In this document: positions 1 through 64,000 of the stretch, in pieces | Layout: every line of letters begins with the position of its first letter | Numbering within the stretch: the first letter of the stretch is position 1 | Source of the DNA: Acidobacteriota bacterium | GTDB taxonomy: Bacteria > Acidobacteriota > Terriglobia > 2-12-FULL-54-10 | Direction of reading: 5' to 3' | Length of the DNA: 64,000 nucleotides | Assembly (NCBI GenBank): GCA_009691245.1 | Contig: SHUM01000009.1 | Location: 7,960-71,959 of the forward strand | Translations under genes and position numbers: made by a program | The notes under the pieces: generated by a model | What the model was told of the DNA's origin: nothing | Databases searched by the model: none | The model's input: only the letters and a program-made list of their open reading frames with translations

Positions 1-103
1 CCAAGTCTCAGGCTACGGGTTGCCATTCCCTTTTGTCAACCTCTCAAGTATCCTGAGGGTATTTGAGCTTCATGCCGCATACTTACGAACAGAGGAGACC
101 AAC

Positions 104-1000
104 ATGCGTATCGCGGTTACAGGTTCGACGGGACTAGTGGGCTCAGCGTTGGTGGAGGCGTTGGGAGCCGCTGGCCATACGGTGTCGCGCGTGATGCGCG
201 ATCAGCGCAAGCTGGGCGCGGGCGATGTGTTCTGGAATCCCGACACGGCCTACGTGGACACGCCGGCGCTCAATGGCGCCGATGCCATTGTACACTTGGC
301 CGGCGAGACTATCTCTGAGCGATGGACGCCGGCGCAGAAAGAGATCATTCACGGCAGCCGTCTGCGCGGAACGCAATTGATCGCCGAGGCCGCGCGCGCG
401 ATGTTCCATCCACCACAGGTGCTGGTGAGCGCGTCGGCGACTGGCTGGTATGGTGATCGCGGCGACGAGGTGCTGCGCGAGGATTCGAAGCCCGGCAAGG
501 GATATCTCGCCGATGTCTGCCGCGACTGGGAGACGGCGACGGAAGTGGCGTCGCGCGCCGGGATACGCGTCGTACACGTGCGTACCGGAATTGTACTCAG
601 CGCCAAGGGCGGCGCGCTCAAGAAGATGCTCACGCCATTTCGCTTGGGGCTAGGCGGCAAGATCGGATCGGGCCGCCAGTACATGAGTTGGATTGCGCTT
701 GATGACACGGTCGGAGCGATATTGCATGCTATCAATACAGTGTCGTTAAAGGGTGCGGTGAATGTAGTGGCGCCTGCGCCGGTTACCAATTTGCAGTTTA
801 CGAAAGCGCTGGGCAAGGTGCTGGGCCGGCCGACGATTGCTCCGCTGCCGGCGTTCGTGGTGAAGATGGTCTTCGGCGAGATGGGCGAGGAGTTACTGCT
901 TGGCAGTCAGCGCGTCGAGCCGGCGCAGTTGCTGGCAGCTGGCTTCCGCTTCCGTTATACGGAGATCGAAGGCGCGCTGCGCCGCGCGCTGATTGCCTAA
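104..1000 (+). CDS. TIGR01777/YfcH-like NAD-dependent epimerase/dehydratase family protein (SDR39U1-like)
   Basis: N-terminal Rossmann motif MRIAVTGSTGLVGSAL and overall YfcH/DUF1731 architecture. Start moved to the ATG at 104 (AGAGGAG RBS upstream) inside ORF 20..1000. Confidence 0.8.
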   Translation: MRIAVTGSTGLVGSALVEALGAAGHTVSRVMRDQRKLGAGDVFWNPDTAYVDTPALNGADAIVHLAGETISERWTPAQKEIIHGSRLRGTQLIAEAARAMFHPPQVLVSASATGWYGDRGDEVLREDSKPGKGYLADVCRDWETATEVASRAGIRVVHVRTGIVLSAKGGALKKMLTPFRLGLGGKIGSGRQYMSWIALDDTVGAILHAINTVSLKGAVNVVAPAPVTNLQFTKALGKVLGRPTIAPLPAFVVKMVFGEMGEELLLGSQRVEPAQLLAAGFRFRYTEIEGALRRALIA

Positions 1001-1130
1001 CTGGTCGCCTAATGAGACGCGCCTGCTCTGCGCGCCTCGCGTTTCGGTGCATGGTTCCGTGCTACAATAACCGCTTTGAGCCTGGTATCAGATTTGCACT
1101 ATGCGGCAGCGCCGGTGGACGAGAATCGGT

Positions 1131-1280
1131 ATGGACAACTTCACCTTCGGACTAACACTTACCATCCTGGGCATGTCGGGGACGCTCATCAGCTTGTGGT
1201 TGTTGAGCCTGCTCATTTCGGGACTGAAGAAGATTTACCCGATCGAAGCGCCCGCACCCGCTGCGGGTAAGGAGAAATAG
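1131..1280 (+). CDS. small membrane protein, OadG-like gamma subunit of Na+-translocating decarboxylase
   Basis: 49-aa ORF MDNFTFGLTLTILGMSGTLISLWLLSLLISGLKKIYPIEAPAPAAGKEK. It has one TM helix and a Pro/Ala-rich tail and sits immediately upstream of the beta-subunit gene. It is not in the ORF track because it is under 60 aa. Confidence 0.55.
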   Translation: MDNFTFGLTLTILGMSGTLISLWLLSLLISGLKKIYPIEAPAPAAGKEK

Positions 1281-1285
1281 ACAGC

Positions 1286-2428
1286 GTGCTTTGGGATGCC
1301 ATAATCGCCGGGTTGCAAGGGATGGTCGCGGGGACCGCGCAATTCACGTTGCAGCATTGGATCATGATTGCCATCGGCTGCGTCATGATGTGGCTCGGAG
1401 TGGCCAAAAATCTGGAGCCGCTACTGCTGGTGCCCATCGGCTTCGGCGCGATCCTGGTGAATGTTCCCGGCACCGGTCTGATGGAAGGCCACGGATTTTT
1501 GAAGGCTCTGTACGACGCGGGCATCATTACTGAGCTCTTTCCCATCCTTATATTCATTGGCATTGGAGCGATGACGGACTTTGGTCCGCTGCTGGAGAAC
1601 CCGCGCATTCTGCTATTCGGAGCAGCGGGGCAGTTCGGAATTTTCCTGACGCTGCTGCTCGCGCTGGGCCTGGGATTCACGCAGTTGGAGGCACTGGCTA
1701 TCGGCATCATCGGCGCATGCGACGGGCCGACGGCGATCTATGTAACAACCAACTACGCGCCTCATCTGCTGGGTTCGGTCTCGGTCGCGGCTTATTCCTA
1801 CATGGCGCTGGTGCCGATTCTGCAGCCGCCGATCATGCGCGCGCTGACCACCGACGCAGAGCGCCGGATCGTCATGCCCACCGTCAAGCGCTCGGTTTCA
1901 AAGACCACGAAGCTGGTATTTCCGATTTTGGTTACTGGATTCACGGCGGTGATCGCACCGCTGGGTACGCCGCTGATGGGCATGCTGATGCTCGGCAATC
2001 TCTTCCGCGAAGTAGGCGGCCTGGATCGTCTCGCCAAGACCGCGTCGAATGAGCTGGGCAACATCGTAACACTGCTGCTGGGTCTGACCATTGGAGCCAC
2101 GATGCAGGCCGAGCAATTTTTGAATATCAAGACACTGGGGATTTTCGCTCTGGGCCTGATCGCCATCTCGCTTGACACCGTAATGGGCGTACTCTTCGGC
2201 AAGTTGATGTGTCTGCTAACTGGGGGGAAAGTAAACCCTCTGATCGGTGCCGCAGGCATCTCGGCGCTGCCGATGGCGGCTCGCGTGGTGCAGAATGAGG
2301 GTCAGCGCTACAACAAGAAAAATCATCTCCTGATGCACGCCATGGGAGCCAACACCGGAGGGCAAGTCGGCTCGATCATGGCCGCGGCTATCATGCTTTC
2401 CATTGTGAATGCCCTCGGCATTAATTAA
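1286..2428 (+). CDS. sodium ion-translocating decarboxylase beta subunit (OadB/GcdB/MmdB family)
   Basis: The polytopic membrane protein has conserved OadB-type blocks (GIITELFPILIFIGIGAMTDFGPLL, NLFREVGGLDRLAKTASNELGNIVTLLLG). There is a GGAG RBS before the GTG start. Confidence 0.85.
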   Translation: MLWDAIIAGLQGMVAGTAQFTLQHWIMIAIGCVMMWLGVAKNLEPLLLVPIGFGAILVNVPGTGLMEGHGFLKALYDAGIITELFPILIFIGIGAMTDFGPLLENPRILLFGAAGQFGIFLTLLLALGLGFTQLEALAIGIIGACDGPTAIYVTTNYAPHLLGSVSVAAYSYMALVPILQPPIMRALTTDAERRIVMPTVKRSVSKTTKLVFPILVTGFTAVIAPLGTPLMGMLMLGNLFREVGGLDRLAKTASNELGNIVTLLLGLTIGATMQAEQFLNIKTLGIFALGLIAISLDTVMGVLFGKLMCLLTGGKVNPLIGAAGISALPMAARVVQNEGQRYNKKNHLLMHAMGANTGGQVGSIMAAAIMLSIVNALGIN

Positions 2429-2570
2429 TTTTTTATCGCTATCCAATCGATATGAAATTCTGCAAATTTCCCCAAACTATTAACGTAATAATATTGTTTT
2501 CTTATCGTTAAACATTAGTATATTACGCTCATATTAATTATATGGATGACACTAATTGACGACTTTTCTC

Positions 2571-2600
2571 TTGACAAAGCCACTGCGCGCTTAATATACT
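2571..2600 (+). promoter_or_regulatory. sigma70-type promoter of groESL (-35 TTGACA, 17-18 nt spacer, -10 TATACT)
   Basis: TTGACA at 2571-2576 and TATACT at 2595-2600 lie in an AT-rich leader upstream of groES and overlap the CIRCE operator. Confidence 0.5.
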
Positions 2601-2625
2601 GGCACTCGTCTGCGCTGAGTGCTAA
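2599..2625 (+). promoter_or_regulatory. CIRCE inverted repeat (HrcA operator)
   Basis: cTgGCACTC-N9-GAGTGCTAA against consensus TTAGCACTC-N9-GAGTGCTAA. The right half is perfect, the left half has 2 mismatches, and the spacer is exactly 9 nt. It sits upstream of groES. Confidence 0.7.
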
Positions 2626-2904
2626 TTAAAGTGAGTACTCTGATATCCGGTTCGCTTGAACTGGCATGTCAGCAGAAGTTTTCAAGGCGAAGGAGCACCA
2701 CCAAAGATTTTAGTCCGCCTGTGGTTCAAGGCGTAACCCCGATAACAAATTGTTGATTGGCGATGCTGCGATTGAGGGCATGGAAGCAAAGGTGCCTATC
2801 CGTGGTCTGCGCCGCAGAGCCGGTTGGCGAAAATTGAGTTTGAAATGAGCTGACTGGATTTCAGTCAGTACGTGAGCAAGCAAAGAGCGAAAGGAGCAAG
2901 GCTA

Positions 2905-3210
2905 ATGGCAATAAAGATTCGTCCCCTGCAGGACCGTGTCGTAGTCCGCAGACTAGAAGAGAAGGAACAGATCAAGGGTGGGATTGTCATCCCGGACTCG
3001 GCGAAAGAGAAGCCCCAGGAGGGTGAAGTTCTCGCCGTGGGCGATGGCAAAATCCTCAACACGGGCACGCGCGTGGCCATGGACGTGAAAGTCGGCGACC
3101 GCATCCTGTTCGGCAAGTACTCCGGCTCGGAAATCAAGTTGGATGGCGAAGAACTGCTCATCATGCGCGAAGAAGATATTCTTGGCATCCTGAACACCGG
3201 CAAGAAATAG
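2905..3210 (+). CDS. groES: co-chaperonin GroES
   Basis: [46 protein letters not shown]... is canonical Cpn10. An AAGGAG RBS precedes the ATG at 2905, which is internal to ORF 2872..3210. Confidence 0.95.
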
Positions 3211-3288
3211 TGAACGTATCGCGAAGCCCGGTGGCTTCATTTAAGCCGAGTGATCGCCTAAATCAAAACGTATTGATTCAGATACTAA

Positions 3289-4956
<1,668 letters not shown>

Positions 4957-5020
4957 GACTGCGTCCAGCCTCGCCTCGCTCACGATGGTCGCTCCGCGGT
5001 ACGCTGTGGAGAACAACGAT

Positions 5021-5053
5021 GTCATCTTGAGTGCAGCGAAGGACCTGCTGTCC
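5021..5053. repeat. HPERSEG-type dispersed repeat motif (gtcatcytgagygcagcgaagga)
   Basis: GTCATCTTGAGTGCAGCGAAGGACCTG lies in the groEL 3' UTR. A related copy (GTCATCCTGAGCGCAGC) is at 63121. The motif is a widespread small intergenic repeat in soil bacteria (it translates as VILSEAKDL or HPERSEGS). Confidence 0.4.
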
Positions 5054-5071
5054 AATTCGATGATTACTATG

Positions 5072-5102
5072 GCCCGGACAGTTATGCTGTCCGGGCTTTT
5101 TT
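5072..5102 (+). terminator. rho-independent terminator of groESL
   Basis: Hairpin CCCGGACAG-ttatg-CTGTCCGGG followed by TTTTTTG. Confidence 0.6.
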
Positions 5103-5174
5103 GCTTCCGCAGTTCCTTCTTGAAATTGTTATAGTGAGCTTGCTGTTCCTGTCCTAAGCCGCTTCTTCGGAATC

Positions 5175-5401
5175 GTGATTTATATGAATTTTCGGGATCA
5201 CGAGCCCGGCCATTTTCACGCGGAATACGGTGAGTTTGAAATCATAGTGGAAATTTCGAGCGGGAAAGTTGTCGGGAAGTTTCCCGCCGAGCATTGAACA
5301 TGGTGATGGAGTGGCACGCGCTTCACAGAAGCGAATTAGCTGACGATTGGCAACGGGCACGGCAACAGCAGGCCTTGAAGCCCATCCAGCCTTTGGAGTA
5401 G
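5175..5401 (+). pseudogene. DUF4160 family gene, disrupted by a -1 frameshift in a CCC run (about 5283-5285)
   Basis: Frame 1 gives (V)IYMNFRDHEPGHFHAEYGEFEIIVEISSGKVVGKFP, the DUF4160 N-terminal motif. Frame 2 continues RRALNMVMEWHALHRSELADDWQRARQQQALKPIQPLE*, the conserved DUF4160 C-terminus. Adding one C restores a single ORF of about 75 aa. Confidence 0.6.
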
Positions 5402-5405
5402 GACC

Positions 5406-5645
5406 ATGATTCTACATGTAGAGGAAGCCCGGTACGTCTAGGATTACACAGTCTGGTTGCGCTTCAATGACGGAAGCAGCGGTGAGGTTGATCTCTCTGG
5501 CGAGTTGTGGGGCGAAGTCTTCGAGCCTCTCCGCGATGTTGAGTACTTCAAGCGATTCTCCCTCTTCATGCACACGCTCGCCTGGGAAAATGGCGCAGAT
5601 ATCGCGCCAGAGTTTCTGCGCGCTCATCTTCGCGTTACCGCCTGA
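5406..5645 (+). pseudogene. DUF2442 family gene with in-frame TAG at 5439-5441 (partner of the DUF4160 gene)
   Basis: The reading is ATG MILHVEEARYV-TAG-DYTVWLRFNDGSSGEVDLSGELWGEVFEPLRDVEYF...LAWENGADIAPEFL. It matches DUF2442 on both sides of the stop. There is a GGAG RBS, and the gene starts 4 nt after the DUF4160 stop. Confidence 0.6.
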
Positions 5646-5969
5646 GGTTACACTCCCACGCCGGCAGTCCAAAGTTAAGCCCCCGGACTCTCAGAGGACT
5701 GGAAGCCCTTCCCGATCGCTGTTCAGCCGGTTGAACATGACCCATTTTCGGGACCGCGCGGCCCGTTGATTTTGCTTATTTTGCGGGCCTATACTTGATT
5801 ATTGAGAGCAATGACCCGATGTAATTCATAGCTCAAGGAACTCTGTTGCCGGCGGCCTGACCATCACTTCGAGGAAACCAGTACGGCGATTGATTGAGAA
5901 TCCCTGCGCGGGGCTGGTTCTGCTTGCGCGCCCAAATTAGAGAACGTCGATTGAGGACGAAGGAGTCCA

Positions 5970-7808
5970 ATGGCCACGATTGAAACTGCTGCTCCCCGCA
6001 GCGCTGATTCCACGACGAAGCGCATCATGAATGACATGAGCCTTCAGATCGCCACGGTGAACGGCTCGGGCAGCCAGACCGCCAACACCATTTTGTTGCG
6101 GTCCATTTTCCAGATGGGCATCCCCATCTCGGGCAAGAATATTTTTCCGTCGAACATCGCCGGTCTGCCGACGTGGTACACCATCCGCGCCAACGCGCAT
6201 GGTTACGTCGCGCGCAAGAAGGAGATCGACTTCCTGATTGCGATGAATGCCGAGACCGCCATCGATGACGTGAAGGGTCTGCTGCCGGGCGCGGGCGTTG
6301 TTTATGACGAAGTGTTGAACCTGAAGGCCCTGCGCAACGACCTGGATTTTTATCCCGTTCCGTTCGACAAGTTGGTTACGCCGGTTTGTCCCGACGCGCG
6401 GCTGCGACGACTAGTCCGCAACATGATTTACGTGGGCGTCGTGGCGTACTTGCTCGACATCGATCTCGCCGAGGCCGAGAAGGCCATGCAAAAGCAGCTC
6501 GGCTCCAAGCCCAAGGCGTTGTCGCTAAACTGGAACGCCATCAACGCCGGCGTACAGTACGCCGCCGAGAAATTCCCGAAGTCGGCGAAGTTTGGTCTGG
6601 AGCGCATGAACAAGACCGCGGGGAAAATTCTGATTGACGGCAATACCGCCGCCGCCGTCGGATGCCTGTTCGCGGGCGTTACGGTGCTGGCCTGGTACCC
6701 CATCACTCCGTCGTCCTCGCTGGCCGAGGCGCTGATTGAATATCTGAAGGACTACCGCATCGACAAGGAGACCGGCAAGGCGACCTTCGCCGTGGTGCAG
6801 GCCGAAGACGAGCTGGCCTCGGTGGGCATGACGGTTGGCGCGGCCTGGGCAGGCGCGCGGGCCATGACCACCACGTCGGGTCCCGGCATCTCGCTGATGA
6901 GCGAATTCACGGGCTTGGCCTACTACGCGGAGATTCCCATCGTCATCTTCAACATTCAGCGCACCGGGCCCTCCACAGGCCTGCCAACGCGCACCATGCA
7001 GGCCGACATCCTGGCCACGGCGTTTCTTTCGCACGGCGACACCTCGCACCTCCTGCTGTTCCCCTATTCCGTGGAAGAGTGCTACCGCATGGCCATGGAG
7101 GCGTTCGATCTGGCCGAGCAGTTCCAGACTCCCGTGTTTGTGATGAGCGACCTGGACATCGGCATGAACAATTGGATGTCGGACCCGTTCATCTATCCGG
7201 ACAAGCCCATCAATCGCGGCAAGGTACTCAACGCGGAAGAGCTGGAGAAGATCGGCAAGTTCGAGCGATACCGCGACGTGGACGGCGACGGCATTCCCTA
7301 TCGCACGATACCGGGCACGCATCATCCGCTGGCCAGCTACTTCACGCGCGGCTCCGGCCACAACGAGAAGGCGCTCTACAGCGAGAAGCCCGAAGACTAC
7401 AAGAACAACATGGACCGCATCAAGCGCAAGCATGAGACGGCCCGTGGCGTGATCTCGCCGCCGCTGCTGGAGTCCGACGCCAATGCCGAGATCGGCCTGA
7501 TCGCCTTCGGCAGCACGCATTGGGCGATCATCGAGTCGCGCGACCAACTGCGCGATGAGCAGAACATCCCCACCGCGTATCTGCGCCTGCGGGCCTATCC
7601 GTTAAGCCCGGAGATCAAGGAATTTGTGAAGAAGTATAAGCGCGTCTACGTCGTCGAGCAGAACCGCGACGGACAGATGCGCGATCTGATTCGCTTGGAA
7701 GTCGGCAAGTACGCCGAAAAAGTTCGCAGCGTGCGGCACTATACAGGCTTCCCGATTGATGCCCGCACTATCACCGACGAAATTCTTGCACAGGAGATCG
7801 CAGGCTAA
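5970..7808 (+). CDS. korA: 2-oxoacid:ferredoxin oxidoreductase alpha subunit (fused gamma-alpha, KorA-type)
   Basis: 612 aa with an N-terminal gamma-like domain (NGSGSQTANTILLRSIFQMGIP) and a pyruvate/2-oxoglutarate:ferredoxin oxidoreductase alpha core. GAAGGAG RBS. Confidence 0.9.
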   Translation: MATIETAAPRSADSTTKRIMNDMSLQIATVNGSGSQTANTILLRSIFQMGIPISGKNIFPSNIAGLPTWYTIRANAHGYVARKKEIDFLIAMNAETAIDDVKGLLPGAGVVYDEVLNLKALRNDLDFYPVPFDKLVTPVCPDARLRRLVRNMIYVGVVAYLLDIDLAEAEKAMQKQLGSKPKALSLNWNAINAGVQYAAEKFPKSAKFGLERMNKTAGKILIDGNTAAAVGCLFAGVTVLAWYPITPSSSLAEALIEYLKDYRIDKETGKATFAVVQAEDELASVGMTVGAAWAGARAMTTTSGPGISLMSEFTGLAYYAEIPIVIFNIQRTGPSTGLPTRTMQADILATAFLSHGDTSHLLLFPYSVEECYRMAMEAFDLAEQFQTPVFVMSDLDIGMNNWMSDPFIYPDKPINRGKVLNAEELEKIGKFERYRDVDGDGIPYRTIPGTHHPLASYFTRGSGHNEKALYSEKPEDYKNNMDRIKRKHETARGVISPPLLESDANAEIGLIAFGSTHWAIIESRDQLRDEQNIPTAYLRLRAYPLSPEIKEFVKKYKRVYVVEQNRDGQMRDLIRLEVGKYAEKVRSVRHYTGFPIDARTITDEILAQEIAG

Positions 7809-7809
7809 T

Positions 7810-8862
7810 ATGGCAACCACGGCACAACCTCCAGCACCAGCAGCAAAGCTCAACCGCATCGGCCTTGAGCTGGCCACGTACCGCGGCGGCAAGACCACGC
7901 TATGCGCCGGCTGCGGCCACAACGTCATTACCGAACGCATCATCGAATCGTTCTGGGAGATGGGCGTCGATCCCTATCAAGTGGTCAAGCTCAGCGGCAT
8001 CGGTTGCTCGAGCAAGGCGCCCGCTTATTTCCTGAGCAGCTCGCATGGCTTCAACGCGGTCCACGGGCGCATGCCTTCGGTGGCGACGGGCACGATGCTG
8101 GCGAACAAAACGCTGAAGGCCATCGGCATCTCCGGCGACGGCGACACGGCGTCGATCGGCATGGGCCAATTTGTTCACCTGATGCGCCGCAATGTGCCGC
8201 TGATCTATGTCATCGAAGACAACGGCGTTTATGGTTTGACGAAGGGACAGTTCTCCGCCACCGCTGATAGGGGCTCACGTCAGAAGAACGGCGTGATCAA
8301 TGATCTGCCGGCCATCGACACCTGCGTGATGGCCATCGAGCTGGGCGCAACGCTGGTGGCGCGTTCGTTTTCCGGCGACAAGAAGCAGCTTTCGGCCATC
8401 ATGAAGGCGGCCATCGCCCATCAGGGCACCTCGATGCTGGACATCATTTCCCCCTGCGTAACCTTCAACGATCATCAGGGCTCCACCAAGAGCTACGAAT
8501 ACATGAAGGATCACGACGAGCCGCTGCACGAAATCGACTTTGTGCCGTTCTTCCAAAACATCGAAGTGAATTACGATCCAGGGGAGACCCAGGACGTGCA
8601 GATGCACGACGGCTCCATGCTGCGCCTGCGCAAGCTCGACAACGCCAGCTACGACGCCACCAACAAGAACGCCGCGCTGCGCGCCATCGAAGAAGCCCAT
8701 TCACGCGGCGAAGTGCTCACCGGCGTACTCTACGTGAACCCCAAGGGCGAGAACTTCCACGATCTGCTCAATCTGGTGGATCAGCCGTTGGCCACGCTGC
8801 CGCTCTCGATCACGCGTCCGCCCAAGTCGGCGCTGGACGAGATCATGGAAGAGTTGCGGTAA
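7810..8862 (+). CDS. korB: 2-oxoacid:ferredoxin oxidoreductase beta subunit (TPP-binding, KorB-type)
   Basis: CAGCGHNVI..., GIGCSS and a GDGD...IGMGQFVH thiamine-diphosphate motif. The ATG at 7810 is 1 nt after the korA stop. Confidence 0.9.
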   Translation: MATTAQPPAPAAKLNRIGLELATYRGGKTTLCAGCGHNVITERIIESFWEMGVDPYQVVKLSGIGCSSKAPAYFLSSSHGFNAVHGRMPSVATGTMLANKTLKAIGISGDGDTASIGMGQFVHLMRRNVPLIYVIEDNGVYGLTKGQFSATADRGSRQKNGVINDLPAIDTCVMAIELGATLVARSFSGDKKQLSAIMKAAIAHQGTSMLDIISPCVTFNDHQGSTKSYEYMKDHDEPLHEIDFVPFFQNIEVNYDPGETQDVQMHDGSMLRLRKLDNASYDATNKNAALRAIEEAHSRGEVLTGVLYVNPKGENFHDLLNLVDQPLATLPLSITRPPKSALDEIMEELR

Positions 8863-8897
8863 AACTGGCTGGAAAAATTTTAGCCGAAATATCCATT

Positions 8898-8926
8898 AGG
8901 CCCCCAACATTAAGGGGGCCTTTTTT
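8898..8926 (+). terminator. rho-independent terminator after korB
   Basis: GGCCCCC-aacattaa-GGGGGCC hairpin followed by TTTTTTG. Confidence 0.6.
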
Positions 8927-9062
8927 GCCAGATTCAGATAAAGTCTGTTAGCCTGTTGGCAATTCTTCATCCAGGCTGGGGAGCATTTCCAGGATGAAAA
9001 AGTTTTGTGGGTTGATAGTTGATCAAGAGTAATTACATCTAGTCAGAACGGGGAAAATACAA

Positions 9063-10388
9063 ATGAAGAACATTCGATCACACGTGCGCGTGTGCGCAAT
9101 CGGAGTTTGCTTGCTGGCCATTCCCATTTACATCGCGGCCCGCTCGGGAGGACCACCTTCCGGCGTAACCGGGGGATTTGGAGAGGGCAATTGTACGCAA
9201 TGCCACCGGACGAATCCTCTAAATACCGGGACGGGTTCGATAGTCATCACGGGACCAGCTACTTACCTGCCGGGAACAACCTATCCGATTCGTGTAACAG
9301 TTGCCAACCCCAACCCGGAGTCGCAACGCTGGGGATTCGAGTTGAGCACACGGAACCAGTCAGGGCAGCAGGCTGGAAGACTCCTTCCGGGAGGGGATGG
9401 CTATACTCAACTGCTTCCGGAATTGAATGGAATTCAGTATATCTCCCACACGGAAGTTGGCACACGGTTTGGAACACCCGCGGGAGTGAATTTTGATTTT
9501 CTGTGGCAGTCGCCTGCGTCTGCGGATGGTGCTTTGCAATTCCACGCCGCAGGCAATACCGCCAATGGAAGCACGAATAATACCGGCGATTTCATCTACA
9601 CAACTTCATTCAGCCCATCGCCCCGGACCGCGCCCATACCGGTGCCGGTGCTGCCGGCAAATGGAGTGGTTAATGGCGCCAGCTTTGCCCCCGGCACAGT
9701 GGCGGTTGCGCCGGGCTCCATCGTGGCCGTATTCGGCTCGAATCTTTCGGACGGAGGCACGCTGCTTTCCTCCGCCTTCGATGCTAACGGGCGGCAGGTC
9801 ACCGGTCTATTGGGAGCACGCGCCACCGTTGGCGGAGTTGCGGCTCCGATGTTCTATACGACTGGAGGACAATTGGGAATTCAGATTCCCACGGAGGTTT
9901 CCGGAACCAGCACAACGATTCAGATCTCCGTCGGCGGTGAGACCAGTGCAACGCGCACCATCGCACTTGAGCCAGCCGCTCCCGGAATTTTTACGACCAA
10001 TAGCCAGGGAAGCGGTCAGGGCGTGATTGTGCTGGCAACGGGCGGAGGAATCGCGGCGGCGGTGGGATCAATTAGCGGGGTTACGTCGCGGCCCGCGCGC
10101 CCGGGCGAGGACATCACGATATTCGCTACCGGCTTGGGGCAAACCAATCCGGTTGTGCCCACCGGGGCAAGGCCCACGACACTGACTCGAACGGTCGCCA
10201 CTCCCACGGTAATGATCGACGGCATGGCCGCGGATGTTTCGTTTTCCGGGCTATCGGATTGCTGTGTGGGACTGAACCAAATCAACGTGCGCGTGCCCGC
10301 CAATACGCGCACCGGCAACACTATTCCGGTGGTGCTTACCATCAGCGGGAAGCAGAGCAATTCCGTCACCATAGCAGTCGGGAACTAA
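9063..10388 (+). CDS. secreted protein with N-terminal CxxCH motif domain and TIGR03437-like (Solibacter-type) C-terminal Ig-like domain
   Basis: Signal peptide MKNIRSHVRVCAIGVCLLAIPIYIAA. A single c-type heme-binding motif CTQCH sits near the N-terminus. The C-terminal region (GASFAPGTVAVAPGSIVAVFGSNL...GLNQINVRVP) resembles the TIGR03437 Solibacter C-terminal domain. Confidence 0.6.
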   Translation: MKNIRSHVRVCAIGVCLLAIPIYIAARSGGPPSGVTGGFGEGNCTQCHRTNPLNTGTGSIVITGPATYLPGTTYPIRVTVANPNPESQRWGFELSTRNQSGQQAGRLLPGGDGYTQLLPELNGIQYISHTEVGTRFGTPAGVNFDFLWQSPASADGALQFHAAGNTANGSTNNTGDFIYTTSFSPSPRTAPIPVPVLPANGVVNGASFAPGTVAVAPGSIVAVFGSNLSDGGTLLSSAFDANGRQVTGLLGARATVGGVAAPMFYTTGGQLGIQIPTEVSGTSTTIQISVGGETSATRTIALEPAAPGIFTTNSQGSGQGVIVLATGGGIAAAVGSISGVTSRPARPGEDITIFATGLGQTNPVVPTGARPTTLTRTVATPTVMIDGMAADVSFSGLSDCCVGLNQINVRVPANTRTGNTIPVVLTISGKQSNSVTIAVGN

Positions 10389-10461
10389 ACTCGACAGTCA
10401 TCAGTCATGCGGTGCAGAACCTTTGCACCGCAATTTTTTTGTCCCAAGGAAGTGATTGGAA

Positions 10462-12633
10462 CTAGAAACTCCACAGACGCGTGTACTTGACCGTCATACT
10501 CCAATCGTTCAATGAGCGGCGGCGGTCGCGGACATCGTTATAGACCACGTAAATGTCGCTCAGCGGGCGGTAGATGAAGCGGTAGCGAAGGTTCGAGCTG
10601 ATGGTATCCGTCTCGCTGTTGTATTGGACGAAGGAGTTCAAAAACATTCTGGCGCTGAAGGAATAGTCCGCGCGGAAGCCAAGCAGATTGGTGACGAACG
10701 CGCCTTCGGGCAGGTCGATATCATTGCGCTCCAGGCTGACGATGGTGGAGAGGCGGTAGGTGGGCCGGTACTGTGCGCTGGCGGTGATCTCGGTGCGGTC
10801 GCCGCTGTAGAAGCGGGCCCAGACGTATTCCAGCTTGCCGGAGAGCGGTTTGCTGGTGTCGGAGAAGAACCAGGCTTTGGACTCATTGAAATGGTAGTCG
10901 CGGGCGGGCAGGATCACGGCGCGGCTGACTTCGAATGGCTGCCGCAGCCGCTCGAAATTTTGCTCATAGTGCGCGCCGAAATCGCTGCCGTCCTGAAAAT
11001 TCAAGCGCACCTGGGAGAGCATGTACTTCGTTTCGGTGCCGCCTTCACCGAACAGGATGTGTTGGGTCAGATTGGAGACGAACACATCGCGCACGTAGCG
11101 GCCGATCCGAGACTGCGTATTGAGACGCGGCTTGAGCTCAAGAAAATTTCGCAGGTTGCGGCGGTCGCGTCGCCGCACAAAGCCCATCTCGGGATTGAAG
11201 TTTCGTCCGATGTCCACCACGCTACCAGAGGCTCGGAAGATGTTGGTGTTGTAGTCAACTTCGGCCTTGCCCAGACGATTGTCGCCTTCGCGTTCGGGAG
11301 TCCATGTCTGCGCCAGAGCGCCGCTGAAGCGCAGTGTGTTGCGGAGGAACAGCAGGTTGCCATCCGCGCCCAGCGCACGGTTGTGGTCCTGATCCAAGCC
11401 GGAGCGGCGGTTGAGAAACATTAGGCCCACATCGGAATTCTGAAAAACATTCCGACGCAGCCGCGCCACGCTGAAGTTGGTTGCCGGGACGGCAGCGTCC
11501 GAGCGCGTCTGCATGTTGAGCAGGCCGAGGTAATATTCACCCGCCCGTCCCGTGAGCCGCGCGCCGCCCAGGATGGGAACCGGCTGGCCACCAGCGAGTC
11601 CAATCGTCCGGCTGTGAAATAAGAGAGCTTCCTCGTTGGTCAGCGAACCGAATTGAAAGATGCCCGCGTTCTCCAGGAAGAATTCGCGTTTTTCCGCGAA
11701 GAAGAGCGGGAAGCGCGTCAGGTTCACCTGCTGCGTGTCCGCTTCCACATGAGAGAAGTCGGTGTTGACGGTTAGATCGAGGCTCAGGCCCGGCGTGAGG
11801 CCGTACTTGAGGTCCACGCCGCCATCGGGGTCGAATTTCGTCTTTTCGTCTCTCGATGCGAAGCGCGTTACGCCAGCCAGCGCGAAGGGTTTCACATAGA
11901 AGTTGCGGCCCGGCTCGACGTTTTCGATGCCGCGCAGCTCGCCCGCCATGGCGATGCCGCTGATGCCGGTGTGCCGCCGGGGGAGCGGCGACCAGAAGCT
12001 TACTTCATTGCGCCGGCGAATGCGCCGGACAAATTGCGCACCCCACACCTGCTCTTTCTGCCGGCTGAAGCGAAGCGTGTTGAAGGGAATGGCCATCTCC
12101 ACGGTGTAGCCATCGTCGGTGAATTGGCCCTCCGAGTACCACACGCCATCCCAATTCACGTTCTGGTTGCGGCCCTCGCTGAAGAACTGGATGTCGCGCT
12201 GATTGCCCAGCACGGTGGCGCCCAGATAGTAGCCGTTGCGGTCGTCGTTGAAGGTATCCAGGATGACGGCGATGTAGTCCTGTTCCTGAATGTCGAAGTC
12301 ATGGCCCAGATCATTGATGATGACGCCGTTCTTGGTGCGGTCGTGGCACCAAGCCGCCACGTAAAGAAATTCCTTGTCGTACAGGACGCGGAACTCCGTC
12401 TTCTCCGTGGGGGGCTGTCCTTCTTCGGGTTCCTTCTGAACCAACCCCGTGATGAGTTCCGCCGTCTGCCACGCGGGTTCATCTGGCTTGCCGTCGATGG
12501 TGATTTTGGCGTCGGTGAAGCGGGCATGGGTAATCAGCTTGCCGTTCGAGCTGGTGGCGTCGGGGGCTTGCGGGCGGAGCGGCGCAGGCAGGGCGATCAA
12601 CAGCAATGCGACTGGAAGCAGCAACCTGCCCAT
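10462..12633 (-). CDS. DUF5916 / carbohydrate-binding family 9 (CBM9)-like outer-membrane protein, paralog 1
   Basis: Start moved to the internal Met, giving signal peptide MGRLLLPVALLLIALPAPL. It has a CBM9-like N-terminal domain (GKPDEPAWQTAE...DTFNDDRNGYY...WDGVWYS) and a beta-rich C-terminal region ending in Phe (YTRLWSF), typical of OM beta-barrels. Confidence 0.7.
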   Translation of the reverse strand: MGRLLLPVALLLIALPAPLRPQAPDATSSNGKLITHARFTDAKITIDGKPDEPAWQTAELITGLVQKEPEEGQPPTEKTEFRVLYDKEFLYVAAWCHDRTKNGVIINDLGHDFDIQEQDYIAVILDTFNDDRNGYYLGATVLGNQRDIQFFSEGRNQNVNWDGVWYSEGQFTDDGYTVEMAIPFNTLRFSRQKEQVWGAQFVRRIRRRNEVSFWSPLPRRHTGISGIAMAGELRGIENVEPGRNFYVKPFALAGVTRFASRDEKTKFDPDGGVDLKYGLTPGLSLDLTVNTDFSHVEADTQQVNLTRFPLFFAEKREFFLENAGIFQFGSLTNEEALLFHSRTIGLAGGQPVPILGGARLTGRAGEYYLGLLNMQTRSDAAVPATNFSVARLRRNVFQNSDVGLMFLNRRSGLDQDHNRALGADGNLLFLRNTLRFSGALAQTWTPEREGDNRLGKAEVDYNTNIFRASGSVVDIGRNFNPEMGFVRRRDRRNLRNFLELKPRLNTQSRIGRYVRDVFVSNLTQHILFGEGGTETKYMLSQVRLNFQDGSDFGAHYEQNFERLRQPFEVSRAVILPARDYHFNESKAWFFSDTSKPLSGKLEYVWARFYSGDRTEITASAQYRPTYRLSTIVSLERNDIDLPEGAFVTNLLGFRADYSFSARMFLNSFVQYNSETDTISSNLRYRFIYRPLSDIYVVYNDVRDRRRSLNDWSMTVKYTRLWSF

Positions 12634-12721
12634 TGATTCCGTTCGATGGTTCTCTGCATTGCGGATGGATTTGCAACAGCCCCTTGCGGCATGAAGTTGG
12701 GGAAGTTCGCTCAAGAATGAA

Positions 12722-12759
12722 ACCAGCCTCTCAAAAACTGACCAGCCTCTCAAAAACTA
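12722..12759. repeat. 19-bp direct tandem duplication (ACCAGCCTCTCAAAAACTR x2)
   Basis: Two adjacent 19-bp copies span the stop codon of the downstream DUF5916 paralog and the intergenic spacer between the two paralogs. Confidence 0.5.
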
Positions 12760-14936
12760 AATAGGTGCGTGTACTTGATCGTGAGGCTGCTGTCGGCAAG
12801 CTCGCGGCGGCGGTCGCGCACATCATTATATACGACGTAGATGTCGCTCAACGGACGGTGAATGAAGCGGAAGCGGATGTTCGAGTTGATCGAGTCCGTC
12901 TCGTTGTTGTACTGGAAGAAAGTATTTAGGTACATCTTGGGATTGAATGACCAGTCAATGTGCGAGCCCACCAGATTGGTGGTGAACTCCCCGCGCGGCA
13001 TCGTGATGTGATTTCGTTCGTAGTCTAAGGTAGCCCGCAGTCGGTATCCAGATCGGAGAATTGTGTTCAGGTTCCATGTCTGAATGGTGCCGTCGTAAAA
13101 ATTGCCCCATCCATACAATACGAGACCGGAGATGGGCTTGCTCTGGTCGGAATGGTAGCCAATGGCAGTCTGACTGTATGGAAAATCACCGGAAAGGACG
13201 GGAACGGCAAAGGGTAGATCAAAAGGCCGAGTCAGTCTTTCAAACCTTCTCTCATGCTGGACGACTAATACGCTGCCATCCTGAAACTCAAGATTGAAAG
13301 GCATCAAGAGACTTTTTGTTTCAGTGCGGCCATCCGAAAGGACAACATACTCGGAGGTAACCAGCGGCACCCAGTCGCGCACCCACTTGCCGAGCTTGGA
13401 GTCGGCGTTCTGACGGATGCGCCATTCAAACTCGTTGCGCGCGATGCGCCGCCCGCGCCGCTGGACAAAGCCCATGCGCGGATTGAAGTTCGCTCCGATG
13501 TCCAAATACGAGCTGAAGAAGCGGATTTCGTTGTTCTGATACTCGCCTTCAATTTTCTTGATCCAGTCATCGCCTTTCAGATTGGGTGAATCGGTGCGGG
13601 CGGCCAGCGTGCTGAGGCGCAGATCGGTGCGGAAGAAAACCAGGTTCTGGTCCACGCCAAAGGCGTGGTTCGTGTCATTCGGCAGGCTCGATTGCCTGTT
13701 CAGAAAGATCGCGCCGACATCCGAAGCGCCGAGAATGTTCTGCCGCACGCGCGCAACAGAAAAGTTTGTTGCGGGTATATTGCGCTCTGAACGCGTCTGC
13801 ATGTTCAGCAGACCGATGGAGGTGTTGCCTTGCCGTCCGCTGAGGCGCGCGCCACCGAAGATGGGAATGGGCTGACCGCTTTCGAGTCCAATAGTGCGTG
13901 AGTGGAACAGTAGCGCCTCATTGCGCCGCAGCGCGCCGAACTGGAAGATGCCGGAGTTCTCGAGGAAGAACTCGCGCTTCTCGGGGAAGAACAGCGGGAA
14001 GCGTGTGAGGTTCACCTGCTGCGTGTCGGACTCGACGTGCGAGAAATCCGTGTTGCCGGTTACGTCCAGCACCATGCCGGGCGTGATGCCGTATTTAATG
14101 TCCAAGCCGCCGTCAAAGTCGCCATCGGCCTTTTTCCCGCGCGAGGCCAGCCGCTCCACGCCCGCAATGGCGTAGGGCTTGATCTGCAGGCTGTGGCCGG
14201 GTTGCACATCCTCAATGCCGCGCAGTTCGCCGGCGTAGGACAACGCGCGCGTCAGACTATAGCGCCGCGGCGGCATGGACCAGTAGGTACTCTCGTTGCG
14301 CCCCCTCATGCGGCGGTAGAAATGCACGCCCCAGGTCTGCTGCTGATCGCGATTGAAGCGCAGCGTCTTGAACGGAATGGCCATCTCGACCGTGTAGCCA
14401 TCGGGGCCGCGCTGAGTTTCCGCATACCACACACCATCCCAATTGGTGTTGCTGGAGCGGCCTTCGTCAGAGACTTGCCTGTCGTGCTGGCTGCCGCCGG
14501 GGGAAGTGGCAAAGTAGTAGCCGCTGTGGCCGTCGTTGAAGGTGTCGAGCAGCAGGGTGAAGTAGTCCTGGTTGAGCGTGTCGAAGTCGCGGCGAATATC
14601 GTTGTTGACGATTTTGCTCGGCGTGCGGTCGTGGCAGATGGCCGAGACATAGAGGAAGTCGTGATTGAACAGCACGCGGACTTCGGTCTTCTCGCTGGCC
14701 GGCTCGCCCTCGCGCGGGTCCTGTTGGAGAAAGTCGGCATTCACTTCAGCGGTCTGCCAAGCAGGCTCATCGAGCTGCCCATCAATTGTGATGATTGAAT
14801 CGGTGAATATGGCGTTCGAGACGCGTCTTGATTTCGTGGCATCTGTTTGTCCAAACAGAACAGGGATCGTTCCGAGAGCCAGAAGGAAATACATTCCTCG
14901 GGCACCAATACGCCCGCCAATCATTGCAAGATTCAT
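12750..14936 (-). CDS. DUF5916 / CBM9-like outer-membrane protein, paralog 2 (tandem duplicate)
   Basis: About 55% identical to paralog 1 over full length (DEPAWQTAE, LLDTFNDGHSGYY, TVEMAIPFKTLRF), with a C-terminal YTHLFSF. The start was chosen at the Met giving signal peptide MNLAMIGGRIGARGMYFLLALGTIPVLFG. Exact start is uncertain. Confidence 0.7.
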   Translation of the reverse strand: MNLAMIGGRIGARGMYFLLALGTIPVLFGQTDATKSRRVSNAIFTDSIITIDGQLDEPAWQTAEVNADFLQQDPREGEPASEKTEVRVLFNHDFLYVSAICHDRTPSKIVNNDIRRDFDTLNQDYFTLLLDTFNDGHSGYYFATSPGGSQHDRQVSDEGRSSNTNWDGVWYAETQRGPDGYTVEMAIPFKTLRFNRDQQQTWGVHFYRRMRGRNESTYWSMPPRRYSLTRALSYAGELRGIEDVQPGHSLQIKPYAIAGVERLASRGKKADGDFDGGLDIKYGITPGMVLDVTGNTDFSHVESDTQQVNLTRFPLFFPEKREFFLENSGIFQFGALRRNEALLFHSRTIGLESGQPIPIFGGARLSGRQGNTSIGLLNMQTRSERNIPATNFSVARVRQNILGASDVGAIFLNRQSSLPNDTNHAFGVDQNLVFFRTDLRLSTLAARTDSPNLKGDDWIKKIEGEYQNNEIRFFSSYLDIGANFNPRMGFVQRRGRRIARNEFEWRIRQNADSKLGKWVRDWVPLVTSEYVVLSDGRTETKSLLMPFNLEFQDGSVLVVQHERRFERLTRPFDLPFAVPVLSGDFPYSQTAIGYHSDQSKPISGLVLYGWGNFYDGTIQTWNLNTILRSGYRLRATLDYERNHITMPRGEFTTNLVGSHIDWSFNPKMYLNTFFQYNNETDSINSNIRFRFIHRPLSDIYVVYNDVRDRRRELADSSLTIKYTHLFSF

Positions 14937-15193
14937 CAATACCCACTTTGTTTGCTTGTCTGGAAAAGTTCCAGGAAGTGGACATTTTATGATGAAACAA
15001 CAGTCAGTGGATGAAAAAAGTGGCCTCGACTGGGTGATAGGGTAGGTAGCAAGTCGAGATGCATGAAAACCAGATGCCTTCAATTGTACGCAGATATTTG
15101 AAGCGGGGATTTGCCGTTGCATTAGACTGCCGCATTTACTCTGCTGGAGTGGAGTGTGGAGAATATACAAGCACGAAATGACCCGAAGTACGG

Positions 15194-16804
15194 ATGAACA
15201 TGCCGCCCAGCCTAGCTAAAACGAATTTGAATACTATTGTGGCGGCTGCAGCGCGCGATGGTTCCTCCATCGACATGCTCGACGCGGAAATTCTAAGTCG
15301 GGTTCTTGGAAATATCAATCTGCCGATTCTGGTCACGCAGAGCGATGGCCGAATAGTTTTGTGGAACCGGGCCATGGAAGTGTTAACCGGCAAGACTGGC
15401 GCGGATTTTTCTGAGTTTAACGCGGATCATATGTCGGTTGCGGGGCAAGCCGCCGCCGATCAGCAATTAGCCCGCAAGGCCCTGGAAACAGGCCAACCAC
15501 AGACCCGACATTCTGAATGGCGCACTCACGATCAGACTGAGACGCCAGTAGAACTGCAATACTCCGTTCTTACTGGGAGCCGTGGGGAAACTTTGTTGCT
15601 GCTTCAGGCGCGTAACCTAAGCGAGCGACATAAGCTGGAATTGGAGCTGCTACAGTCGCAGAAAATGGAGTCCATTGGGCGGCTGGCGGGCGGAATCGCG
15701 CACGACTTCAACAATGCCCTCACCACCATACTGGGCCTAACCGAATCCATGATCAGCGGCCGCACCGCGCCGAACGCCGAGAGCCTCAGCGAAATTCGCC
15801 ACGCCGCGCAGCACGCCGCTGACTTGACCAGTCAGATGCTCGCCTTCAGCCGTCGGCAGATTCTCCAGATGCGCAACATCCATCTGGAGTCGGTAGTGGA
15901 AAACCTTGGCAGAATGGTGGCTAGGTTGATTGGTGAGGATATCAATCTCGCCGTCACCGCCCAGGCACCGCTTCCTGCGATTCGCGGAGATCAGTCGCAA
16001 ATCGAGCAGGTGTTGCTGAATCTTTGTCTCAATGCGCGTGATGCCATGCCCAAGGGGGGAAGTCTGCGTGTTGAGTTGCGAAACGTAACGCTTGACCCCG
16101 CATGGTGTTCCAAACGGTCGGGCTCAAGACCGGGAAATTTTGTGGCCCTATCTGTGAGCGATAGCGGCATGGGCATGGATGCGGAAACGTTGACGCGCAT
16201 CTTCGAGCCGTTCTACACGAAGAAAGCGGTGGGCAAGGGAACAGGTCTTGGCCTATCGATGGTGTACGGAATCGTGGAGCAGCACGAAGGATTCATAGAT
16301 GTGGAAAGCGCGATGGGAAAGGGCTCGACGTTCACAATATATTTCCCCGTGGCTTCCGCCGAATCGACTCCGCAGGCTGAGGTTGCCCGGACGGTTGCTC
16401 CGCCAGTCCAAAGTCGCGCGACGCTCATTCCTTCAATTGCTGCCGCCACAATCCTGGTGGTGGAAGACGAGAAAAGTGTCCGCAAGCTCTTTCTGGAATT
16501 GTTGCCGAAGCTGGGCCACCGCATTTACTCGGCGGCAGACGGCGATGAGGCGATCAAAGTGTTTGAGCGTTGGGCCGGCCAGATTGATCTGGTATTGCTC
16601 GACGCGATAATTCCCAAGACAGGCTCTGGCGAAGTATACGAATACATTCGACGGAAGAAGCCTGGTGTACGCTTCCTGTTTACCAGCGGATACAACGAGG
16701 TCTTTATCAATAAGAAGTTTGAGCTGGATCCCAATATGGTATTTCTGCGCAAGCCCTTCACCACCCAACAGTTGACGGATAAGATCAGCGCCGCGCTGGC
16801 TTAG
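15194..16804 (+). CDS. hybrid sensor histidine kinase (PAS - HisKA - HATPase_c - REC)
   Basis: PAS-like N-terminus, H-box GGIAHDFNNALT, HATPase G-boxes (DSGMGMD, GKGTGLGLS) and a C-terminal receiver (ILVVEDE...LVLLDAIIP...FLRKPF). Confidence 0.85.
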   Translation: MNMPPSLAKTNLNTIVAAAARDGSSIDMLDAEILSRVLGNINLPILVTQSDGRIVLWNRAMEVLTGKTGADFSEFNADHMSVAGQAAADQQLARKALETGQPQTRHSEWRTHDQTETPVELQYSVLTGSRGETLLLLQARNLSERHKLELELLQSQKMESIGRLAGGIAHDFNNALTTILGLTESMISGRTAPNAESLSEIRHAAQHAADLTSQMLAFSRRQILQMRNIHLESVVENLGRMVARLIGEDINLAVTAQAPLPAIRGDQSQIEQVLLNLCLNARDAMPKGGSLRVELRNVTLDPAWCSKRSGSRPGNFVALSVSDSGMGMDAETLTRIFEPFYTKKAVGKGTGLGLSMVYGIVEQHEGFIDVESAMGKGSTFTIYFPVASAESTPQAEVARTVAPPVQSRATLIPSIAAATILVVEDEKSVRKLFLELLPKLGHRIYSAADGDEAIKVFERWAGQIDLVLLDAIIPKTGSGEVYEYIRRKKPGVRFLFTSGYNEVFINKKFELDPNMVFLRKPFTTQQLTDKISAALA

Positions 16805-16987
16805 CTAGCGGGGCAGCCGCTCTCCACGCATGGCAATTAAATCCTGCGATTCAAAGTAATGATCCAGCTTGTGCAAAATTTGATTCTTATTAGGGACGGC
16901 CTATCCAGAGTTTTGAATCTTGCTTCCGAATGTGTGCTGGCCAACAATTCAAAGGTAAGAACAAACGCGTAGTGAACCTGAAAATCT

Positions 16988-17233
16988 ATGATTCCCATGG
17001 CCATTAAGACTGATATTCTCGCACAGCCTACTTTCGGAAATCCATCAATTGCGAACGAAAAACAGGCAAATAAGCTTTGCCATGACGTCAGCGGACCACT
17101 TACCTCGATCCTCATTAACTGTGAAATGATCCTGGAAGAGAATTGATCCGAGGAAATCCGTGCAAAGGCCGAAACAATTCTCTCGGAAGCGATGCACATC
17201 AATCAGTATCTCCGCGAATTCCGGCAGGACTAG
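16988..17233 (+). pseudogene. orphan HisKA-domain fragment with in-frame TGA (17144-17146)
   Basis: MIPMAIKTDILAQPTFGNPSIANEKQANKLCHDVSGPLTSILINCEMILEEN-TGA-SEEIRAKAETILSEAMHINQYLREFRQD*. There is an H-box-like HDVSGPLT and no ATPase domain. It lies in a lower-GC stretch between two signalling genes. Confidence 0.4.
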
Positions 17234-17432
17234 ACGGTCCTTGCATCCGCTTCCTCCTCCAATGTCCCAAAGACAACTAAAATGACCCACCTCATTAACC
17301 GATAAACTCTCTGAGGATTGGCATTGCTTCTGGTTTCGGGGAAGGTACACTTTCCCGCGTCCCTCGGCGCTGGTATTCTGAGCCCGCCGAGCATGCTCTG
17401 GAGCCAGCCCTCCGAGAGGTTGACAATTAGGT

Positions 17433-18530
17433 ATGCATTCTCCGGCGGGAACATCACCTACTTCTGTTCTGATTATCAGTAACGACTCGGCCACAATTCA
17501 GTCTGCCTTGTCCAGTCTGCCAGCAGGTCATAACGCGGCAGTTGCTTACGACCTTACTTCTGCGCTGGCACAGCTGAATCACGCGGATTTCAACTTGGTC
17601 ATCTGCGAGATTCGATTGCCGGAGTTATCAGGAATCAAGCTGCTGGAGCGAATCTCATCGGCTGCGCCTTTAGCTGGTGTCGTGATGATTTTCTCCTCGA
17701 GGGACTGGGCAGTATCCCTCGAAGCGATGCGGATGAGTGCTTGCGATTGCCTGGAAAAGCCTGACCGTGATGATAGCTGGAGTGTCCGACTGGCGGAAGT
17801 TTGCGCGACACGCCGCCGGGATGCAGATGAACGGGTGATCCAGCAGATGCTTCAAGTGACGTTAAAGGATCGCACGGAGCAACTCCACCGCGCTCTTGCT
17901 GAAGTTGAAAATAGCCGTCGCGACTCAGTGGAAACCTTGGTAATGGCTCTGGATAAACGGGAGAATGCCACTCACCTGCACTCGCTTCGCGTGCAGGCTT
18001 TTACGATGGTGCTGGCTGGCCATTGCGATTACAGCCCGGAAGATATGAAGGATTTATCTGACGGAGCGCTACTGCATGATATTGGGAAGATAGCGATTCC
18101 CGATTCGATTATCCTCAAGCCGGGTCCCCTGACAGCCGAGGAGACGCTGGTTATTAAGCAGCACCCAGCGCTTGGTTATCAGATATTGTCTCGCTTGCCG
18201 CACCTCGAAGCAGCGGCCGATCTGGCGCTAAAGCATCATGAGCGCATGGATGGCAAAGGCTATCCGTTCGGTTTGCGTGGGTCGGAAATTCCACTTAGCG
18301 TACGCATCTTCGCGGTCGCGGACGCGTTGGATGTAATTGTCAGCGGGAGATCATACTGTAAGCCCCGTTCCATTAATGCTGCGCGGGCTGAATTGCTGCG
18401 CTGCGCAGGGCCACAGTTCGATCCGGATATTGTGGATGTTTTCCTGAGTATTCCCGGAGACACCTGGTCTGCCGTGCAAGACGAAGTCGTCGCACGATTT
18501 CCTTTCAATGAGCTACCGCTAACAGCCTAG
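17433..18530 (+). CDS. response regulator with atypical receiver and HD-GYP phosphodiesterase domain (RpfG family)
   Basis: HD-GYP signature HHERMDGKGYP plus HDIGK. The N-terminal REC-like domain has Glu in place of the phospho-acceptor Asp (FNLVICEIRLPE) and ND in place of the acidic pair. Confidence 0.85.
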   Translation: MHSPAGTSPTSVLIISNDSATIQSALSSLPAGHNAAVAYDLTSALAQLNHADFNLVICEIRLPELSGIKLLERISSAAPLAGVVMIFSSRDWAVSLEAMRMSACDCLEKPDRDDSWSVRLAEVCATRRRDADERVIQQMLQVTLKDRTEQLHRALAEVENSRRDSVETLVMALDKRENATHLHSLRVQAFTMVLAGHCDYSPEDMKDLSDGALLHDIGKIAIPDSIILKPGPLTAEETLVIKQHPALGYQILSRLPHLEAAADLALKHHERMDGKGYPFGLRGSEIPLSVRIFAVADALDVIVSGRSYCKPRSINAARAELLRCAGPQFDPDIVDVFLSIPGDTWSAVQDEVVARFPFNELPLTA

Positions 18531-18814
18531 CGGCAGTGATGTCTGCGTTGCTGCAATCCATTTTTTTAGTTAGCACACCACAATACACCACGACGCGGCC
18601 CGATACTCCTTTGTCGCGCTCTGACCACTTTCGTCGCGTGAAGCCGCCGTTCCCCGAATGGCACATTAATAGATCTCGAAGCGAGAGTGTATTTACTCTG
18701 CTCCGTACCGATGCCTACACTTGTTCTGAATCATTTTGTGATAGTTCGTGTGCCCTTGAACCATTTGATTCTGGGAGCATTCACCAGAGGGATGGTAGAT
18801 CGTTTTCGCCAACC

Positions 18815-20230
18815 ATGTCACAGGTCAGACAGAAACCGGAAGGATTTGCCAATCAACGAATTCTCCTCGTTGAAGATGACGCCGAACTGCGCCACTCCCT
18901 GGGACTTGTGCTGAGTCAGCTTTCGTCTGAAGTGGAGGCTGTGCCGGACGGTGAGGCCGCAATTGCCCGCCTGCGCAACTCCATATTCGACGTGCTAATC
19001 ACTGACCTGCGTCTTCCCGGCTTCTCGGGCGAAGAGGTTATCACCCAGGCGAAAGCCATCTATCCCGACTTGATTGTCATAGTGGTTACCGGCCACGCCG
19101 ATATCGGAAGCGCAGTACGTATGATGAAGCTGGGCGCCGCGGACTACATCCAGAAGCCATTTCTAAAGGAAGAGTTGGTTCTCCGGCTCAAGAAAGCCGT
19201 TGAGGATCGCCGTCTGCGCTGGGATTCTCGCGCTCTGGAAGAAAAGAGCCGCAAGAGTTCGCTTACGCAACTGATCGGTGACGGCCCAGCTTTTAGCCGC
19301 GTTAAAGAGTTAATCATGAGTGTCGCGCCAAAGCGCAGCACCGTGCTGCTGGTTGGTGAAACGGGCACAGGGAAGGAACTAGTCGCACGGGCCATTCATC
19401 AGAACAGCCAGCGCAAGGATTACCCCATGGTCTCAGTCAACTGCGGCGCGATACCGGGTAACCTCATGGAAGATGAGTTTTTTGGCCATGAAAATGGCTC
19501 TTTCACCGATGCGCATCAGTTGCGCATGGGCCGGTTTGAGCAGGCCAACCGCGGCACATTGTTTCTTGACGAAATTGGCACGATGCCTGTCGATCTTCAG
19601 GGTAAGCTTCTGAGGGTATTGCAAGAGCGCGAGTGCCAGCGCATCGGCGGCAGCCAGACCATCAAGCTGGATGTTCGATTCATCGCCGCGACGAATATCA
19701 ATATAGAAGCGAAGGTGCGTGATGGAGCATTCCGCGAGGATCTCTATTACCGCCTGAATGTATTCCCGATTTTCCTTCCGTCGTTGCGAGAGAGGCGCGA
19801 GGATATTCCGCTCCTTTCGCTGCATTTGCTCGAAAAAATTGCGGTCATCGAGGGACTCGCGACGAAACAGATTTCGCAGGACGCTCTAAAATTTCTAATG
19901 GCCTACGATTGGCCCGGAAACGTTCGTCAGCTTGAAAATGTGCTGGAGATGGCCATCATCCTGGCCGGGGATCGTGACTATCTGTTGCCTGACGATCTTC
20001 CTCCCCTTTGCCGTTCCGGAGTAGCCGACGATCCCATCCCCCGTATCGAAGTGCCTCCCGAAGGCGTCGATCTGAATCAGCTGGTATCGCAATATGAACG
20101 CGCGCTGATCGAAGAGGGTCTACGGCTCTCGAATGGCCGCCGCACCCAGGCCGCCATATTGCTGGGTCTCAAGCGGACCACGTTGCTGGAAAAGATGAAA
20201 CGCTTCGAGCAGCACGCAGTTAATGCGTAA
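18815..20230 (+). CDS. sigma-54-dependent Fis-family response regulator (NtrC family: REC - AAA+ - HTH)
   Basis: REC (ILLVEDDAELR...DVLITDLRLPG), sigma54-interaction domain (GETGTGKELVARAIH, GAFREDLYYRLNV, the GAFTGA-like ESFGHENGSFTDA) and a C-terminal Fis-type HTH. Start placed at Met94 of ORF 18536..20230, just before REC. Confidence 0.85.
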   Translation: MSQVRQKPEGFANQRILLVEDDAELRHSLGLVLSQLSSEVEAVPDGEAAIARLRNSIFDVLITDLRLPGFSGEEVITQAKAIYPDLIVIVVTGHADIGSAVRMMKLGAADYIQKPFLKEELVLRLKKAVEDRRLRWDSRALEEKSRKSSLTQLIGDGPAFSRVKELIMSVAPKRSTVLLVGETGTGKELVARAIHQNSQRKDYPMVSVNCGAIPGNLMEDEFFGHENGSFTDAHQLRMGRFEQANRGTLFLDEIGTMPVDLQGKLLRVLQERECQRIGGSQTIKLDVRFIAATNINIEAKVRDGAFREDLYYRLNVFPIFLPSLRERREDIPLLSLHLLEKIAVIEGLATKQISQDALKFLMAYDWPGNVRQLENVLEMAIILAGDRDYLLPDDLPPLCRSGVADDPIPRIEVPPEGVDLNQLVSQYERALIEEGLRLSNGRRTQAAILLGLKRTTLLEKMKRFEQHAVNA

Positions 20231-20294
20231 TAGGCTGTGGCCGGGGTTAAGCCACTCGCAATCGTTGGAATTTGTCGCCAGCCACCAGCCATTC

Positions 20295-20837
20295 CTAAAA
20301 AAGCCCGGGCAGGCCGTCGATGCTGACGGCATTGTGCTGTCGGCAATATTCAGCTACTCCATCTGCGCCCCGCTTCTCAGCGGCGGTCAGTAGTTGGTGG
20401 CGATGTGCTTCAAAGCGGAATAGCGGCACCGCAAAGCCGCAGGAGTCGGCGATGCGATCCAGCTCCACCCGAATGATCGACCGTGTGCCGGGGTATGCGG
20501 GGAATAGCGCCCGTAACCGCGGGAACTCGGAGTGAGCCTGGTCGGTGGACACACCCTTGCCATAAAGGCGGACGATCCGCGGTGGGCCGTCGAATGCACA
20601 AAGCATTATCGTAATGCGCCCGTTTTGGCGGAGATGCGCGACGGTCTCGATCCCGCTGCCGTAGAGGTCCAGGTAGGCCAGTGATTTTGGGCCGAGGATG
20701 CGCAGTGAGTCATGCCCTTTGGGTGAGACATTAATGTGTCCTTCAGTCCCAGTGGGGGCCGTCGCCACAAAGAACAATTTTTGCGCCTCGATAAACTGCT
20801 TCAGGTCGTCGCTCATTTCCGCGTGAGTCTTTCCCAT
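20295..20837 (-). CDS. pyridoxamine 5'-phosphate oxidase-like FMN-binding protein
   Basis: PNPOx-like split-barrel family (LFFVATAPTGTEGHINVSPKG...ITIMLCAF). Start placed at MGKTHAEM, which has a GAAGGAGA RBS. Confidence 0.7.
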   Translation of the reverse strand: MGKTHAEMSDDLKQFIEAQKLFFVATAPTGTEGHINVSPKGHDSLRILGPKSLAYLDLYGSGIETVAHLRQNGRITIMLCAFDGPPRIVRLYGKGVSTDQAHSEFPRLRALFPAYPGTRSIIRVELDRIADSCGFAVPLFRFEAHRHQLLTAAEKRGADGVAEYCRQHNAVSIDGLPGLF

Positions 20838-21053
20838 AGTTCTCCTTCGTTCGACATCACCTTGAACGGCAATCAATTTTGAATGCCGAGTAAGTTCTCA
20901 ACAGTATGATCCAGTCCAAGATTTTAGATCAACCCGGAATAGGGACTTTCGGTCCTAATTCACGAATCGTCCTATTGCAACCTGCAAAACTGTCGTAACC
21001 TTGATTTTGATTAATAGGATTGCTCATTCGTTGCACAGGGCGGTTACTGAGAG

Positions 21054-22247
21054 TTGCGTCCGCCGAAAGAGCGCCACCGTCGGAAAATAAACTTGCGCAT
21101 TCTACACATTGATACCGGCATGGGCTGGCGCGGCGGACAGCAGCAGGTTTTATGGCTGCTGGAGGGAGCGCAGGTTCGCAGCCTGGATCAAGTTCTCCTG
21201 GTTCCGGAGGGCTCGGAACTGGCCCGTCGGGCCGCGCCATTGCAGCGTGTCGGGCGCGATCTCTCGGGATTGGAGATGGTCCACCTGTCTTCCTCTTCCG
21301 GAAGAATCCTCTCGATCGATAATGCCAGACGAGTTCGAGAGGCGGCGCACGGGGTCGATCTGATCCACGCTCACGACGCGCACGCACACACCTTGGCGTG
21401 GGCCGCTCAAAAAATGACAAATGGGAAATTCCCGCCAGTCGTGGTTGCTCGGCGAGTGGCGTTTCCCATTCGTCTCCTGGGCCGCTGGAAGAATCGGCAG
21501 CCAGCCTGGTTCATTGCCGTCTCAGAATTCGTCCGAAGGCAGATAGTGGCATCGGGTATCCCACCCAGCCGCGCGCGCGTGATATACGATGGAGTCCGCG
21601 TTCCTTCAGAACTGCCGAGGCGAATTGAACGCCTGCAGCGGCGAAGGGAACTGGGCATTACAGACGACAATTTTGTGCTTGGTGCGCTATCCAGCCTCTC
21701 GCCAGAGAAGTTGTTGGACGAGACAGTGCAGCTTCTAAGTGTGATGCCGTCTAATGTTCGCTTTGTTCTGGGCATTCCCGCGTCTCAAGCGAGTTCTCCG
21801 GAAGCCGTGCGGATTAAACGGCTGGCCGAGGAGAGTGGGTGCGGTACCCGATATCAGTTGCTGGGAGTTGCATCCAATGCAGACAGACTGCTGCAATCCC
21901 TCGATGCCTTTGTATATTTGAGCAAGTCGGAAGGGCTGGGATCGGCCATCTTGCTGGCCATGGCGCATGGGCTGCCGGTAGTAGCAAGCCGCGTGGGCGG
22001 CATTCCGGAGATTGTCCAGCATCAGCGCACAGGACTGCTGGTGGACCCCGATGCGGATGGTTGGATCCGCCCGCTTGTCGCAGCTGTTGAGCGGCTTCAG
22101 GAGTCAGCCGAGATGCGTCATCGCTATGGCACATCGGGGCGGGAGTTCGTTCTGGAATATGCGACCAGTGATAAGATGGTGGCCCGGACCGTGACATTGT
22201 ACGAAGAAATTCTTGCTTGCGGCTTGGCAGAAAGCGGACAGGTTTGA
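21054..22247 (+). CDS. glycosyltransferase family 4 (GT4, group 1 glycosyltransferase)
   Basis: The N-terminus starts LRILHIDTGMGWRGGQQ. The C-terminal GT4 motif is EGLGSAILLAMAHGLPVVASRVGGIPEIV. Alternative TTG start at 21093 (MRILHIDTG). Confidence 0.8.
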   Translation: MRPPKERHRRKINLRILHIDTGMGWRGGQQQVLWLLEGAQVRSLDQVLLVPEGSELARRAAPLQRVGRDLSGLEMVHLSSSSGRILSIDNARRVREAAHGVDLIHAHDAHAHTLAWAAQKMTNGKFPPVVVARRVAFPIRLLGRWKNRQPAWFIAVSEFVRRQIVASGIPPSRARVIYDGVRVPSELPRRIERLQRRRELGITDDNFVLGALSSLSPEKLLDETVQLLSVMPSNVRFVLGIPASQASSPEAVRIKRLAEESGCGTRYQLLGVASNADRLLQSLDAFVYLSKSEGLGSAILLAMAHGLPVVASRVGGIPEIVQHQRTGLLVDPDADGWIRPLVAAVERLQESAEMRHRYGTSGREFVLEYATSDKMVARTVTLYEEILACGLAESGQV

Positions 22248-22249
22248 TC

Positions 22250-23074
22250 GTGATTCCCGCCCTCGCATTCCTCTACGGAGCCATCATTGGAAGCTTCCTT
22301 AATGTTTGCATCCTCCGGCTTCCGCAGGGTGAAAGCGTAGTCTCGCCTCGTTCGCGCTGTCCGCGCTGTAAGAACGCCATCGCTCCCTATGACAACATTC
22401 CAATCATCAGTTGGTTAATTCTTGGTGGCCGCTGCCGTGGTTGCCGGGAACCCATCTCGCCTCTTTATCCCATGGTGGAATTTGCCAGCGGTGTGCTGTT
22501 TTTTGTGGCTGTCCTGCGGTATGGACTATCGTGGGAATTTGCCAAGATGGCCGTGTTCAGCGCCCTTCTGGTGGTTCTTGTTATAACGGATTGGCGGGAG
22601 CGCATTCTTCCGGACAAGGTTAATTTCCCGGGGATAGCCATAGGGGTTCTATTCAGCCTGGTGGTGCCGGTAGGCGACGGTGCCGGAGCCTTTCTCGTTC
22701 GCATGTCAGGAATAGAGCGGTTGCCCGTTGCGGCTATCTCTTTGCTCGATGCGCTGCTCGGCGCACTGGCTGGCGGAGGGCTACTTTACCTGATCGGCGA
22801 ACTTTATTACCTGCTTCGGCATCAAGAGGGCATGGGGTTTGGCGACGTTAAAATGATGGCCATGGTAGGCATATTTCTCGGGCCGAAATTGACTTTATTC
22901 ACAATCTTCATGGCGTCAGTTATGGGAGCCTTGGCGGGCGGCCTGTTCTTGCTGGTTTCCCAAAAAGAGTCGAACTACGAACTGCCGTTCGGCACTTTTC
23001 TGGGATTTTCCGCATGGGTAGCCCCCTATTGGGGAATTCGTGTTCTGGATTGGTACCTTGGCCTCTTCCGCTAG
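22250..23074 (+). CDS. pilD: prepilin peptidase (type IV leader peptidase / N-methyltransferase, A24 family)
   Basis: GSFLNVCILRLP, Zn-binding CPRCKN...CRGCRE and C-terminal FGDVKMMAMVGIFLG. GTG start chosen 2 nt after the GT4 stop. An alternative ATG at 22217 overlaps the GT4 gene. Confidence 0.8.
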   Translation: MIPALAFLYGAIIGSFLNVCILRLPQGESVVSPRSRCPRCKNAIAPYDNIPIISWLILGGRCRGCREPISPLYPMVEFASGVLFFVAVLRYGLSWEFAKMAVFSALLVVLVITDWRERILPDKVNFPGIAIGVLFSLVVPVGDGAGAFLVRMSGIERLPVAAISLLDALLGALAGGGLLYLIGELYYLLRHQEGMGFGDVKMMAMVGIFLGPKLTLFTIFMASVMGALAGGLFLLVSQKESNYELPFGTFLGFSAWVAPYWGIRVLDWYLGLFR

Positions 23075-23212
23075 TCCATTGCTCCGCTCGATGTTCCGGA
23101 TTCGGTAATGTATAGGCAGTATCCTTGGACTCCGCCTATCTTGATTTACGCCGATTTCGGGGAGTACACTCGGCTTAGAAGAGTCTTTATCGGCAAAGGC
23201 TAGGAGGTATGC

Positions 23213-23761
23213 ATGATTACAAATACCAGTGGGACATTCCGAGTGGGGGCTGGGCTGGTCCTGTCCTGTATTTTATTGTCAATGACCGGGGACGCCCAAT
23301 CACTGGCTGAGCTATCCCGGCAAGTACGGGCCAAGAAGAAAGCCGCTGCCGCTAAAGAGTACACGAATGATAATATTCCAGCAATGATACTCGGCTCCAC
23401 GCCAGAGGGTGCCAGCGCAGATTCGGCCAAGCCCGGAGAGCCGCAGTCCGCCGCAACAGCAGAAAAGAAGCCCGAGGAGGTTGAAAAGGAGTATCGCGAT
23501 AAAGCCGCCAAGCTGAAGGAAGCTCTTGCTTACGAGGAGCGGCGTCTCGATGTTCTGCAGCGGGAGTTGAACCTTACGCAGCAGCAGTACTATTCCGATC
23601 CCAATGTCGCCTTGCGCGAACAGAATAGCCGCGCCGATATCAATAAGAGAACCGAAGAAATTAATCAGCAGAAAGTTGCTGTGGAGAAGGCGAAACAGGC
23701 ATTCGCCGATCTGGAAGAAGAATTGAAGACGAAGAATTTGCCAATTGGCTGGGCCCGCTAA
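23213..23761 (+). CDS. hypothetical secreted coiled-coil protein
   Basis: Signal peptide followed by a Lys/Glu-rich predicted coiled coil. AGGAGG RBS. No recognisable domain. Confidence 0.5.
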   Translation: MITNTSGTFRVGAGLVLSCILLSMTGDAQSLAELSRQVRAKKKAAAAKEYTNDNIPAMILGSTPEGASADSAKPGEPQSAATAEKKPEEVEKEYRDKAAKLKEALAYEERRLDVLQRELNLTQQQYYSDPNVALREQNSRADINKRTEEINQQKVAVEKAKQAFADLEEELKTKNLPIGWAR

Positions 23762-23858
23762 CGCTTCGATGCGTCGCGGCTTTTGATTACGCTCTGGCCC
23801 ATGCTATTAAAAGCGTGGGCCTTTTGTATTTCAGCGAAAATTCCCTTTCCTGCCTCGG

Positions 23859-24623
23859 CTACTTTGTTCCTCGATAAATGAAAGCCACGCCACCCGTTAG
23901 TTTGTGCTCCTGTACATCACGGAAGCTCGATTCGCGCATCCACTCCGTAAATATATGAGGGGCGGGGAAATGGTCCACGGAGCGGGGCAGGTAAGTGTAA
24001 GATTTTTTCGATCCGGATATCCAGCCGCCGACGCGCGGCAGCACATGATGAAAGTAAAAAGAGTAGAAGGGCTTCATGATCCCGCGTGGTTCGGAGAATT
24101 CGAGGATGCCCGCTTCGCCGCCCGGGCGCAGGACCCGATGTATCTCCTGTAAACCTGCGCGGTAGTTGACCAGATTGCGAAAGCCAAAAGAACAGACCAG
24201 CACGTCGAATGAATTATCGGCGAACGGGAGTTGCAAGGCGTCGGCCTCTGAGACCAATGGCGGCAAAGATCTCTGGCGCAGCTTGTCGCTGGCTCGCGTG
24301 ATCATGGGATGGGAGAAATCGCTGCAATAGATCGCCGCCGCTCCCTGAGCGGCCAGCGAAAGCGCCTGATCGCCAGTGCCGCAGCAGAGGTCCAGTGCTC
24401 GCATGTTCGGTTGCTTTATCCGGGCACGCAGCTGGCGTGAGAGTACGCGGCGCCAGTAACGATCCATCTGAAATGAGAGTAAATGGTTTAGTAGGTCATA
24501 GCGTCCCGCGATACCCGTGAACATCGCACGGACATATTGTGACGCGGCTTTCTCTTCGTTAATGCCGGTGGGTCTTGTCCCTGGGGCGGAGCTGGATGGA
24601 GGGGTGGCTTTGCTGCTCGTCAC
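23859..24623 (-). CDS. ubiE: demethylmenaquinone / ubiquinone biosynthesis C-methyltransferase UbiE/MenG
   Basis: SAM motif LDLCCGTGDQA, UbiE family blocks (YDLLNHLLSF, VLRPGGEAGILEFS). 4-nt overlap with aroB upstream. Confidence 0.85.
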   Translation of the reverse strand: MTSSKATPPSSSAPGTRPTGINEEKAASQYVRAMFTGIAGRYDLLNHLLSFQMDRYWRRVLSRQLRARIKQPNMRALDLCCGTGDQALSLAAQGAAAIYCSDFSHPMITRASDKLRQRSLPPLVSEADALQLPFADNSFDVLVCSFGFRNLVNYRAGLQEIHRVLRPGGEAGILEFSEPRGIMKPFYSFYFHHVLPRVGGWISGSKKSYTYLPRSVDHFPAPHIFTEWMRESSFRDVQEHKLTGGVAFIYRGTK

Positions 24624-25816
24624 TTGCCAGTCCTTTTGCGCTGCTTCGCTCCCGTGGCCGAAGTAACTTCTTTCGATCCGCGTGGAGGAGGCTGGACCGT
24701 CTCGAACGGCGCGGTTGCCATAATGGATTCCAGCGCGTGGATCGCTTTGCTGGCGGCGATTCCGCCCACCACCACGACTTCACCGATGCCGCGCGGCAAG
24801 ACGAAGTGAATTTTCCCGTCGCGGACTTTTTTATCCACTCCGAGGCTGCGTTCAATCGCTTCCATCGAGATACGGCCAAGCGAAGGAACCGGTCCGTAGG
24901 ACGTAATCAACGCGGAGATGCGCTTGGCTGCGGATTCCGATAGTAGCTTTTCATCCACGGCCAACTTCGTGGCCGCCAGCATTCCCCAACCTACGGCTTC
25001 GCCGTGCAAGAATCGCTTATAGCCGGTGGCCGCTTCGATGGCATGCCCGACCGTGTGCCCGAAATTCAGGACGCGGCGCAGGTCGCCCTCTTTTTCATCC
25101 TGGCTGACGATGCGGCCTTTGAACCCAGCGCAGGCGTGAATCACATGGCGCAGCGCGGCGGGATTGCCGCCCATCACGCTCACCCGCGCGACCTGCAGGA
25201 ATTCAAATAAGGCAGGATCGCCGATCACGGCGGTCTTCACTGCCTCAAATAAACCGGCGCGCAGTTCGCGCTCGGGTAGTGTTTTCAAAACCAGCGGATC
25301 ACAAAGGACCATTTTAGGTTGGTAGAAAGTGCCGACGAGATTCTTGCCGATTTCGAGATTCGCCCCCGTCTTGCCGCCGATGGAGCTATCGACCATGGCT
25401 AACATGGTGGTGGGAATCTGTACGCAGTCGATGCCACGCAGATAGATCGACGCGGCGAAGCCGCCCATGTCGCCGGCCACGCCGCCGCCGAAGGCGAGCA
25501 GCAGGCTGGAGCGCTCCGCGCCTAGCGCGGCAAGCTGTTCGAGAATCTTCTCTACCGTGGACAGCCGCTTGTGTCGCTCTCCAGAAGGGATGCGGATCAC
25601 GCCCGGCTCCAGCGGTTTCAGGCCGTTCAGCAGCGTCTTGCCCCACAACTGCCAAACAGTTTCATCGGCCAGTATGAATATTTTCCGGCGTTGTGCCAGC
25701 GTCCCCAGGGCAACGCCGACGCGGCTTATCAAGCCTTCTTCAATGCGAATGGTGTAGGAGGCTCCCGGCACATGGACGGATATCTGCGAGGAGGCCGATG
25801 AAATTTCGTGGTTCAT
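24620..25816 (-). CDS. aroB: 3-dehydroquinate synthase
   Basis: The NAD-binding GGGVAGDMGGFAA block and the DSSIGGKTGANL and HTVGHAIE blocks are typical AroB. There is a basic C-terminal extension. Confidence 0.9.
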   Translation of the reverse strand: MNHEISSASSQISVHVPGASYTIRIEEGLISRVGVALGTLAQRRKIFILADETVWQLWGKTLLNGLKPLEPGVIRIPSGERHKRLSTVEKILEQLAALGAERSSLLLAFGGGVAGDMGGFAASIYLRGIDCVQIPTTMLAMVDSSIGGKTGANLEIGKNLVGTFYQPKMVLCDPLVLKTLPERELRAGLFEAVKTAVIGDPALFEFLQVARVSVMGGNPAALRHVIHACAGFKGRIVSQDEKEGDLRRVLNFGHTVGHAIEAATGYKRFLHGEAVGWGMLAATKLAVDEKLLSESAAKRISALITSYGPVPSLGRISMEAIERSLGVDKKVRDGKIHFVLPRGIGEVVVVGGIAASKAIHALESIMATAPFETVQPPPRGSKEVTSATGAKQRKRTGK

Positions 25817-25873
25817 TTGATTATTATCGCATGGGATGAGGGTGCGAATAGCCGGGCAGATCGAAGGCGGGAA

Positions 25874-26821
25874 TTACTTTTTCACATCAAGAGTAGTCAG
25901 GGTGTCCAACACCACCTCGCCGACCACCTGCAGGCTGCGCGGGCTGAGTTTGTCGAGCGCATCCTTCTCAGTGTGCCAGTAAGCATTGTTGGGGCCATAG
26001 CTGAAGTCGATCAGATCAACGGAGGGGACGCCGATATCCAGGAACGGCTGGTGATCATCTTCAATAGGAAATTTGTTTTGCGTAAAGTGCTTCGAGTGGC
26101 CAAGGCTCTTGGCGGTTGCCCAGACATGATCACTCAGCCAGCCCGTGGAACTGGACTCCTTGACTATGTCGAGGTCGGCGTCGCCGATCAAATCCAGAAG
26201 GATAAATGCGCCGATGCGCTTGGCCGTGCCGTCGGCCTTCCAGCGCGCCGCTAGATGGCGGCTGCCAACCAGCGCTTCGTCCTCGTCCCAATCCCAGGGG
26301 ATGGACTCTTCGCCATCGAAGAATACCAGGCGGACCTCGTGGCTGAAAGATTTTCTGGCCAACAACGGCGCCAGCGCCAGCAGCAGGCCGCTGCTCGATC
26401 CGCCGTCATTGGCGCCCACGAATGAGAAGTCCTTCGTGCGTTTGGTGTCGTAGTGCGAGGCGATGACGAATATCCGATCCGTGCGACCGGGGATGCGGCC
26501 AATGATGTTGTTCATGGGCAGTGGACCGATTGATGAATCGGCGGTGAAGGAATTGCTCTCGACCGCCACGCCAGCGGACTTCAAGCTGGAGATGATGTAC
26601 TGCTGCATCTGCTGGTGGGCGTCGGAGCCAGAGGGTCGCGGCCCGAAGCCGACCAGCTTTTCCGTGTGCGCCATGGCCGACTTGCCGAGGGTGTCATTCT
26701 GCGCCACCGACAACGCGCCCCAACCGACTAACACGGCAATCCCCGCAGCGGCAACCATCCAGGCGATTTGCCTGAAGAAATGATTGTTCCTGGACCTGGG
26801 GGGCTGTGATTTACGGGTCAT
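25874..26821 (-). CDS. M28 family zinc peptidase (aminopeptidase/glutaminyl cyclase-like), secreted
   Basis: N-terminal TM/signal, Zn-ligand blocks (IASHYD, NDGGSS, FFDGEE, LDLIGD, HTEKD). Confidence 0.8.
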   Translation of the reverse strand: MTRKSQPPRSRNNHFFRQIAWMVAAAGIAVLVGWGALSVAQNDTLGKSAMAHTEKLVGFGPRPSGSDAHQQMQQYIISSLKSAGVAVESNSFTADSSIGPLPMNNIIGRIPGRTDRIFVIASHYDTKRTKDFSFVGANDGGSSSGLLLALAPLLARKSFSHEVRLVFFDGEESIPWDWDEDEALVGSRHLAARWKADGTAKRIGAFILLDLIGDADLDIVKESSSTGWLSDHVWATAKSLGHSKHFTQNKFPIEDDHQPFLDIGVPSVDLIDFSYGPNNAYWHTEKDALDKLSPRSLQVVGEVVLDTLTTLDVKK

Positions 26822-26824
26822 GCT

Positions 26825-27841
26825 CTAACTCATTTCCTCGCGTTGTTTGCGCAGCCGGACGACGATGTAGGACATTCCGATGCCCAGGAAGTATAGCCCT
26901 GTCAGCGGCGCCGCGAAGAGCATCATTGTCGGCACATCTGGGGTGGGTGTAATGATCGCGGATACCAGGAAGATCAGCAACAGGGCGTAGCGGAAATTGC
27001 GCAATAGAAAACCCGGCGTAACCACTCGAAGCAGCGTGAGAAAAAGGATTAGCATCGGCAGCTCGAAGACTAGCGCCAAGCCGAGAATAATCATGATGGC
27101 CAGGCTGAAGTATTCGTTTACTGTAATCATGGCTTGGAACTGCTTGGAAAAATCCAACAGGAAGTACAGCGTTGATGGAAACGCGATGTAGTATGCGAAG
27201 GCCGCGCCGGCAACGAACAGACCTGTGCAGAGAAAGATGAACGGGAATACGTAGCGCCGCTCTTTGGGATAAAGTCCTGGAGCGATGAATCCCCAAACCT
27301 GATAAAGCAAGAATGGGGAAGCCAGGAACAGTCCCATGAAAAATGCCAATTGCACGTATAGCGTGAAGACCCCGGTGGGATTGGTGTATACGAGCTTATC
27401 GGGCATGCCTAGGTCACGCATGGTGGAGGTAATGGGCCAGGCGAGCGCGGCATAGATTTCATTGCGGAATGTCCAACTGATGAAGAATCCCACGACTACA
27501 GCGATTACAGAATAGATGATGCGGCTGCGCAACTCCTCGAGGTGGCCAAGGAAGGTCATTTTGCCCGGCTCTTCGGGTTCGCTACCGGACTCCCCCCTGT
27601 CATTTCCTGAGCCGTCTCCACGCCCGCCGCTGCCATGCACCAGAGCGCCGTTGCTGCCGGAGGACTCCTCCAGCACATGGGCCTCGGCGTCCCAGCCTTC
27701 GAATTCCTGTTCAACGGCCTGCTCGGTGACAGCGGACGAGGGCTCTCCCACCAACGAACCAGAGTTCGCCTCGCTGCTGGGAGTACTGCAATCTGGATCA
27801 GGATTTAACGGGGTGTTGGACGAGCCATCCAATGTCGGCAT
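26825..27841 (-). CDS. tatC: twin-arginine translocase subunit TatC (with about 95-aa acidic, low-complexity N-terminal extension)
   Basis: The conserved TatC core starts at MTFLGHLEELRSRIIY (Met at 27559). Start chosen at the Met at 27841 because of a GGAGaatcgATG RBS and a 14-nt gap after tatA. The ORF track extends to 27895. Confidence 0.8.
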   Translation of the reverse strand: MPTLDGSSNTPLNPDPDCSTPSSEANSGSLVGEPSSAVTEQAVEQEFEGWDAEAHVLEESSGSNGALVHGSGGRGDGSGNDRGESGSEPEEPGKMTFLGHLEELRSRIIYSVIAVVVGFFISWTFRNEIYAALAWPITSTMRDLGMPDKLVYTNPTGVFTLYVQLAFFMGLFLASPFLLYQVWGFIAPGLYPKERRYVFPFIFLCTGLFVAGAAFAYYIAFPSTLYFLLDFSKQFQAMITVNEYFSLAIMIILGLALVFELPMLILFLTLLRVVTPGFLLRNFRYALLLIFLVSAIITPTPDVPTMMLFAAPLTGLYFLGIGMSYIVVRLRKQREEMS

Positions 27842-27854
27842 CGATTCTCCGGCA

Positions 27855-28133
27855 CTAGACCTTGGGAACTTCTTCTGCGGCGGCGGTAAGGGCATTTCCT
27901 GCGGACGTCGCTGCCTGCTTCACATCCTCAATGGCTGACTTGATGGACTGCTGCGGAATTTCAGCGCTCTCTATCTCGCGTTCGATGGTGTTCTTCAGGT
28001 CAGAGGAGGCGCGGCGGAACTCCGATATGCCCTTGCCCAGGGACTTGCCCAACTCCGGCAAGCGCTTTGGCCCAAAAATGAGCAGGGCCACCACGAAAAT
28101 CACAATCATCTCTGGGAATCCGATATTGCCCAT
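27855..28133 (-). CDS. tatA: twin-arginine translocase subunit TatA/E
   Basis: [36 protein letters not shown] is a canonical TatA TM helix plus amphipathic helix. GAGAGGA RBS. Confidence 0.85.
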
Positions 28134-28395
28134 GGCCAAAATCCTCTCTTGCTGATGCCACACTAATGGAGAGTATACCCCCCCTATCGTGGCGATTCAA
28201 GCGGTGCAACCCAGAAAGAACCCTCTGTTGCAGGAAACCTTTGGTTGCCAGTCCTGCATCTAGTGATATGTGTGCAGTTGCTCGGGAGCAAAGAGTGCCC
28301 AGGGATTGGACACAGTGTGAGGCAAGGTCGGCTCAACTTAAGTCATATTGGTTTGAGTGTCGCCGACCCACCTAAAAACTTCAAAAGAATGTCCG

Positions 28396-28404
28396 TGCTA
28401 TAAT
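28396..28404 (+). promoter_or_regulatory. extended -10 promoter element (TGcTATAAT) upstream of htrA
   Basis: Perfect TATAAT with an upstream TG, about 110 nt before the htrA start. No strong -35. Confidence 0.3.
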
Positions 28405-28475
28405 CTGGCGAAGTTTCGATAAGCCAGTAGCGGCCCCAATGCGGCAGATATATGCTTGGCATGGGGACCGGGGTT

Positions 28476-28485
28476 CCCCCCCCCC
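28476..28485. repeat. homopolymeric C10 tract in the htrA 5' leader
   Basis: GGGGACCGGGGTT-CCCCCCCCCC-GCAAG lies between the putative promoter and the htrA RBS. Confidence 0.6.
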
Positions 28486-28513
28486 GCAAGCGCCACGGAC
28501 CGGAGGCATTTAT

Positions 28514-30085
28514 ATGGAAAATGAAGTACCAGTTCAGGTTGTAATGAGAGGCCGTCGCGCCCTGCCCACCTTGGCTATTGGAATTACCTTGGCCATCGGC
28601 ATATTGGTCGGCACGCTAGTCTCGCGCGGCGTGCGGGCGGCGCAGAAGTCTTCTGGTGGCACCGACGCGGCTCAGATTGAGTTGCCTTCGCCCGTTCAGT
28701 TGTCCACTGTTTTCTCGAAAATATCCAAGGAAATCGCGCCAGCAGTGGTTAACATCAACACCGAATCGTCGCTGCGGACGACCAGCCAGCGGGGCGGTCA
28801 GTCTCCTTTCGGCCAGCAGGGTCCGCAGGGGGGCGATCAGCAGGATATGTTCGAGCGGTTCTTCAATTTCGGTCCTTTTGGAGCTGAGCCGCCCGACATG
28901 AAACAGCGCAGCTTGGGCTCAGGTGTGATCATTGATCCCAAGGGCTACATCATGACGAATCACCATGTGGTGAACAAGGCGGACAAGATCAAGGTGAAGA
29001 TTCTTGACGATCCCAAGGTCTATGACGCGAAGATTGTTGGATCGGATCAGGAAACCGACATTGCTGTTATCAAGATCGAGGCCGACAGGCCCTTGAAGTT
29101 CGCCAAGGTTGGAAACTCCAACGGCATGAACGTCGGCGATTGGGTCCTTGCCATCGGCAGCCCATTCGGTCTGGATGAGACCGTTACCGCCGGCATCGTC
29201 AGCGCCAAAGGCCGCGATATCGGCTCCAGTCAGTTCCAGAAGTTCATTCAAACCGATGCGGCTATTAACCCCGGCAACAGCGGTGGACCACTTGTGAATA
29301 TGGCCGGCGAAGTCATCGGCATCAACACCGCCATCGCCACCGGTACGGGCAGCTATGCGGGCGTGGGATTCGCGCAGCCTTCGAACGTGGCCATCACGGT
29401 CTACAATCAAATCGTGAAGAGCGGTAAAGTAACGCGCGGCTCTCTCGGTGTTTCCTTCCAGAGCAACGACCAGAGCCCTGTGCTGCTGCGTTCGCTGGGA
29501 GCTTCCCACGGCGTAGTGGTTACCATGGTGCAGCCGGGTGGGCCTGCGGAAAAGGCCGGGATGAAGCAAGGCGACGTCATCCTCTCCATTGGAGGACATG
29601 ATGTGAAGGATGGCGATGACCTTGTTGCCACCGTTGCCGATACACCCGTGGGCGAGTCTGTGAATGTTCAGATCATGCGCGATCGCAAGGAGCAAACTCT
29701 GAAGGTTGCGATCGGGGATCGCGTGAAAGTCTTTGCGGACCGGCTCGGCACTGGCGAAGCGGAAGGCGCAAGCAGTGAGGAAGGCGCGCCGGCGAAATTC
29801 GGCATTTCCATCCAGAACTTGACGCCGGAGACCGCTGGCCGCATGGGCCTCGGCGACGCCAAGGGCGTGCTGGTAACCGTCGTGGAGCCGGACAGCTTCG
29901 CCGACGAGGTGGGCCTGTTACGTGGCGACGTGATCCTGTCCGTCAACCATCAGGATGTGAACAAGGTGGACGACCTTCTTAACATCCAGAAGTCCCTGGG
30001 CGCGAAGGCGGATGTAGTGTTCCTGATCAAACGGGTTGCCGGAGGGCAGGCCAGCACCCATTATTTGGCTGGAACCCTGCCGTAA
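28514..30085 (+). CDS. htrA: periplasmic serine endoprotease DegP/HtrA (trypsin-like domain + 2 PDZ)
   Basis: His-Asp-Ser triad context (TNHHVV, DIAVIKI, GNSGGPLVN) and two PDZ domains. Start at MENEVP with a GGAGG RBS; it is internal to ORF 28439..30085. Confidence 0.9.
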   Translation: MENEVPVQVVMRGRRALPTLAIGITLAIGILVGTLVSRGVRAAQKSSGGTDAAQIELPSPVQLSTVFSKISKEIAPAVVNINTESSLRTTSQRGGQSPFGQQGPQGGDQQDMFERFFNFGPFGAEPPDMKQRSLGSGVIIDPKGYIMTNHHVVNKADKIKVKILDDPKVYDAKIVGSDQETDIAVIKIEADRPLKFAKVGNSNGMNVGDWVLAIGSPFGLDETVTAGIVSAKGRDIGSSQFQKFIQTDAAINPGNSGGPLVNMAGEVIGINTAIATGTGSYAGVGFAQPSNVAITVYNQIVKSGKVTRGSLGVSFQSNDQSPVLLRSLGASHGVVVTMVQPGGPAEKAGMKQGDVILSIGGHDVKDGDDLVATVADTPVGESVNVQIMRDRKEQTLKVAIGDRVKVFADRLGTGEAEGASSEEGAPAKFGISIQNLTPETAGRMGLGDAKGVLVTVVEPDSFADEVGLLRGDVILSVNHQDVNKVDDLLNIQKSLGAKADVVFLIKRVAGGQASTHYLAGTLP

Positions 30086-30118
30086 ACCCGTAACCAAATT
30101 CGTGCCGGAATCGATTCC

Positions 30119-30160
30119 GGGCAGAGAGGACTTCCTTTCTGCCCGGATTTGTTTTATTCT
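30119..30160 (+). terminator. rho-independent terminator after htrA
   Basis: GGGCAGAGAGGACTTCCTTTCTGCCC hairpin followed by GGATTTGTTTTATTCT. It is preceded by a second small palindrome CCGGAATCGATTCCGG. Confidence 0.55.
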
Positions 30161-30175
30161 CGCCATCGAGGTGCC

Positions 30176-30643
30176 ATGAGAATCTGGACACTTGTGGTTG
30201 TGAAATCTATATTGGTCTCCCTGTTCCTGGTCTTTGTGGTCCAGCCCAATGCCGCGTTTGCTCAGAACCCCAGGAAATCCACTAAGAGGTCTGTCACCCC
30301 AACCAAGCCCGCCGCACCCAAAGCTAAGCCAACGAAAAAACGGCCACTGCGGCGCACCGTTCGACGGCGTGTTGTTACCCCAGCCAATCAACGCATGCCC
30401 ACCAAAGCGCGTTATGCGGAGATACAACAGGCACTCGCTGATGCCGGATACTTTTCCGGCGAGGCAAGTGGGGTCTGGCAGAAGGAAAGCATTGAGGCAA
30501 TGAAAGCCTTTCAAGACTCCCAGGGATTCGAGCCGACCGGCAAGATTGATGCCCGGAGTCTGATCAAGCTGGGTATGGGGCCTGCCTACGGAAGCGCCGC
30601 GACGAATGAATCTGAAGGTGGCGAGGAGCGGGAACCAGGTTAA
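30176..30643 (+). CDS. secreted peptidoglycan-binding domain (PG_binding_1) protein
   Basis: Signal peptide MRIWTLVVVKSILVSLFLVFVV, a Lys/Pro-rich linker, then a PG-binding-like fold (IQQALADAGYFSGEASGVWQKESIEAMKAFQDSQGFEPTGKIDARSL). Confidence 0.65.
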   Translation: MRIWTLVVVKSILVSLFLVFVVQPNAAFAQNPRKSTKRSVTPTKPAAPKAKPTKKRPLRRTVRRRVVTPANQRMPTKARYAEIQQALADAGYFSGEASGVWQKESIEAMKAFQDSQGFEPTGKIDARSLIKLGMGPAYGSAATNESEGGEEREPG

Positions 30644-30729
30644 GCGGCCCTGGTCCAACCGTACCCTACTTAAATTACCTGTTGAGCAGGCACTCTTTCC
30701 CGCAATTTGACAGATCGTGAAAGCGAAAA

Positions 30730-32097
30730 ATGTTGCTCACCAATATTCCTGCTCTTGATGGCTCCCTAAAAACAGACGAGGCAACCCGGCAGGCGTTTTC
30801 CATGGACCTTTGCCGCAATGTGCAACGAGTACCCTTGGCGGTGTTGCAGCCTGCCTCGGGGAGCGATGTGGTGAAGATCGTCCGCTATGCCAATGAGTGC
30901 AACCTGAAGGTAGCCGTGCGCGGGCAGGCGCATTCCCGCTGGGGACAGACGCTCGCGCAGGACGGCATCGTCATCGACTCCAGCACCTTGAATATGGTCT
31001 CGGTGTCCGATGCGGGAGTGGCCGAGGCGCAGACTGGCGCTTATTGGAATGATGTGGTCCAGCCAAGTCTCGCGCGTGGCTTGGTTCCGCCCACGCTCGG
31101 TACTTGCCTGAAGTTGTCTGTCGGAGGCGTTCTCAACGTAGGCGGGTACAGCAATAGCTCGCACCTCCACGGCGGCATCGTGGACAATGTATTGGAACTT
31201 GAAGTGGTAACTGGTGACGGCAGACTTCTCGAATGCTCGGCGCGGCACAACCCGGAATTATTCGAGATGACCCTCGGCGGCATGGGGAATGTCGCCGTCA
31301 TGGTGCGCGCCAAGATCAGGCTCATGCCCGCGCCGGAACAGGTCGTTCGCCAGGACCTTTTCTACGATGACCTCGCCGCCTTCGTGACTGACGCCAGCCA
31401 CTTGGCGCGCAGCCAACTATTTGATCACTTGAATTCGCGCGCGACCCGCCGGAGCGATGGCTGCTGGGTGTACTCGATCAACGTCGGCAAGTTTTATCAC
31501 CGTGGCCAGGAGCCGGAATGGACCATCCTGCCGGAGGGGTTGGCCCGTAAAGAGAATTTGTCGTTCTCGTTCCGGTCCGAGCCGCTGCGGGCCGCGTTTG
31601 TAGATTATTTGGATAGGGAAGTGGGCAAGAATTCCGCTGATCTGGAATCCCGCCGCACGAATCCGCGGCGCGAGCCCTCCATAGCGATGATCTTCCCGGC
31701 ATCGGCCACCAAGGAATTCATGGAGTATTTGGCCGCCACCCCAGCGGACATGGGCGCACTAGCCGACTTTCAATTAAACGCCTACAATGTTCGCCTGCAC
31801 CAGCGTCCGCTTTACAAGTTCCCCGACGAGGATGTCGCCTTCGGCTTCTGGCTCTATCCGCGCAACGTTGCGCTGGACGATGACGCGGCTTTTCAGAATG
31901 CCCTGGAGGTGAATCAGCGCATGTTGGAGCGCATGCGCGCAGTGGGCGGCAAGGCCTACCTCCCTTACGCGCCGTATCAAACAGCGCAGGAGTGGCAGGA
32001 GCACTACGGATCGGAAGTGTGGAAGCGGTTGCAGGTGGCCATGCAGGCCTATGATCCGAACCGAGTGCTTGGTCCATCTCTGGGCGCTTTCGATTAG
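30730..32097 (+). CDS. FAD-binding PCMH-type oxidoreductase (cytokinin dehydrogenase-like family)
   Basis: FAD_binding_4 motifs (VAVRGQAHSRWGQTLAQDGIVID) and a CKX-like C-terminal segment (YLPYAPYQTAQEWQEHYG...AYDPNRVLGP). Confidence 0.75.
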   Translation: MLLTNIPALDGSLKTDEATRQAFSMDLCRNVQRVPLAVLQPASGSDVVKIVRYANECNLKVAVRGQAHSRWGQTLAQDGIVIDSSTLNMVSVSDAGVAEAQTGAYWNDVVQPSLARGLVPPTLGTCLKLSVGGVLNVGGYSNSSHLHGGIVDNVLELEVVTGDGRLLECSARHNPELFEMTLGGMGNVAVMVRAKIRLMPAPEQVVRQDLFYDDLAAFVTDASHLARSQLFDHLNSRATRRSDGCWVYSINVGKFYHRGQEPEWTILPEGLARKENLSFSFRSEPLRAAFVDYLDREVGKNSADLESRRTNPRREPSIAMIFPASATKEFMEYLAATPADMGALADFQLNAYNVRLHQRPLYKFPDEDVAFGFWLYPRNVALDDDAAFQNALEVNQRMLERMRAVGGKAYLPYAPYQTAQEWQEHYGSEVWKRLQVAMQAYDPNRVLGPSLGAFD

Positions 32098-32282
32098 GGA
32101 TTAACTACGTAATCTGGCATGCAACAAATATGCATACCGCACCGCCGCGGTAGCAGACAATTTCCGTATTCTTCAACCTCGCCTCGCGGTAGAATCCTTT
32201 GACGGGTGGCAGGCGGTGGATGTCGATTATATTGGCGGTTTGCATTGCGCCAAGAGAGAACTACTTCGCAAGAGAGGGACAC

Positions 32283-33419
32283 ATGAAAGCCAAACTTATA
32301 GTAGCGATGCTTAGCCTCGCCGCGCTTGCAGGAATTTCGTGCTCCCGTCCGCCTGAAGCGGCCACCGAGATTGTCATTGGCGAATACGGGTCGCTGACCG
32401 GCACTACGGCGACCTTCGGCAAATCCACCAAGAACGGCATTGATTTGGCAATCGATGAAATCAATAAGCAGGGTGGCGTTCTCGGCAAACAGATCCGTGT
32501 AGTTGTTGAGGATGATCAAGGCAAGCCCGAAGAGGCGCAGACTGTGGTCACTAAGCTGATCACGCGCGATCGCGTTGTCGCCATTCTCGGCGAGGTGGCG
32601 TCCTCGCGCACTCTGGCCGCCGCGCCTGTTGCTCAGCAAAACAGGATTCCGATGATCACCCCATCCTCCACCAATCCCCGAGTTACCCAGATTGGCGATT
32701 ACATTTTCCGCACCTGCTTCATTGACCCGTTTCAGGGGTTCGTGATGGCCAAGTTTGCCAGTACCACATTGAAGGTCAAGAATGTCGCCATTCTGCGCGA
32801 CATCAAGAACGATTACTCGGTTGGCCTTGCTGATGTGTTTGTTGAGAATTTCACCAAGATGGGGGGCCTGATCGTCTCCGATTTGAGCTACAGCGAAGGA
32901 GACACGGATTTCGGTGCTCAGCTCACCGCGATGAAGGCTAAAAAGCCAGAAGCCATCTTCATCCCTGGATATTACACTGAGGTCGGATTGATCGCCCGGC
33001 AAGCTCAGAAGCTGGGTATAACCATCCCCATGCTCGGTGGAGACGGCTGGGATTCGCCGAAGCTGTGGGAGATCGGTGGCGAAGCGCTCAACGGTTCTTA
33101 TTATTCCAACCATACTTCCATGGACGATCCTAGTCCGGTCATTCAGAAGTTTGTTGCTGATTACAAAGCGCGTTTTAATGAGTTGCCGGATTCGCTGGGC
33201 GCGAACGCCTACGATTCAGCCCGTATCCTGGTCGATGCCATTCGCCGCGCCGGCACCACTGAGTCGGCAAAACTGCGCGATGCTCTGGCCCAGACGAAAG
33301 ACTTTCCCGGAATTGCCGGCCCCATCACCATTGATGCCAACCGCAACGCGGTGAAACCGGCTGTCATCCTTCGCGTCAACAACGGGAAGCTGGATTTCGT
33401 TGAGAGAGTTACCCCGTAA
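32283..33419 (+). CDS. branched-chain amino-acid ABC transporter substrate-binding lipoprotein (LivJ/LivK family)
   Basis: Lipobox LAGISC, a type I periplasmic binding fold and Leu/Ile/Val-binding family motifs. Start at MKAKLIV with an AGAGAGGG RBS. The antisense ORF 32094..33113 is spurious. Confidence 0.85.
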   Translation: MKAKLIVAMLSLAALAGISCSRPPEAATEIVIGEYGSLTGTTATFGKSTKNGIDLAIDEINKQGGVLGKQIRVVVEDDQGKPEEAQTVVTKLITRDRVVAILGEVASSRTLAAAPVAQQNRIPMITPSSTNPRVTQIGDYIFRTCFIDPFQGFVMAKFASTTLKVKNVAILRDIKNDYSVGLADVFVENFTKMGGLIVSDLSYSEGDTDFGAQLTAMKAKKPEAIFIPGYYTEVGLIARQAQKLGITIPMLGGDGWDSPKLWEIGGEALNGSYYSNHTSMDDPSPVIQKFVADYKARFNELPDSLGANAYDSARILVDAIRRAGTTESAKLRDALAQTKDFPGIAGPITIDANRNAVKPAVILRVNNGKLDFVERVTP

Positions 33420-33587
33420 GCCTCTGTGTTATGACGGCCAGTGAGGGCGCCGCCACTCCCTTGCGGCTGGCCTGTGCCTGCGTAACCTCCGCCGTGGGTA
33501 CTGTGGCTTCCTCCCGCATTCCAAATTGGGTACCATAGCCGCTGGATAGTCTTCCCCAAAAGGCGCGGGCAAGTTAAGCTGAACAGC

Positions 33588-34649
33588 ATGGCCACTTTTC
33601 TGCAGCAGTTGATCAATGGCATCTCGCAGGGCAGCGCCTATGCGCTGATTGCACTCGGCTACACGATGGTCTACGGAGTGCTTCGGCTGATCAATTTCGC
33701 CCATGGCGACGTCTACATGTTCGGCGCTTACATGGGTTTTTATCTGGCCAATAATAAGTGGATTCAGTCGAACGTTGGAACCTCAACGGCCGGCGCTGTC
33801 GTGGTGATGGTGGGCGCGATGGCGCTTTCGGCGGGATTGGGTATAGTCATCGAGCGGTTCGCATATCGCCCCGGGCGAAGCGGCGCGCGCTTCACGCTGG
33901 CGTTTTGGCTCGGAATCGTTGGTGCCGGGATCGGGCATCTCGTCCGCCCCAACCTTTTTTCGCTCGCCGTCGGCGCGGGCGTCGGCATTTTTCTCGGAGT
34001 AATTCTTGAGCAAGCCGGCCTGAAACCGGTGCGACAAAACTCGCGTCTCTCGCTGCTGATAATCGCCATCGGAGTTTCGCTGGTCATGGAAAATGGTGGC
34101 CAGCAGGTATTCGGAGTCGACCCCAAATTTTTCCCGCAGATCATTTCCACCACGCTCTGGCATGTAGGAGAGCTGACCATCGATAGCCAGAAGGTGATCG
34201 TGCTGGCTGTCTCAATTCTATTGATGATCCTGCTGAACCTGTTTGTGAAGTACACCAAGACGGGCAAGGCCATGCGCGCCGTGTCTTTCAATTTGGATGC
34301 CGCCAGGTTGATGGGTATCAATACGGATCGCATCATTGCGCTGACCTTTGCGATCGGCTCGGCGCTGGCCGCCGCCGGAGGCATTCTTGTCTCGCTGTTG
34401 TATCCGAAAATCGATCCATTGATGGGCATCATGCCCGGCCTCAAGGCTTTTGTCGCGGCGGTGCTGGGAGGAATCGGCAACATCACCGGTGCCATGCTGG
34501 GCGGATTGATCGTGGGCATGGCCGAGGTTATGGCCGTTGGCTACGGACAATCCACTTACCGGGATGCCATCGCCTTCATCATTCTCATCTTGATATTGCT
34601 GCTGAAGCCCGCCGGAATTATGGGTAAGGGCGTGGTGGAAAAAGTATGA
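33588..34649 (+). CDS. livH: branched-chain amino-acid ABC transporter permease LivH
   Basis: LivH family with FAHGDVYMFGAYMGF and a C-terminal GYGQSTYRDAIAFIIL. Confidence 0.85.
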   Translation: MATFLQQLINGISQGSAYALIALGYTMVYGVLRLINFAHGDVYMFGAYMGFYLANNKWIQSNVGTSTAGAVVVMVGAMALSAGLGIVIERFAYRPGRSGARFTLAFWLGIVGAGIGHLVRPNLFSLAVGAGVGIFLGVILEQAGLKPVRQNSRLSLLIIAIGVSLVMENGGQQVFGVDPKFFPQIISTTLWHVGELTIDSQKVIVLAVSILLMILLNLFVKYTKTGKAMRAVSFNLDAARLMGINTDRIIALTFAIGSALAAAGGILVSLLYPKIDPLMGIMPGLKAFVAAVLGGIGNITGAMLGGLIVGMAEVMAVGYGQSTYRDAIAFIILILILLLKPAGIMGKGVVEKV

Positions 34650-35614
34650 GGAAGTGGGTCTACTGGTTGGTCGCCATCGCCGCCCTGGCGGGCTTGCAAG
34701 CCAGCTTGAAAGGCCTGATTGGGGCCTACAACTACCAGATCGTCATCCTCGTCGGCATCAACATTATTCTCGCCGTCAGCCTGAATTTGATCAATGGAGT
34801 AACCGGCCAGTTTTCTATTGGCCACGCCGGATTTTACGCCGTCGGCGCGTATGCCTCCGCCGCAGTGGTCTTCTATGGCGGCCCCTCGATTCGCGCCGCA
34901 ATCGCCTTCTTGCCGGCGATGGCGCAGGACGGCGTGCTGTTGCTGCTCGGGTCTTTCGCCGCTGCCGTCGTTGCTGGACTAGCCGGCTTGGCCGTGGGCA
35001 TACCCTCGCTGCGTTTGCGAGGAGACTACTTGGCCATTGTCACTTTGGGATTTGGTGAGATCATTCGCGTGCTCATCCTGAACCTCGACTTCATCGGTGG
35101 CTCACGGGGCTTTTCAGGCATCCCGCAACTCAGCAATTTCTTCTGGGTATACCTTGCTGTTCTGATTACCATCATCTCCATACACAATCTAGTGCATTCC
35201 AGTTACGGCCGCGCCTTCGTTTCAGTTCGTGACGATGAGATTGCCGCCGAGGCCATGGGCGTTGATACCACGCGCATCAAAGTGATGTCGTTCGTCATCA
35301 GTTCCATGTTCGCGGGGATCGCCGGAAGCCTGTTCGGCCATTACACCATGTACCTGCATCCCAACTCGTTTCTGTTCACTACGTCATTCAACATCATCAT
35401 CATGATTGTCATCGGGGGCCTCGGCAGCATTGAAGGCGCGGTGCTGGGAGCGATTCTCATCACCATCATCCTGGAAGTATTCCGCGAATTCGGAGCGATG
35501 CGCTTGGTCAACTTTTCAATCTTGCTGGTCTTGATCATGTTGTATCGGCCCCAGGGGTTGCTGGGCACATGGACCGTATTCAAGAAGAAGGGCAGCGCTG
35601 CTCCGGCGAATTAG
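34646..35614 (+). CDS. livM: branched-chain amino-acid ABC transporter permease LivM
   Basis: LivM family (SIGHAGFYAVGAY, SLRLRGDYLAIVTLGFGEI). 4-nt overlap with livH. Confidence 0.85.
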   Translation: MRKWVYWLVAIAALAGLQASLKGLIGAYNYQIVILVGINIILAVSLNLINGVTGQFSIGHAGFYAVGAYASAAVVFYGGPSIRAAIAFLPAMAQDGVLLLLGSFAAAVVAGLAGLAVGIPSLRLRGDYLAIVTLGFGEIIRVLILNLDFIGGSRGFSGIPQLSNFFWVYLAVLITIISIHNLVHSSYGRAFVSVRDDEIAAEAMGVDTTRIKVMSFVISSMFAGIAGSLFGHYTMYLHPNSFLFTTSFNIIIMIVIGGLGSIEGAVLGAILITIILEVFREFGAMRLVNFSILLVLIMLYRPQGLLGTWTVFKKKGSAAPAN

Positions 35615-35617
35615 ACT

Positions 35618-36379
35618 ATGGGCATTCTGGACATCAAGGCCTGCACGAAACGGTTCGGCGGACTGGTCGCCGTCAAGGACCTGAACATGTCCCTTCAGCC
35701 GGGCGACCTCTATGGCCTGATCGGGCCGAATGGTGCGGGCAAGACCACGATCTTCAATTTGATCACGGGCGTCTACGCGCCCGACGAAGGCTCCATCGTG
35801 CTCGATGGGATGGCGATCCATAGGCGGAAGCCCTCCGCCATCGCGCGGTTGGGGATGTCGCGGACATTCCAGAACATCCGCTTGTTTCAGAGCATGACCG
35901 TTCTCGAAAATGTGAAGCTCGCCCGGCACATGCGGAAAAGGCAGGGATTGCTGGATGCGATCGTGCGCACCGATCAGTTGAAAGAGGAAGAGAAAGAAGT
36001 CGAGCACGATGCCTTCGAGCTGCTGAAGATATTTAATCTCGACGCGCGGGCGCATGAGCTGGCTCGCAACCTCCCCTACGGCTCGCAGCGGCGCCTGGAG
36101 ATCACTCGCGCGCTGGCGACCAAACCCAAAGTGTTGCTGCTCGATGAGCCGGCGGCGGGCATGAATCCGCAGGAAGCGCGCGAGCTGATGCGATTGATCC
36201 AGTGGAGCCGCGACCAGTTCCAGATTACGATCCTGCTGGTCGAGCACAACATGCAGGTGGTGATGGGCGTGTGCGAGAAAATCCAGGTGGTCGATTACGG
36301 CGAAACCATCGCGCTCGGCAGTCCGCGGGAAATTCAGGACGATCCGAAGGTGATCGAAGCCTACCTTGGGGGAGCCTAA
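35618..36379 (+). CDS. livG: branched-chain amino-acid ABC transporter ATP-binding protein LivG
   Basis: Walker A GPNGAGKTT, signature LPYGSQRRLEI, Walker B LLLDEPAAGM and a LivG-type C-terminal helix. Confidence 0.9.
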   Translation: MGILDIKACTKRFGGLVAVKDLNMSLQPGDLYGLIGPNGAGKTTIFNLITGVYAPDEGSIVLDGMAIHRRKPSAIARLGMSRTFQNIRLFQSMTVLENVKLARHMRKRQGLLDAIVRTDQLKEEEKEVEHDAFELLKIFNLDARAHELARNLPYGSQRRLEITRALATKPKVLLLDEPAAGMNPQEARELMRLIQWSRDQFQITILLVEHNMQVVMGVCEKIQVVDYGETIALGSPREIQDDPKVIEAYLGGA

Positions 36380-37110
36380 TGCCGCACCAAATGTCCGATG
36401 TGATGCTGGAATTGAAAAATGTTTCTAGCGGCTACGGCGCTATTGAGGCGCTGAAGTCAGTGAACCTGCGCATCGAGCAGGGGGAGATCGTTACCCTAAT
36501 CGGGGCCAACGGCGCCGGCAAATCCACCACGCTGCGCAGCATCACCGGGCTTGTCCCGCCCGTCTCCGGCGACATCCTGTTTGAAGGCCGGCGGCTGAAC
36601 GATCTACCCACTCACAAAATAGTCGCGCTCGGCATCTCGATGGCCCCGGAGGGCCGCGCGATTTTTGCCAATCTCACTGTCGCGGAAAACCTGGAGTTGG
36701 GCGCATACCTACAGCACGATCAAGCCCAGAACGAAAGGCAGTTGGATCGAGTTCTCACCCTGTTTCCGCGCCTGGCGGAACGGCGGAAGCAACAGGGTGG
36801 AACTTTGAGTGGAGGCGAGCAGCAGATGCTGGCCATCGGGCGCGCGCTAATGTCGCGCCCGCGTCTGCTGCTGCTCGACGAGCCGTCGCTAGGTCTGGCG
36901 CCGCTGCTGGTGCATACAATATTTGCCGCGATTGACGCCATCAATAAAGAGGGCACCACCATCCTGCTGGTGGAGCAGAACGCCAACGCCGCGCTGAAGC
37001 ATTCGCATCGCGCCTACGTGCTGGAGACCGGCTGCATCGTCATGGAAGGCCCATCCCAACAATTGGCCAGCGATCCGCGCGTAAGAGAAGCCTACCTCGG
37101 CGAGAAATGA
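36379..37110 (+). CDS. livF: branched-chain amino-acid ABC transporter ATP-binding protein LivF
   Basis: Walker A GANGAGKST, signature LSGGEQQMLAI, Walker B LLLDEPSLGL. ATG overlaps the livG stop by 1 nt. GGGGGAG RBS. Confidence 0.9.
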   Translation: MPHQMSDVMLELKNVSSGYGAIEALKSVNLRIEQGEIVTLIGANGAGKSTTLRSITGLVPPVSGDILFEGRRLNDLPTHKIVALGISMAPEGRAIFANLTVAENLELGAYLQHDQAQNERQLDRVLTLFPRLAERRKQQGGTLSGGEQQMLAIGRALMSRPRLLLLDEPSLGLAPLLVHTIFAAIDAINKEGTTILLVEQNANAALKHSHRAYVLETGCIVMEGPSQQLASDPRVREAYLGEK

Positions 37111-37185
37111 GAGCGGCTTGCCGATTTAATCCGCAATTCGGAATCGTCCTTCTTGATCTTGAGCAAGTGAGGTAAATTAAGGGCC

Positions 37186-37701
37186 ATGAAACGACATACA
37201 ACTGCGCTGTTTCTGATGCTTACATTGCTGGCGGCGGGAGCGTCACTCGCCCAGCAAGCCGCGCCGCACCATTTCGTACATGTTCCGGAAAAGCTCGCTT
37301 GGAAAGACGCGCCCGCCTCGCTGCCCAAGGGCGCGCAAGTGGCGGTGCTGCGCGGCGACCCCGCGCAGGCCGGACTGTTCACCATGCGCCTGAAATTTCC
37401 CGCTGGGTATATCGTCTCGCCCCACTGGCACACCGCCGACGAACACGTCACGGTGATCTCCGGTGTGCTCTACATAGGCGCGGGGGAAAAGTACAGTGAA
37501 CGTGAAGTGGAAGCCATCCGCCCCGGCACGCTGATGGTGATGCCTGCCACGCACCGCCACTTCGCGCACTTCCGCGAAGAAACCGTCCTGCAACTGCACG
37601 GCCTGGGACCCTGGGTGGTGAACTACATCAGCCCCGCCGACGACCCGCGAAACATGATGCAGCCGAGGAAAGAAACGCCCTCAGTTGCATTACAAAAATA
37701 G
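37186..37701 (+). CDS. secreted cupin-domain protein
   Basis: Signal peptide plus a cupin beta-barrel with HWH...H metal-ligand-like pattern (SPHWHTADEHVTV, MPATHRHFAHF). Confidence 0.6.
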   Translation: MKRHTTALFLMLTLLAAGASLAQQAAPHHFVHVPEKLAWKDAPASLPKGAQVAVLRGDPAQAGLFTMRLKFPAGYIVSPHWHTADEHVTVISGVLYIGAGEKYSEREVEAIRPGTLMVMPATHRHFAHFREETVLQLHGLGPWVVNYISPADDPRNMMQPRKETPSVALQK

Positions 37702-37739
37702 ATGTACGATAATGTATATACAACCCGGACGATCGCGGA

Positions 37740-38042
37740 ATGCGCATAGAGTGGGATGAGCAAAAGGAGCGCAATAACTGGCGGAAGCACCGGGTTCACT
37801 TCGATGTGGCTGCGCGCGTCTTCGACGATCATCACGCGGTAACCGCGCACGACCGGGTTGTGGATGGAGAGGTGCGCCGGCAGACCATCGGTGTGGTTCC
37901 CATCTCGACGGGTGGGGCCATGATGCTGCTGGTTGCGCACACCGCAGAGGATGAGGAAGACAACGAGGTGGTCCGGCTCATCTCAGCGCGCAAGGCCGAT
38001 GCCTACGAAAGGAAGACTTATGAATCAGCGCAGACGAAATAG
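37740..38042 (+). CDS. brnT: BrnT family toxin (DUF497, RelE-like fold)
   Basis: MRIEWDEQKERNNWRKHRVHFDVAARVFDDHH...VRLISARKA matches BrnT/DUF497. Confidence 0.75.
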   Translation: MRIEWDEQKERNNWRKHRVHFDVAARVFDDHHAVTAHDRVVDGEVRRQTIGVVPISTGGAMMLLVAHTAEDEEDNEVVRLISARKADAYERKTYESAQTK

Positions 38043-38298
38043 GACAGTGAAGGACCATGACCGTGAACTCACGGCGTTGATGCGCATGAAGGATGAGGAC
38101 ATCGATTACAGCGATATCCCCCGGATAAAGGACTGGAGCAAGGCGGTAGTGGGAAAGTTCTACCGGCCGGTGAAAAAATCCGTTAGTATTCGCGTGGATG
38201 CCGACGTGCTGGCCTGGCTGAAATCGCAAGGCACGGGCTACCAGACCCGCATCAACAGCCTGCTGCGTCAGGCCATGGAGCATCCCACCCGCCGCTGA
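38020..38298 (+). CDS. brnA: BrnA antitoxin (DUF4415/COG3514)
   Basis: The BrnA-like sequence is DIDYSDIPRIKDW...KKSVSIRVDADVLAWLKSQGTGYQTRINSLLR. It overlaps the brnT 3' end by 23 nt. AGGAAG RBS. Confidence 0.7.
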   Translation: MNQRRRNRTVKDHDRELTALMRMKDEDIDYSDIPRIKDWSKAVVGKFYRPVKKSVSIRVDADVLAWLKSQGTGYQTRINSLLRQAMEHPTRR

Positions 38299-38335
38299 TC
38301 CGACCTGCCCGTAAAAAAATAAGCGTGGGGAAAGC

Positions 38336-38869
38336 ATGGCCGTGCGCATCCACATCATTGGCGGGCCGGGAAGCGGAAAGACATTCGCGGCACGGCAACT
38401 CTCACGCCGCTTTGGTGTACCAGCATACGATCTGGATGACTTGTTTTGGAATTCTTCGGTGCAATCCTATGGATTGCGGGCTTCCGAGGCTGGCCGGGAA
38501 GCTAAACTCACGGCCATCCTTCAGCAGCCGGATTGGATTGTTGAAGGCGTTTATTACAGTTGGCTTCGTCCCAGCTTCGAAAGGGCGCAAATTATTTTCG
38601 CGTTGCGCCCTAACGTATTATTGCGCGATTATCGCATCCTGAAACGGTTTGTCGGTAGGAAACTGTGGATGGTATCCACGAAGCGTGAAGGAGTTCTCGA
38701 CCTCTTGCGGCTTCTTTCATGGAACCACCGCTACGATGCAGACAATCTTGCCCCGGCTATAGCTTTCATTGATGGACTGCAGCGTGAGGTTGTGACCGTC
38801 GAATCTCCCAGTGAAATTCTCGATCAGGCCGATGCCATTTCCAGCATCGATCAAGCTGAGGTAAAGTAG
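38336..38869 (+). CDS. P-loop NTPase, adenylate-kinase-like (topology modulation protein/FlaR-like family)
   Basis: Walker A IIGGPGSGKTFAARQL at the N-terminus, an NMP-kinase-like fold, 177 aa. Confidence 0.65.
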   Translation: MAVRIHIIGGPGSGKTFAARQLSRRFGVPAYDLDDLFWNSSVQSYGLRASEAGREAKLTAILQQPDWIVEGVYYSWLRPSFERAQIIFALRPNVLLRDYRILKRFVGRKLWMVSTKREGVLDLLRLLSWNHRYDADNLAPAIAFIDGLQREVVTVESPSEILDQADAISSIDQAEVK

Positions 38870-38875
38870 GGAACT

Positions 38876-40762
38876 ATGAGTGCAGCCCCAATCCTGATTG
38901 TTGCTTTGTGCGTGCTGGCCATTGGCTACCGCTATTACAGCGCGTTTCTGGCCGCCAAGGTGGCCGTGCTGGATGACTCGCGCGTTACGCCCGCGCATCG
39001 GCTGAACGATGGGCATAATTACCATCCCACGCACAAGTGGGTGCTGTTCGGGCATCACTTCGCGGCCATCTCCGGCGCGGGGCCGCTGGTGGGGCCGGTG
39101 CTGGCGGCGCAGTTTGGCTATCTGCCGGGATTAATCTGGCTGGTGGTGGGGGTGGTGCTGGCCGGGGCGGTGCAAGACTTCCTGGTGCTGGCGGCCTCCA
39201 CGCGCCGCAATGGACGGTCGCTGGCGGAGATTGCTCGCGAGGAGATTGGTCCGCTGGCAGGTGGCACGGCGGCCGTCGCCATTTTGTTCATCATATTCTG
39301 CGCGCTGGCCGGGTTGGGATTAGTTGTGGTGAAGGCTCTCGGCGGCGAAACCTTCGTCAAGCCTGACGGCACGGTCCTGCAGATCGCGGGCAGTTCCTGG
39401 GGAACCTTCACTATTTTTTGCACGGTACCCATCGCGCTCTTCGTGGGTCTCTACATGTACCGGCTACGCAAGGGGCATGTGGCGGAAGCCTCTGCCATCG
39501 GAGCGGTTCTGGTTCTGATTGCGACTTGGGCGGGCAGCTACATTCCCGGCTCGGTGCTCGCACCTTATTTCGACATGACCCAGAAGGAAGTGATTCTGGC
39601 CATCATGGCGTATGGCTTTCTGGCGTCAGTGCTGCCGGTGTGGGTTCTTCTCTGTCCGCGCGACTACCTATCCAGCTTCCTTAAGATCGGGACGATTGCG
39701 CTGCTGGTGATTGGCGTCGTGGTCGTAAACCCCACCTTGAAGATGCCGGCCGTTACCGAGTTTGCCGCGGGCGGAGGCCCGGTGCTTCCCGGCAAGGTGT
39801 TCCCGTTTGTGTTCATCACCATCATGTGCGGGGCGATCAGCGGCTTCCACGCGCTGGTCTCCAGCGGGACGACGCCCAAGATGATCGGCAAGGAGTCGGA
39901 TGCCCGCGTGATTGGTTACGGGGCGATGCTAATCGAGGGTTTGGTGGGCATCGTTTCCCTGATCGCCGCGTGCAGTCTGGCGCCGGGCGACTATTTCGCC
40001 ATCAACACGGATTTGAAAGCCGCCCCGCGCTTCGAGCAGAAATTCGCGGAACTGGGCTATCAGCCTTCTCAACTGCAACACTACGAACAGCAAACAGGAG
40101 AGCAGCTTCAGGGCCGAGCTGGCGGTGCGGTCTCGCTGGCCGTGGGTATCTCTCAGGTATTTTCCAGTATGCCGATTTTTGAAGCGCTGGTCAGCTTCTG
40201 GTTCCACTTCGCCATCATGTTCGAGGCGTTGTTCATTCTCACCACCATCGATACAGGCACTCGAATAGCCAGATTTCTCATACAGGAGATGGGCGGCAAA
40301 GTCTGGCCGCAGTTTGGCAAGCAGGACTGGATTCCCGGGACCATTATCTCCTCTGGGCTGACGGTGATGGGCTGGGGGTATCTCATCTGGACGGGGAACG
40401 TGGATACTATTTGGCCTATGTTTGGAATTGCCAACCAGTTGCTCGCGGTGGTGGCCCTGTCAGTTGCCGGGACGGTGATGGTCAACGCTGGCCGCGCCCG
40501 CTACCTCTGGGTGGTCGTCGCGCCGATGCTTTTCGTAACCACCACCACCATGACCGCGGGCGTTCAACTCATCCAGCGGTTCTGGGCGCTTACCAGCTCC
40601 AGCGTCGCCGGGGAGCCGTTTAAGGGGTATCTGAATACCTTTTTGATCGTTGGCATGATGATCTGCGTGGCGATCATTCTCTGTGAGTCTTTCCGCCGGT
40701 GGATTGGCCCCCGAGTTCAATCTGGGATTGCTTCAACTACTCCCGCCCAGGATACAGCATGA
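38876..40762 (+). CDS. cstA: carbon starvation protein A (peptide/pyruvate transporter family)
   Basis: 628-aa polytopic membrane protein with CstA family blocks (HFAAISGAGPLVGPVLAAQFGYLPG, GCS-like region). Confidence 0.9.
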   Translation: MSAAPILIVALCVLAIGYRYYSAFLAAKVAVLDDSRVTPAHRLNDGHNYHPTHKWVLFGHHFAAISGAGPLVGPVLAAQFGYLPGLIWLVVGVVLAGAVQDFLVLAASTRRNGRSLAEIAREEIGPLAGGTAAVAILFIIFCALAGLGLVVVKALGGETFVKPDGTVLQIAGSSWGTFTIFCTVPIALFVGLYMYRLRKGHVAEASAIGAVLVLIATWAGSYIPGSVLAPYFDMTQKEVILAIMAYGFLASVLPVWVLLCPRDYLSSFLKIGTIALLVIGVVVVNPTLKMPAVTEFAAGGGPVLPGKVFPFVFITIMCGAISGFHALVSSGTTPKMIGKESDARVIGYGAMLIEGLVGIVSLIAACSLAPGDYFAINTDLKAAPRFEQKFAELGYQPSQLQHYEQQTGEQLQGRAGGAVSLAVGISQVFSSMPIFEALVSFWFHFAIMFEALFILTTIDTGTRIARFLIQEMGGKVWPQFGKQDWIPGTIISSGLTVMGWGYLIWTGNVDTIWPMFGIANQLLAVVALSVAGTVMVNAGRARYLWVVVAPMLFVTTTTMTAGVQLIQRFWALTSSSVAGEPFKGYLNTFLIVGMMICVAIILCESFRRWIGPRVQSGIASTTPAQDTA

Positions 40763-41195
40763 ATACCTTGCATAAAATGGGATTCCGTTTTTGGTATTCC
40801 TGTCCCGGCGTTACCTCAAATGGACTTTTCAAGTTTGTGGCCGGATTGCCGTAAAAATTCCGCGACGGTGCTGAGTACCGATGGAACCGGAATGCGCGGA
40901 GGCATCCACTTACCCCCCAAGTGTTCCTGGATGTCGTCTGCTGATAGCCTGTATCTAATTGATAATAAAAGATGTTATATCTCTGGTATTTTTACTTCGA
41001 AATAAAGAGTTGACCCACCTTTGCGGCCTAGGTTAACCTTTCGTAGTTCTAATTAATAGGTAGCAGCGAGCGCACACGACGGGTTTTGTACAGTGCCTCC
41101 CAAAGAGCCAGACTTTTTGATATTGACGGGGACGCATTGAACGCGGGATCGGCGATAATGAAGGCACCGTGCGCATTCCAGGTTTGAGTGATTGA

Positions 41196-43178
41196 ATGAG
41201 AGCTAAATCACATTTTGCGCTGTTGAAACTCGCGCCCATGCTTGCCTTGGGGTTTGCCTTCGGCTGTAGTTCAGCTCCGAAGCGCGCCTACGTTCCACCG
41301 GCAGCTCCGCCGCCCAAGCCTGCGCCAATTATTGCCGCTACCCTGCCTGCTTCCAGGCTGCCGATCACCCTGAATTTCTCTGGAATTCCGGAGCAGCCTA
41401 GGTTTGATCCCATCCAGGATGTGATCGAAAAGGCGGAATCGGCCTTTGAGCGGGGCCGTAAGAGCTATGCAGCCGGACATTTGGAGACCGCCAAGTCGGA
41501 ATTTAATATCGCCATCAACACTATTCTCCAATCGCCGGTTTCTGCGCGAGAAGACCGTAGGATTCAGACTGCTTTTGATTCTCTGGTTGATCGTATCCAT
41601 AACTATGAGATGGACGCCCTGCGCGCAGGCGACGGATTTGCAGAGCCGGGATATATGCCTGCTCCCATTGATGAGCTCCAAAGCTTGACGTTTCAGGATG
41701 ACGATCAGGGGTCGCAGGTGCTTAACGGTAACCCGAAGACTCCGTTGCGCTCGACTATGCCGCTGGTCATCAACAGTCAGGTTTCTGGGTACATCAACTA
41801 TTTCACCAACGGCAAGGGTAGGTACACCCTCCAGGCGGCCATGCAGCGCTCAGGCCGTTTCCGGGACATGATCTTCCGTGTCTTTGACGAAGAGAAAGTA
41901 CCTCGCGAGTTAATCTTCCTGGCCCAGGCTGAGTCTGGCTTTCAGCCCCGCGCGCGATCGGTGAAGGCCGCGATGGGCATGTGGCAGTTCATCTCCGGGA
42001 CGGGCAAGCTTTATGGGTTGGAGCGGACTTGGTGGGAGGATGAACGACTGAATCCTGAGGAAGCCACGCGCGCCGCCGCCCGCCATCTTGGCGATCTGTA
42101 TGATTCGCTCGGTGACTGGTATCTCGCGATGGCCGCGTACAATTGCGGCGAATTCTGCGTCTCCCGCGCGGTCGAGCGCACCGGCTACGCCGACTTCTGG
42201 GAACTGTCCCGGCGCAATGCGCTGCCCAAGGAAACGCGCAATTATGTGCCTCTGATCATCGCCTTGACGATTGTCGGCAGCAACCCGGAAAAATATGGGG
42301 TGAACGACATCATCTTCGAGCCTACTTGGGCATTTGATGTCGTGACGATTAATGAGCCGGTTGATCTTCGGCTGGTGGCAGAAATCGTGGGCTCCAACGT
42401 GGAGGAGATTCGAGAGTTGAATCCCAGCTTGCTTAGAAATACGACCCCCAAAGTTCCCGAGTTCCGCCTCCGCCTGCCGCTGGCCACCCGCGATATTTTC
42501 CTGAAGCGAGTCGCCATGATCCCACGGGAGAAGCGTGTTTTCTGGAGATGGCACACGGTTCGCCACGGCGAGACGCTTTCGGGCATCGCCAAGAAGTATA
42601 AAACTGCCGTGCAATCCATCGCGCAAATGAACAGTATCGATGCGGACGTCCCGCTGCGAGAAGCTGACGATCTCGTGATTCCTGTAGGCAATACTCGCCC
42701 GGAGCAGGAACCCACTGTCTCCCGGAGCGGAGCCAATAAGGGAAATAACGGGATCCATGTGGTCCGCCGGAATGAGTCCTTATCGCTGATTGCACGCCGC
42801 TATGGTATCTCCACCCAACAACTGAAGGATCTGAACAACATGGCGGATACTGTTATCCGCGTTGGGCAGCGATTGGTTGTGCGCGAAGTGGATGCGGGAG
42901 TCGAGAGAGAAGCGAATGGAACACTAGCGGCTTCCACAAACTCATCTGCGAAAGCTCCCGACTCTCCAGCAGAATCCACGCGCCGGATTGCTTCGACCGC
43001 CTCGAATGCGAGCGTTGAAACCACAGGCCGATTGGTTCATCGGGTGCAAAATGGAGAATCGCTTTGGCAGATCGCCAGCAGCTACAACACCACGGTTGAA
43101 GTCCTGAGAAAAAATAACAGGCACCTGAAAAAAAGTCTCCGGATTGGGGACCCTGTCTATATTCCTTCCGCGCGATAG
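41196..43178 (+). CDS. membrane-bound lytic murein transglycosylase D-like lipoprotein (SLT domain + 3 LysM)
   Basis: Lipobox LALGFAFGCSS, SLT catalytic block (AQAESGFQPRARSVKAAMGMWQF...AAYNCG) and three LysM repeats (HTVRHGETLSGIAKKY, HVVRRNESLSLIARRY, HRVQNGESLWQIASSY). Confidence 0.85.
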   Translation: MRAKSHFALLKLAPMLALGFAFGCSSAPKRAYVPPAAPPPKPAPIIAATLPASRLPITLNFSGIPEQPRFDPIQDVIEKAESAFERGRKSYAAGHLETAKSEFNIAINTILQSPVSAREDRRIQTAFDSLVDRIHNYEMDALRAGDGFAEPGYMPAPIDELQSLTFQDDDQGSQVLNGNPKTPLRSTMPLVINSQVSGYINYFTNGKGRYTLQAAMQRSGRFRDMIFRVFDEEKVPRELIFLAQAESGFQPRARSVKAAMGMWQFISGTGKLYGLERTWWEDERLNPEEATRAAARHLGDLYDSLGDWYLAMAAYNCGEFCVSRAVERTGYADFWELSRRNALPKETRNYVPLIIALTIVGSNPEKYGVNDIIFEPTWAFDVVTINEPVDLRLVAEIVGSNVEEIRELNPSLLRNTTPKVPEFRLRLPLATRDIFLKRVAMIPREKRVFWRWHTVRHGETLSGIAKKYKTAVQSIAQMNSIDADVPLREADDLVIPVGNTRPEQEPTVSRSGANKGNNGIHVVRRNESLSLIARRYGISTQQLKDLNNMADTVIRVGQRLVVREVDAGVEREANGTLAASTNSSAKAPDSPAESTRRIASTASNASVETTGRLVHRVQNGESLWQIASSYNTTVEVLRKNNRHLKKSLRIGDPVYIPSAR

Positions 43179-43372
43179 GCTATCGTGTTTTTTCTAGCTT
43201 TGGTTACGGACGCTTTCCACCAAGATTTCCTTGTCAGACCCAGTGTCAAATTCAGGCAGTATCCGAAATTTCTGCGGGTGCGTTTGCTAATCGGTTCTCA
43301 TTCCGAAAAGTTAATGACTATTAGGCCGCAGGCATATGCTGCGTAGACGAATAATAGTATGGAGAAAGTTTG

Positions 43373-44260
43373 ATGCCCAAACGCGTACGTAAGGCGGTAT
43401 TTCCAGCAGCGGGTCTTGGGACGCGTTTTCTGCCCGCCACCAAAGCGCAACCGAAAGAGATGCTGCCGTTGGTGGACAAGCCGATCATTCAATATGCGGT
43501 TGAAGAAGCCCTCGAGTCGGGTATCGAAACCATCATTATCGTAACCGGCCGGGGCAAGAATGCGATTGAAGATCACTTCGACGTTTCCTTTGAGCTTGAG
43601 AAAAACCTGGAAGCCAGAGGCAAGCATGACCTGCTCAAGCAGGTCCGCAGCATCTCCGATCTCATGCAAATCTGCTACGTTCGCCAAAAGGAAGCCCTCG
43701 GCCTGGGCCACGCGATTCTGATGGCGCGCGACCTGGTCGGTGACGAACCATTCGCGGTCCTGCTGGGCGACGATGTCATCGACGCGCCCACGCCGTGTCT
43801 CCGCCAGCTAATCGATGTGCATACGGAAACGAATGCCTCCGTAATCGCTATTCAACAAATTGCGTCCGAAAAGATTTCAAGCTACGGCGTCATCTCCGCC
43901 GCGCCGCTGCCTCATGCCAGTGGGCCTGACCGCCTGTTCAAAATTAATGATTTGGTCGAGAAGCCCCCCGCCGCGCAAGCTCCCTCCAATCTGGCGATTA
44001 TCGGGCGCTATATTTTAGAACCACAAATCTTTGAAGCCCTGGCCACCACACCGGCTGGCGCTGGCGGTGAGATACAGCTCACGGATGCACTGCGAACCTT
44101 GCTTCGCAGCCATCCCATTTACGGCTATCGCTTCGAGGGCACCCGCTACGACACCGGCGACAAACTCGGCTTCCTCACCGCCACCGTCGAATTCGCCCTG
44201 CGCCGCCCCGACCTCGGCCCCGCATTCAGGGAATATCTAAAGTCCTTGCGCCTGACGTAA
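43373..44260 (+). CDS. galU: UTP--glucose-1-phosphate uridylyltransferase
   Basis: KAVFPAAGLGTRFLPATKAQPKEMLPLVDKP is the canonical GalU N-terminus. GGAG RBS before the ATG at 43373. Confidence 0.9.
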   Translation: MPKRVRKAVFPAAGLGTRFLPATKAQPKEMLPLVDKPIIQYAVEEALESGIETIIIVTGRGKNAIEDHFDVSFELEKNLEARGKHDLLKQVRSISDLMQICYVRQKEALGLGHAILMARDLVGDEPFAVLLGDDVIDAPTPCLRQLIDVHTETNASVIAIQQIASEKISSYGVISAAPLPHASGPDRLFKINDLVEKPPAAQAPSNLAIIGRYILEPQIFEALATTPAGAGGEIQLTDALRTLLRSHPIYGYRFEGTRYDTGDKLGFLTATVEFALRRPDLGPAFREYLKSLRLT

Positions 44261-44319
44261 CTGATTGCGACCGGCTTCGTTGGATTCCATCCTTTGGCAT
44301 TCGATTTCACGAATTGGCT

Positions 44320-44913
44320 TCAGCGGTGGCGGGCCTCCAGAAGACTTGCCGCGTCCTCCTGAATCGCTTGAGGGATGCTGACCTGTTCGCCGACTTCAGG
44401 GACGATGCGAATGCGCAGCGTTTCCGTTTCGCGGTGCAGTCGCCTATCCAGCAGAACTCCGCCAATCACGCCGCCGAGTATGCCAACTGCTGCTCCTGTA
44501 ACTACTCCCCTGATGCCATGTAACTCGCTGCCAATCCTTCCGCCGATCAGCATCCCGGATTGCCTCCCTGCATCCACTACGGCCCGTGAGACACCTGAGG
44601 ATCCCCGCGATTTTTTTGAATAGAGCTCGATTTCCAAAATCGATTCTCGGGCAAATGTTCTTTTGCCCTTCGGGACGGCCTGCGGGTCCGATGTTTTCTT
44701 TACGTCTATTTCGAGTTCGCTGCCCCGGATGGCCACCGCGCGCCCTCGCACAAAGCTACCAGTTTTCAAAATGACTCCCATCTCTTTCCCCACCGAGGAA
44801 AGAATGCCGCTCCACGGCCGATACACGATGAGATCATCCTGTGCCCTGGCGGCGGTCGCCATTAGCCCTGAGGCCAATATAGTTACTGTGATAATCGTTT
44901 GGATTTTGTTCAT
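44320..44913 (-). CDS. hypothetical secreted protein with C-terminal glycine-zipper-like segment
   Basis: Signal peptide MNKIQTIITVTILASGLMATAARA and a Gly-rich hydrophobic stretch (GAAVGILGGVIGGVLL). No confident family. Confidence 0.45.
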   Translation of the reverse strand: MNKIQTIITVTILASGLMATAARAQDDLIVYRPWSGILSSVGKEMGVILKTGSFVRGRAVAIRGSELEIDVKKTSDPQAVPKGKRTFARESILEIELYSKKSRGSSGVSRAVVDAGRQSGMLIGGRIGSELHGIRGVVTGAAVGILGGVIGGVLLDRRLHRETETLRIRIVPEVGEQVSIPQAIQEDAASLLEARHR

Positions 44914-45073
44914 GATTCAACGTCCTTTCCTAAATAGGTTCGTGCTCTCAAGATAGAGAATGCCGGTTTGCGGATTGTGCTGCCAGCGGGAGGATGACAC
45001 TTTCTTCTCTGTCATAGCGGAACACCGGAGCTAGAATGATTGAGCGGTGGGACCGCAACGGGAGGCAGCCTGA

Positions 45074-45964
45074 TTGGATATTCAAATTAACAGGCGGAGC
45101 GACGTGCCGGTACGCGAGCAGCTATCCGAGCAAGTGATCTACATGATTGTCACCGGGAGATGGAAGTCCGGTGCGCCGCTGCCCAGCGTGCGCGAATTGG
45201 CGCGGCGGCTGGGCATTCATCACAACACGGTCAGCGAGTCTTATTCAAAGCTAGTGGAGCGCGGATGGCTGGTCCGTCGGCGGGGAAGCCGTCTGCTGGT
45301 GCGCTCGGCTGAGATGGCCTCCGAGGTTCGCGCCAACGGCCTGGAGGAGTTGGTCAACGCGATGATCAGCTTCTCGCGGGAGCAGAAATGGAGTTTGCAG
45401 GAGTTGCGCACACGCTTGCTGGACCGTCTGATGGTCGAGCCTGCCGACCACATCCTGATCGTCGAGCCGGAGGACGGGCTGCGCAAACTCCTACAGGCGG
45501 AACTAAAAGCCGCCTTGAAGATTCCCGTAAATAGTTGTTCGGTCGCAGAGTTGGCAGGACAACCGAATCTGCTCATTGGCGCGCAGGTGGCCGCTCCCAA
45601 TTATCTGGCTAAAGACGTTAAGCCGCTGGTGCCTAAATCACGTCCGCTGGTGGAGTTGCGCTTCGGCACTATTGAACAGGCGCGCGGGCGGATTCTCCAA
45701 CTCACTCAGCCCGCGCTGATCGCTATGATCTCCGTGAGCCCTGCCATTCTTATGATGGCCCGCAGTTTGTTTGCACCTGCCGAACGGCTGGGGCACACCC
45801 TGATGACGTACTCTTTCCCGATGGAGAATCCATCGGAACTGCGCGTTGTGGATTTGGTCATCTGTGATTCGCTGTCCTTCAAGCAAGTACGCAATCCCCG
45901 CGCCATCGAATTTCGAGTGATCTCCGAGGACTCCATCCAATCGCTATCAGCCGCGATGAAATAG
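45074..45964 (+). CDS. GntR-family transcriptional regulator with C-terminal effector domain
   Basis: N-terminal winged HTH (PLPSVRELARRLGIHHNTVSESYSKLVERGWL) plus a sugar-binding-like C-terminus. Confidence 0.75.
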   Translation: MDIQINRRSDVPVREQLSEQVIYMIVTGRWKSGAPLPSVRELARRLGIHHNTVSESYSKLVERGWLVRRRGSRLLVRSAEMASEVRANGLEELVNAMISFSREQKWSLQELRTRLLDRLMVEPADHILIVEPEDGLRKLLQAELKAALKIPVNSCSVAELAGQPNLLIGAQVAAPNYLAKDVKPLVPKSRPLVELRFGTIEQARGRILQLTQPALIAMISVSPAILMMARSLFAPAERLGHTLMTYSFPMENPSELRVVDLVICDSLSFKQVRNPRAIEFRVISEDSIQSLSAAMK

Positions 45965-45993
45965 ATTGCTTGAACGGGTATTGTTTTGTGGCT

Positions 45994-47052
45994 TTAGATT
46001 ACGAGGATGGTGCTGGCGGATTTTTCGATGGCCCGGCCGATGATGTGAGCGGGAGTACCGCTCTCTTGCAGCGCTGATTCCAGCGCCGCGGCATGTTGTG
46101 TGGCGACGGAGATCAGCAGGCCGCCGGAGGTTTGCGGGTCATAGAGAAGTGTTTCGATTTCAGGGCTGACGGATGCGCCGAGGGAAACTGCGCACGAAAC
46201 AAACTCCTGATTGTTCTTTAGTCCACCCGGAACCGCGTCCAGCCGAATGGCATCGATCGCCCCGGGCAGCGCGTCTATTTTGGAATGGTCGATTTCCAAA
46301 GTTACATTGCTGGCCACGGCCATCTCTCGCGCGTGGCCGAGCAGGCCGAAGCCGGTGATGTCCGTGGCGGCGTGAACGGAATAGCCCGTGGCTTCTGAAA
46401 GCCGAATCGCGATTTCTCCCGCCGCGCGGTTCAGCGTGCTCATGGACTCAATGGCCGCCGCCGCCCAATCCGGCTGGGCTTGCTTGCGCTTTACAGCGGT
46501 CGAGATGACTCCAGTCCCAAGTTTCTTGGTGAGAATCAGAGCATCGCCCGGACGCGCCCCACCATTGGTCCAAATGTGATCCGGATGAACGGTGCCTGTA
46601 ACCGAGTAGCCGAATTTAATCTCCTCATCGCGCACGCTATGCCCGCCGATTACGCTGCACCCAGCTTCCAGCATCTTGTCGAGGCCGCCGCGAAGTATCT
46701 GGCCCAGCACGTCCAGGTCGCCGCTTTCCGGATACGCGAGCACCGACAGCGCGGTGATGGGCTTGCCGCCCATCGCGTAAACATCGCTGAGCGAGTTGGC
46801 CGCCGCGATCTGCCCATAGGTGTAGGGGTCGTCGACAATCGGTGTGAAGAAATCGACAGTCAGGACTAGCGCCAGCGCATCGCTGAGGCGATACACTCCG
46901 GCGTCGTCGGCTTTGTCGAAGCCGATCAGCACGTTCTTGTCAGTCTGCCGGGGGAGCTTCCCCAGCACAGCGTCCAAAACCTTTGGACTCAATTTCGACG
47001 CTCAGCCGGCCGCTTTCACGGCGGCAGTCAAGCCAACTTTTTCTGCGCTCAT
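45994..47052 (-). CDS. selD: selenide, water dikinase SelD, selenocysteine-containing (UGA-Sec at codon 17)
   Basis: The ORF track stops at TTG (46992). The frame continues upstream through TGA (47002-47004) to an ATG at 47052, giving MSAEKVGLTAAVKAAG-U-ASKLSPKVLDAVL. This aligns with the E. coli [26 protein letters not shown] N-terminus, with U at the catalytic Cys17 position. The rest is a typical SelD/PurM-like fold. Confidence 0.8.
46972..46988 (-). promoter_or_regulatory. candidate bacterial SECIS hairpin downstream of the selD UGA
   Basis: mRNA GUCCAAA-GGU-UUUGGAC is a perfect 6-7 bp stem with a GGU-containing apical loop. It starts 13 nt 3' of the UGA, the same spacing and loop features as the E. 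coli fdhF SECIS. Confidence 0.45.
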
Positions 47053-47154
47053 ATATGCCGATTGTAACAGGTCTCGTAAGGACTGTGATTGCCAACCATG
47101 CGCTGGCCCGCAGTCCTCGCGACTCACCTCGGGCGAGTTCCTGGCGCGGACTCT

Positions 47155-47190
47155 TGCCCGACTCCTGCCCGACTCCTGCCCGACTCCTGC
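47155..47190. repeat. 11-bp tandem repeat (TGCCCGACTCC x3.3, plus one degenerate copy upstream) in the divergent selD/proS intergenic region
   Basis: Direct adjacent copies are visible in the sequence between the selD start (47052) and the proS start (47199). Confidence 0.6.
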
Positions 47191-47198
47191 TATGATAT

Positions 47199-48665
47199 TT
47201 GTCTATGGCAGACAAGACTAGGATCACACCCCGCGCCGAGAATTTCGCGCGCTGGTACAAGGACGTAATCCAACAAGCCGAGTTGGCCGAGGCGGCCGAA
47301 GTGGTGAAGGGCTGCATGGTGATTCGTCCGCATGGCTACGCCATCTGGGAGCGCCTGCAGGCCGAGCTCGATAGCCGCTTCAAGGCCACGGGCCATCAGA
47401 ACGCCTACTTCCCGCTGCTGATCCCCATGAGCTTCATCAAGAAAGAGGCCGAGCACGTGGAGGGCTTCGCGCCTGAACTGGCCGTCGTAACCATCGCCGG
47501 CGGCGAGACGCTGGAGGATCCCTACGTCATTCGCCCCACGTCGGAGACCATCATCGGCTACTTCTACGCCAAGTGGATTAAGAGTTGGCGCGATCTGCCG
47601 GTGTTGATCAATCAATGGGCTAACGTCGTCCGCTGGGAGCTGCGCACGCGCATGTTCCTGCGTACCACTGAGTTCCTCTGGCAGGAGGGCCACACCGCGC
47701 ACGCCACGCAGCAGGAGGCCGAAGAGGAAGCGCGCCGCATGTTGGATGTTTACGCTGACGTCGCCGAGAACATCATGGCCATGCCCGTCATACGCGGGAT
47801 CAAGTCCCAGGCCGAGCGCTTCGCCGGCGCCACGCGTTCGTTCTGTATTGAAGCAATGATGCAGAACGGCCTCGCGCTGCAAGCCGGGACCAGCCATGAA
47901 CTCGGGCAGAACTTCGCCAAAGCCTTCGAAATTCGTTTTCAGAACAAGTCGGGCGAGCTGGAGTTCGCCTGGCAGACAAGCTGGGGTGTATCCACGCGTC
48001 TGCTGGGAGGCTTAATTATGAGCCACTCGGATGATCGCGGACTTGTGCTGCCACCGAAGTTAGCGCCAGTTCAGACGGTCATCATCCCCATCTATCGCAA
48101 GGACGAGGAGCGCAGCGCCGTCCTTGAAAAAGTTCAGCAGATTACTCTCGAGCTGCGAGCGGCGGGTGTCGCCGTTACCGCCGATGACCGCGAGGGCTAC
48201 ACGCCGGGGAATAAGTTTTTCCACTGGGAGCAACACGGAGTTCCGGTGGTGATTGAGCTGGGACCGCGTGACCTGGCAGCGGGCAACGTGGTGTTCCGCC
48301 GCCGCGACGCAGCGGAGAAGCAGACCGTTCCCGCCGACGGCCTGGCGGCCGTAGTGGTGCGCACGCTCGACCAGATGCAGACGGAGATGCTGGAGGCCGC
48401 CCGCAAACGCCGCGCGGACAACACCGTGCTGGCAGGAAGTCTGGAGGAAGTCCGCGCGATCCTTGAGTCAGCGACGGCGGAGAAGGGCGGCGGTAAGTTT
48501 GTGATGGCTCATCTGAAAGATGACAAAAGCTGCGACGCGCGCCTGAAGGAGTTCAAAGCCAGCGTGCGCTGCATTCCTCTGGAAGACCACTACGACGGCC
48601 CGGGTCCGTGCCTGATAACCGGCGAGACGGTGCCGCACCGCGTGGTCATCGCCAAATCCTATTAG
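47199..48665 (+). CDS. proS: proline--tRNA ligase (archaeal/eukaryotic-type class II ProRS)
   Basis: 488 aa with class II aaRS motifs, a ProRS anticodon-binding domain and a C-terminal Zn-binding-like domain. The N-terminus [22 protein letters not shown] is typical. Confidence 0.9.
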
Positions 48666-48718
48666 GAGATATTTGGTGGACTTGCGAGGTGACTTTCCGG
48701 TCGCCTCGCGACCCGCAA

Positions 48719-49691
48719 TCATTTCGATCCCATTGGGTTGCTGGCAGAGACAACTAGCTCAACTGTTTCCGCGACACGCGGGTTCGCTTGTGCGGAGGCG
48801 CAGCGATTCCGGCCCAGTGCCTTGGCGCGGTAGAGGGCTTCATCGGCTTGTACCAAAAGCGCCTGCCGGTCGAGGGGATTCGCGGAGTCCCACAGGGCAT
48901 AGCCGATGCTGACGGTTACGGTAACCGACCCGAGGCGGGTGGCCATCTCCGGCGCGGCGATGGTGGCGCGCAGCCGCTCGGCGAGCATCGCCAGATGATC
49001 GATGGTGGGAGTTCGCGCGACGATCAGGAACTATTCGCCGCCATACCGTCCGGCGGCATCGTAACGCCGTAGGCATTGCGTAATGCGCAGGCCGACTTCG
49101 TGCAGCACCTCGTCGCCGACCAGGTGGCCGTGCGTGTCATTCACCGCCTTGAAATGATCGGCATCGGCGAGCAACACGCCGACGCAGGAATGTTCGCGCC
49201 GGGCAAAGTGAATCTCCGATTCCACAAACTCGATGATGGCCGTGCGGCTCCACAGGCCGGTGGGGGGTCGCGGCTGACCTGAAGCTGCAGCGCCTCCCTG
49301 GCCTTCACCAATTCATCCTGCAATTCAACGATGCGACAGCCCGAGCGCAGGCGGGCGGCCAGTTCGTTGGGGCTGAACGGCTTGGTGATGTAATCATCGG
49401 CACCGGCATTGAGACCATCGAGAATTTCCTGCTTTTGAAATTTGGCGGAGAGCAGGATCAGATAGGTGTAAGGCGTCGGGCGCAAGATGCGCAGACGGCG
49501 GCACACTTCCACGCCATCCATGCCGGGCATCATCCAGTCCAGCAAGGCGATGTTGGGCGCGCCGGGCGCTTGCAGGATTTCCCAGGCCTGCGCTCCATCT
49601 GTCGCGATGGTTACCGTGTAACCCCACTTCTCCAGAAACTTGACCAGAATGGTTCGGTTGGTGGCGTCGTCATCGGCGATCAGTATGTTCA

Positions 49692-49692
<1 letters not shown>
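48719..49692 (-). pseudogene. PleD-like response regulator diguanylate cyclase (REC-GGDEF), disrupted by a -1 frameshift in a C6 run and an in-frame TAG inside the GGEEF motif
   Basis: REC (MNILIADDDATNR...ALLDWMMPGMDG...ITKPF). Then the frame shifts at plus 49264-49269; the shifted frame continues PTGLWSRTAIIEFVESEIHFARREHSCVGVLLADADHFKAVNDTHGHLVGDEVL...RYGGE-TAG-FLIVARTP...VTVSIGYA...ALYRAKALGRNR. The start overlaps the upstream kinase stop by ATGA. Confidence 0.65.
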
Positions 49693-52427
<2,735 letters not shown>

Positions 52428-52753
52428 TTTTATTTCTCTCCATACCGCATGTACCGCTGACTACAATTTGCCACAAACAGTTCATTCGCCTTGGCAGAAC
52501 GCCTGCAATGTCCGGGCACGCCATGGGCAGTCGCGGCTCCAGCGGGCGATAACATATGCACCATCGGCAGCGGCTGCGCACAGTTTTAGCGGGTTCGCCG
52601 AAACCACCTCCCGCCGGATGGTTACCGCAATGGTTCAGGCGCGACAAGTTATTGATTCTTCGCATTGGGAGGGGCTCAGCCGCCGCGCAAAACGGATCAC
52701 GCGCCGTAGGATACGGATGAGATTCTTAGGGGATGTGGAGGACGGTGGGCTGA

Positions 52754-54034
52754 TTAGCAGGCGAGCATTTTACGGGTTACTTTTAGCCCGTTTAGGCGAC
52801 CCAGAACCGAGACGGAAATATTTTGCTGCTGGAAGAAATCGCGGGCGATGGTGCGAATCTCCTCCGCCGTCACCGCTTCGATCCTGGCCTTCATGTCGTC
52901 GAGGGTCATAAAACGACCGAAGTACATCTGCTGGCGCGCGAGGTTGGACATGCGGCTGCCGGTGGACTCCAGGCCCAGCATCAGGCTGCCCTTCAACTGG
53001 TCTTTCGCGCGCTGCAACTCTTCCTTGGGGATCAGGTTTTCTTTCAAGTCGCGGAACTCGGCCAGCACACCGTCGATGAGGCGCGGGATCGACGACATGG
53101 AGGTTCCGGCGCAGATCATCATGCCGCCCGTGTCACGGTAGGGGATCAGGTCGGAGAAGACGGAGTAGACCAGGCCCTGCTGCTCGCGAATCTTCTGGAA
53201 CAGCCGCGAACTCATGCCGCCGCCCAGCAGCGAGTTCAGCAGATATGCGCCGTAGCGGCGCTCGTGTCCCAGCGGATAAGAGGGCACGCCCATGCAGAAG
53301 TGGGCCTGCTCGAGCGACTGTTTGTCGCGTAGCGTGATGTGCGCCTGCATGGCCGGGGGCACGTCGCCGCGTTCAAATGACTGACGCTTCAATCCGCGGA
53401 AACGCTGCTCGACCAAATCCAGCACGCGTCCATGCTGCAAATGTCCAGCCACGGCAATGACCATGTTGCCCGGCCGGTAGAAGCGGCCAAACTGCCGCGC
53501 GATGGCGGGGCGGCTGAAGTCGCTCACCGACTGACGCGTGCCCAGGATGGGCCGTCCCAGCGGATGGTTCTTCCAGAAGCGCTGCGTGAACATTTCATGA
53601 AGCAGATATTCCGGGTTGTCCTCCTCCGACTTGAGCTCCTCAAGCACCACGCCGCGCTCCTTGACGATGTCGGCGGGGGCGAAGCGCGGATTCAGCACCA
53701 TGTCGGAGAGCACATCGAGCGCGGAGGTGAGATGCTGGTCGAGCACCACGGCGTTGAAGCAGACGCATTCCTTCGCCGTGAAGGCGTCGAGATGCCCGCC
53801 GATCGAGTCCATCGACCGCGCGATCTGTTCGGCAGAGCGCGTACGCGTGCCCTTGAAGACCATGTGCTCGATGAAATGGGTGATGCCGCTCTGCGTGGAC
53901 GCCTCCTGGCGCGACCCCGTATTCAGCCAGATGCCCAGCGCCACCGAACGCACGTGCGGCATCGACTCGGTCAGCAGCGTCAGCCCATTCGAGAGAACCA
54001 CTTTGCGAATATTGCGATGCGTTTCCTGCTTCAT
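52754..54034 (-). CDS. M16 family (pitrilysin/insulinase-like) zinc peptidase
   Basis: Inverzincin motif HFIEHMVFKGT (HxxEH) plus an M16 N- and C-domain. Confidence 0.85.
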   Translation of the reverse strand: MKQETHRNIRKVVLSNGLTLLTESMPHVRSVALGIWLNTGSRQEASTQSGITHFIEHMVFKGTRTRSAEQIARSMDSIGGHLDAFTAKECVCFNAVVLDQHLTSALDVLSDMVLNPRFAPADIVKERGVVLEELKSEEDNPEYLLHEMFTQRFWKNHPLGRPILGTRQSVSDFSRPAIARQFGRFYRPGNMVIAVAGHLQHGRVLDLVEQRFRGLKRQSFERGDVPPAMQAHITLRDKQSLEQAHFCMGVPSYPLGHERRYGAYLLNSLLGGGMSSRLFQKIREQQGLVYSVFSDLIPYRDTGGMMICAGTSMSSIPRLIDGVLAEFRDLKENLIPKEELQRAKDQLKGSLMLGLESTGSRMSNLARQQMYFGRFMTLDDMKARIEAVTAEEIRTIARDFFQQQNISVSVLGRLNGLKVTRKMLAC

Positions 54035-54358
54035 GTCTCGCTTTCGATTTCCGATATCGACTGTACCGCCCGGGGAAAGAGGCGAGTGCTCGTTCGTAGT
54101 GCTTGCTGGGAAAGCCTATTGCCCGCCAGGGAGAACCCTCGGCCAATGCATGCGGACACAAAAACGAGGTGCTAATGGATTATATAACCAATTGCCGTGC
54201 GAAGGCGAGTGGGGGGCTTGCATTGGTAGCCGCGTCAAGCGGTTTTCTTGGCGCGGGCTTTTCTGCCAGTTAGCCCCAAACTAAACGCATGCAATCGTTG
54301 GTGGGCATGGAGCGTCTTTCTTCCCAGAACGGCTTCGCTGAGCGGGTTGTAGCTTACA

Positions 54359-55201
54359 ATGCTTGGGATGGCCACTACGTCTTCCGCGACACAAACTAAC
54401 ACTAGCCAAGCGCCGTATAATTCCATTCACGCGCAGGCGCTCGCGCGCGAGTATGTGATGGGCGCCGAGGTGATCCGCGCCGTGGATGGCATTGATCTCG
54501 ATATTGCCAAAGGAGAGTTCGCAGCGCTGCTGGGGCCGTCAGGCTCGGGTAAGTCCACGCTGCTGCATCTGCTGGCGGGGATGGACCGGCCCACCTCAGG
54601 CGTGCTGCGCGTCGAGGGCCAGGAACTGGGCGCGCTCGCGCCGGAGCAATTGGCGCGCTATCGCCGCGAGGCCGTGGGCATGGTCTTTCAGGCGTTCAAT
54701 CTGATTCACTCGATGCGCGTCTATGACAATGTCGAGTTGCCACTGCGCCTGGCGGAGATGCCCCGCGGCGAACGCGACGCGCGCGTGCGCGAGTCGCTTG
54801 AGCGCGTGGGACTGACCGCGCGCATGGATCACCGGCCCAGCCAGCTTTCCGGCGGCGAGCAGCAGCGCGTGGCGCTGGCCCGCGCGCTGGTCAACCGCCC
54901 GAGCGTGTTGCTGGCCGACGAGCCTACCGGCAATCTCGACAGCAAGAACGGCGAGATCATCATGCGCATGATTCAGGAGTTCAACGAGCAGCTCGGCATG
55001 ACCGTGGTGCTGGTTACGCACGAGCGCGCGCTCGCCGAGCGCTACGCCCGCCGCATGATCTTCATGGCCGACGGCAGGATTGTGAATTCGGAAAATGGCA
55101 GCGCAGTCCAGGTGAACGCCATGAGCAGTTTCGCATCTTCCAACTATCCAGCGGGCAACATCGCAGCGGCCAATAGCTCAACGTCAGGTGAGGCGCGATG
55201 A
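54359..55201 (+). CDS. ABC transporter ATP-binding protein (LolD/MacB-type)
   Basis: Walker [13 protein letters not shown]-loop, signature [15 protein letters not shown], Walker [12 protein letters not shown]. Confidence 0.85.
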
Positions 55202-56652
55202 AGCTACCCGACTTGATTGACCTAGCCGCGCGCAACCTGCGCAACTCTCGTCTGCGCAACGGGCTGACCGCCGCCGGTATCGGCGTGGGCATCGCCTCGC
55301 TGGTGGCCATGCTGTCGCTCGGCGTGGGTTTGCAGGAGCTGGCCGGAAGCCGACTGTCGCGCTCAGGATTGTTCAACACCGTGATGGTCTCCGAGTGGCG
55401 CAGTGTGGAGCAAATGCGCCGCGATGGGCAGCCGTCGGCGGAGGCGAATTCCGCCGTGCCTCTACCGGACTACGACTCACCGCCCGTGCTGGATGATACG
55501 GCGCGGCAGGAGATTCTGCGCCTGCCCGGCGTCATGGAAGCCGAGCCGGAGATCCGCTTCGTCGGCGAGATTCAGCAGGGCGACAAGGCGCTCATCGCGC
55601 AACTCGGTGGCCTGCCCGCCTCGGCGCGTGAGGATGAAGCCTTCGACACGCTCAAAGGAAAATTCTTCTCCGGTCCGCAGGCTGGAGAAGCCATCGTGCG
55701 CATCGAGTTCGCGCGCGAGTGGGACGCTGCGAATCCCCAGTCGATATTGGGTCAGGAAGTGGTGCTACGCTACGCCGAGCGCGAGTCGCTGGCCCCGGCC
55801 AATTCGGAAAGCCCCGCGGACACTGATTCCAGTGGAGCGAATGCGAACAGTGCGGATGACTCGGCGAACGGAAGTGCATTTGGCGGCGAAGAGTCTGCCG
55901 AAGATTCCAGCTACGGTTTCACGGTGGTTCGCAAAGAGCAGGCGCTGCGCGTGGTGGGCATCGTCGAGACACAGCCTTATGGCGGCATGCGCGAACTCTC
56001 CCGCGCGCGCGTCTTCATCCCGCTGGGCCTAGCCGAGAAGATGAACCTGTTGCAAAGCGCCGACCTGCGTGGCTCGGTTACCACCGGCGGCGGGAGGCGC
56101 ACTTACTCATCACTAATGACTCAGGTAAAGTCGCCGGCGCGCGTTGGCGAAGTGCAGGATGCCGTGCGCCGGATGGGCTTCCGCACCTTCTCGATTCTCA
56201 ACGCCTCACAGAGTCTGCGCCGCTTCTTCGCCATCCTCGATCTGTTTCTGGCCATCTTCGGCAGCATGGCGCTGGCCGTGGCCTCGCTCGGCATTGCGAA
56301 CACGCTGGTGATGGCGGTGCTGGAGCGGCGGCGCGAGATCGGCATCATGAAGGCGCTGGGTGCCAGCGACCGTGACATTAAGATGCTGTTCTTCGCCGAG
56401 GCCGGGTCTCTGGGCCTCGTCGGTGGACTGCTCGGCGTGGCCTTCGGCTGGGCCATGAGCAAAGGCATCAACCTGGCCACGGAGTATTATCTGCGCCAGC
56501 GCCAGCTTCCGCCGGAGACTGTGTCTTCCGTCCCGCCGTGGCTGGTGGCCGTGGGCATCGGCTTTGCCATCATCGTCAGTCTCATCGCCGGGCTGTACCC
56601 GGCCTCGCGCGCCGCCAAGCTCGATCCGGTGCAGGCGATCCGCTATGAGTAG
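55198..56652 (+). CDS. ABC transporter permease (FtsX/MacB-like with periplasmic domain)
   Basis: N-terminal TM, a large periplasmic domain and C-terminal FtsX 4-TM domain (IGIMKALGASDRDIKMLFFAEA). 4-nt overlap with the ATPase gene. Confidence 0.85.
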   Translation: MKLPDLIDLAARNLRNSRLRNGLTAAGIGVGIASLVAMLSLGVGLQELAGSRLSRSGLFNTVMVSEWRSVEQMRRDGQPSAEANSAVPLPDYDSPPVLDDTARQEILRLPGVMEAEPEIRFVGEIQQGDKALIAQLGGLPASAREDEAFDTLKGKFFSGPQAGEAIVRIEFAREWDAANPQSILGQEVVLRYAERESLAPANSESPADTDSSGANANSADDSANGSAFGGEESAEDSSYGFTVVRKEQALRVVGIVETQPYGGMRELSRARVFIPLGLAEKMNLLQSADLRGSVTTGGGRRTYSSLMTQVKSPARVGEVQDAVRRMGFRTFSILNASQSLRRFFAILDLFLAIFGSMALAVASLGIANTLVMAVLERRREIGIMKALGASDRDIKMLFFAEAGSLGLVGGLLGVAFGWAMSKGINLATEYYLRQRQLPPETVSSVPPWLVAVGIGFAIIVSLIAGLYPASRAAKLDPVQAIRYE

Positions 56653-57562
56653 TCAGTCAGTTATGCGTAGTCACTCAGTCGAACTTACACCGATTCGCAC
56701 TACGTACTTATTAGTCCTGGCCGCGGCGCTTCTGATGATTGTTCCTGATACGGCGCAGGCGGCGGGGCGGGCGGAGTGCAAGACTGTCGCCAGCAAGATT
56801 CTGGGCCGCGCCGTGCGCTACTGCGCGCTGCTGCCCGCCAGCTTTGACGCAAGCCCCGCGCGCCGTTACCCGATCCTCTATCATCTTCACGGCATGGGCG
56901 ACAACGAGCAGACGCTGCTGCGTCTCGGTGGATGGGACCTGATCGAGCGGCTGGCCAAGCAAGGCAAGATCGGCGAATTCGTGGTGGCCACGCCGGCGGC
57001 GGGTTCGACCTGGTACATCAACTCGAAGGACGGCAAGGAGCGCTACGAGGACTTCTTCCTGCAGGAGTTCATGCCCGCCATCGAGCAGAGGTATAGAGCC
57101 ACGGGCACGCGCGCTGCGCGTGGGATCACCGGCGTCTCGATGGGCGGCTACGGCGCATTGCGCTTCGCGTTCAAGTATCCGCAAAAATTCGCCGCCGTCT
57201 CGGCGCACAGCGCCGCGCTGATGGAACAGATGCGCCCCTCGTTGTCCCAGGCGTTTGGCCGCGGCTTCCGGGCCTTCGGCGAACCGTTTGACGCGGCCTA
57301 TTGGAATGAGAACACGCCCTTCGCGCTGATTCGCGCCACGGGAGGAGTCGCCAGGCTGGCGGGCTTGAAGATCTATTTTGATTGCGGCTCAGAGGATGAT
57401 TACGGGTTCCATGAGGGCGCCCGCGCGCTCACCAAACTGCTAGGCGAACGAAAAGTGGCTCACGAGTATCATCTCTATCCCGGAGGCCATGACGCGCTCT
57501 ACGTTGCCGAGCACATCGACGAGTCACTGGAGTTTCAGTCACGCGCGCTGGGCGCCAAGTAA
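56645..57562 (+). CDS. secreted esterase (esterase D/enterochelin-esterase-like alpha/beta hydrolase)
   Basis: Signal peptide and the putative-esterase family nucleophile elbow GVSMGGYGAL. The start is uncertain: the ATG at 56645 overlaps the permease stop and there is an alternative at 56663. Confidence 0.75.
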   Translation: MSSQSVMRSHSVELTPIRTTYLLVLAAALLMIVPDTAQAAGRAECKTVASKILGRAVRYCALLPASFDASPARRYPILYHLHGMGDNEQTLLRLGGWDLIERLAKQGKIGEFVVATPAAGSTWYINSKDGKERYEDFFLQEFMPAIEQRYRATGTRAARGITGVSMGGYGALRFAFKYPQKFAAVSAHSAALMEQMRPSLSQAFGRGFRAFGEPFDAAYWNENTPFALIRATGGVARLAGLKIYFDCGSEDDYGFHEGARALTKLLGERKVAHEYHLYPGGHDALYVAEHIDESLEFQSRALGAK

Positions 57563-57586
57563 TCAGCGAGTTACTCCACTCACCAT

Positions 57587-57680
57587 CAATCAGAGCCGCG
57601 ACCGGGAGGGAGCGGACCAGTTTATTGATAACTGGAAATCGTCGAACGGGTCCGCTCTCTTCCGGTTGCGGCTCTGATTG
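57587..57680. repeat. structured palindromic repeat element, copy 1 (about 94 nt, long outer stem + two inner hairpins)
   Basis: CAATCAGAGCCGCGACCGGGAGGGAGCGG...CCGCTCTCTTCCGGTTGCGGCTCTGATTG forms an outer helix whose 3 mismatches are all G.U on the plus strand. Inner hairpins are CCAGTT-tattgat-AACTGG and CGTCGAACG. It lies between convergent genes. Copy 2 is at 60351-60468. Confidence 0.6.
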
Positions 57681-57712
57681 CGTCATCAGTAAAAAGTGTG
57701 GTGAAACTGGGG

Positions 57713-58891
57713 TCAGCGATAGAAATTCAGGATTTCTTCCACCACGCGCTGCTGCTGGTCGCTGCTCAGTTCCGGGAAGAGCGGCAGTGAAAGCACTTCG
57801 GCGGCGGCGCACTCGGCCTCGGGGCACTGCGCTGAATCGGCGTCGAATCCCTGGAAGGCGGGCTGGCGATGCAGCGCTACGGGATAGTAGATCATGGTGC
57901 CAATGCCGCGCGCTCGCAGGTGCGCAGCCAACTCGTCGCGGCGTAATGCGCGGATGGTGAATTGATGATAGACGTGTTCACCCGCTAGACTCTCATGCGG
58001 CAAGACCACGGGTGCATCTTCTGTTGGATAAACCGCCGCTGGGTCATGCCGGCTGGCTGCGCCGAAAATTTTCGCAAAGAATCGGCGATAGTCCGCCGCG
58101 CGCGCGCGCCGCTGATCGGTCCACTCGCGCAGATGTTTTGACTTCACTAACAAGATGGCCGCCTGCAACGTATCGAGGCGGCTGTTGATGCCGACTTCGG
58201 GGTAGGTCAGCCGGTCGCTGGAGCCGTGGTTGCGCAGACGCCGCAGACGGGCAGCCAGGGCTGCGTCGCGCGTGGTGATCATGCCGCCATCGCCCGCGCC
58301 GCCGAGATTTTTGGTGGGATAAAAGCTGAAGCAACCGGTGATGCCCAGCGATCCGGCGGGCTGCCCGTGATACGTCGCCAGGATGGCCTGGGCGGCATCC
58401 TCGACGATATGGGCTTCATATTTTCGCGCCAGTGCCAGCAATGGGTCCATCTCGGCGCACTGTCCGTAGAGATGCACGGGAATGATGAGCTTGATCTTTT
58501 TTCCGTAGACCGGATCGGCCAGCGCCGCCTCAACTGCTGTCGCGCTGATGTTCAGCGTGCGCGGATCGATGTCGGCGAAAATGGGCCGCGCTCCCGCGCG
58601 CACCACCGCTCCGGCTGTGGCAAAAAACGTCAGCGGCGGGACCACCACGGCGTCGCCCGGACCAATACCCAGCGCCAAGATCGACAGCAGCAGAGCGTCG
58701 GAGCCATTGGCGCAGCCGACCGCATCGTCGCAGCCCTGCATCACGGCGATGGCGCGCTCCAGTTGCTCAACTTCTTCGCCCAATACAAAGTTCTGCCGCT
58801 CCAGGACGCGGGTCACTGCGGCGGCGATCTCCGCGCGGAGCGATTCATGCTGGATTCTTAAATTAATGACGGGAATGGTTGGTGGATTCAC
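57713..58891 (-). CDS. DegT/DnrJ/EryC1/StrS family PLP-dependent sugar aminotransferase
   Basis: The aspartate-aminotransferase fold carries a PLP-lysine region (GCFSFYPTKNLGGAGDGG). The start is uncertain: GTG at 58891 was chosen, and the ORF track extends to a TTG at 59029 that overlaps the upstream gene. Confidence 0.75.
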   Translation of the reverse strand: MNPPTIPVINLRIQHESLRAEIAAAVTRVLERQNFVLGEEVEQLERAIAVMQGCDDAVGCANGSDALLLSILALGIGPGDAVVVPPLTFFATAGAVVRAGARPIFADIDPRTLNISATAVEAALADPVYGKKIKLIIPVHLYGQCAEMDPLLALARKYEAHIVEDAAQAILATYHGQPAGSLGITGCFSFYPTKNLGGAGDGGMITTRDAALAARLRRLRNHGSSDRLTYPEVGINSRLDTLQAAILLVKSKHLREWTDQRRARAADYRRFFAKIFGAASRHDPAAVYPTEDAPVVLPHESLAGEHVYHQFTIRALRRDELAAHLRARGIGTMIYYPVALHRQPAFQGFDADSAQCPEAECAAAEVLSLPLFPELSSDQQQRVVEEILNFYR

Positions 58892-58955
58892 AGGGTAGTT
58901 TTGGGGAACTTCAATATGAGGATGCGTTTGCCGTCTGATTTTACGCGCAGAGCCG

Positions 58956-59612
58956 CTACTTGCGAGTGATTTCCACGCCGGCCTCCGGGATACTGATTTT
59001 CTGAATCGCGCCGTTTTCGCGGGCCACAATCTCCATCTCCAGTTCGTCGGTCGTTACTTTCCAGCGCTCTTCGTCATTGGTCTTACCCACAAAAACCAGA
59101 TTCACGGTGCCCGGCAGGGCTTCCTGCGGGATAAACACATTAAAGAGCTGCTCGCCGCCTTGGCTGCGCGTGTATTGCCGGAGCAGAAACGTGTAATGGT
59201 GAAAGAAATTCGTATCGAGAATAATCAGAAATCCCGGGTTCAGAAAAAAGACGCGTTCGGCGCTCTCTTTGCCGCTGGTCGCCACCAGCGAAGTTTCCTT
59301 CTCTCCAAAGCGCACGGCCAGGCTGGCGACCAGCGGCGACTTCTGCTCGCGCAGATAATCGTCGGGACGCATCGTCGCGGCCAGTCGCAGTGTGGCCTTT
59401 TCCTCAAGCGTGGCGTCGCCTGCCATCAACGAGAGTTCGGCGTGCGACTCCCACCATGCGCCGTTGCGCGCGATGCGAAACTTCTCGGTGCCCACCAACT
59501 GCCCGACGGAACGAATCTCAAATGTTCCGCTATCGGAAAAATTTCCGGACGCCTGAGCGCACGCCATGCGCGGAGACAGCATCAACAAAGCCGCAGCCAG
59601 CATGAACATTGC
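58956..59612 (-). CDS. hypothetical secreted protein
   Basis: Signal peptide MFMLAAALLMLSPRMACAQA. No recognisable domain. It lies between aroK and the aminotransferase gene on the same strand. Confidence 0.5.
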   Translation of the reverse strand, partial: AMFMLAAALLMLSPRMACAQASGNFSDSGTFEIRSVGQLVGTEKFRIARNGAWWESHAELSLMAGDATLEEKATLRLAATMRPDDYLREQKSPLVASLAVRFGEKETSLVATSGKESAERVFFLNPGFLIILDTNFFHHYTFLLRQYTRSQGGEQLFNVFIPQEALPGTVNLVFVGKTNDEERWKVTTDELEMEIVARENGAIQKISIPEAGVEITRK

Positions 59613-59656
59613 CAGCGCGTGAGTGAAAGCAGGTAGCCTGAAGCCACGAAGGGCGA

Positions 59657-60292
59657 TCAGGTTTGGGATAAGTTGGAAGGTGCCTGGTTGATCCATTGGT
59701 TTCCCTGAAAAAACGGTAGCGCGAGAATCTGTTGTACCACATCGGATGGCTCGGCGCGCCCGGAACGTACCGAATAAGTGGCCTGCTGGTAGTAGGGCCG
59801 GCGCTCTTCGTAGAGGAGGCGAAAGCTGGCCTCATCGCGGAACAGCGGGCGGTTGGGAATCAGTGCACAACGCATGAGCAGCTCCTCCAGTGGGCACTCC
59901 ACCCAAACAGTAACCGCTCCAGCGCGTTGCATCAATTCAAAGTTGGCTGGCTGAGCGAACGTCCCGCCGCCCAGCGCAATCACGCGCCCCGCGCCGGGCT
60001 GGCTGGTCTGACGAAGAGACTCCTCCAACAGCCTGCGCAGGACATCATACTCGCGGCGGCGGAAGGCGCCCTCGCCGTGGCGCGCGAAGATATCCGCGAT
60101 AGTAGCCGCTTCCTCCTGCTCGATGAGCGCGTCCAGATCCACAAACTTCCAAGCCACACGCTGCGCCAGCAGACGTCCCGCCGTGGATTTACCGCAGCCC
60201 ATGAAACCCACCAGAAAAATGACGTTAGCCAGAGACGGCGTGGATGGTTGAGCCGGAGTGGTGGCGTGAGCGTCTAATGGGTTGGTGGTCAT
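59657..60292 (-). CDS. aroK: shikimate kinase (with about 20-aa N-terminal and C-terminal extensions)
   Basis: Walker A GFMGCGKST, shikimate-binding FRRRE and the LID region. 211 aa. Confidence 0.85.
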   Translation of the reverse strand: MTTNPLDAHATTPAQPSTPSLANVIFLVGFMGCGKSTAGRLLAQRVAWKFVDLDALIEQEEAATIADIFARHGEGAFRRREYDVLRRLLEESLRQTSQPGAGRVIALGGGTFAQPANFELMQRAGAVTVWVECPLEELLMRCALIPNRPLFRDEASFRLLYEERRPYYQQATYSVRSGRAEPSDVVQQILALPFFQGNQWINQAPSNLSQT

Positions 60293-60350
60293 CGCGATGC
60301 TTAGCGGGGAAATGTCCCCACTTGCAGTTTACCGCGCGGCAACGGGAACG

Positions 60351-60468
60351 CCAAATAGTGCCACATAGTGACAGTGCCGCGACCGGGAGGGAGCGGTCCA
60401 GTTTCAATGGTCACTGGGAATCGTCGAGCGCGACCGCTCCCTTCCGGTCGCGGCTCTATTTGGGTCAC
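60351..60468. repeat. structured palindromic repeat element, copy 2
   Basis: GCCGCGACCGGGAGGGAGCGG...CCGCTCCCTTCCGGTCGCGGC outer helix with one G.U on the plus strand. Inner hairpins are CCAGT-ttcaatggtc-ACTGG and GTCG-agcg-CGAC. Compared with copy 1 the inner loops differ but pairing is kept. Confidence 0.6.
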
Positions 60469-60499
60469 AGCATCAGCAAAAATTCTCTGGATGTAGGAT

Positions 60500-61432
60500 T
60501 TACTGGCCCGCCGTGCCGGTGCCGCGCAGGCGAATGGTGCCGCTGAAGGAGTTCACTTCCACGTTGGCGTCGCCGGAGTTGAGGCGGCCTTGCAGGAACT
60601 TGCCAGGCGGCAGGCGGCGAAAGGCAATTCCTTCCGGCGTGGGGCGGAAGGTCAGATTGCTCTGAACCGTTCCTTGCACGGAGCGCGCGGTCAGGTTGAA
60701 GCTGGCGTTACGCGAGGCGATGATCTCGATGGGCGAGCTGTAGCTGTTCAGGACGTATGAGCCGCCCTGTCCAAAGTCGCCTTCATAGCTGATCTCGCCG
60801 GAATTGGTGTTGGCAATCAGCGACGCGCCGCTGACGCGCATGAACTTCATGTCACCGCTGATCGACTCCGCCGTTACATTTCCTAGTGAGGCGATCATCT
60901 GGATCGGTCCATCCACGGTCTTCAGCGCGATATCGCCCTGCACGCCGGAGATGGCCACGGCGGTGCTCACGCCATCCACTAACACTGGCCCAGCGATGTT
61001 GCTTACGGAGACCTGACCGCGATCGGTCTTCAGTCGCACGTCGGTGTGCCGGGGCACCTGAATGGTCAGGTCCACGCGGGCGTCTTCTGACGTCATGCGC
61101 TCGCGCCGTGGGTGGCTCTGGATGCTGACTTTGTCCGCACTGCCGTCAATGCTTACTTCCATGGCATCCGAGCCGGACTCGCCCTGTATCTCAATCTCAT
61201 TCTGATCCCATCCCGTAACGCTAACCTTACCGGTCTGTGTGCGCAACTCCAGCACGGGATTTTCCGTAGTGGCGATCCTGCGGCGAATGCTCTCCGCGTA
61301 AACGGAGGTCAGGCCCAGCAATAGCGCGCCGCCCAGCAGAATAGCACGCCGGCCGTTCGCCGGTTTACGCACCACTTTATGCTCCGCTGAGCGCTCCGGC
61401 GTGTGGGGAGAAGCTAGAAATTGTCGTTCCAT
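60500..61432 (-). CDS. DUF4097 family beta-repeat protein (putative adhesin/anti-sigma-associated)
   Basis: N-terminal TM, then repetitive beta-strand units (GDI.L.T..G.I, VSGDMKF) typical of DUF4097. It is downstream of the anti-sigma factor in the same operon. Confidence 0.7.
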   Translation of the reverse strand: MERQFLASPHTPERSAEHKVVRKPANGRRAILLGGALLLGLTSVYAESIRRRIATTENPVLELRTQTGKVSVTGWDQNEIEIQGESGSDAMEVSIDGSADKVSIQSHPRRERMTSEDARVDLTIQVPRHTDVRLKTDRGQVSVSNIAGPVLVDGVSTAVAISGVQGDIALKTVDGPIQMIASLGNVTAESISGDMKFMRVSGASLIANTNSGEISYEGDFGQGGSYVLNSYSSPIEIIASRNASFNLTARSVQGTVQSNLTFRPTPEGIAFRRLPPGKFLQGRLNSGDANVEVNSFSGTIRLRGTGTAGQ

Positions 61433-62136
61433 GATGCAAATTTCTCCATGATCAATTCCAGACGTTGTTGTGAATTCATTAGTTGCCCGCGCAAAAATGG
61501 GTCTTCGGGATGCAGGCCAATAAAATCAGAGAGATTCCGGTAAGTGGAAACTTCATCATGCCAGGTGGAGACCATGGTGGCGCGGTGTTCCTCGGGAATG
61601 CTCGCGGCCATCTGATCAATGTCCGTCGCGGCAATCTCGGTTTCGGTGGGGCTGATTTGCGCTACCTGCGAATTCGCGGCGGTTACCGCGTCCACCATGG
61701 GGATGGATGGAAGTTGCGGATGGGCCACCAGCATTGGAGGGCGACCGCCGCCGGTGAACAGGCTCTGGAAGTACATCACACCAGCGGCGAGAGAGAACAT
61801 CGCCGCATAGGCCATGCCCATCGGTGCGCGCCGCGGGATCGAGTGCATGGGCAGACTCGACGCGCCGCCATGCTTGGCCGCCGAGTCGCCGTGGGTGTCG
61901 TGTGCGCCGGAGCGAATCACGCCCTCAGCCACCAGCGTGGCTTGAATGTTCCGCCAGACACGATCACTGGGCGCCTGCATGGGCCGCAGCACGCGAGCCT
62001 GCCGCGCCAGATAGATGATGTCGTCCACCATCTCGCCGCAAGTCCGGCACCCTTGCCGATGATTTTGCAGATCGGCGGGCAGGGCGGTCTGGTCTTCTAG
62101 TTCTTCAAACAATCGGTTGAATTCAATGCAAGTCAT
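61414..62136 (-). CDS. membrane-anchored anti-sigma factor (zf-HC2 domain)
   Basis: N-terminal MTCIEF...H..GC..C zinc-finger HC2 motif, a central TM and a periplasmic C-terminal domain. It sits immediately downstream of the ECF sigma gene and overlaps the DUF4097 gene by 19 nt. Confidence 0.7.
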   Translation of the reverse strand: MTCIEFNRLFEELEDQTALPADLQNHRQGCRTCGEMVDDIIYLARQARVLRPMQAPSDRVWRNIQATLVAEGVIRSGAHDTHGDSAAKHGGASSLPMHSIPRRAPMGMAYAAMFSLAAGVMYFQSLFTGGGRPPMLVAHPQLPSIPMVDAVTAANSQVAQISPTETEIAATDIDQMAASIPEEHRATMVSTWHDEVSTYRNLSDFIGLHPEDPFLRGQLMNSQQRLELIMEKFASWNDNF

Positions 62137-62185
62137 GGGTCTATTCCTGATTTGTATCTAAATTTTTCCGTGTACTCAAAACTTT

Positions 62186-62908
62186 TTACGCCTGCCCCGG
62201 TTTTATTCCCGAGCTTTCCATCTGCAGCAGGTCGCGCAACTTCATTCTGGCCTTGTGCAACTGCGACTTTGAGTTGCCCACCGAGCAGCTCATCATGTTG
62301 GCGATCTCCTGATGCTCGTATCCCTCAACGTCATGCAACTGGAACACCAGGCGATATCCCGGCGGCAGCGCGCTCATCGCACGATCCAGTGTCAGCCGGT
62401 CCACAGACCCGGTCAGTGTGCGGTCCGCCGTGCCAATCTCCATAGGCCGCACATCGTCAGGGTCCGATCCGGTGTCGTCGAGCGAGGTGGTCCGCAGGCC
62501 CTTCTTGCGCAGCCGCATCAGCACCAGATTTACCGTCAGGCGGTGCAGCCATGTGGAGAAGGCTGACTCGCCGCGGAACGTCCCGATCTTGCGGAACAGT
62601 TGGAGGAACGCTTCCTGGGTCAGGTCTTCGGCCTCGGCTACATCGTTCACCATGCGCAGGCAAAGCGAGTAAACGCGGCGCTTGTGCAGGTTATAGAGAA
62701 CTTCAAAGGCATTGCCATCGCCATCGCGGGCGGCCGCAATGGCCCGCGACTCGGGAGTGTCGGCACGCGCAGGAGTGCCTAAGCCGCCCACACCTGAAGC
62801 TGCAATTACACCAGTTGCCGCGTTGGCCGTCACGTTGCCATCGGCAATTGCTAGAACACTAGTAGCCGTAGTCTCATCTCCCTCGACTCGGGGCCTGGGG
62901 GATTTCAT
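62186..62908 (-). CDS. ECF-type RNA polymerase sigma factor (sigma-70 family, region 2 + region 4)
   Basis: Region 2 ([39 protein letters not shown]) and region 4 ([41 protein letters not shown]). There is a roughly 60-aa low-complexity N-terminal extension in the ORF, so the true start may be internal. Confidence 0.85.
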
Positions 62909-63120
62909 CTGCCCGAACTGCTCGCACTTTATCTGATGCCAAGGGCGGCCTCTAAAGTTGTCTGGGAAAAGACAGTAAGGATAACTTCTGTGCTGACGGC
63001 GGACTGTGGGTGGGTAACCGCTGGGAGGTTCTTGGCACAGTGCCTGCAGATGATTGAAGAAAGTTTTATAACGCCCATGGTATCTATATCTTAACTCATA
63101 GCCCCGTCATCCCGGTCGCT

Positions 63121-63137
63121 GTCATCCTGAGCGCAGC
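63121..63137. repeat. HPERSEG-type dispersed repeat motif, second copy
   Basis: GTCATCCCGGTCGCT-GTCATCCTGAGCGCAGC is related to the motif at 5021-5053. Confidence 0.4.
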
Positions 63138-63254
63138 TATGTATCTCCTTTATCTCGGCGCGGTAGACGGAATCGGGGAAAGCCAATCCCTCGCTGGGCT
63201 CAGGATAACAAACCAATAGGATTTCCCCCAATTTTTTGGGGCCCCTCTGCCTGG

Positions 63255-63986
63255 CTACCGGCCCGCTGGTGTCGTCGCGGTTGACTGGGGCAGGACCGCT
63301 TTACCCGTGCCTACGTTGCCGGCGAAATCCGTTACACGGAAGCTGGCCAGATGTTCCTGATTGCTGAGATTATCGAGTACCGTTGCGAAGGTCTCCGCAT
63401 TGGAGTCCACAATCCCGTCCTGCGGACCTGCCGGGACCGGCGCGCCGCCGTCCAGAGAAAACTCCGCCCGCGTCAGAAAGCTCGCTGAATCACTCGCCCG
63501 CCAACGGACGGTGGCTTTTGTTCCGGCGCGATCGACGCCCAATATCTCAATCTGAGGAGCGGTGAAATCCACCAGAAACGGCGCGCTGGTGCGCTCGTCC
63601 GTGCGCGCCGCGCCGGAGGCGTTCTCCGCCGCATCGGTGGCCACCACCCGCAGACGGTACATGCCATCCGGCAGTGCGTCGGGGTTGAGCTGGAAGTAAT
63701 TCTGGTTCATGTCTTCCTCAAGCACCTTCCACTCGCGCTCCGCCTCGCCGCGAAAGTAGAGCGTGTAGGCGAGCTCGTCCTGATCGGGGTCATTAGCCAG
63801 CCACGAGACATCTACTCCGCGCAGAGCGGTCGGCTGTCCGCTCATTTGCGCGTTGACGACGATGCGCTGTCCCACGCGTGCGCCGTTGCCAGTGCCCTGC
63901 CCGCCGTTAGCGCGCGGAGTGGTTTTGATTTCGGTAATTTCCGGCGCGCGATTGCGCGGCAAATAAGCGACAGTTATTGCCTGCAA
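63255..63986 (-). CDS. C-terminal part of a large secreted protein with Ig-like/fibronectin-like domains (gene probably continues beyond the window end)
   Basis: The ORF reaches to within 14 nt of the window edge and has a beta-sandwich-like composition. No catalytic motif is visible. Confidence 0.45.
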   Translation of the reverse strand: MQAITVAYLPRNRAPEITEIKTTPRANGGQGTGNGARVGQRIVVNAQMSGQPTALRGVDVSWLANDPDQDELAYTLYFRGEAEREWKVLEEDMNQNYFQLNPDALPDGMYRLRVVATDAAENASGAARTDERTSAPFLVDFTAPQIEILGVDRAGTKATVRWRASDSASFLTRAEFSLDGGAPVPAGPQDGIVDSNAETFATVLDNLSNQEHLASFRVTDFAGNVGTGKAVLPQSTATTPAGR

Positions 63987-64000
63987 CGCGGGCGACTGTC

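Follow-up and report, generated by a model that had tools for sequence, protein, structure and literature searches.

Among described families of short dispersed repeats, REPINs are mobilised by RAYTs (Bertels and Rainey 2011, PMC3116915), the REP and BIME sequences of E. coli are associated with TnpA-REP (Messing et al. 2012, PMC3479197), and GTAG- and CGTC-tagged superfamilies of REPs have been defined (Di Nocera et al. 2013, PMC3733652). The system closest to the elements described here is that of the class 3 TnpA-Y1 (HuH tyrosine) genes, which are flanked by a REP-like box with a CnGA foot in Acidobacteria, Planctomycetes and Legionella; the REP-like sequences located next to these genes are given in Table S1 of Quentin et al. 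2018 (BMC Genomics 19:475, PMC6006769). According to the same paper, class 3 proteins have a mean pairwise identity of 60.7% and a patchy distribution, went undetected by Bertels et al. 2017 and belong to none of the RAYT groups defined there, and include no enzyme that has been biochemically tested.

Here, we analysed a 64-kb stretch of DNA (the window) in which two copies of a repeat had been taken, from the sequence alone, for a structured RNA with covarying helices, a MITE/REP-like element being the alternative. The REP-like part of this alternative was borne out, as the box that makes up both copies matched published REP-like sequences. The main value of the analysis lies in this reclassification, from an apparent covarying structured RNA to a doublet whose REP-like box is already published, and the element is therefore not to be pursued as a new sRNA.

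Structure of the two copies

The two copies are genuine and cannot be ascribed to chance: allowing up to 3 mismatches, the window contained four occurrences of the 21-nt core GCCGCGACCGGGAGGGAGCGG (two plus-strand arms and two minus-strand arms), versus 0.03 in shuffled sequences. Both copies reported by the sequence-only reading were present, copy 1 with exactly the limits given at the time (57587-57680) and copy 2 at about 60372-60458, the interval proposed for it (60351-60468) exceeding this by about 30 nt. In each copy, two units of the same box, CnGA-GCCGCGACC-GNNA-GGGAGCGG, whose limits are sharp, stand in inverted orientation around a spacer of 36-37 nt; no strand is assigned to the doublets or to their spacers. 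The box, of about 25 nt, begins with the foot CnGA (4 nt); the weak hairpin that follows has two stems, of 4 and 2 bp, separated by a 2x2 internal loop (G.A/A.G) and capped by a GNNA tetraloop. Over 216 arms, the foot was conserved at C(-4) (72%), G(-2) (93%) and A(-1) (95%) and was followed by the 21-nt core, past which no base exceeded about 54% at any position.

Copy 1 is a 94-nt, REPIN-like head-to-head doublet (57587-57680), forming an inverted repeat with 36-nt arms that are 89% complementary. Its left box (57591-57615, plus strand) comprises the foot CAGA (57591-57594) and an exact match to the core, GCCGCGACC-GGGA-GGGAGCGG (57595-57615). As single-stranded DNA, this box was predicted to fold as .....((((..((....))..))))... 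at -5.2 kcal/mol, the same fold as that of the PMC6006769 entry. The spacer (57616-57651, 36 nt) holds an inner hairpin, CCAGTT/AACTGG. The right box (57652-57676, minus strand) has the core GCCGCAACCGGAAGAGAGCGG, with 3 mismatches, all of them G-to-A changes, and again a CAGA foot (57673-57676); the small hairpin of this box has lost its inner 2-bp stem and is weaker (-3.4 kcal/mol as single-stranded DNA). Copy 1 is located between convergent genes, 24 nt past the stop codon of an esterase gene and 32 nt past that of a DegT gene.

Copy 2 is an 87-nt head-to-head doublet (60372-60458), with a left box on the plus strand (60372-60396) whose core is exact (60376-60396), a 37-nt spacer of the type B subfamily (60397-60433), and a right box on the minus strand (60434-60458) with the core GCCGCGACCGGAAGGGAGCGG (60434-60454). 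Both feet are degenerate, CAGT on the left and TAGA on the right (60455-60458), each one change away from CnGA, and copy 2 may for this reason have lost its mobility. It lies between the stop of a DUF4097 gene (60500) and the start of aroK (60292), both on the minus strand; copy 2, like copy 1, lies just past a stop codon.

Comparison with published REP-like sequences

The stems and foot of the box were identical to those of the S. usitatus sequence CAGAGCCGCGACCGTTAGGGAGCG in Table S1 of PMC6006769, and the stems were also identical to the Legionella pneumophila entry of that table; only the two middle loop bases differed from the published class 3 sequences. The likeness covers the foot (CAGA, which fits CnGA), the stems (CCGCGACC and GGGAGCGG), the 2x2 internal loop, the 4-nt G..A loop and the predicted fold, ((((..((....))..)))), as well as the host phyla (Acidobacteria, including relatives of Solibacter, Planctomycetes and Legionella) and a multi-copy, intergenic occurrence. 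The loop, however, is GGGA or GGAA here and GTNA in the published examples. Moreover, the published boxes are single and lie next to tnpA, whereas those of the window form head-to-head doublets of about 90 nt, with a subfamily-specific spacer and no detected tnpA nearby, in an uncultured acidobacterium outside that paper. Judged by these identities, copies 1 and 2 are inverted doublets of the already described CnGA-foot REP-like box. A literature search with the raw sequence string returned only unrelated primer matches.

Overall, we consider it very probable that the elements are REPIN-like doublets of the class 3 REP-like box, that is, ordinary miniature mobile DNA rather than a new structured RNA. 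As in REPINs and BIMEs, two inverted REPs around a short spacer form one long hairpin; the elements are extragenic, often past stop codons, lack target-site duplications and also occur as singlets and clusters; and the variable bases are common to both arms, as if copied as one unit. They differ from REPINs and BIMEs in their foot, which is CnGA and not of the GTAG type, in the weakness of each box hairpin (-5 kcal/mol as single-stranded DNA), which is interrupted by tandem G.A, in the enzyme class with which the box is associated in PMC6006769, class 3 and not a group 2 or 3 RAYT, and in the conservation of the box across phyla, classical REPs being usually lineage-specific. With the superfamilies of Di Nocera et al. 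(PMC3733652), the elements share a tag followed by an 8-9 bp stem and a 4-5 nt loop, a predominance of head-to-head over tail-to-tail pairs, arms that often have different loops ('heterodimers') and doublets placed inside small copy-specific palindromes, but the tag is here neither GTAG nor CGTC.

Distribution and arrangement of the box

The box was found in more than 200 loci, belonging to Acidobacteriota, Planctomycetota, Dehalococcoidia, Legionella and phage contigs. A genome scan yielded at least 120 of these, mostly from Bryobacterales, Solibacteraceae and other Acidobacteriota, together with Planctomycetota; among the matches listed, the phyla were those reported for class 3. The box was also present in Legionella records and in 81 IMG/VR contigs. 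Its extension to Dehalococcoidia and phage contigs is a modest addition to what was described for class 3. More than 20 blocks were observed, among the matches listed, in a single genome (OZ252029.1), one locus of which carries two doublets at a spacing of 2.78 kb, similar to that of the window, with spacers unlike those of the window copies. Two doublets are visible for the source organism, both within the window, and we extrapolate a high copy number for its genome; two metagenome scans yielded zero further copies of the same subfamily.

Two kinds of doublets were observed: head-to-head (33 doublets) and tail-to-tail (9 doublets). Singlets and direct tandem arrays were also common, in unrelated contexts, and the formation of REPIN-like doublets of both kinds and of tandem arrays by class 3 boxes is likewise a modest addition. 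In 37 of the 42 doublets, the two arms agreed in the variable n of the CnGA foot, versus about 28% expected for independent arms, which suggests, despite the many singlets and direct arrays, that a doublet may spread as one unit. Palindromic extensions of 4-11 nt, specific to each copy, were also observed around doublets, and some tail-to-tail copies of Bryobacterales had CGTCAGA before the core, a feature that was not general. For the periodic arrays of 30 nt and 68 nt, a CRISPR nature was ruled out, as they had no unique spacers.

Target-site duplications and transposase genes

No target-site duplication was detected in the 33 head-to-head doublets, the flanking direct repeats being 0-1 nt long in 29 of them, and none was present at copy 1 or copy 2, as expected for Y1/HuH transposition. 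The sequence-only reading had proposed that many copies with target-site duplications would indicate a simple MITE: the many copies were found, the duplications were not. A conventional MITE, i.e., a deletion derivative of a DDE-transposase IS with the 21-25 nt box as its terminal inverted repeat, would account for the short non-coding interior bordered by terminal inverted repeats and for dispersed intergenic copies whose presence differs between relatives. However, the box also occurs alone, tail-to-tail and in direct tandem arrays, which is not how terminal repeats are arranged; no parent IS bounded by boxes was found among 207 loci; and the published association of the box is with HuH-Y1 genes, not with DDE transposases (PMC6006769). 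Together with the lack of duplications, this makes a MITE of that kind extremely improbable. Like Correia/NEMIS MITEs and the palindrome-associated derivatives of IS200/IS605 (PATEs), the elements are short, non-coding, hairpin-forming, dispersed and non-autonomous; unlike these, they are not flanked by target-site duplications, a parent IS was not found, and their recognition unit is a single box able to stand alone.

Neither a class 3 tnpA nor any other Y1 transposase gene was found in the window or in the other 206 loci, using two motif regex scans (NHVH ... YV[VI]xEQ), phmmer with approximate IS200, IS608 and ISDra2 sequences as queries, and Pfam on the four best candidate ORFs. At one locus, where two boxes lie 580 nt apart, no credible ORF was present between them. 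A Legionella CDS adjoining a box was ruled out as a transposase, since it encodes a small secreted protein. An attC or integron site was also discarded as improbable, since no boxes of the R''/R' consensus are present and the flanking genes are housekeeping genes.

By analogy with the TnpA-REP of E. coli and the TnpA of IS200/IS605, a class 3 HuH-Y1 nuclease, with its gene at another place in the genome, would bind the small hairpin on single-stranded DNA and cut beside the CnGA foot, and boxes or whole doublets would then be excised and re-joined without target duplication. On the same analogy, we infer that the doublets are non-autonomous mobile DNA. The strongly conserved box is a well-defined candidate substrate for class 3 HuH enzymes.

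Arm pairing and RNA structure

Selection for plus-strand pairing in a structured RNA (an sRNA, a 3'-UTR stabiliser, or a processing or termination signal) would agree with several features of the two copies. The predicted RNA hairpins were very stable, and more so for the plus than for the minus strand (-72.3 versus -58.3 kcal/mol for copy 1, and -60.7 versus -55.0 kcal/mol for copy 2), with z-scores of -12.5 and -7.4, respectively, for plus-strand RNA compared to shuffles. Folded as plus-strand DNA, copy 1 reached -38.7 and copy 2 -33.5 kcal/mol (z = -10.3 and -6.8). Moreover, both copies lie just past stop codons, and the GNNA loop and tandem G.A of the box are RNA-like features. In E. coli, REPs protect upstream mRNA against 3' exonucleases, which also counts in favour of an RNA role. 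Under the REPIN-like reading, too, the long hairpin of the present elements would form in read-through transcripts, where it may incidentally stabilise 3' ends.

All outer mismatches had been described as G opposite T on the plus strand, compatible with G.U pairs. This held for the four mismatches of the 21-bp core (three in copy 1 and one in copy 2), but not for the foot of copy 2, just outside the core, where one A.C mismatch and one transversion mismatch were observed. Four out of four G.T was not significant; given transitions only, its chance is 1/16 for the named strand. Moreover, a transcript reading through copy 2 would be minus-strand, because both flanking genes are on the minus strand, and the mismatch there would be C.A, not G.U. 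In the 42 doublets, arm mismatches comprised 13 G.T, 11 A.C and 28 transversions. At least two transition mismatches were present in six doublets, five of which mixed G.T and A.C. These counts argue against selection on a plus-strand RNA structure. The commonest mismatch positions were the two middle bases of each box's tetraloop, which points to a constraint on each small REP hairpin and not on the long helix.

Compensatory change was observed at one pair just inside the core, which flips from A-T to T-A between the two copies. In a set of four sequences that included the ortholog and paralog copies of a relative, L124 (91-93% identical), however, the covariation of the proposed structure did not exceed that of shuffled controls (score 0.140 versus 0.139, a level reached by 240 out of 500 shuffles). 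Of the two inner hairpins thought to be retained, the first (CCAGT(T)/(A)ACTGG) was common to both copies, whereas the second had only 3-4 bp, with different, shifted pairings in each copy. The first was paired in only 66.7% of cells in the four-sequence set, with no double-sided change, and the inner hairpin of copy 1 was lost in the orthologous copy of L124.

No Rfam 15 family matched at gathering thresholds across the window, and none matched within the elements at E values up to 10. An intrinsic terminator (G+C-rich hairpin followed by a U-tract) was not found on the relevant strand, nor at copy 1; the sole terminator-like match in an element was in copy 2, on the plus strand, whereas its two neighbouring genes are minus-strand. 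Singlets, tail-to-tail doublets and direct tandem arrays are also better explained by a DNA recognition site than by a single RNA fold. On this evidence, we regard a structured RNA selected for its plus-strand pairing as unlikely.

Two other RNA candidates were rejected. A hammerhead-like CUGAUGA in tandem copies matched no ribozyme model. The box also matched, at 15 of 20 positions, the apex of SRP RNA helix 8 (E. coli 4.5S sequence); no SRP model matched, and the published REP accounts for the box.

Differences between relatives

A further modest addition is that box presence differed between relatives that are about 92% identical. In L124, copy 2 was absent from the same intergenic site, which contained about 155 nt of unrelated filler, with neither a clean empty site nor a precise insertion boundary. 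At the copy 1 site, where the window has a single doublet, two doublets in L124 exactly bounded a 5.3-kb island containing an amidase and a type ISP restriction-modification system. In a relative of 63% identity, both sites were empty.

Such an island could be expected if the box were a host-domesticated DNA site, i.e., a chromosomal-protein binding or recombination site or a hotspot of island exchange, kept for a genome-structural role. The 21-nt core was, moreover, identical from Acidobacteriota to Planctomycetota, Dehalococcoidia, Legionella and phage contigs, an identity unusually strong for a selfish repeat. However, a single island was observed, and homologous recombination between any two repeats gives the same picture; the identity across phyla can be explained by the closely related (60.7%), patchily distributed class 3 proteins; and no candidate binding protein was identified. 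A domesticated site of this kind seems very unlikely.

There is a slim chance that the box of the REPIN-like doublets is also a host signal (as structured RNA or single-stranded DNA), or that pairs of doublets serve as portable arms for recombination, by which defence islands are loaded and unloaded, because the core is identical across phyla and because the G..A tetraloop and tandem G.A belong to the classic nucleic-acid motifs bound by proteins. The type ISP island of L124, lying between two doublets, would be an example of the recombination-arm role.

Two palindromes in the window share one core

The window contains two imperfect palindromes, copy 1 at 57587-57680 and copy 2 at approximately 60372-60458. 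They share a 21-nt core, GCCGCGACCGGGAGGGAGCGG, of which the window has four occurrences at up to three mismatches, two per strand, versus 0.03 in dinucleotide shuffles; a profile search of the 64-kb window revealed no further copies. When folded as RNA, the plus strand of copy 1 gave -72.3 kcal/mol (z = -12.5 versus shuffles) and that of copy 2 gave -60.7 kcal/mol (z = -7.4). Folded as DNA, the same strand yielded -38.7 and -33.5 kcal/mol, respectively, far better than shuffles. With core count and folds so far beyond shuffles, the pair of elements noticed in the sequence-only reading is real, although the span proposed there for copy 2 (60351-60468) was too wide. The neighbouring genes and their orientations had been read correctly: copy 1 lies between convergent genes, a plus-strand esterase gene (stop at 57562) and a minus-strand DegT aminotransferase gene (57713-58816), and copy 2 is bordered by two minus-strand genes, namely a DUF4097 gene (stop at 60500), which is the last gene of an ECF sigma/anti-sigma operon, and aroK (start at 60292).

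The arms are copies of a known REP-like box

A genome scan with a degenerate arm, using one genome per species, returned at least 120 loci, and 216 arms from the listed loci and the window were aligned. The search pattern imposed the match over most of the core and left the foot free. In these arms, the foot was characterized by C at -4 (72%), any base at -3, G at -2 (93%) and A at -1 (95%), followed by the 21-nt core; elsewhere outside the core, the most frequent base reached at most about 54% at every position, so that the edges of this box of approximately 25 nt are sharp. The box alone forms a small hairpin: four G-C pairs are followed by a 2x2 G.A/A.G internal loop and then by two C-G pairs, which close a four-base G-N-N-A loop. 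The core varies at two positions, both in the middle of this last loop.

Quentin et al. 2018 (PMC6006769) defined class 3 as a small group of HuH-Y1 proteins that occur chiefly in Planctomycetes, Acidobacteria and Proteobacteria. In Table S1 of that study, S. usitatus is listed with the REP-like sequences CAGAGCCGCGACCGTTAGGGAGCG and CGGAGCCGCGACCGTAAGGGAGCG and L. pneumophila with CCGAGCCGCGACCGTAAGGGAGCGGA, and the structure is given as ((((..((....))..)))). The window's CAGAGCCGCGACCGGGAGGGAGCGG has a foot and stems identical to those of the class 3 entries, and differs from them in the two middle loop bases alone. Because of this match, both window elements are, as judged by sequence, inverted pairs of an already described REP-like box and members of a published family; the terminology of Bertels and Rainey would call them REPIN-like. 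The REP-like option mentioned in the sequence-only reading was thus the right one. Both copies may be decaying, since the feet of both arms are degenerate in copy 2 and the small hairpin is weakened in the right arm of copy 1.

Arm mismatches do not support a selected RNA

The structure had previously been ascribed to selection on a plus-strand RNA, with covariation, on the grounds that outer-stem mismatches were all G opposite T. Within the 21-bp core this holds for 4 out of 4 mismatches in the two window copies, which correspond to four events, all plus-strand C-to-T changes. Across 42 doublets, however, we counted 13 G.T, 11 A.C and 28 transversion mismatches, most commonly at loop positions 11 and 10, and of the six doublets with at least two transition mismatches, five combined G.T with A.C. 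In an alignment of four sequences (the two window copies and two from the close relative L124), covariation of the proposed structure was 0.140, versus 0.139 in shuffles, and inner hairpin 1 was paired in 66.7% of cells, with zero double-sided changes. Such changes were located beyond the box, in flanking sequence specific to each copy; one core-adjacent pair flips between A-T and T-A and separates two subfamilies, representing at most one event. Moreover, a transcript of copy 2 would come from the minus strand, on which its mismatch is C.A. The elements had no Rfam match, and no terminator was found at them on a relevant strand. A selected RNA structure is therefore unsupported.

The box is dispersed across phyla

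The same box occurs in very different surroundings: head-to-head doublets (30-127 nt from arm start to arm start), tail-to-tail doublets, singlets and tandem arrays. Hosts among the matches listed were mainly Acidobacteriota (Bryobacterales, Solibacteraceae) and Planctomycetota, but also Dehalococcoidia, and the box was present in Legionella adelaidensis records and in 81 IMG/VR contigs; given the latter, phages may harbour the box or help to spread it. Members of the family are scattered over several phyla in REP-family arrangements, and their presence differs among close relatives. Three side observations are worth keeping: the identity of the box across phyla, its occurrence in phage contigs and an island bracketed by doublets.

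Four boxes lie in an intergenic region (3803-4202) of a 5.9-kb IMG/VR contig (L169), between portal-like and large-terminase-subunit-like ORFs; judged from ORF translations, this contig looks like one bearing portal, capsid-like and terminase genes. The arrays comprised 11 direct boxes repeating every 30 nt in a Bryobacteraceae MAG (L082, 7025-7385), 68-nt tandem units in two IMG/VR contigs (L177, 13159-13451; L133, 1365-1657) and 160-nt tandem units in a Dehalococcoidia MAG (L047, 5810-6151). They are not CRISPR arrays, because unique spacers are absent. Diverged boxes were also observed on L. adelaidensis NCTC12735 'plasmids' 9, 11 and 19 in PLSDB (NZ_LR134420.1, NZ_LR134418.1 and NZ_LR134428.1; L121, L122 and L126). 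These carry the housekeeping genes valS, proS, purA and hflKC, L121 has a tRNA-gene-like sequence (judged by eye), and all three resemble pieces of a chromosome that were labelled as plasmids.

Doublets vary among relatives and border an island

The window locus recurs, with identical elements, in ENA ERZ1305449 and Logan SRR8561390; the source organism is uncultured. L124 shares 91-93% nucleotide identity with the window over syntenic genes (96% for the DegT protein). Its copy 2 site (4309-4463) lacks the doublet and holds approximately 155 nt of unrelated filler. The filler contains GTCATTCTGAGCGCAGCGAAGAATC, which looks like a further short repeat that is widespread in soil bacteria; different repeats seem able to settle at this intergenic site. 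In L125, a 63% relative, the spacers at the two sites are only 75 and 99 nt long, and neither has a box.

The DegT-side doublet is retained in L124, where two REPIN-like doublets exactly bound a 5.3-kb block (7224-12487), the second abutting the esterase flank. The block contains an amidase gene, a 72-aa ORF and two genes of a type ISP restriction-modification system, in which N6_Mtase/Eco57I and Type_ISP_C domains were recognized, whereas the window has one doublet (57587-57680) and no block. The difference could be explained by insertion of the block or by its deletion through recombination of one doublet with the other, and could be a case of island gain or loss at or between repeats.

No target-site duplication was found in 33 head-to-head doublets, which fits HuH-Y1 chemistry and argues against the elements being a DDE-type MITE. 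The variable foot base was identical in both arms in 37 of the 42 doublets, versus about 28% expected. By analogy with E. coli TnpA-REP and the IS608/ISDra2 TnpA, a class 3 HuH-Y1 nuclease would bind the small box hairpin on single-stranded DNA, cleave beside the CnGA foot and move boxes or doublets. Neither the 64-kb window nor any other retrieved locus yielded its gene, as expected for one to three gene copies per genome.

Other repeats

In OZ252029.1 (Bryobacterales), several head-to-head doublets sit within a larger conserved repeat with approximately 50 nt of common flank per side (L021 5086-5266, L023 1655-1835, L043 6156-6316, L049 7582-7762 and L108 966-1146), which may represent a longer composite element. 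In a Phycisphaerales MAG (L119, 1950-2700), two inverted boxes lie 580 nt apart, with no credible ORF between them. A GCAGAG/GCGGAGA-rich repeat (GAACGCAGAGTTCGCAGAGCGCGCAGAGGACGCGGAGA) borders each box, likewise in inverted orientation. Finally, three collinear direct repeats (D1-D3) at 10466-14403 of the window share 71-74% identity at an offset of exactly 2288 nt, which indicates that a segment of approximately 2.3 kb was duplicated in tandem and has since diverged.
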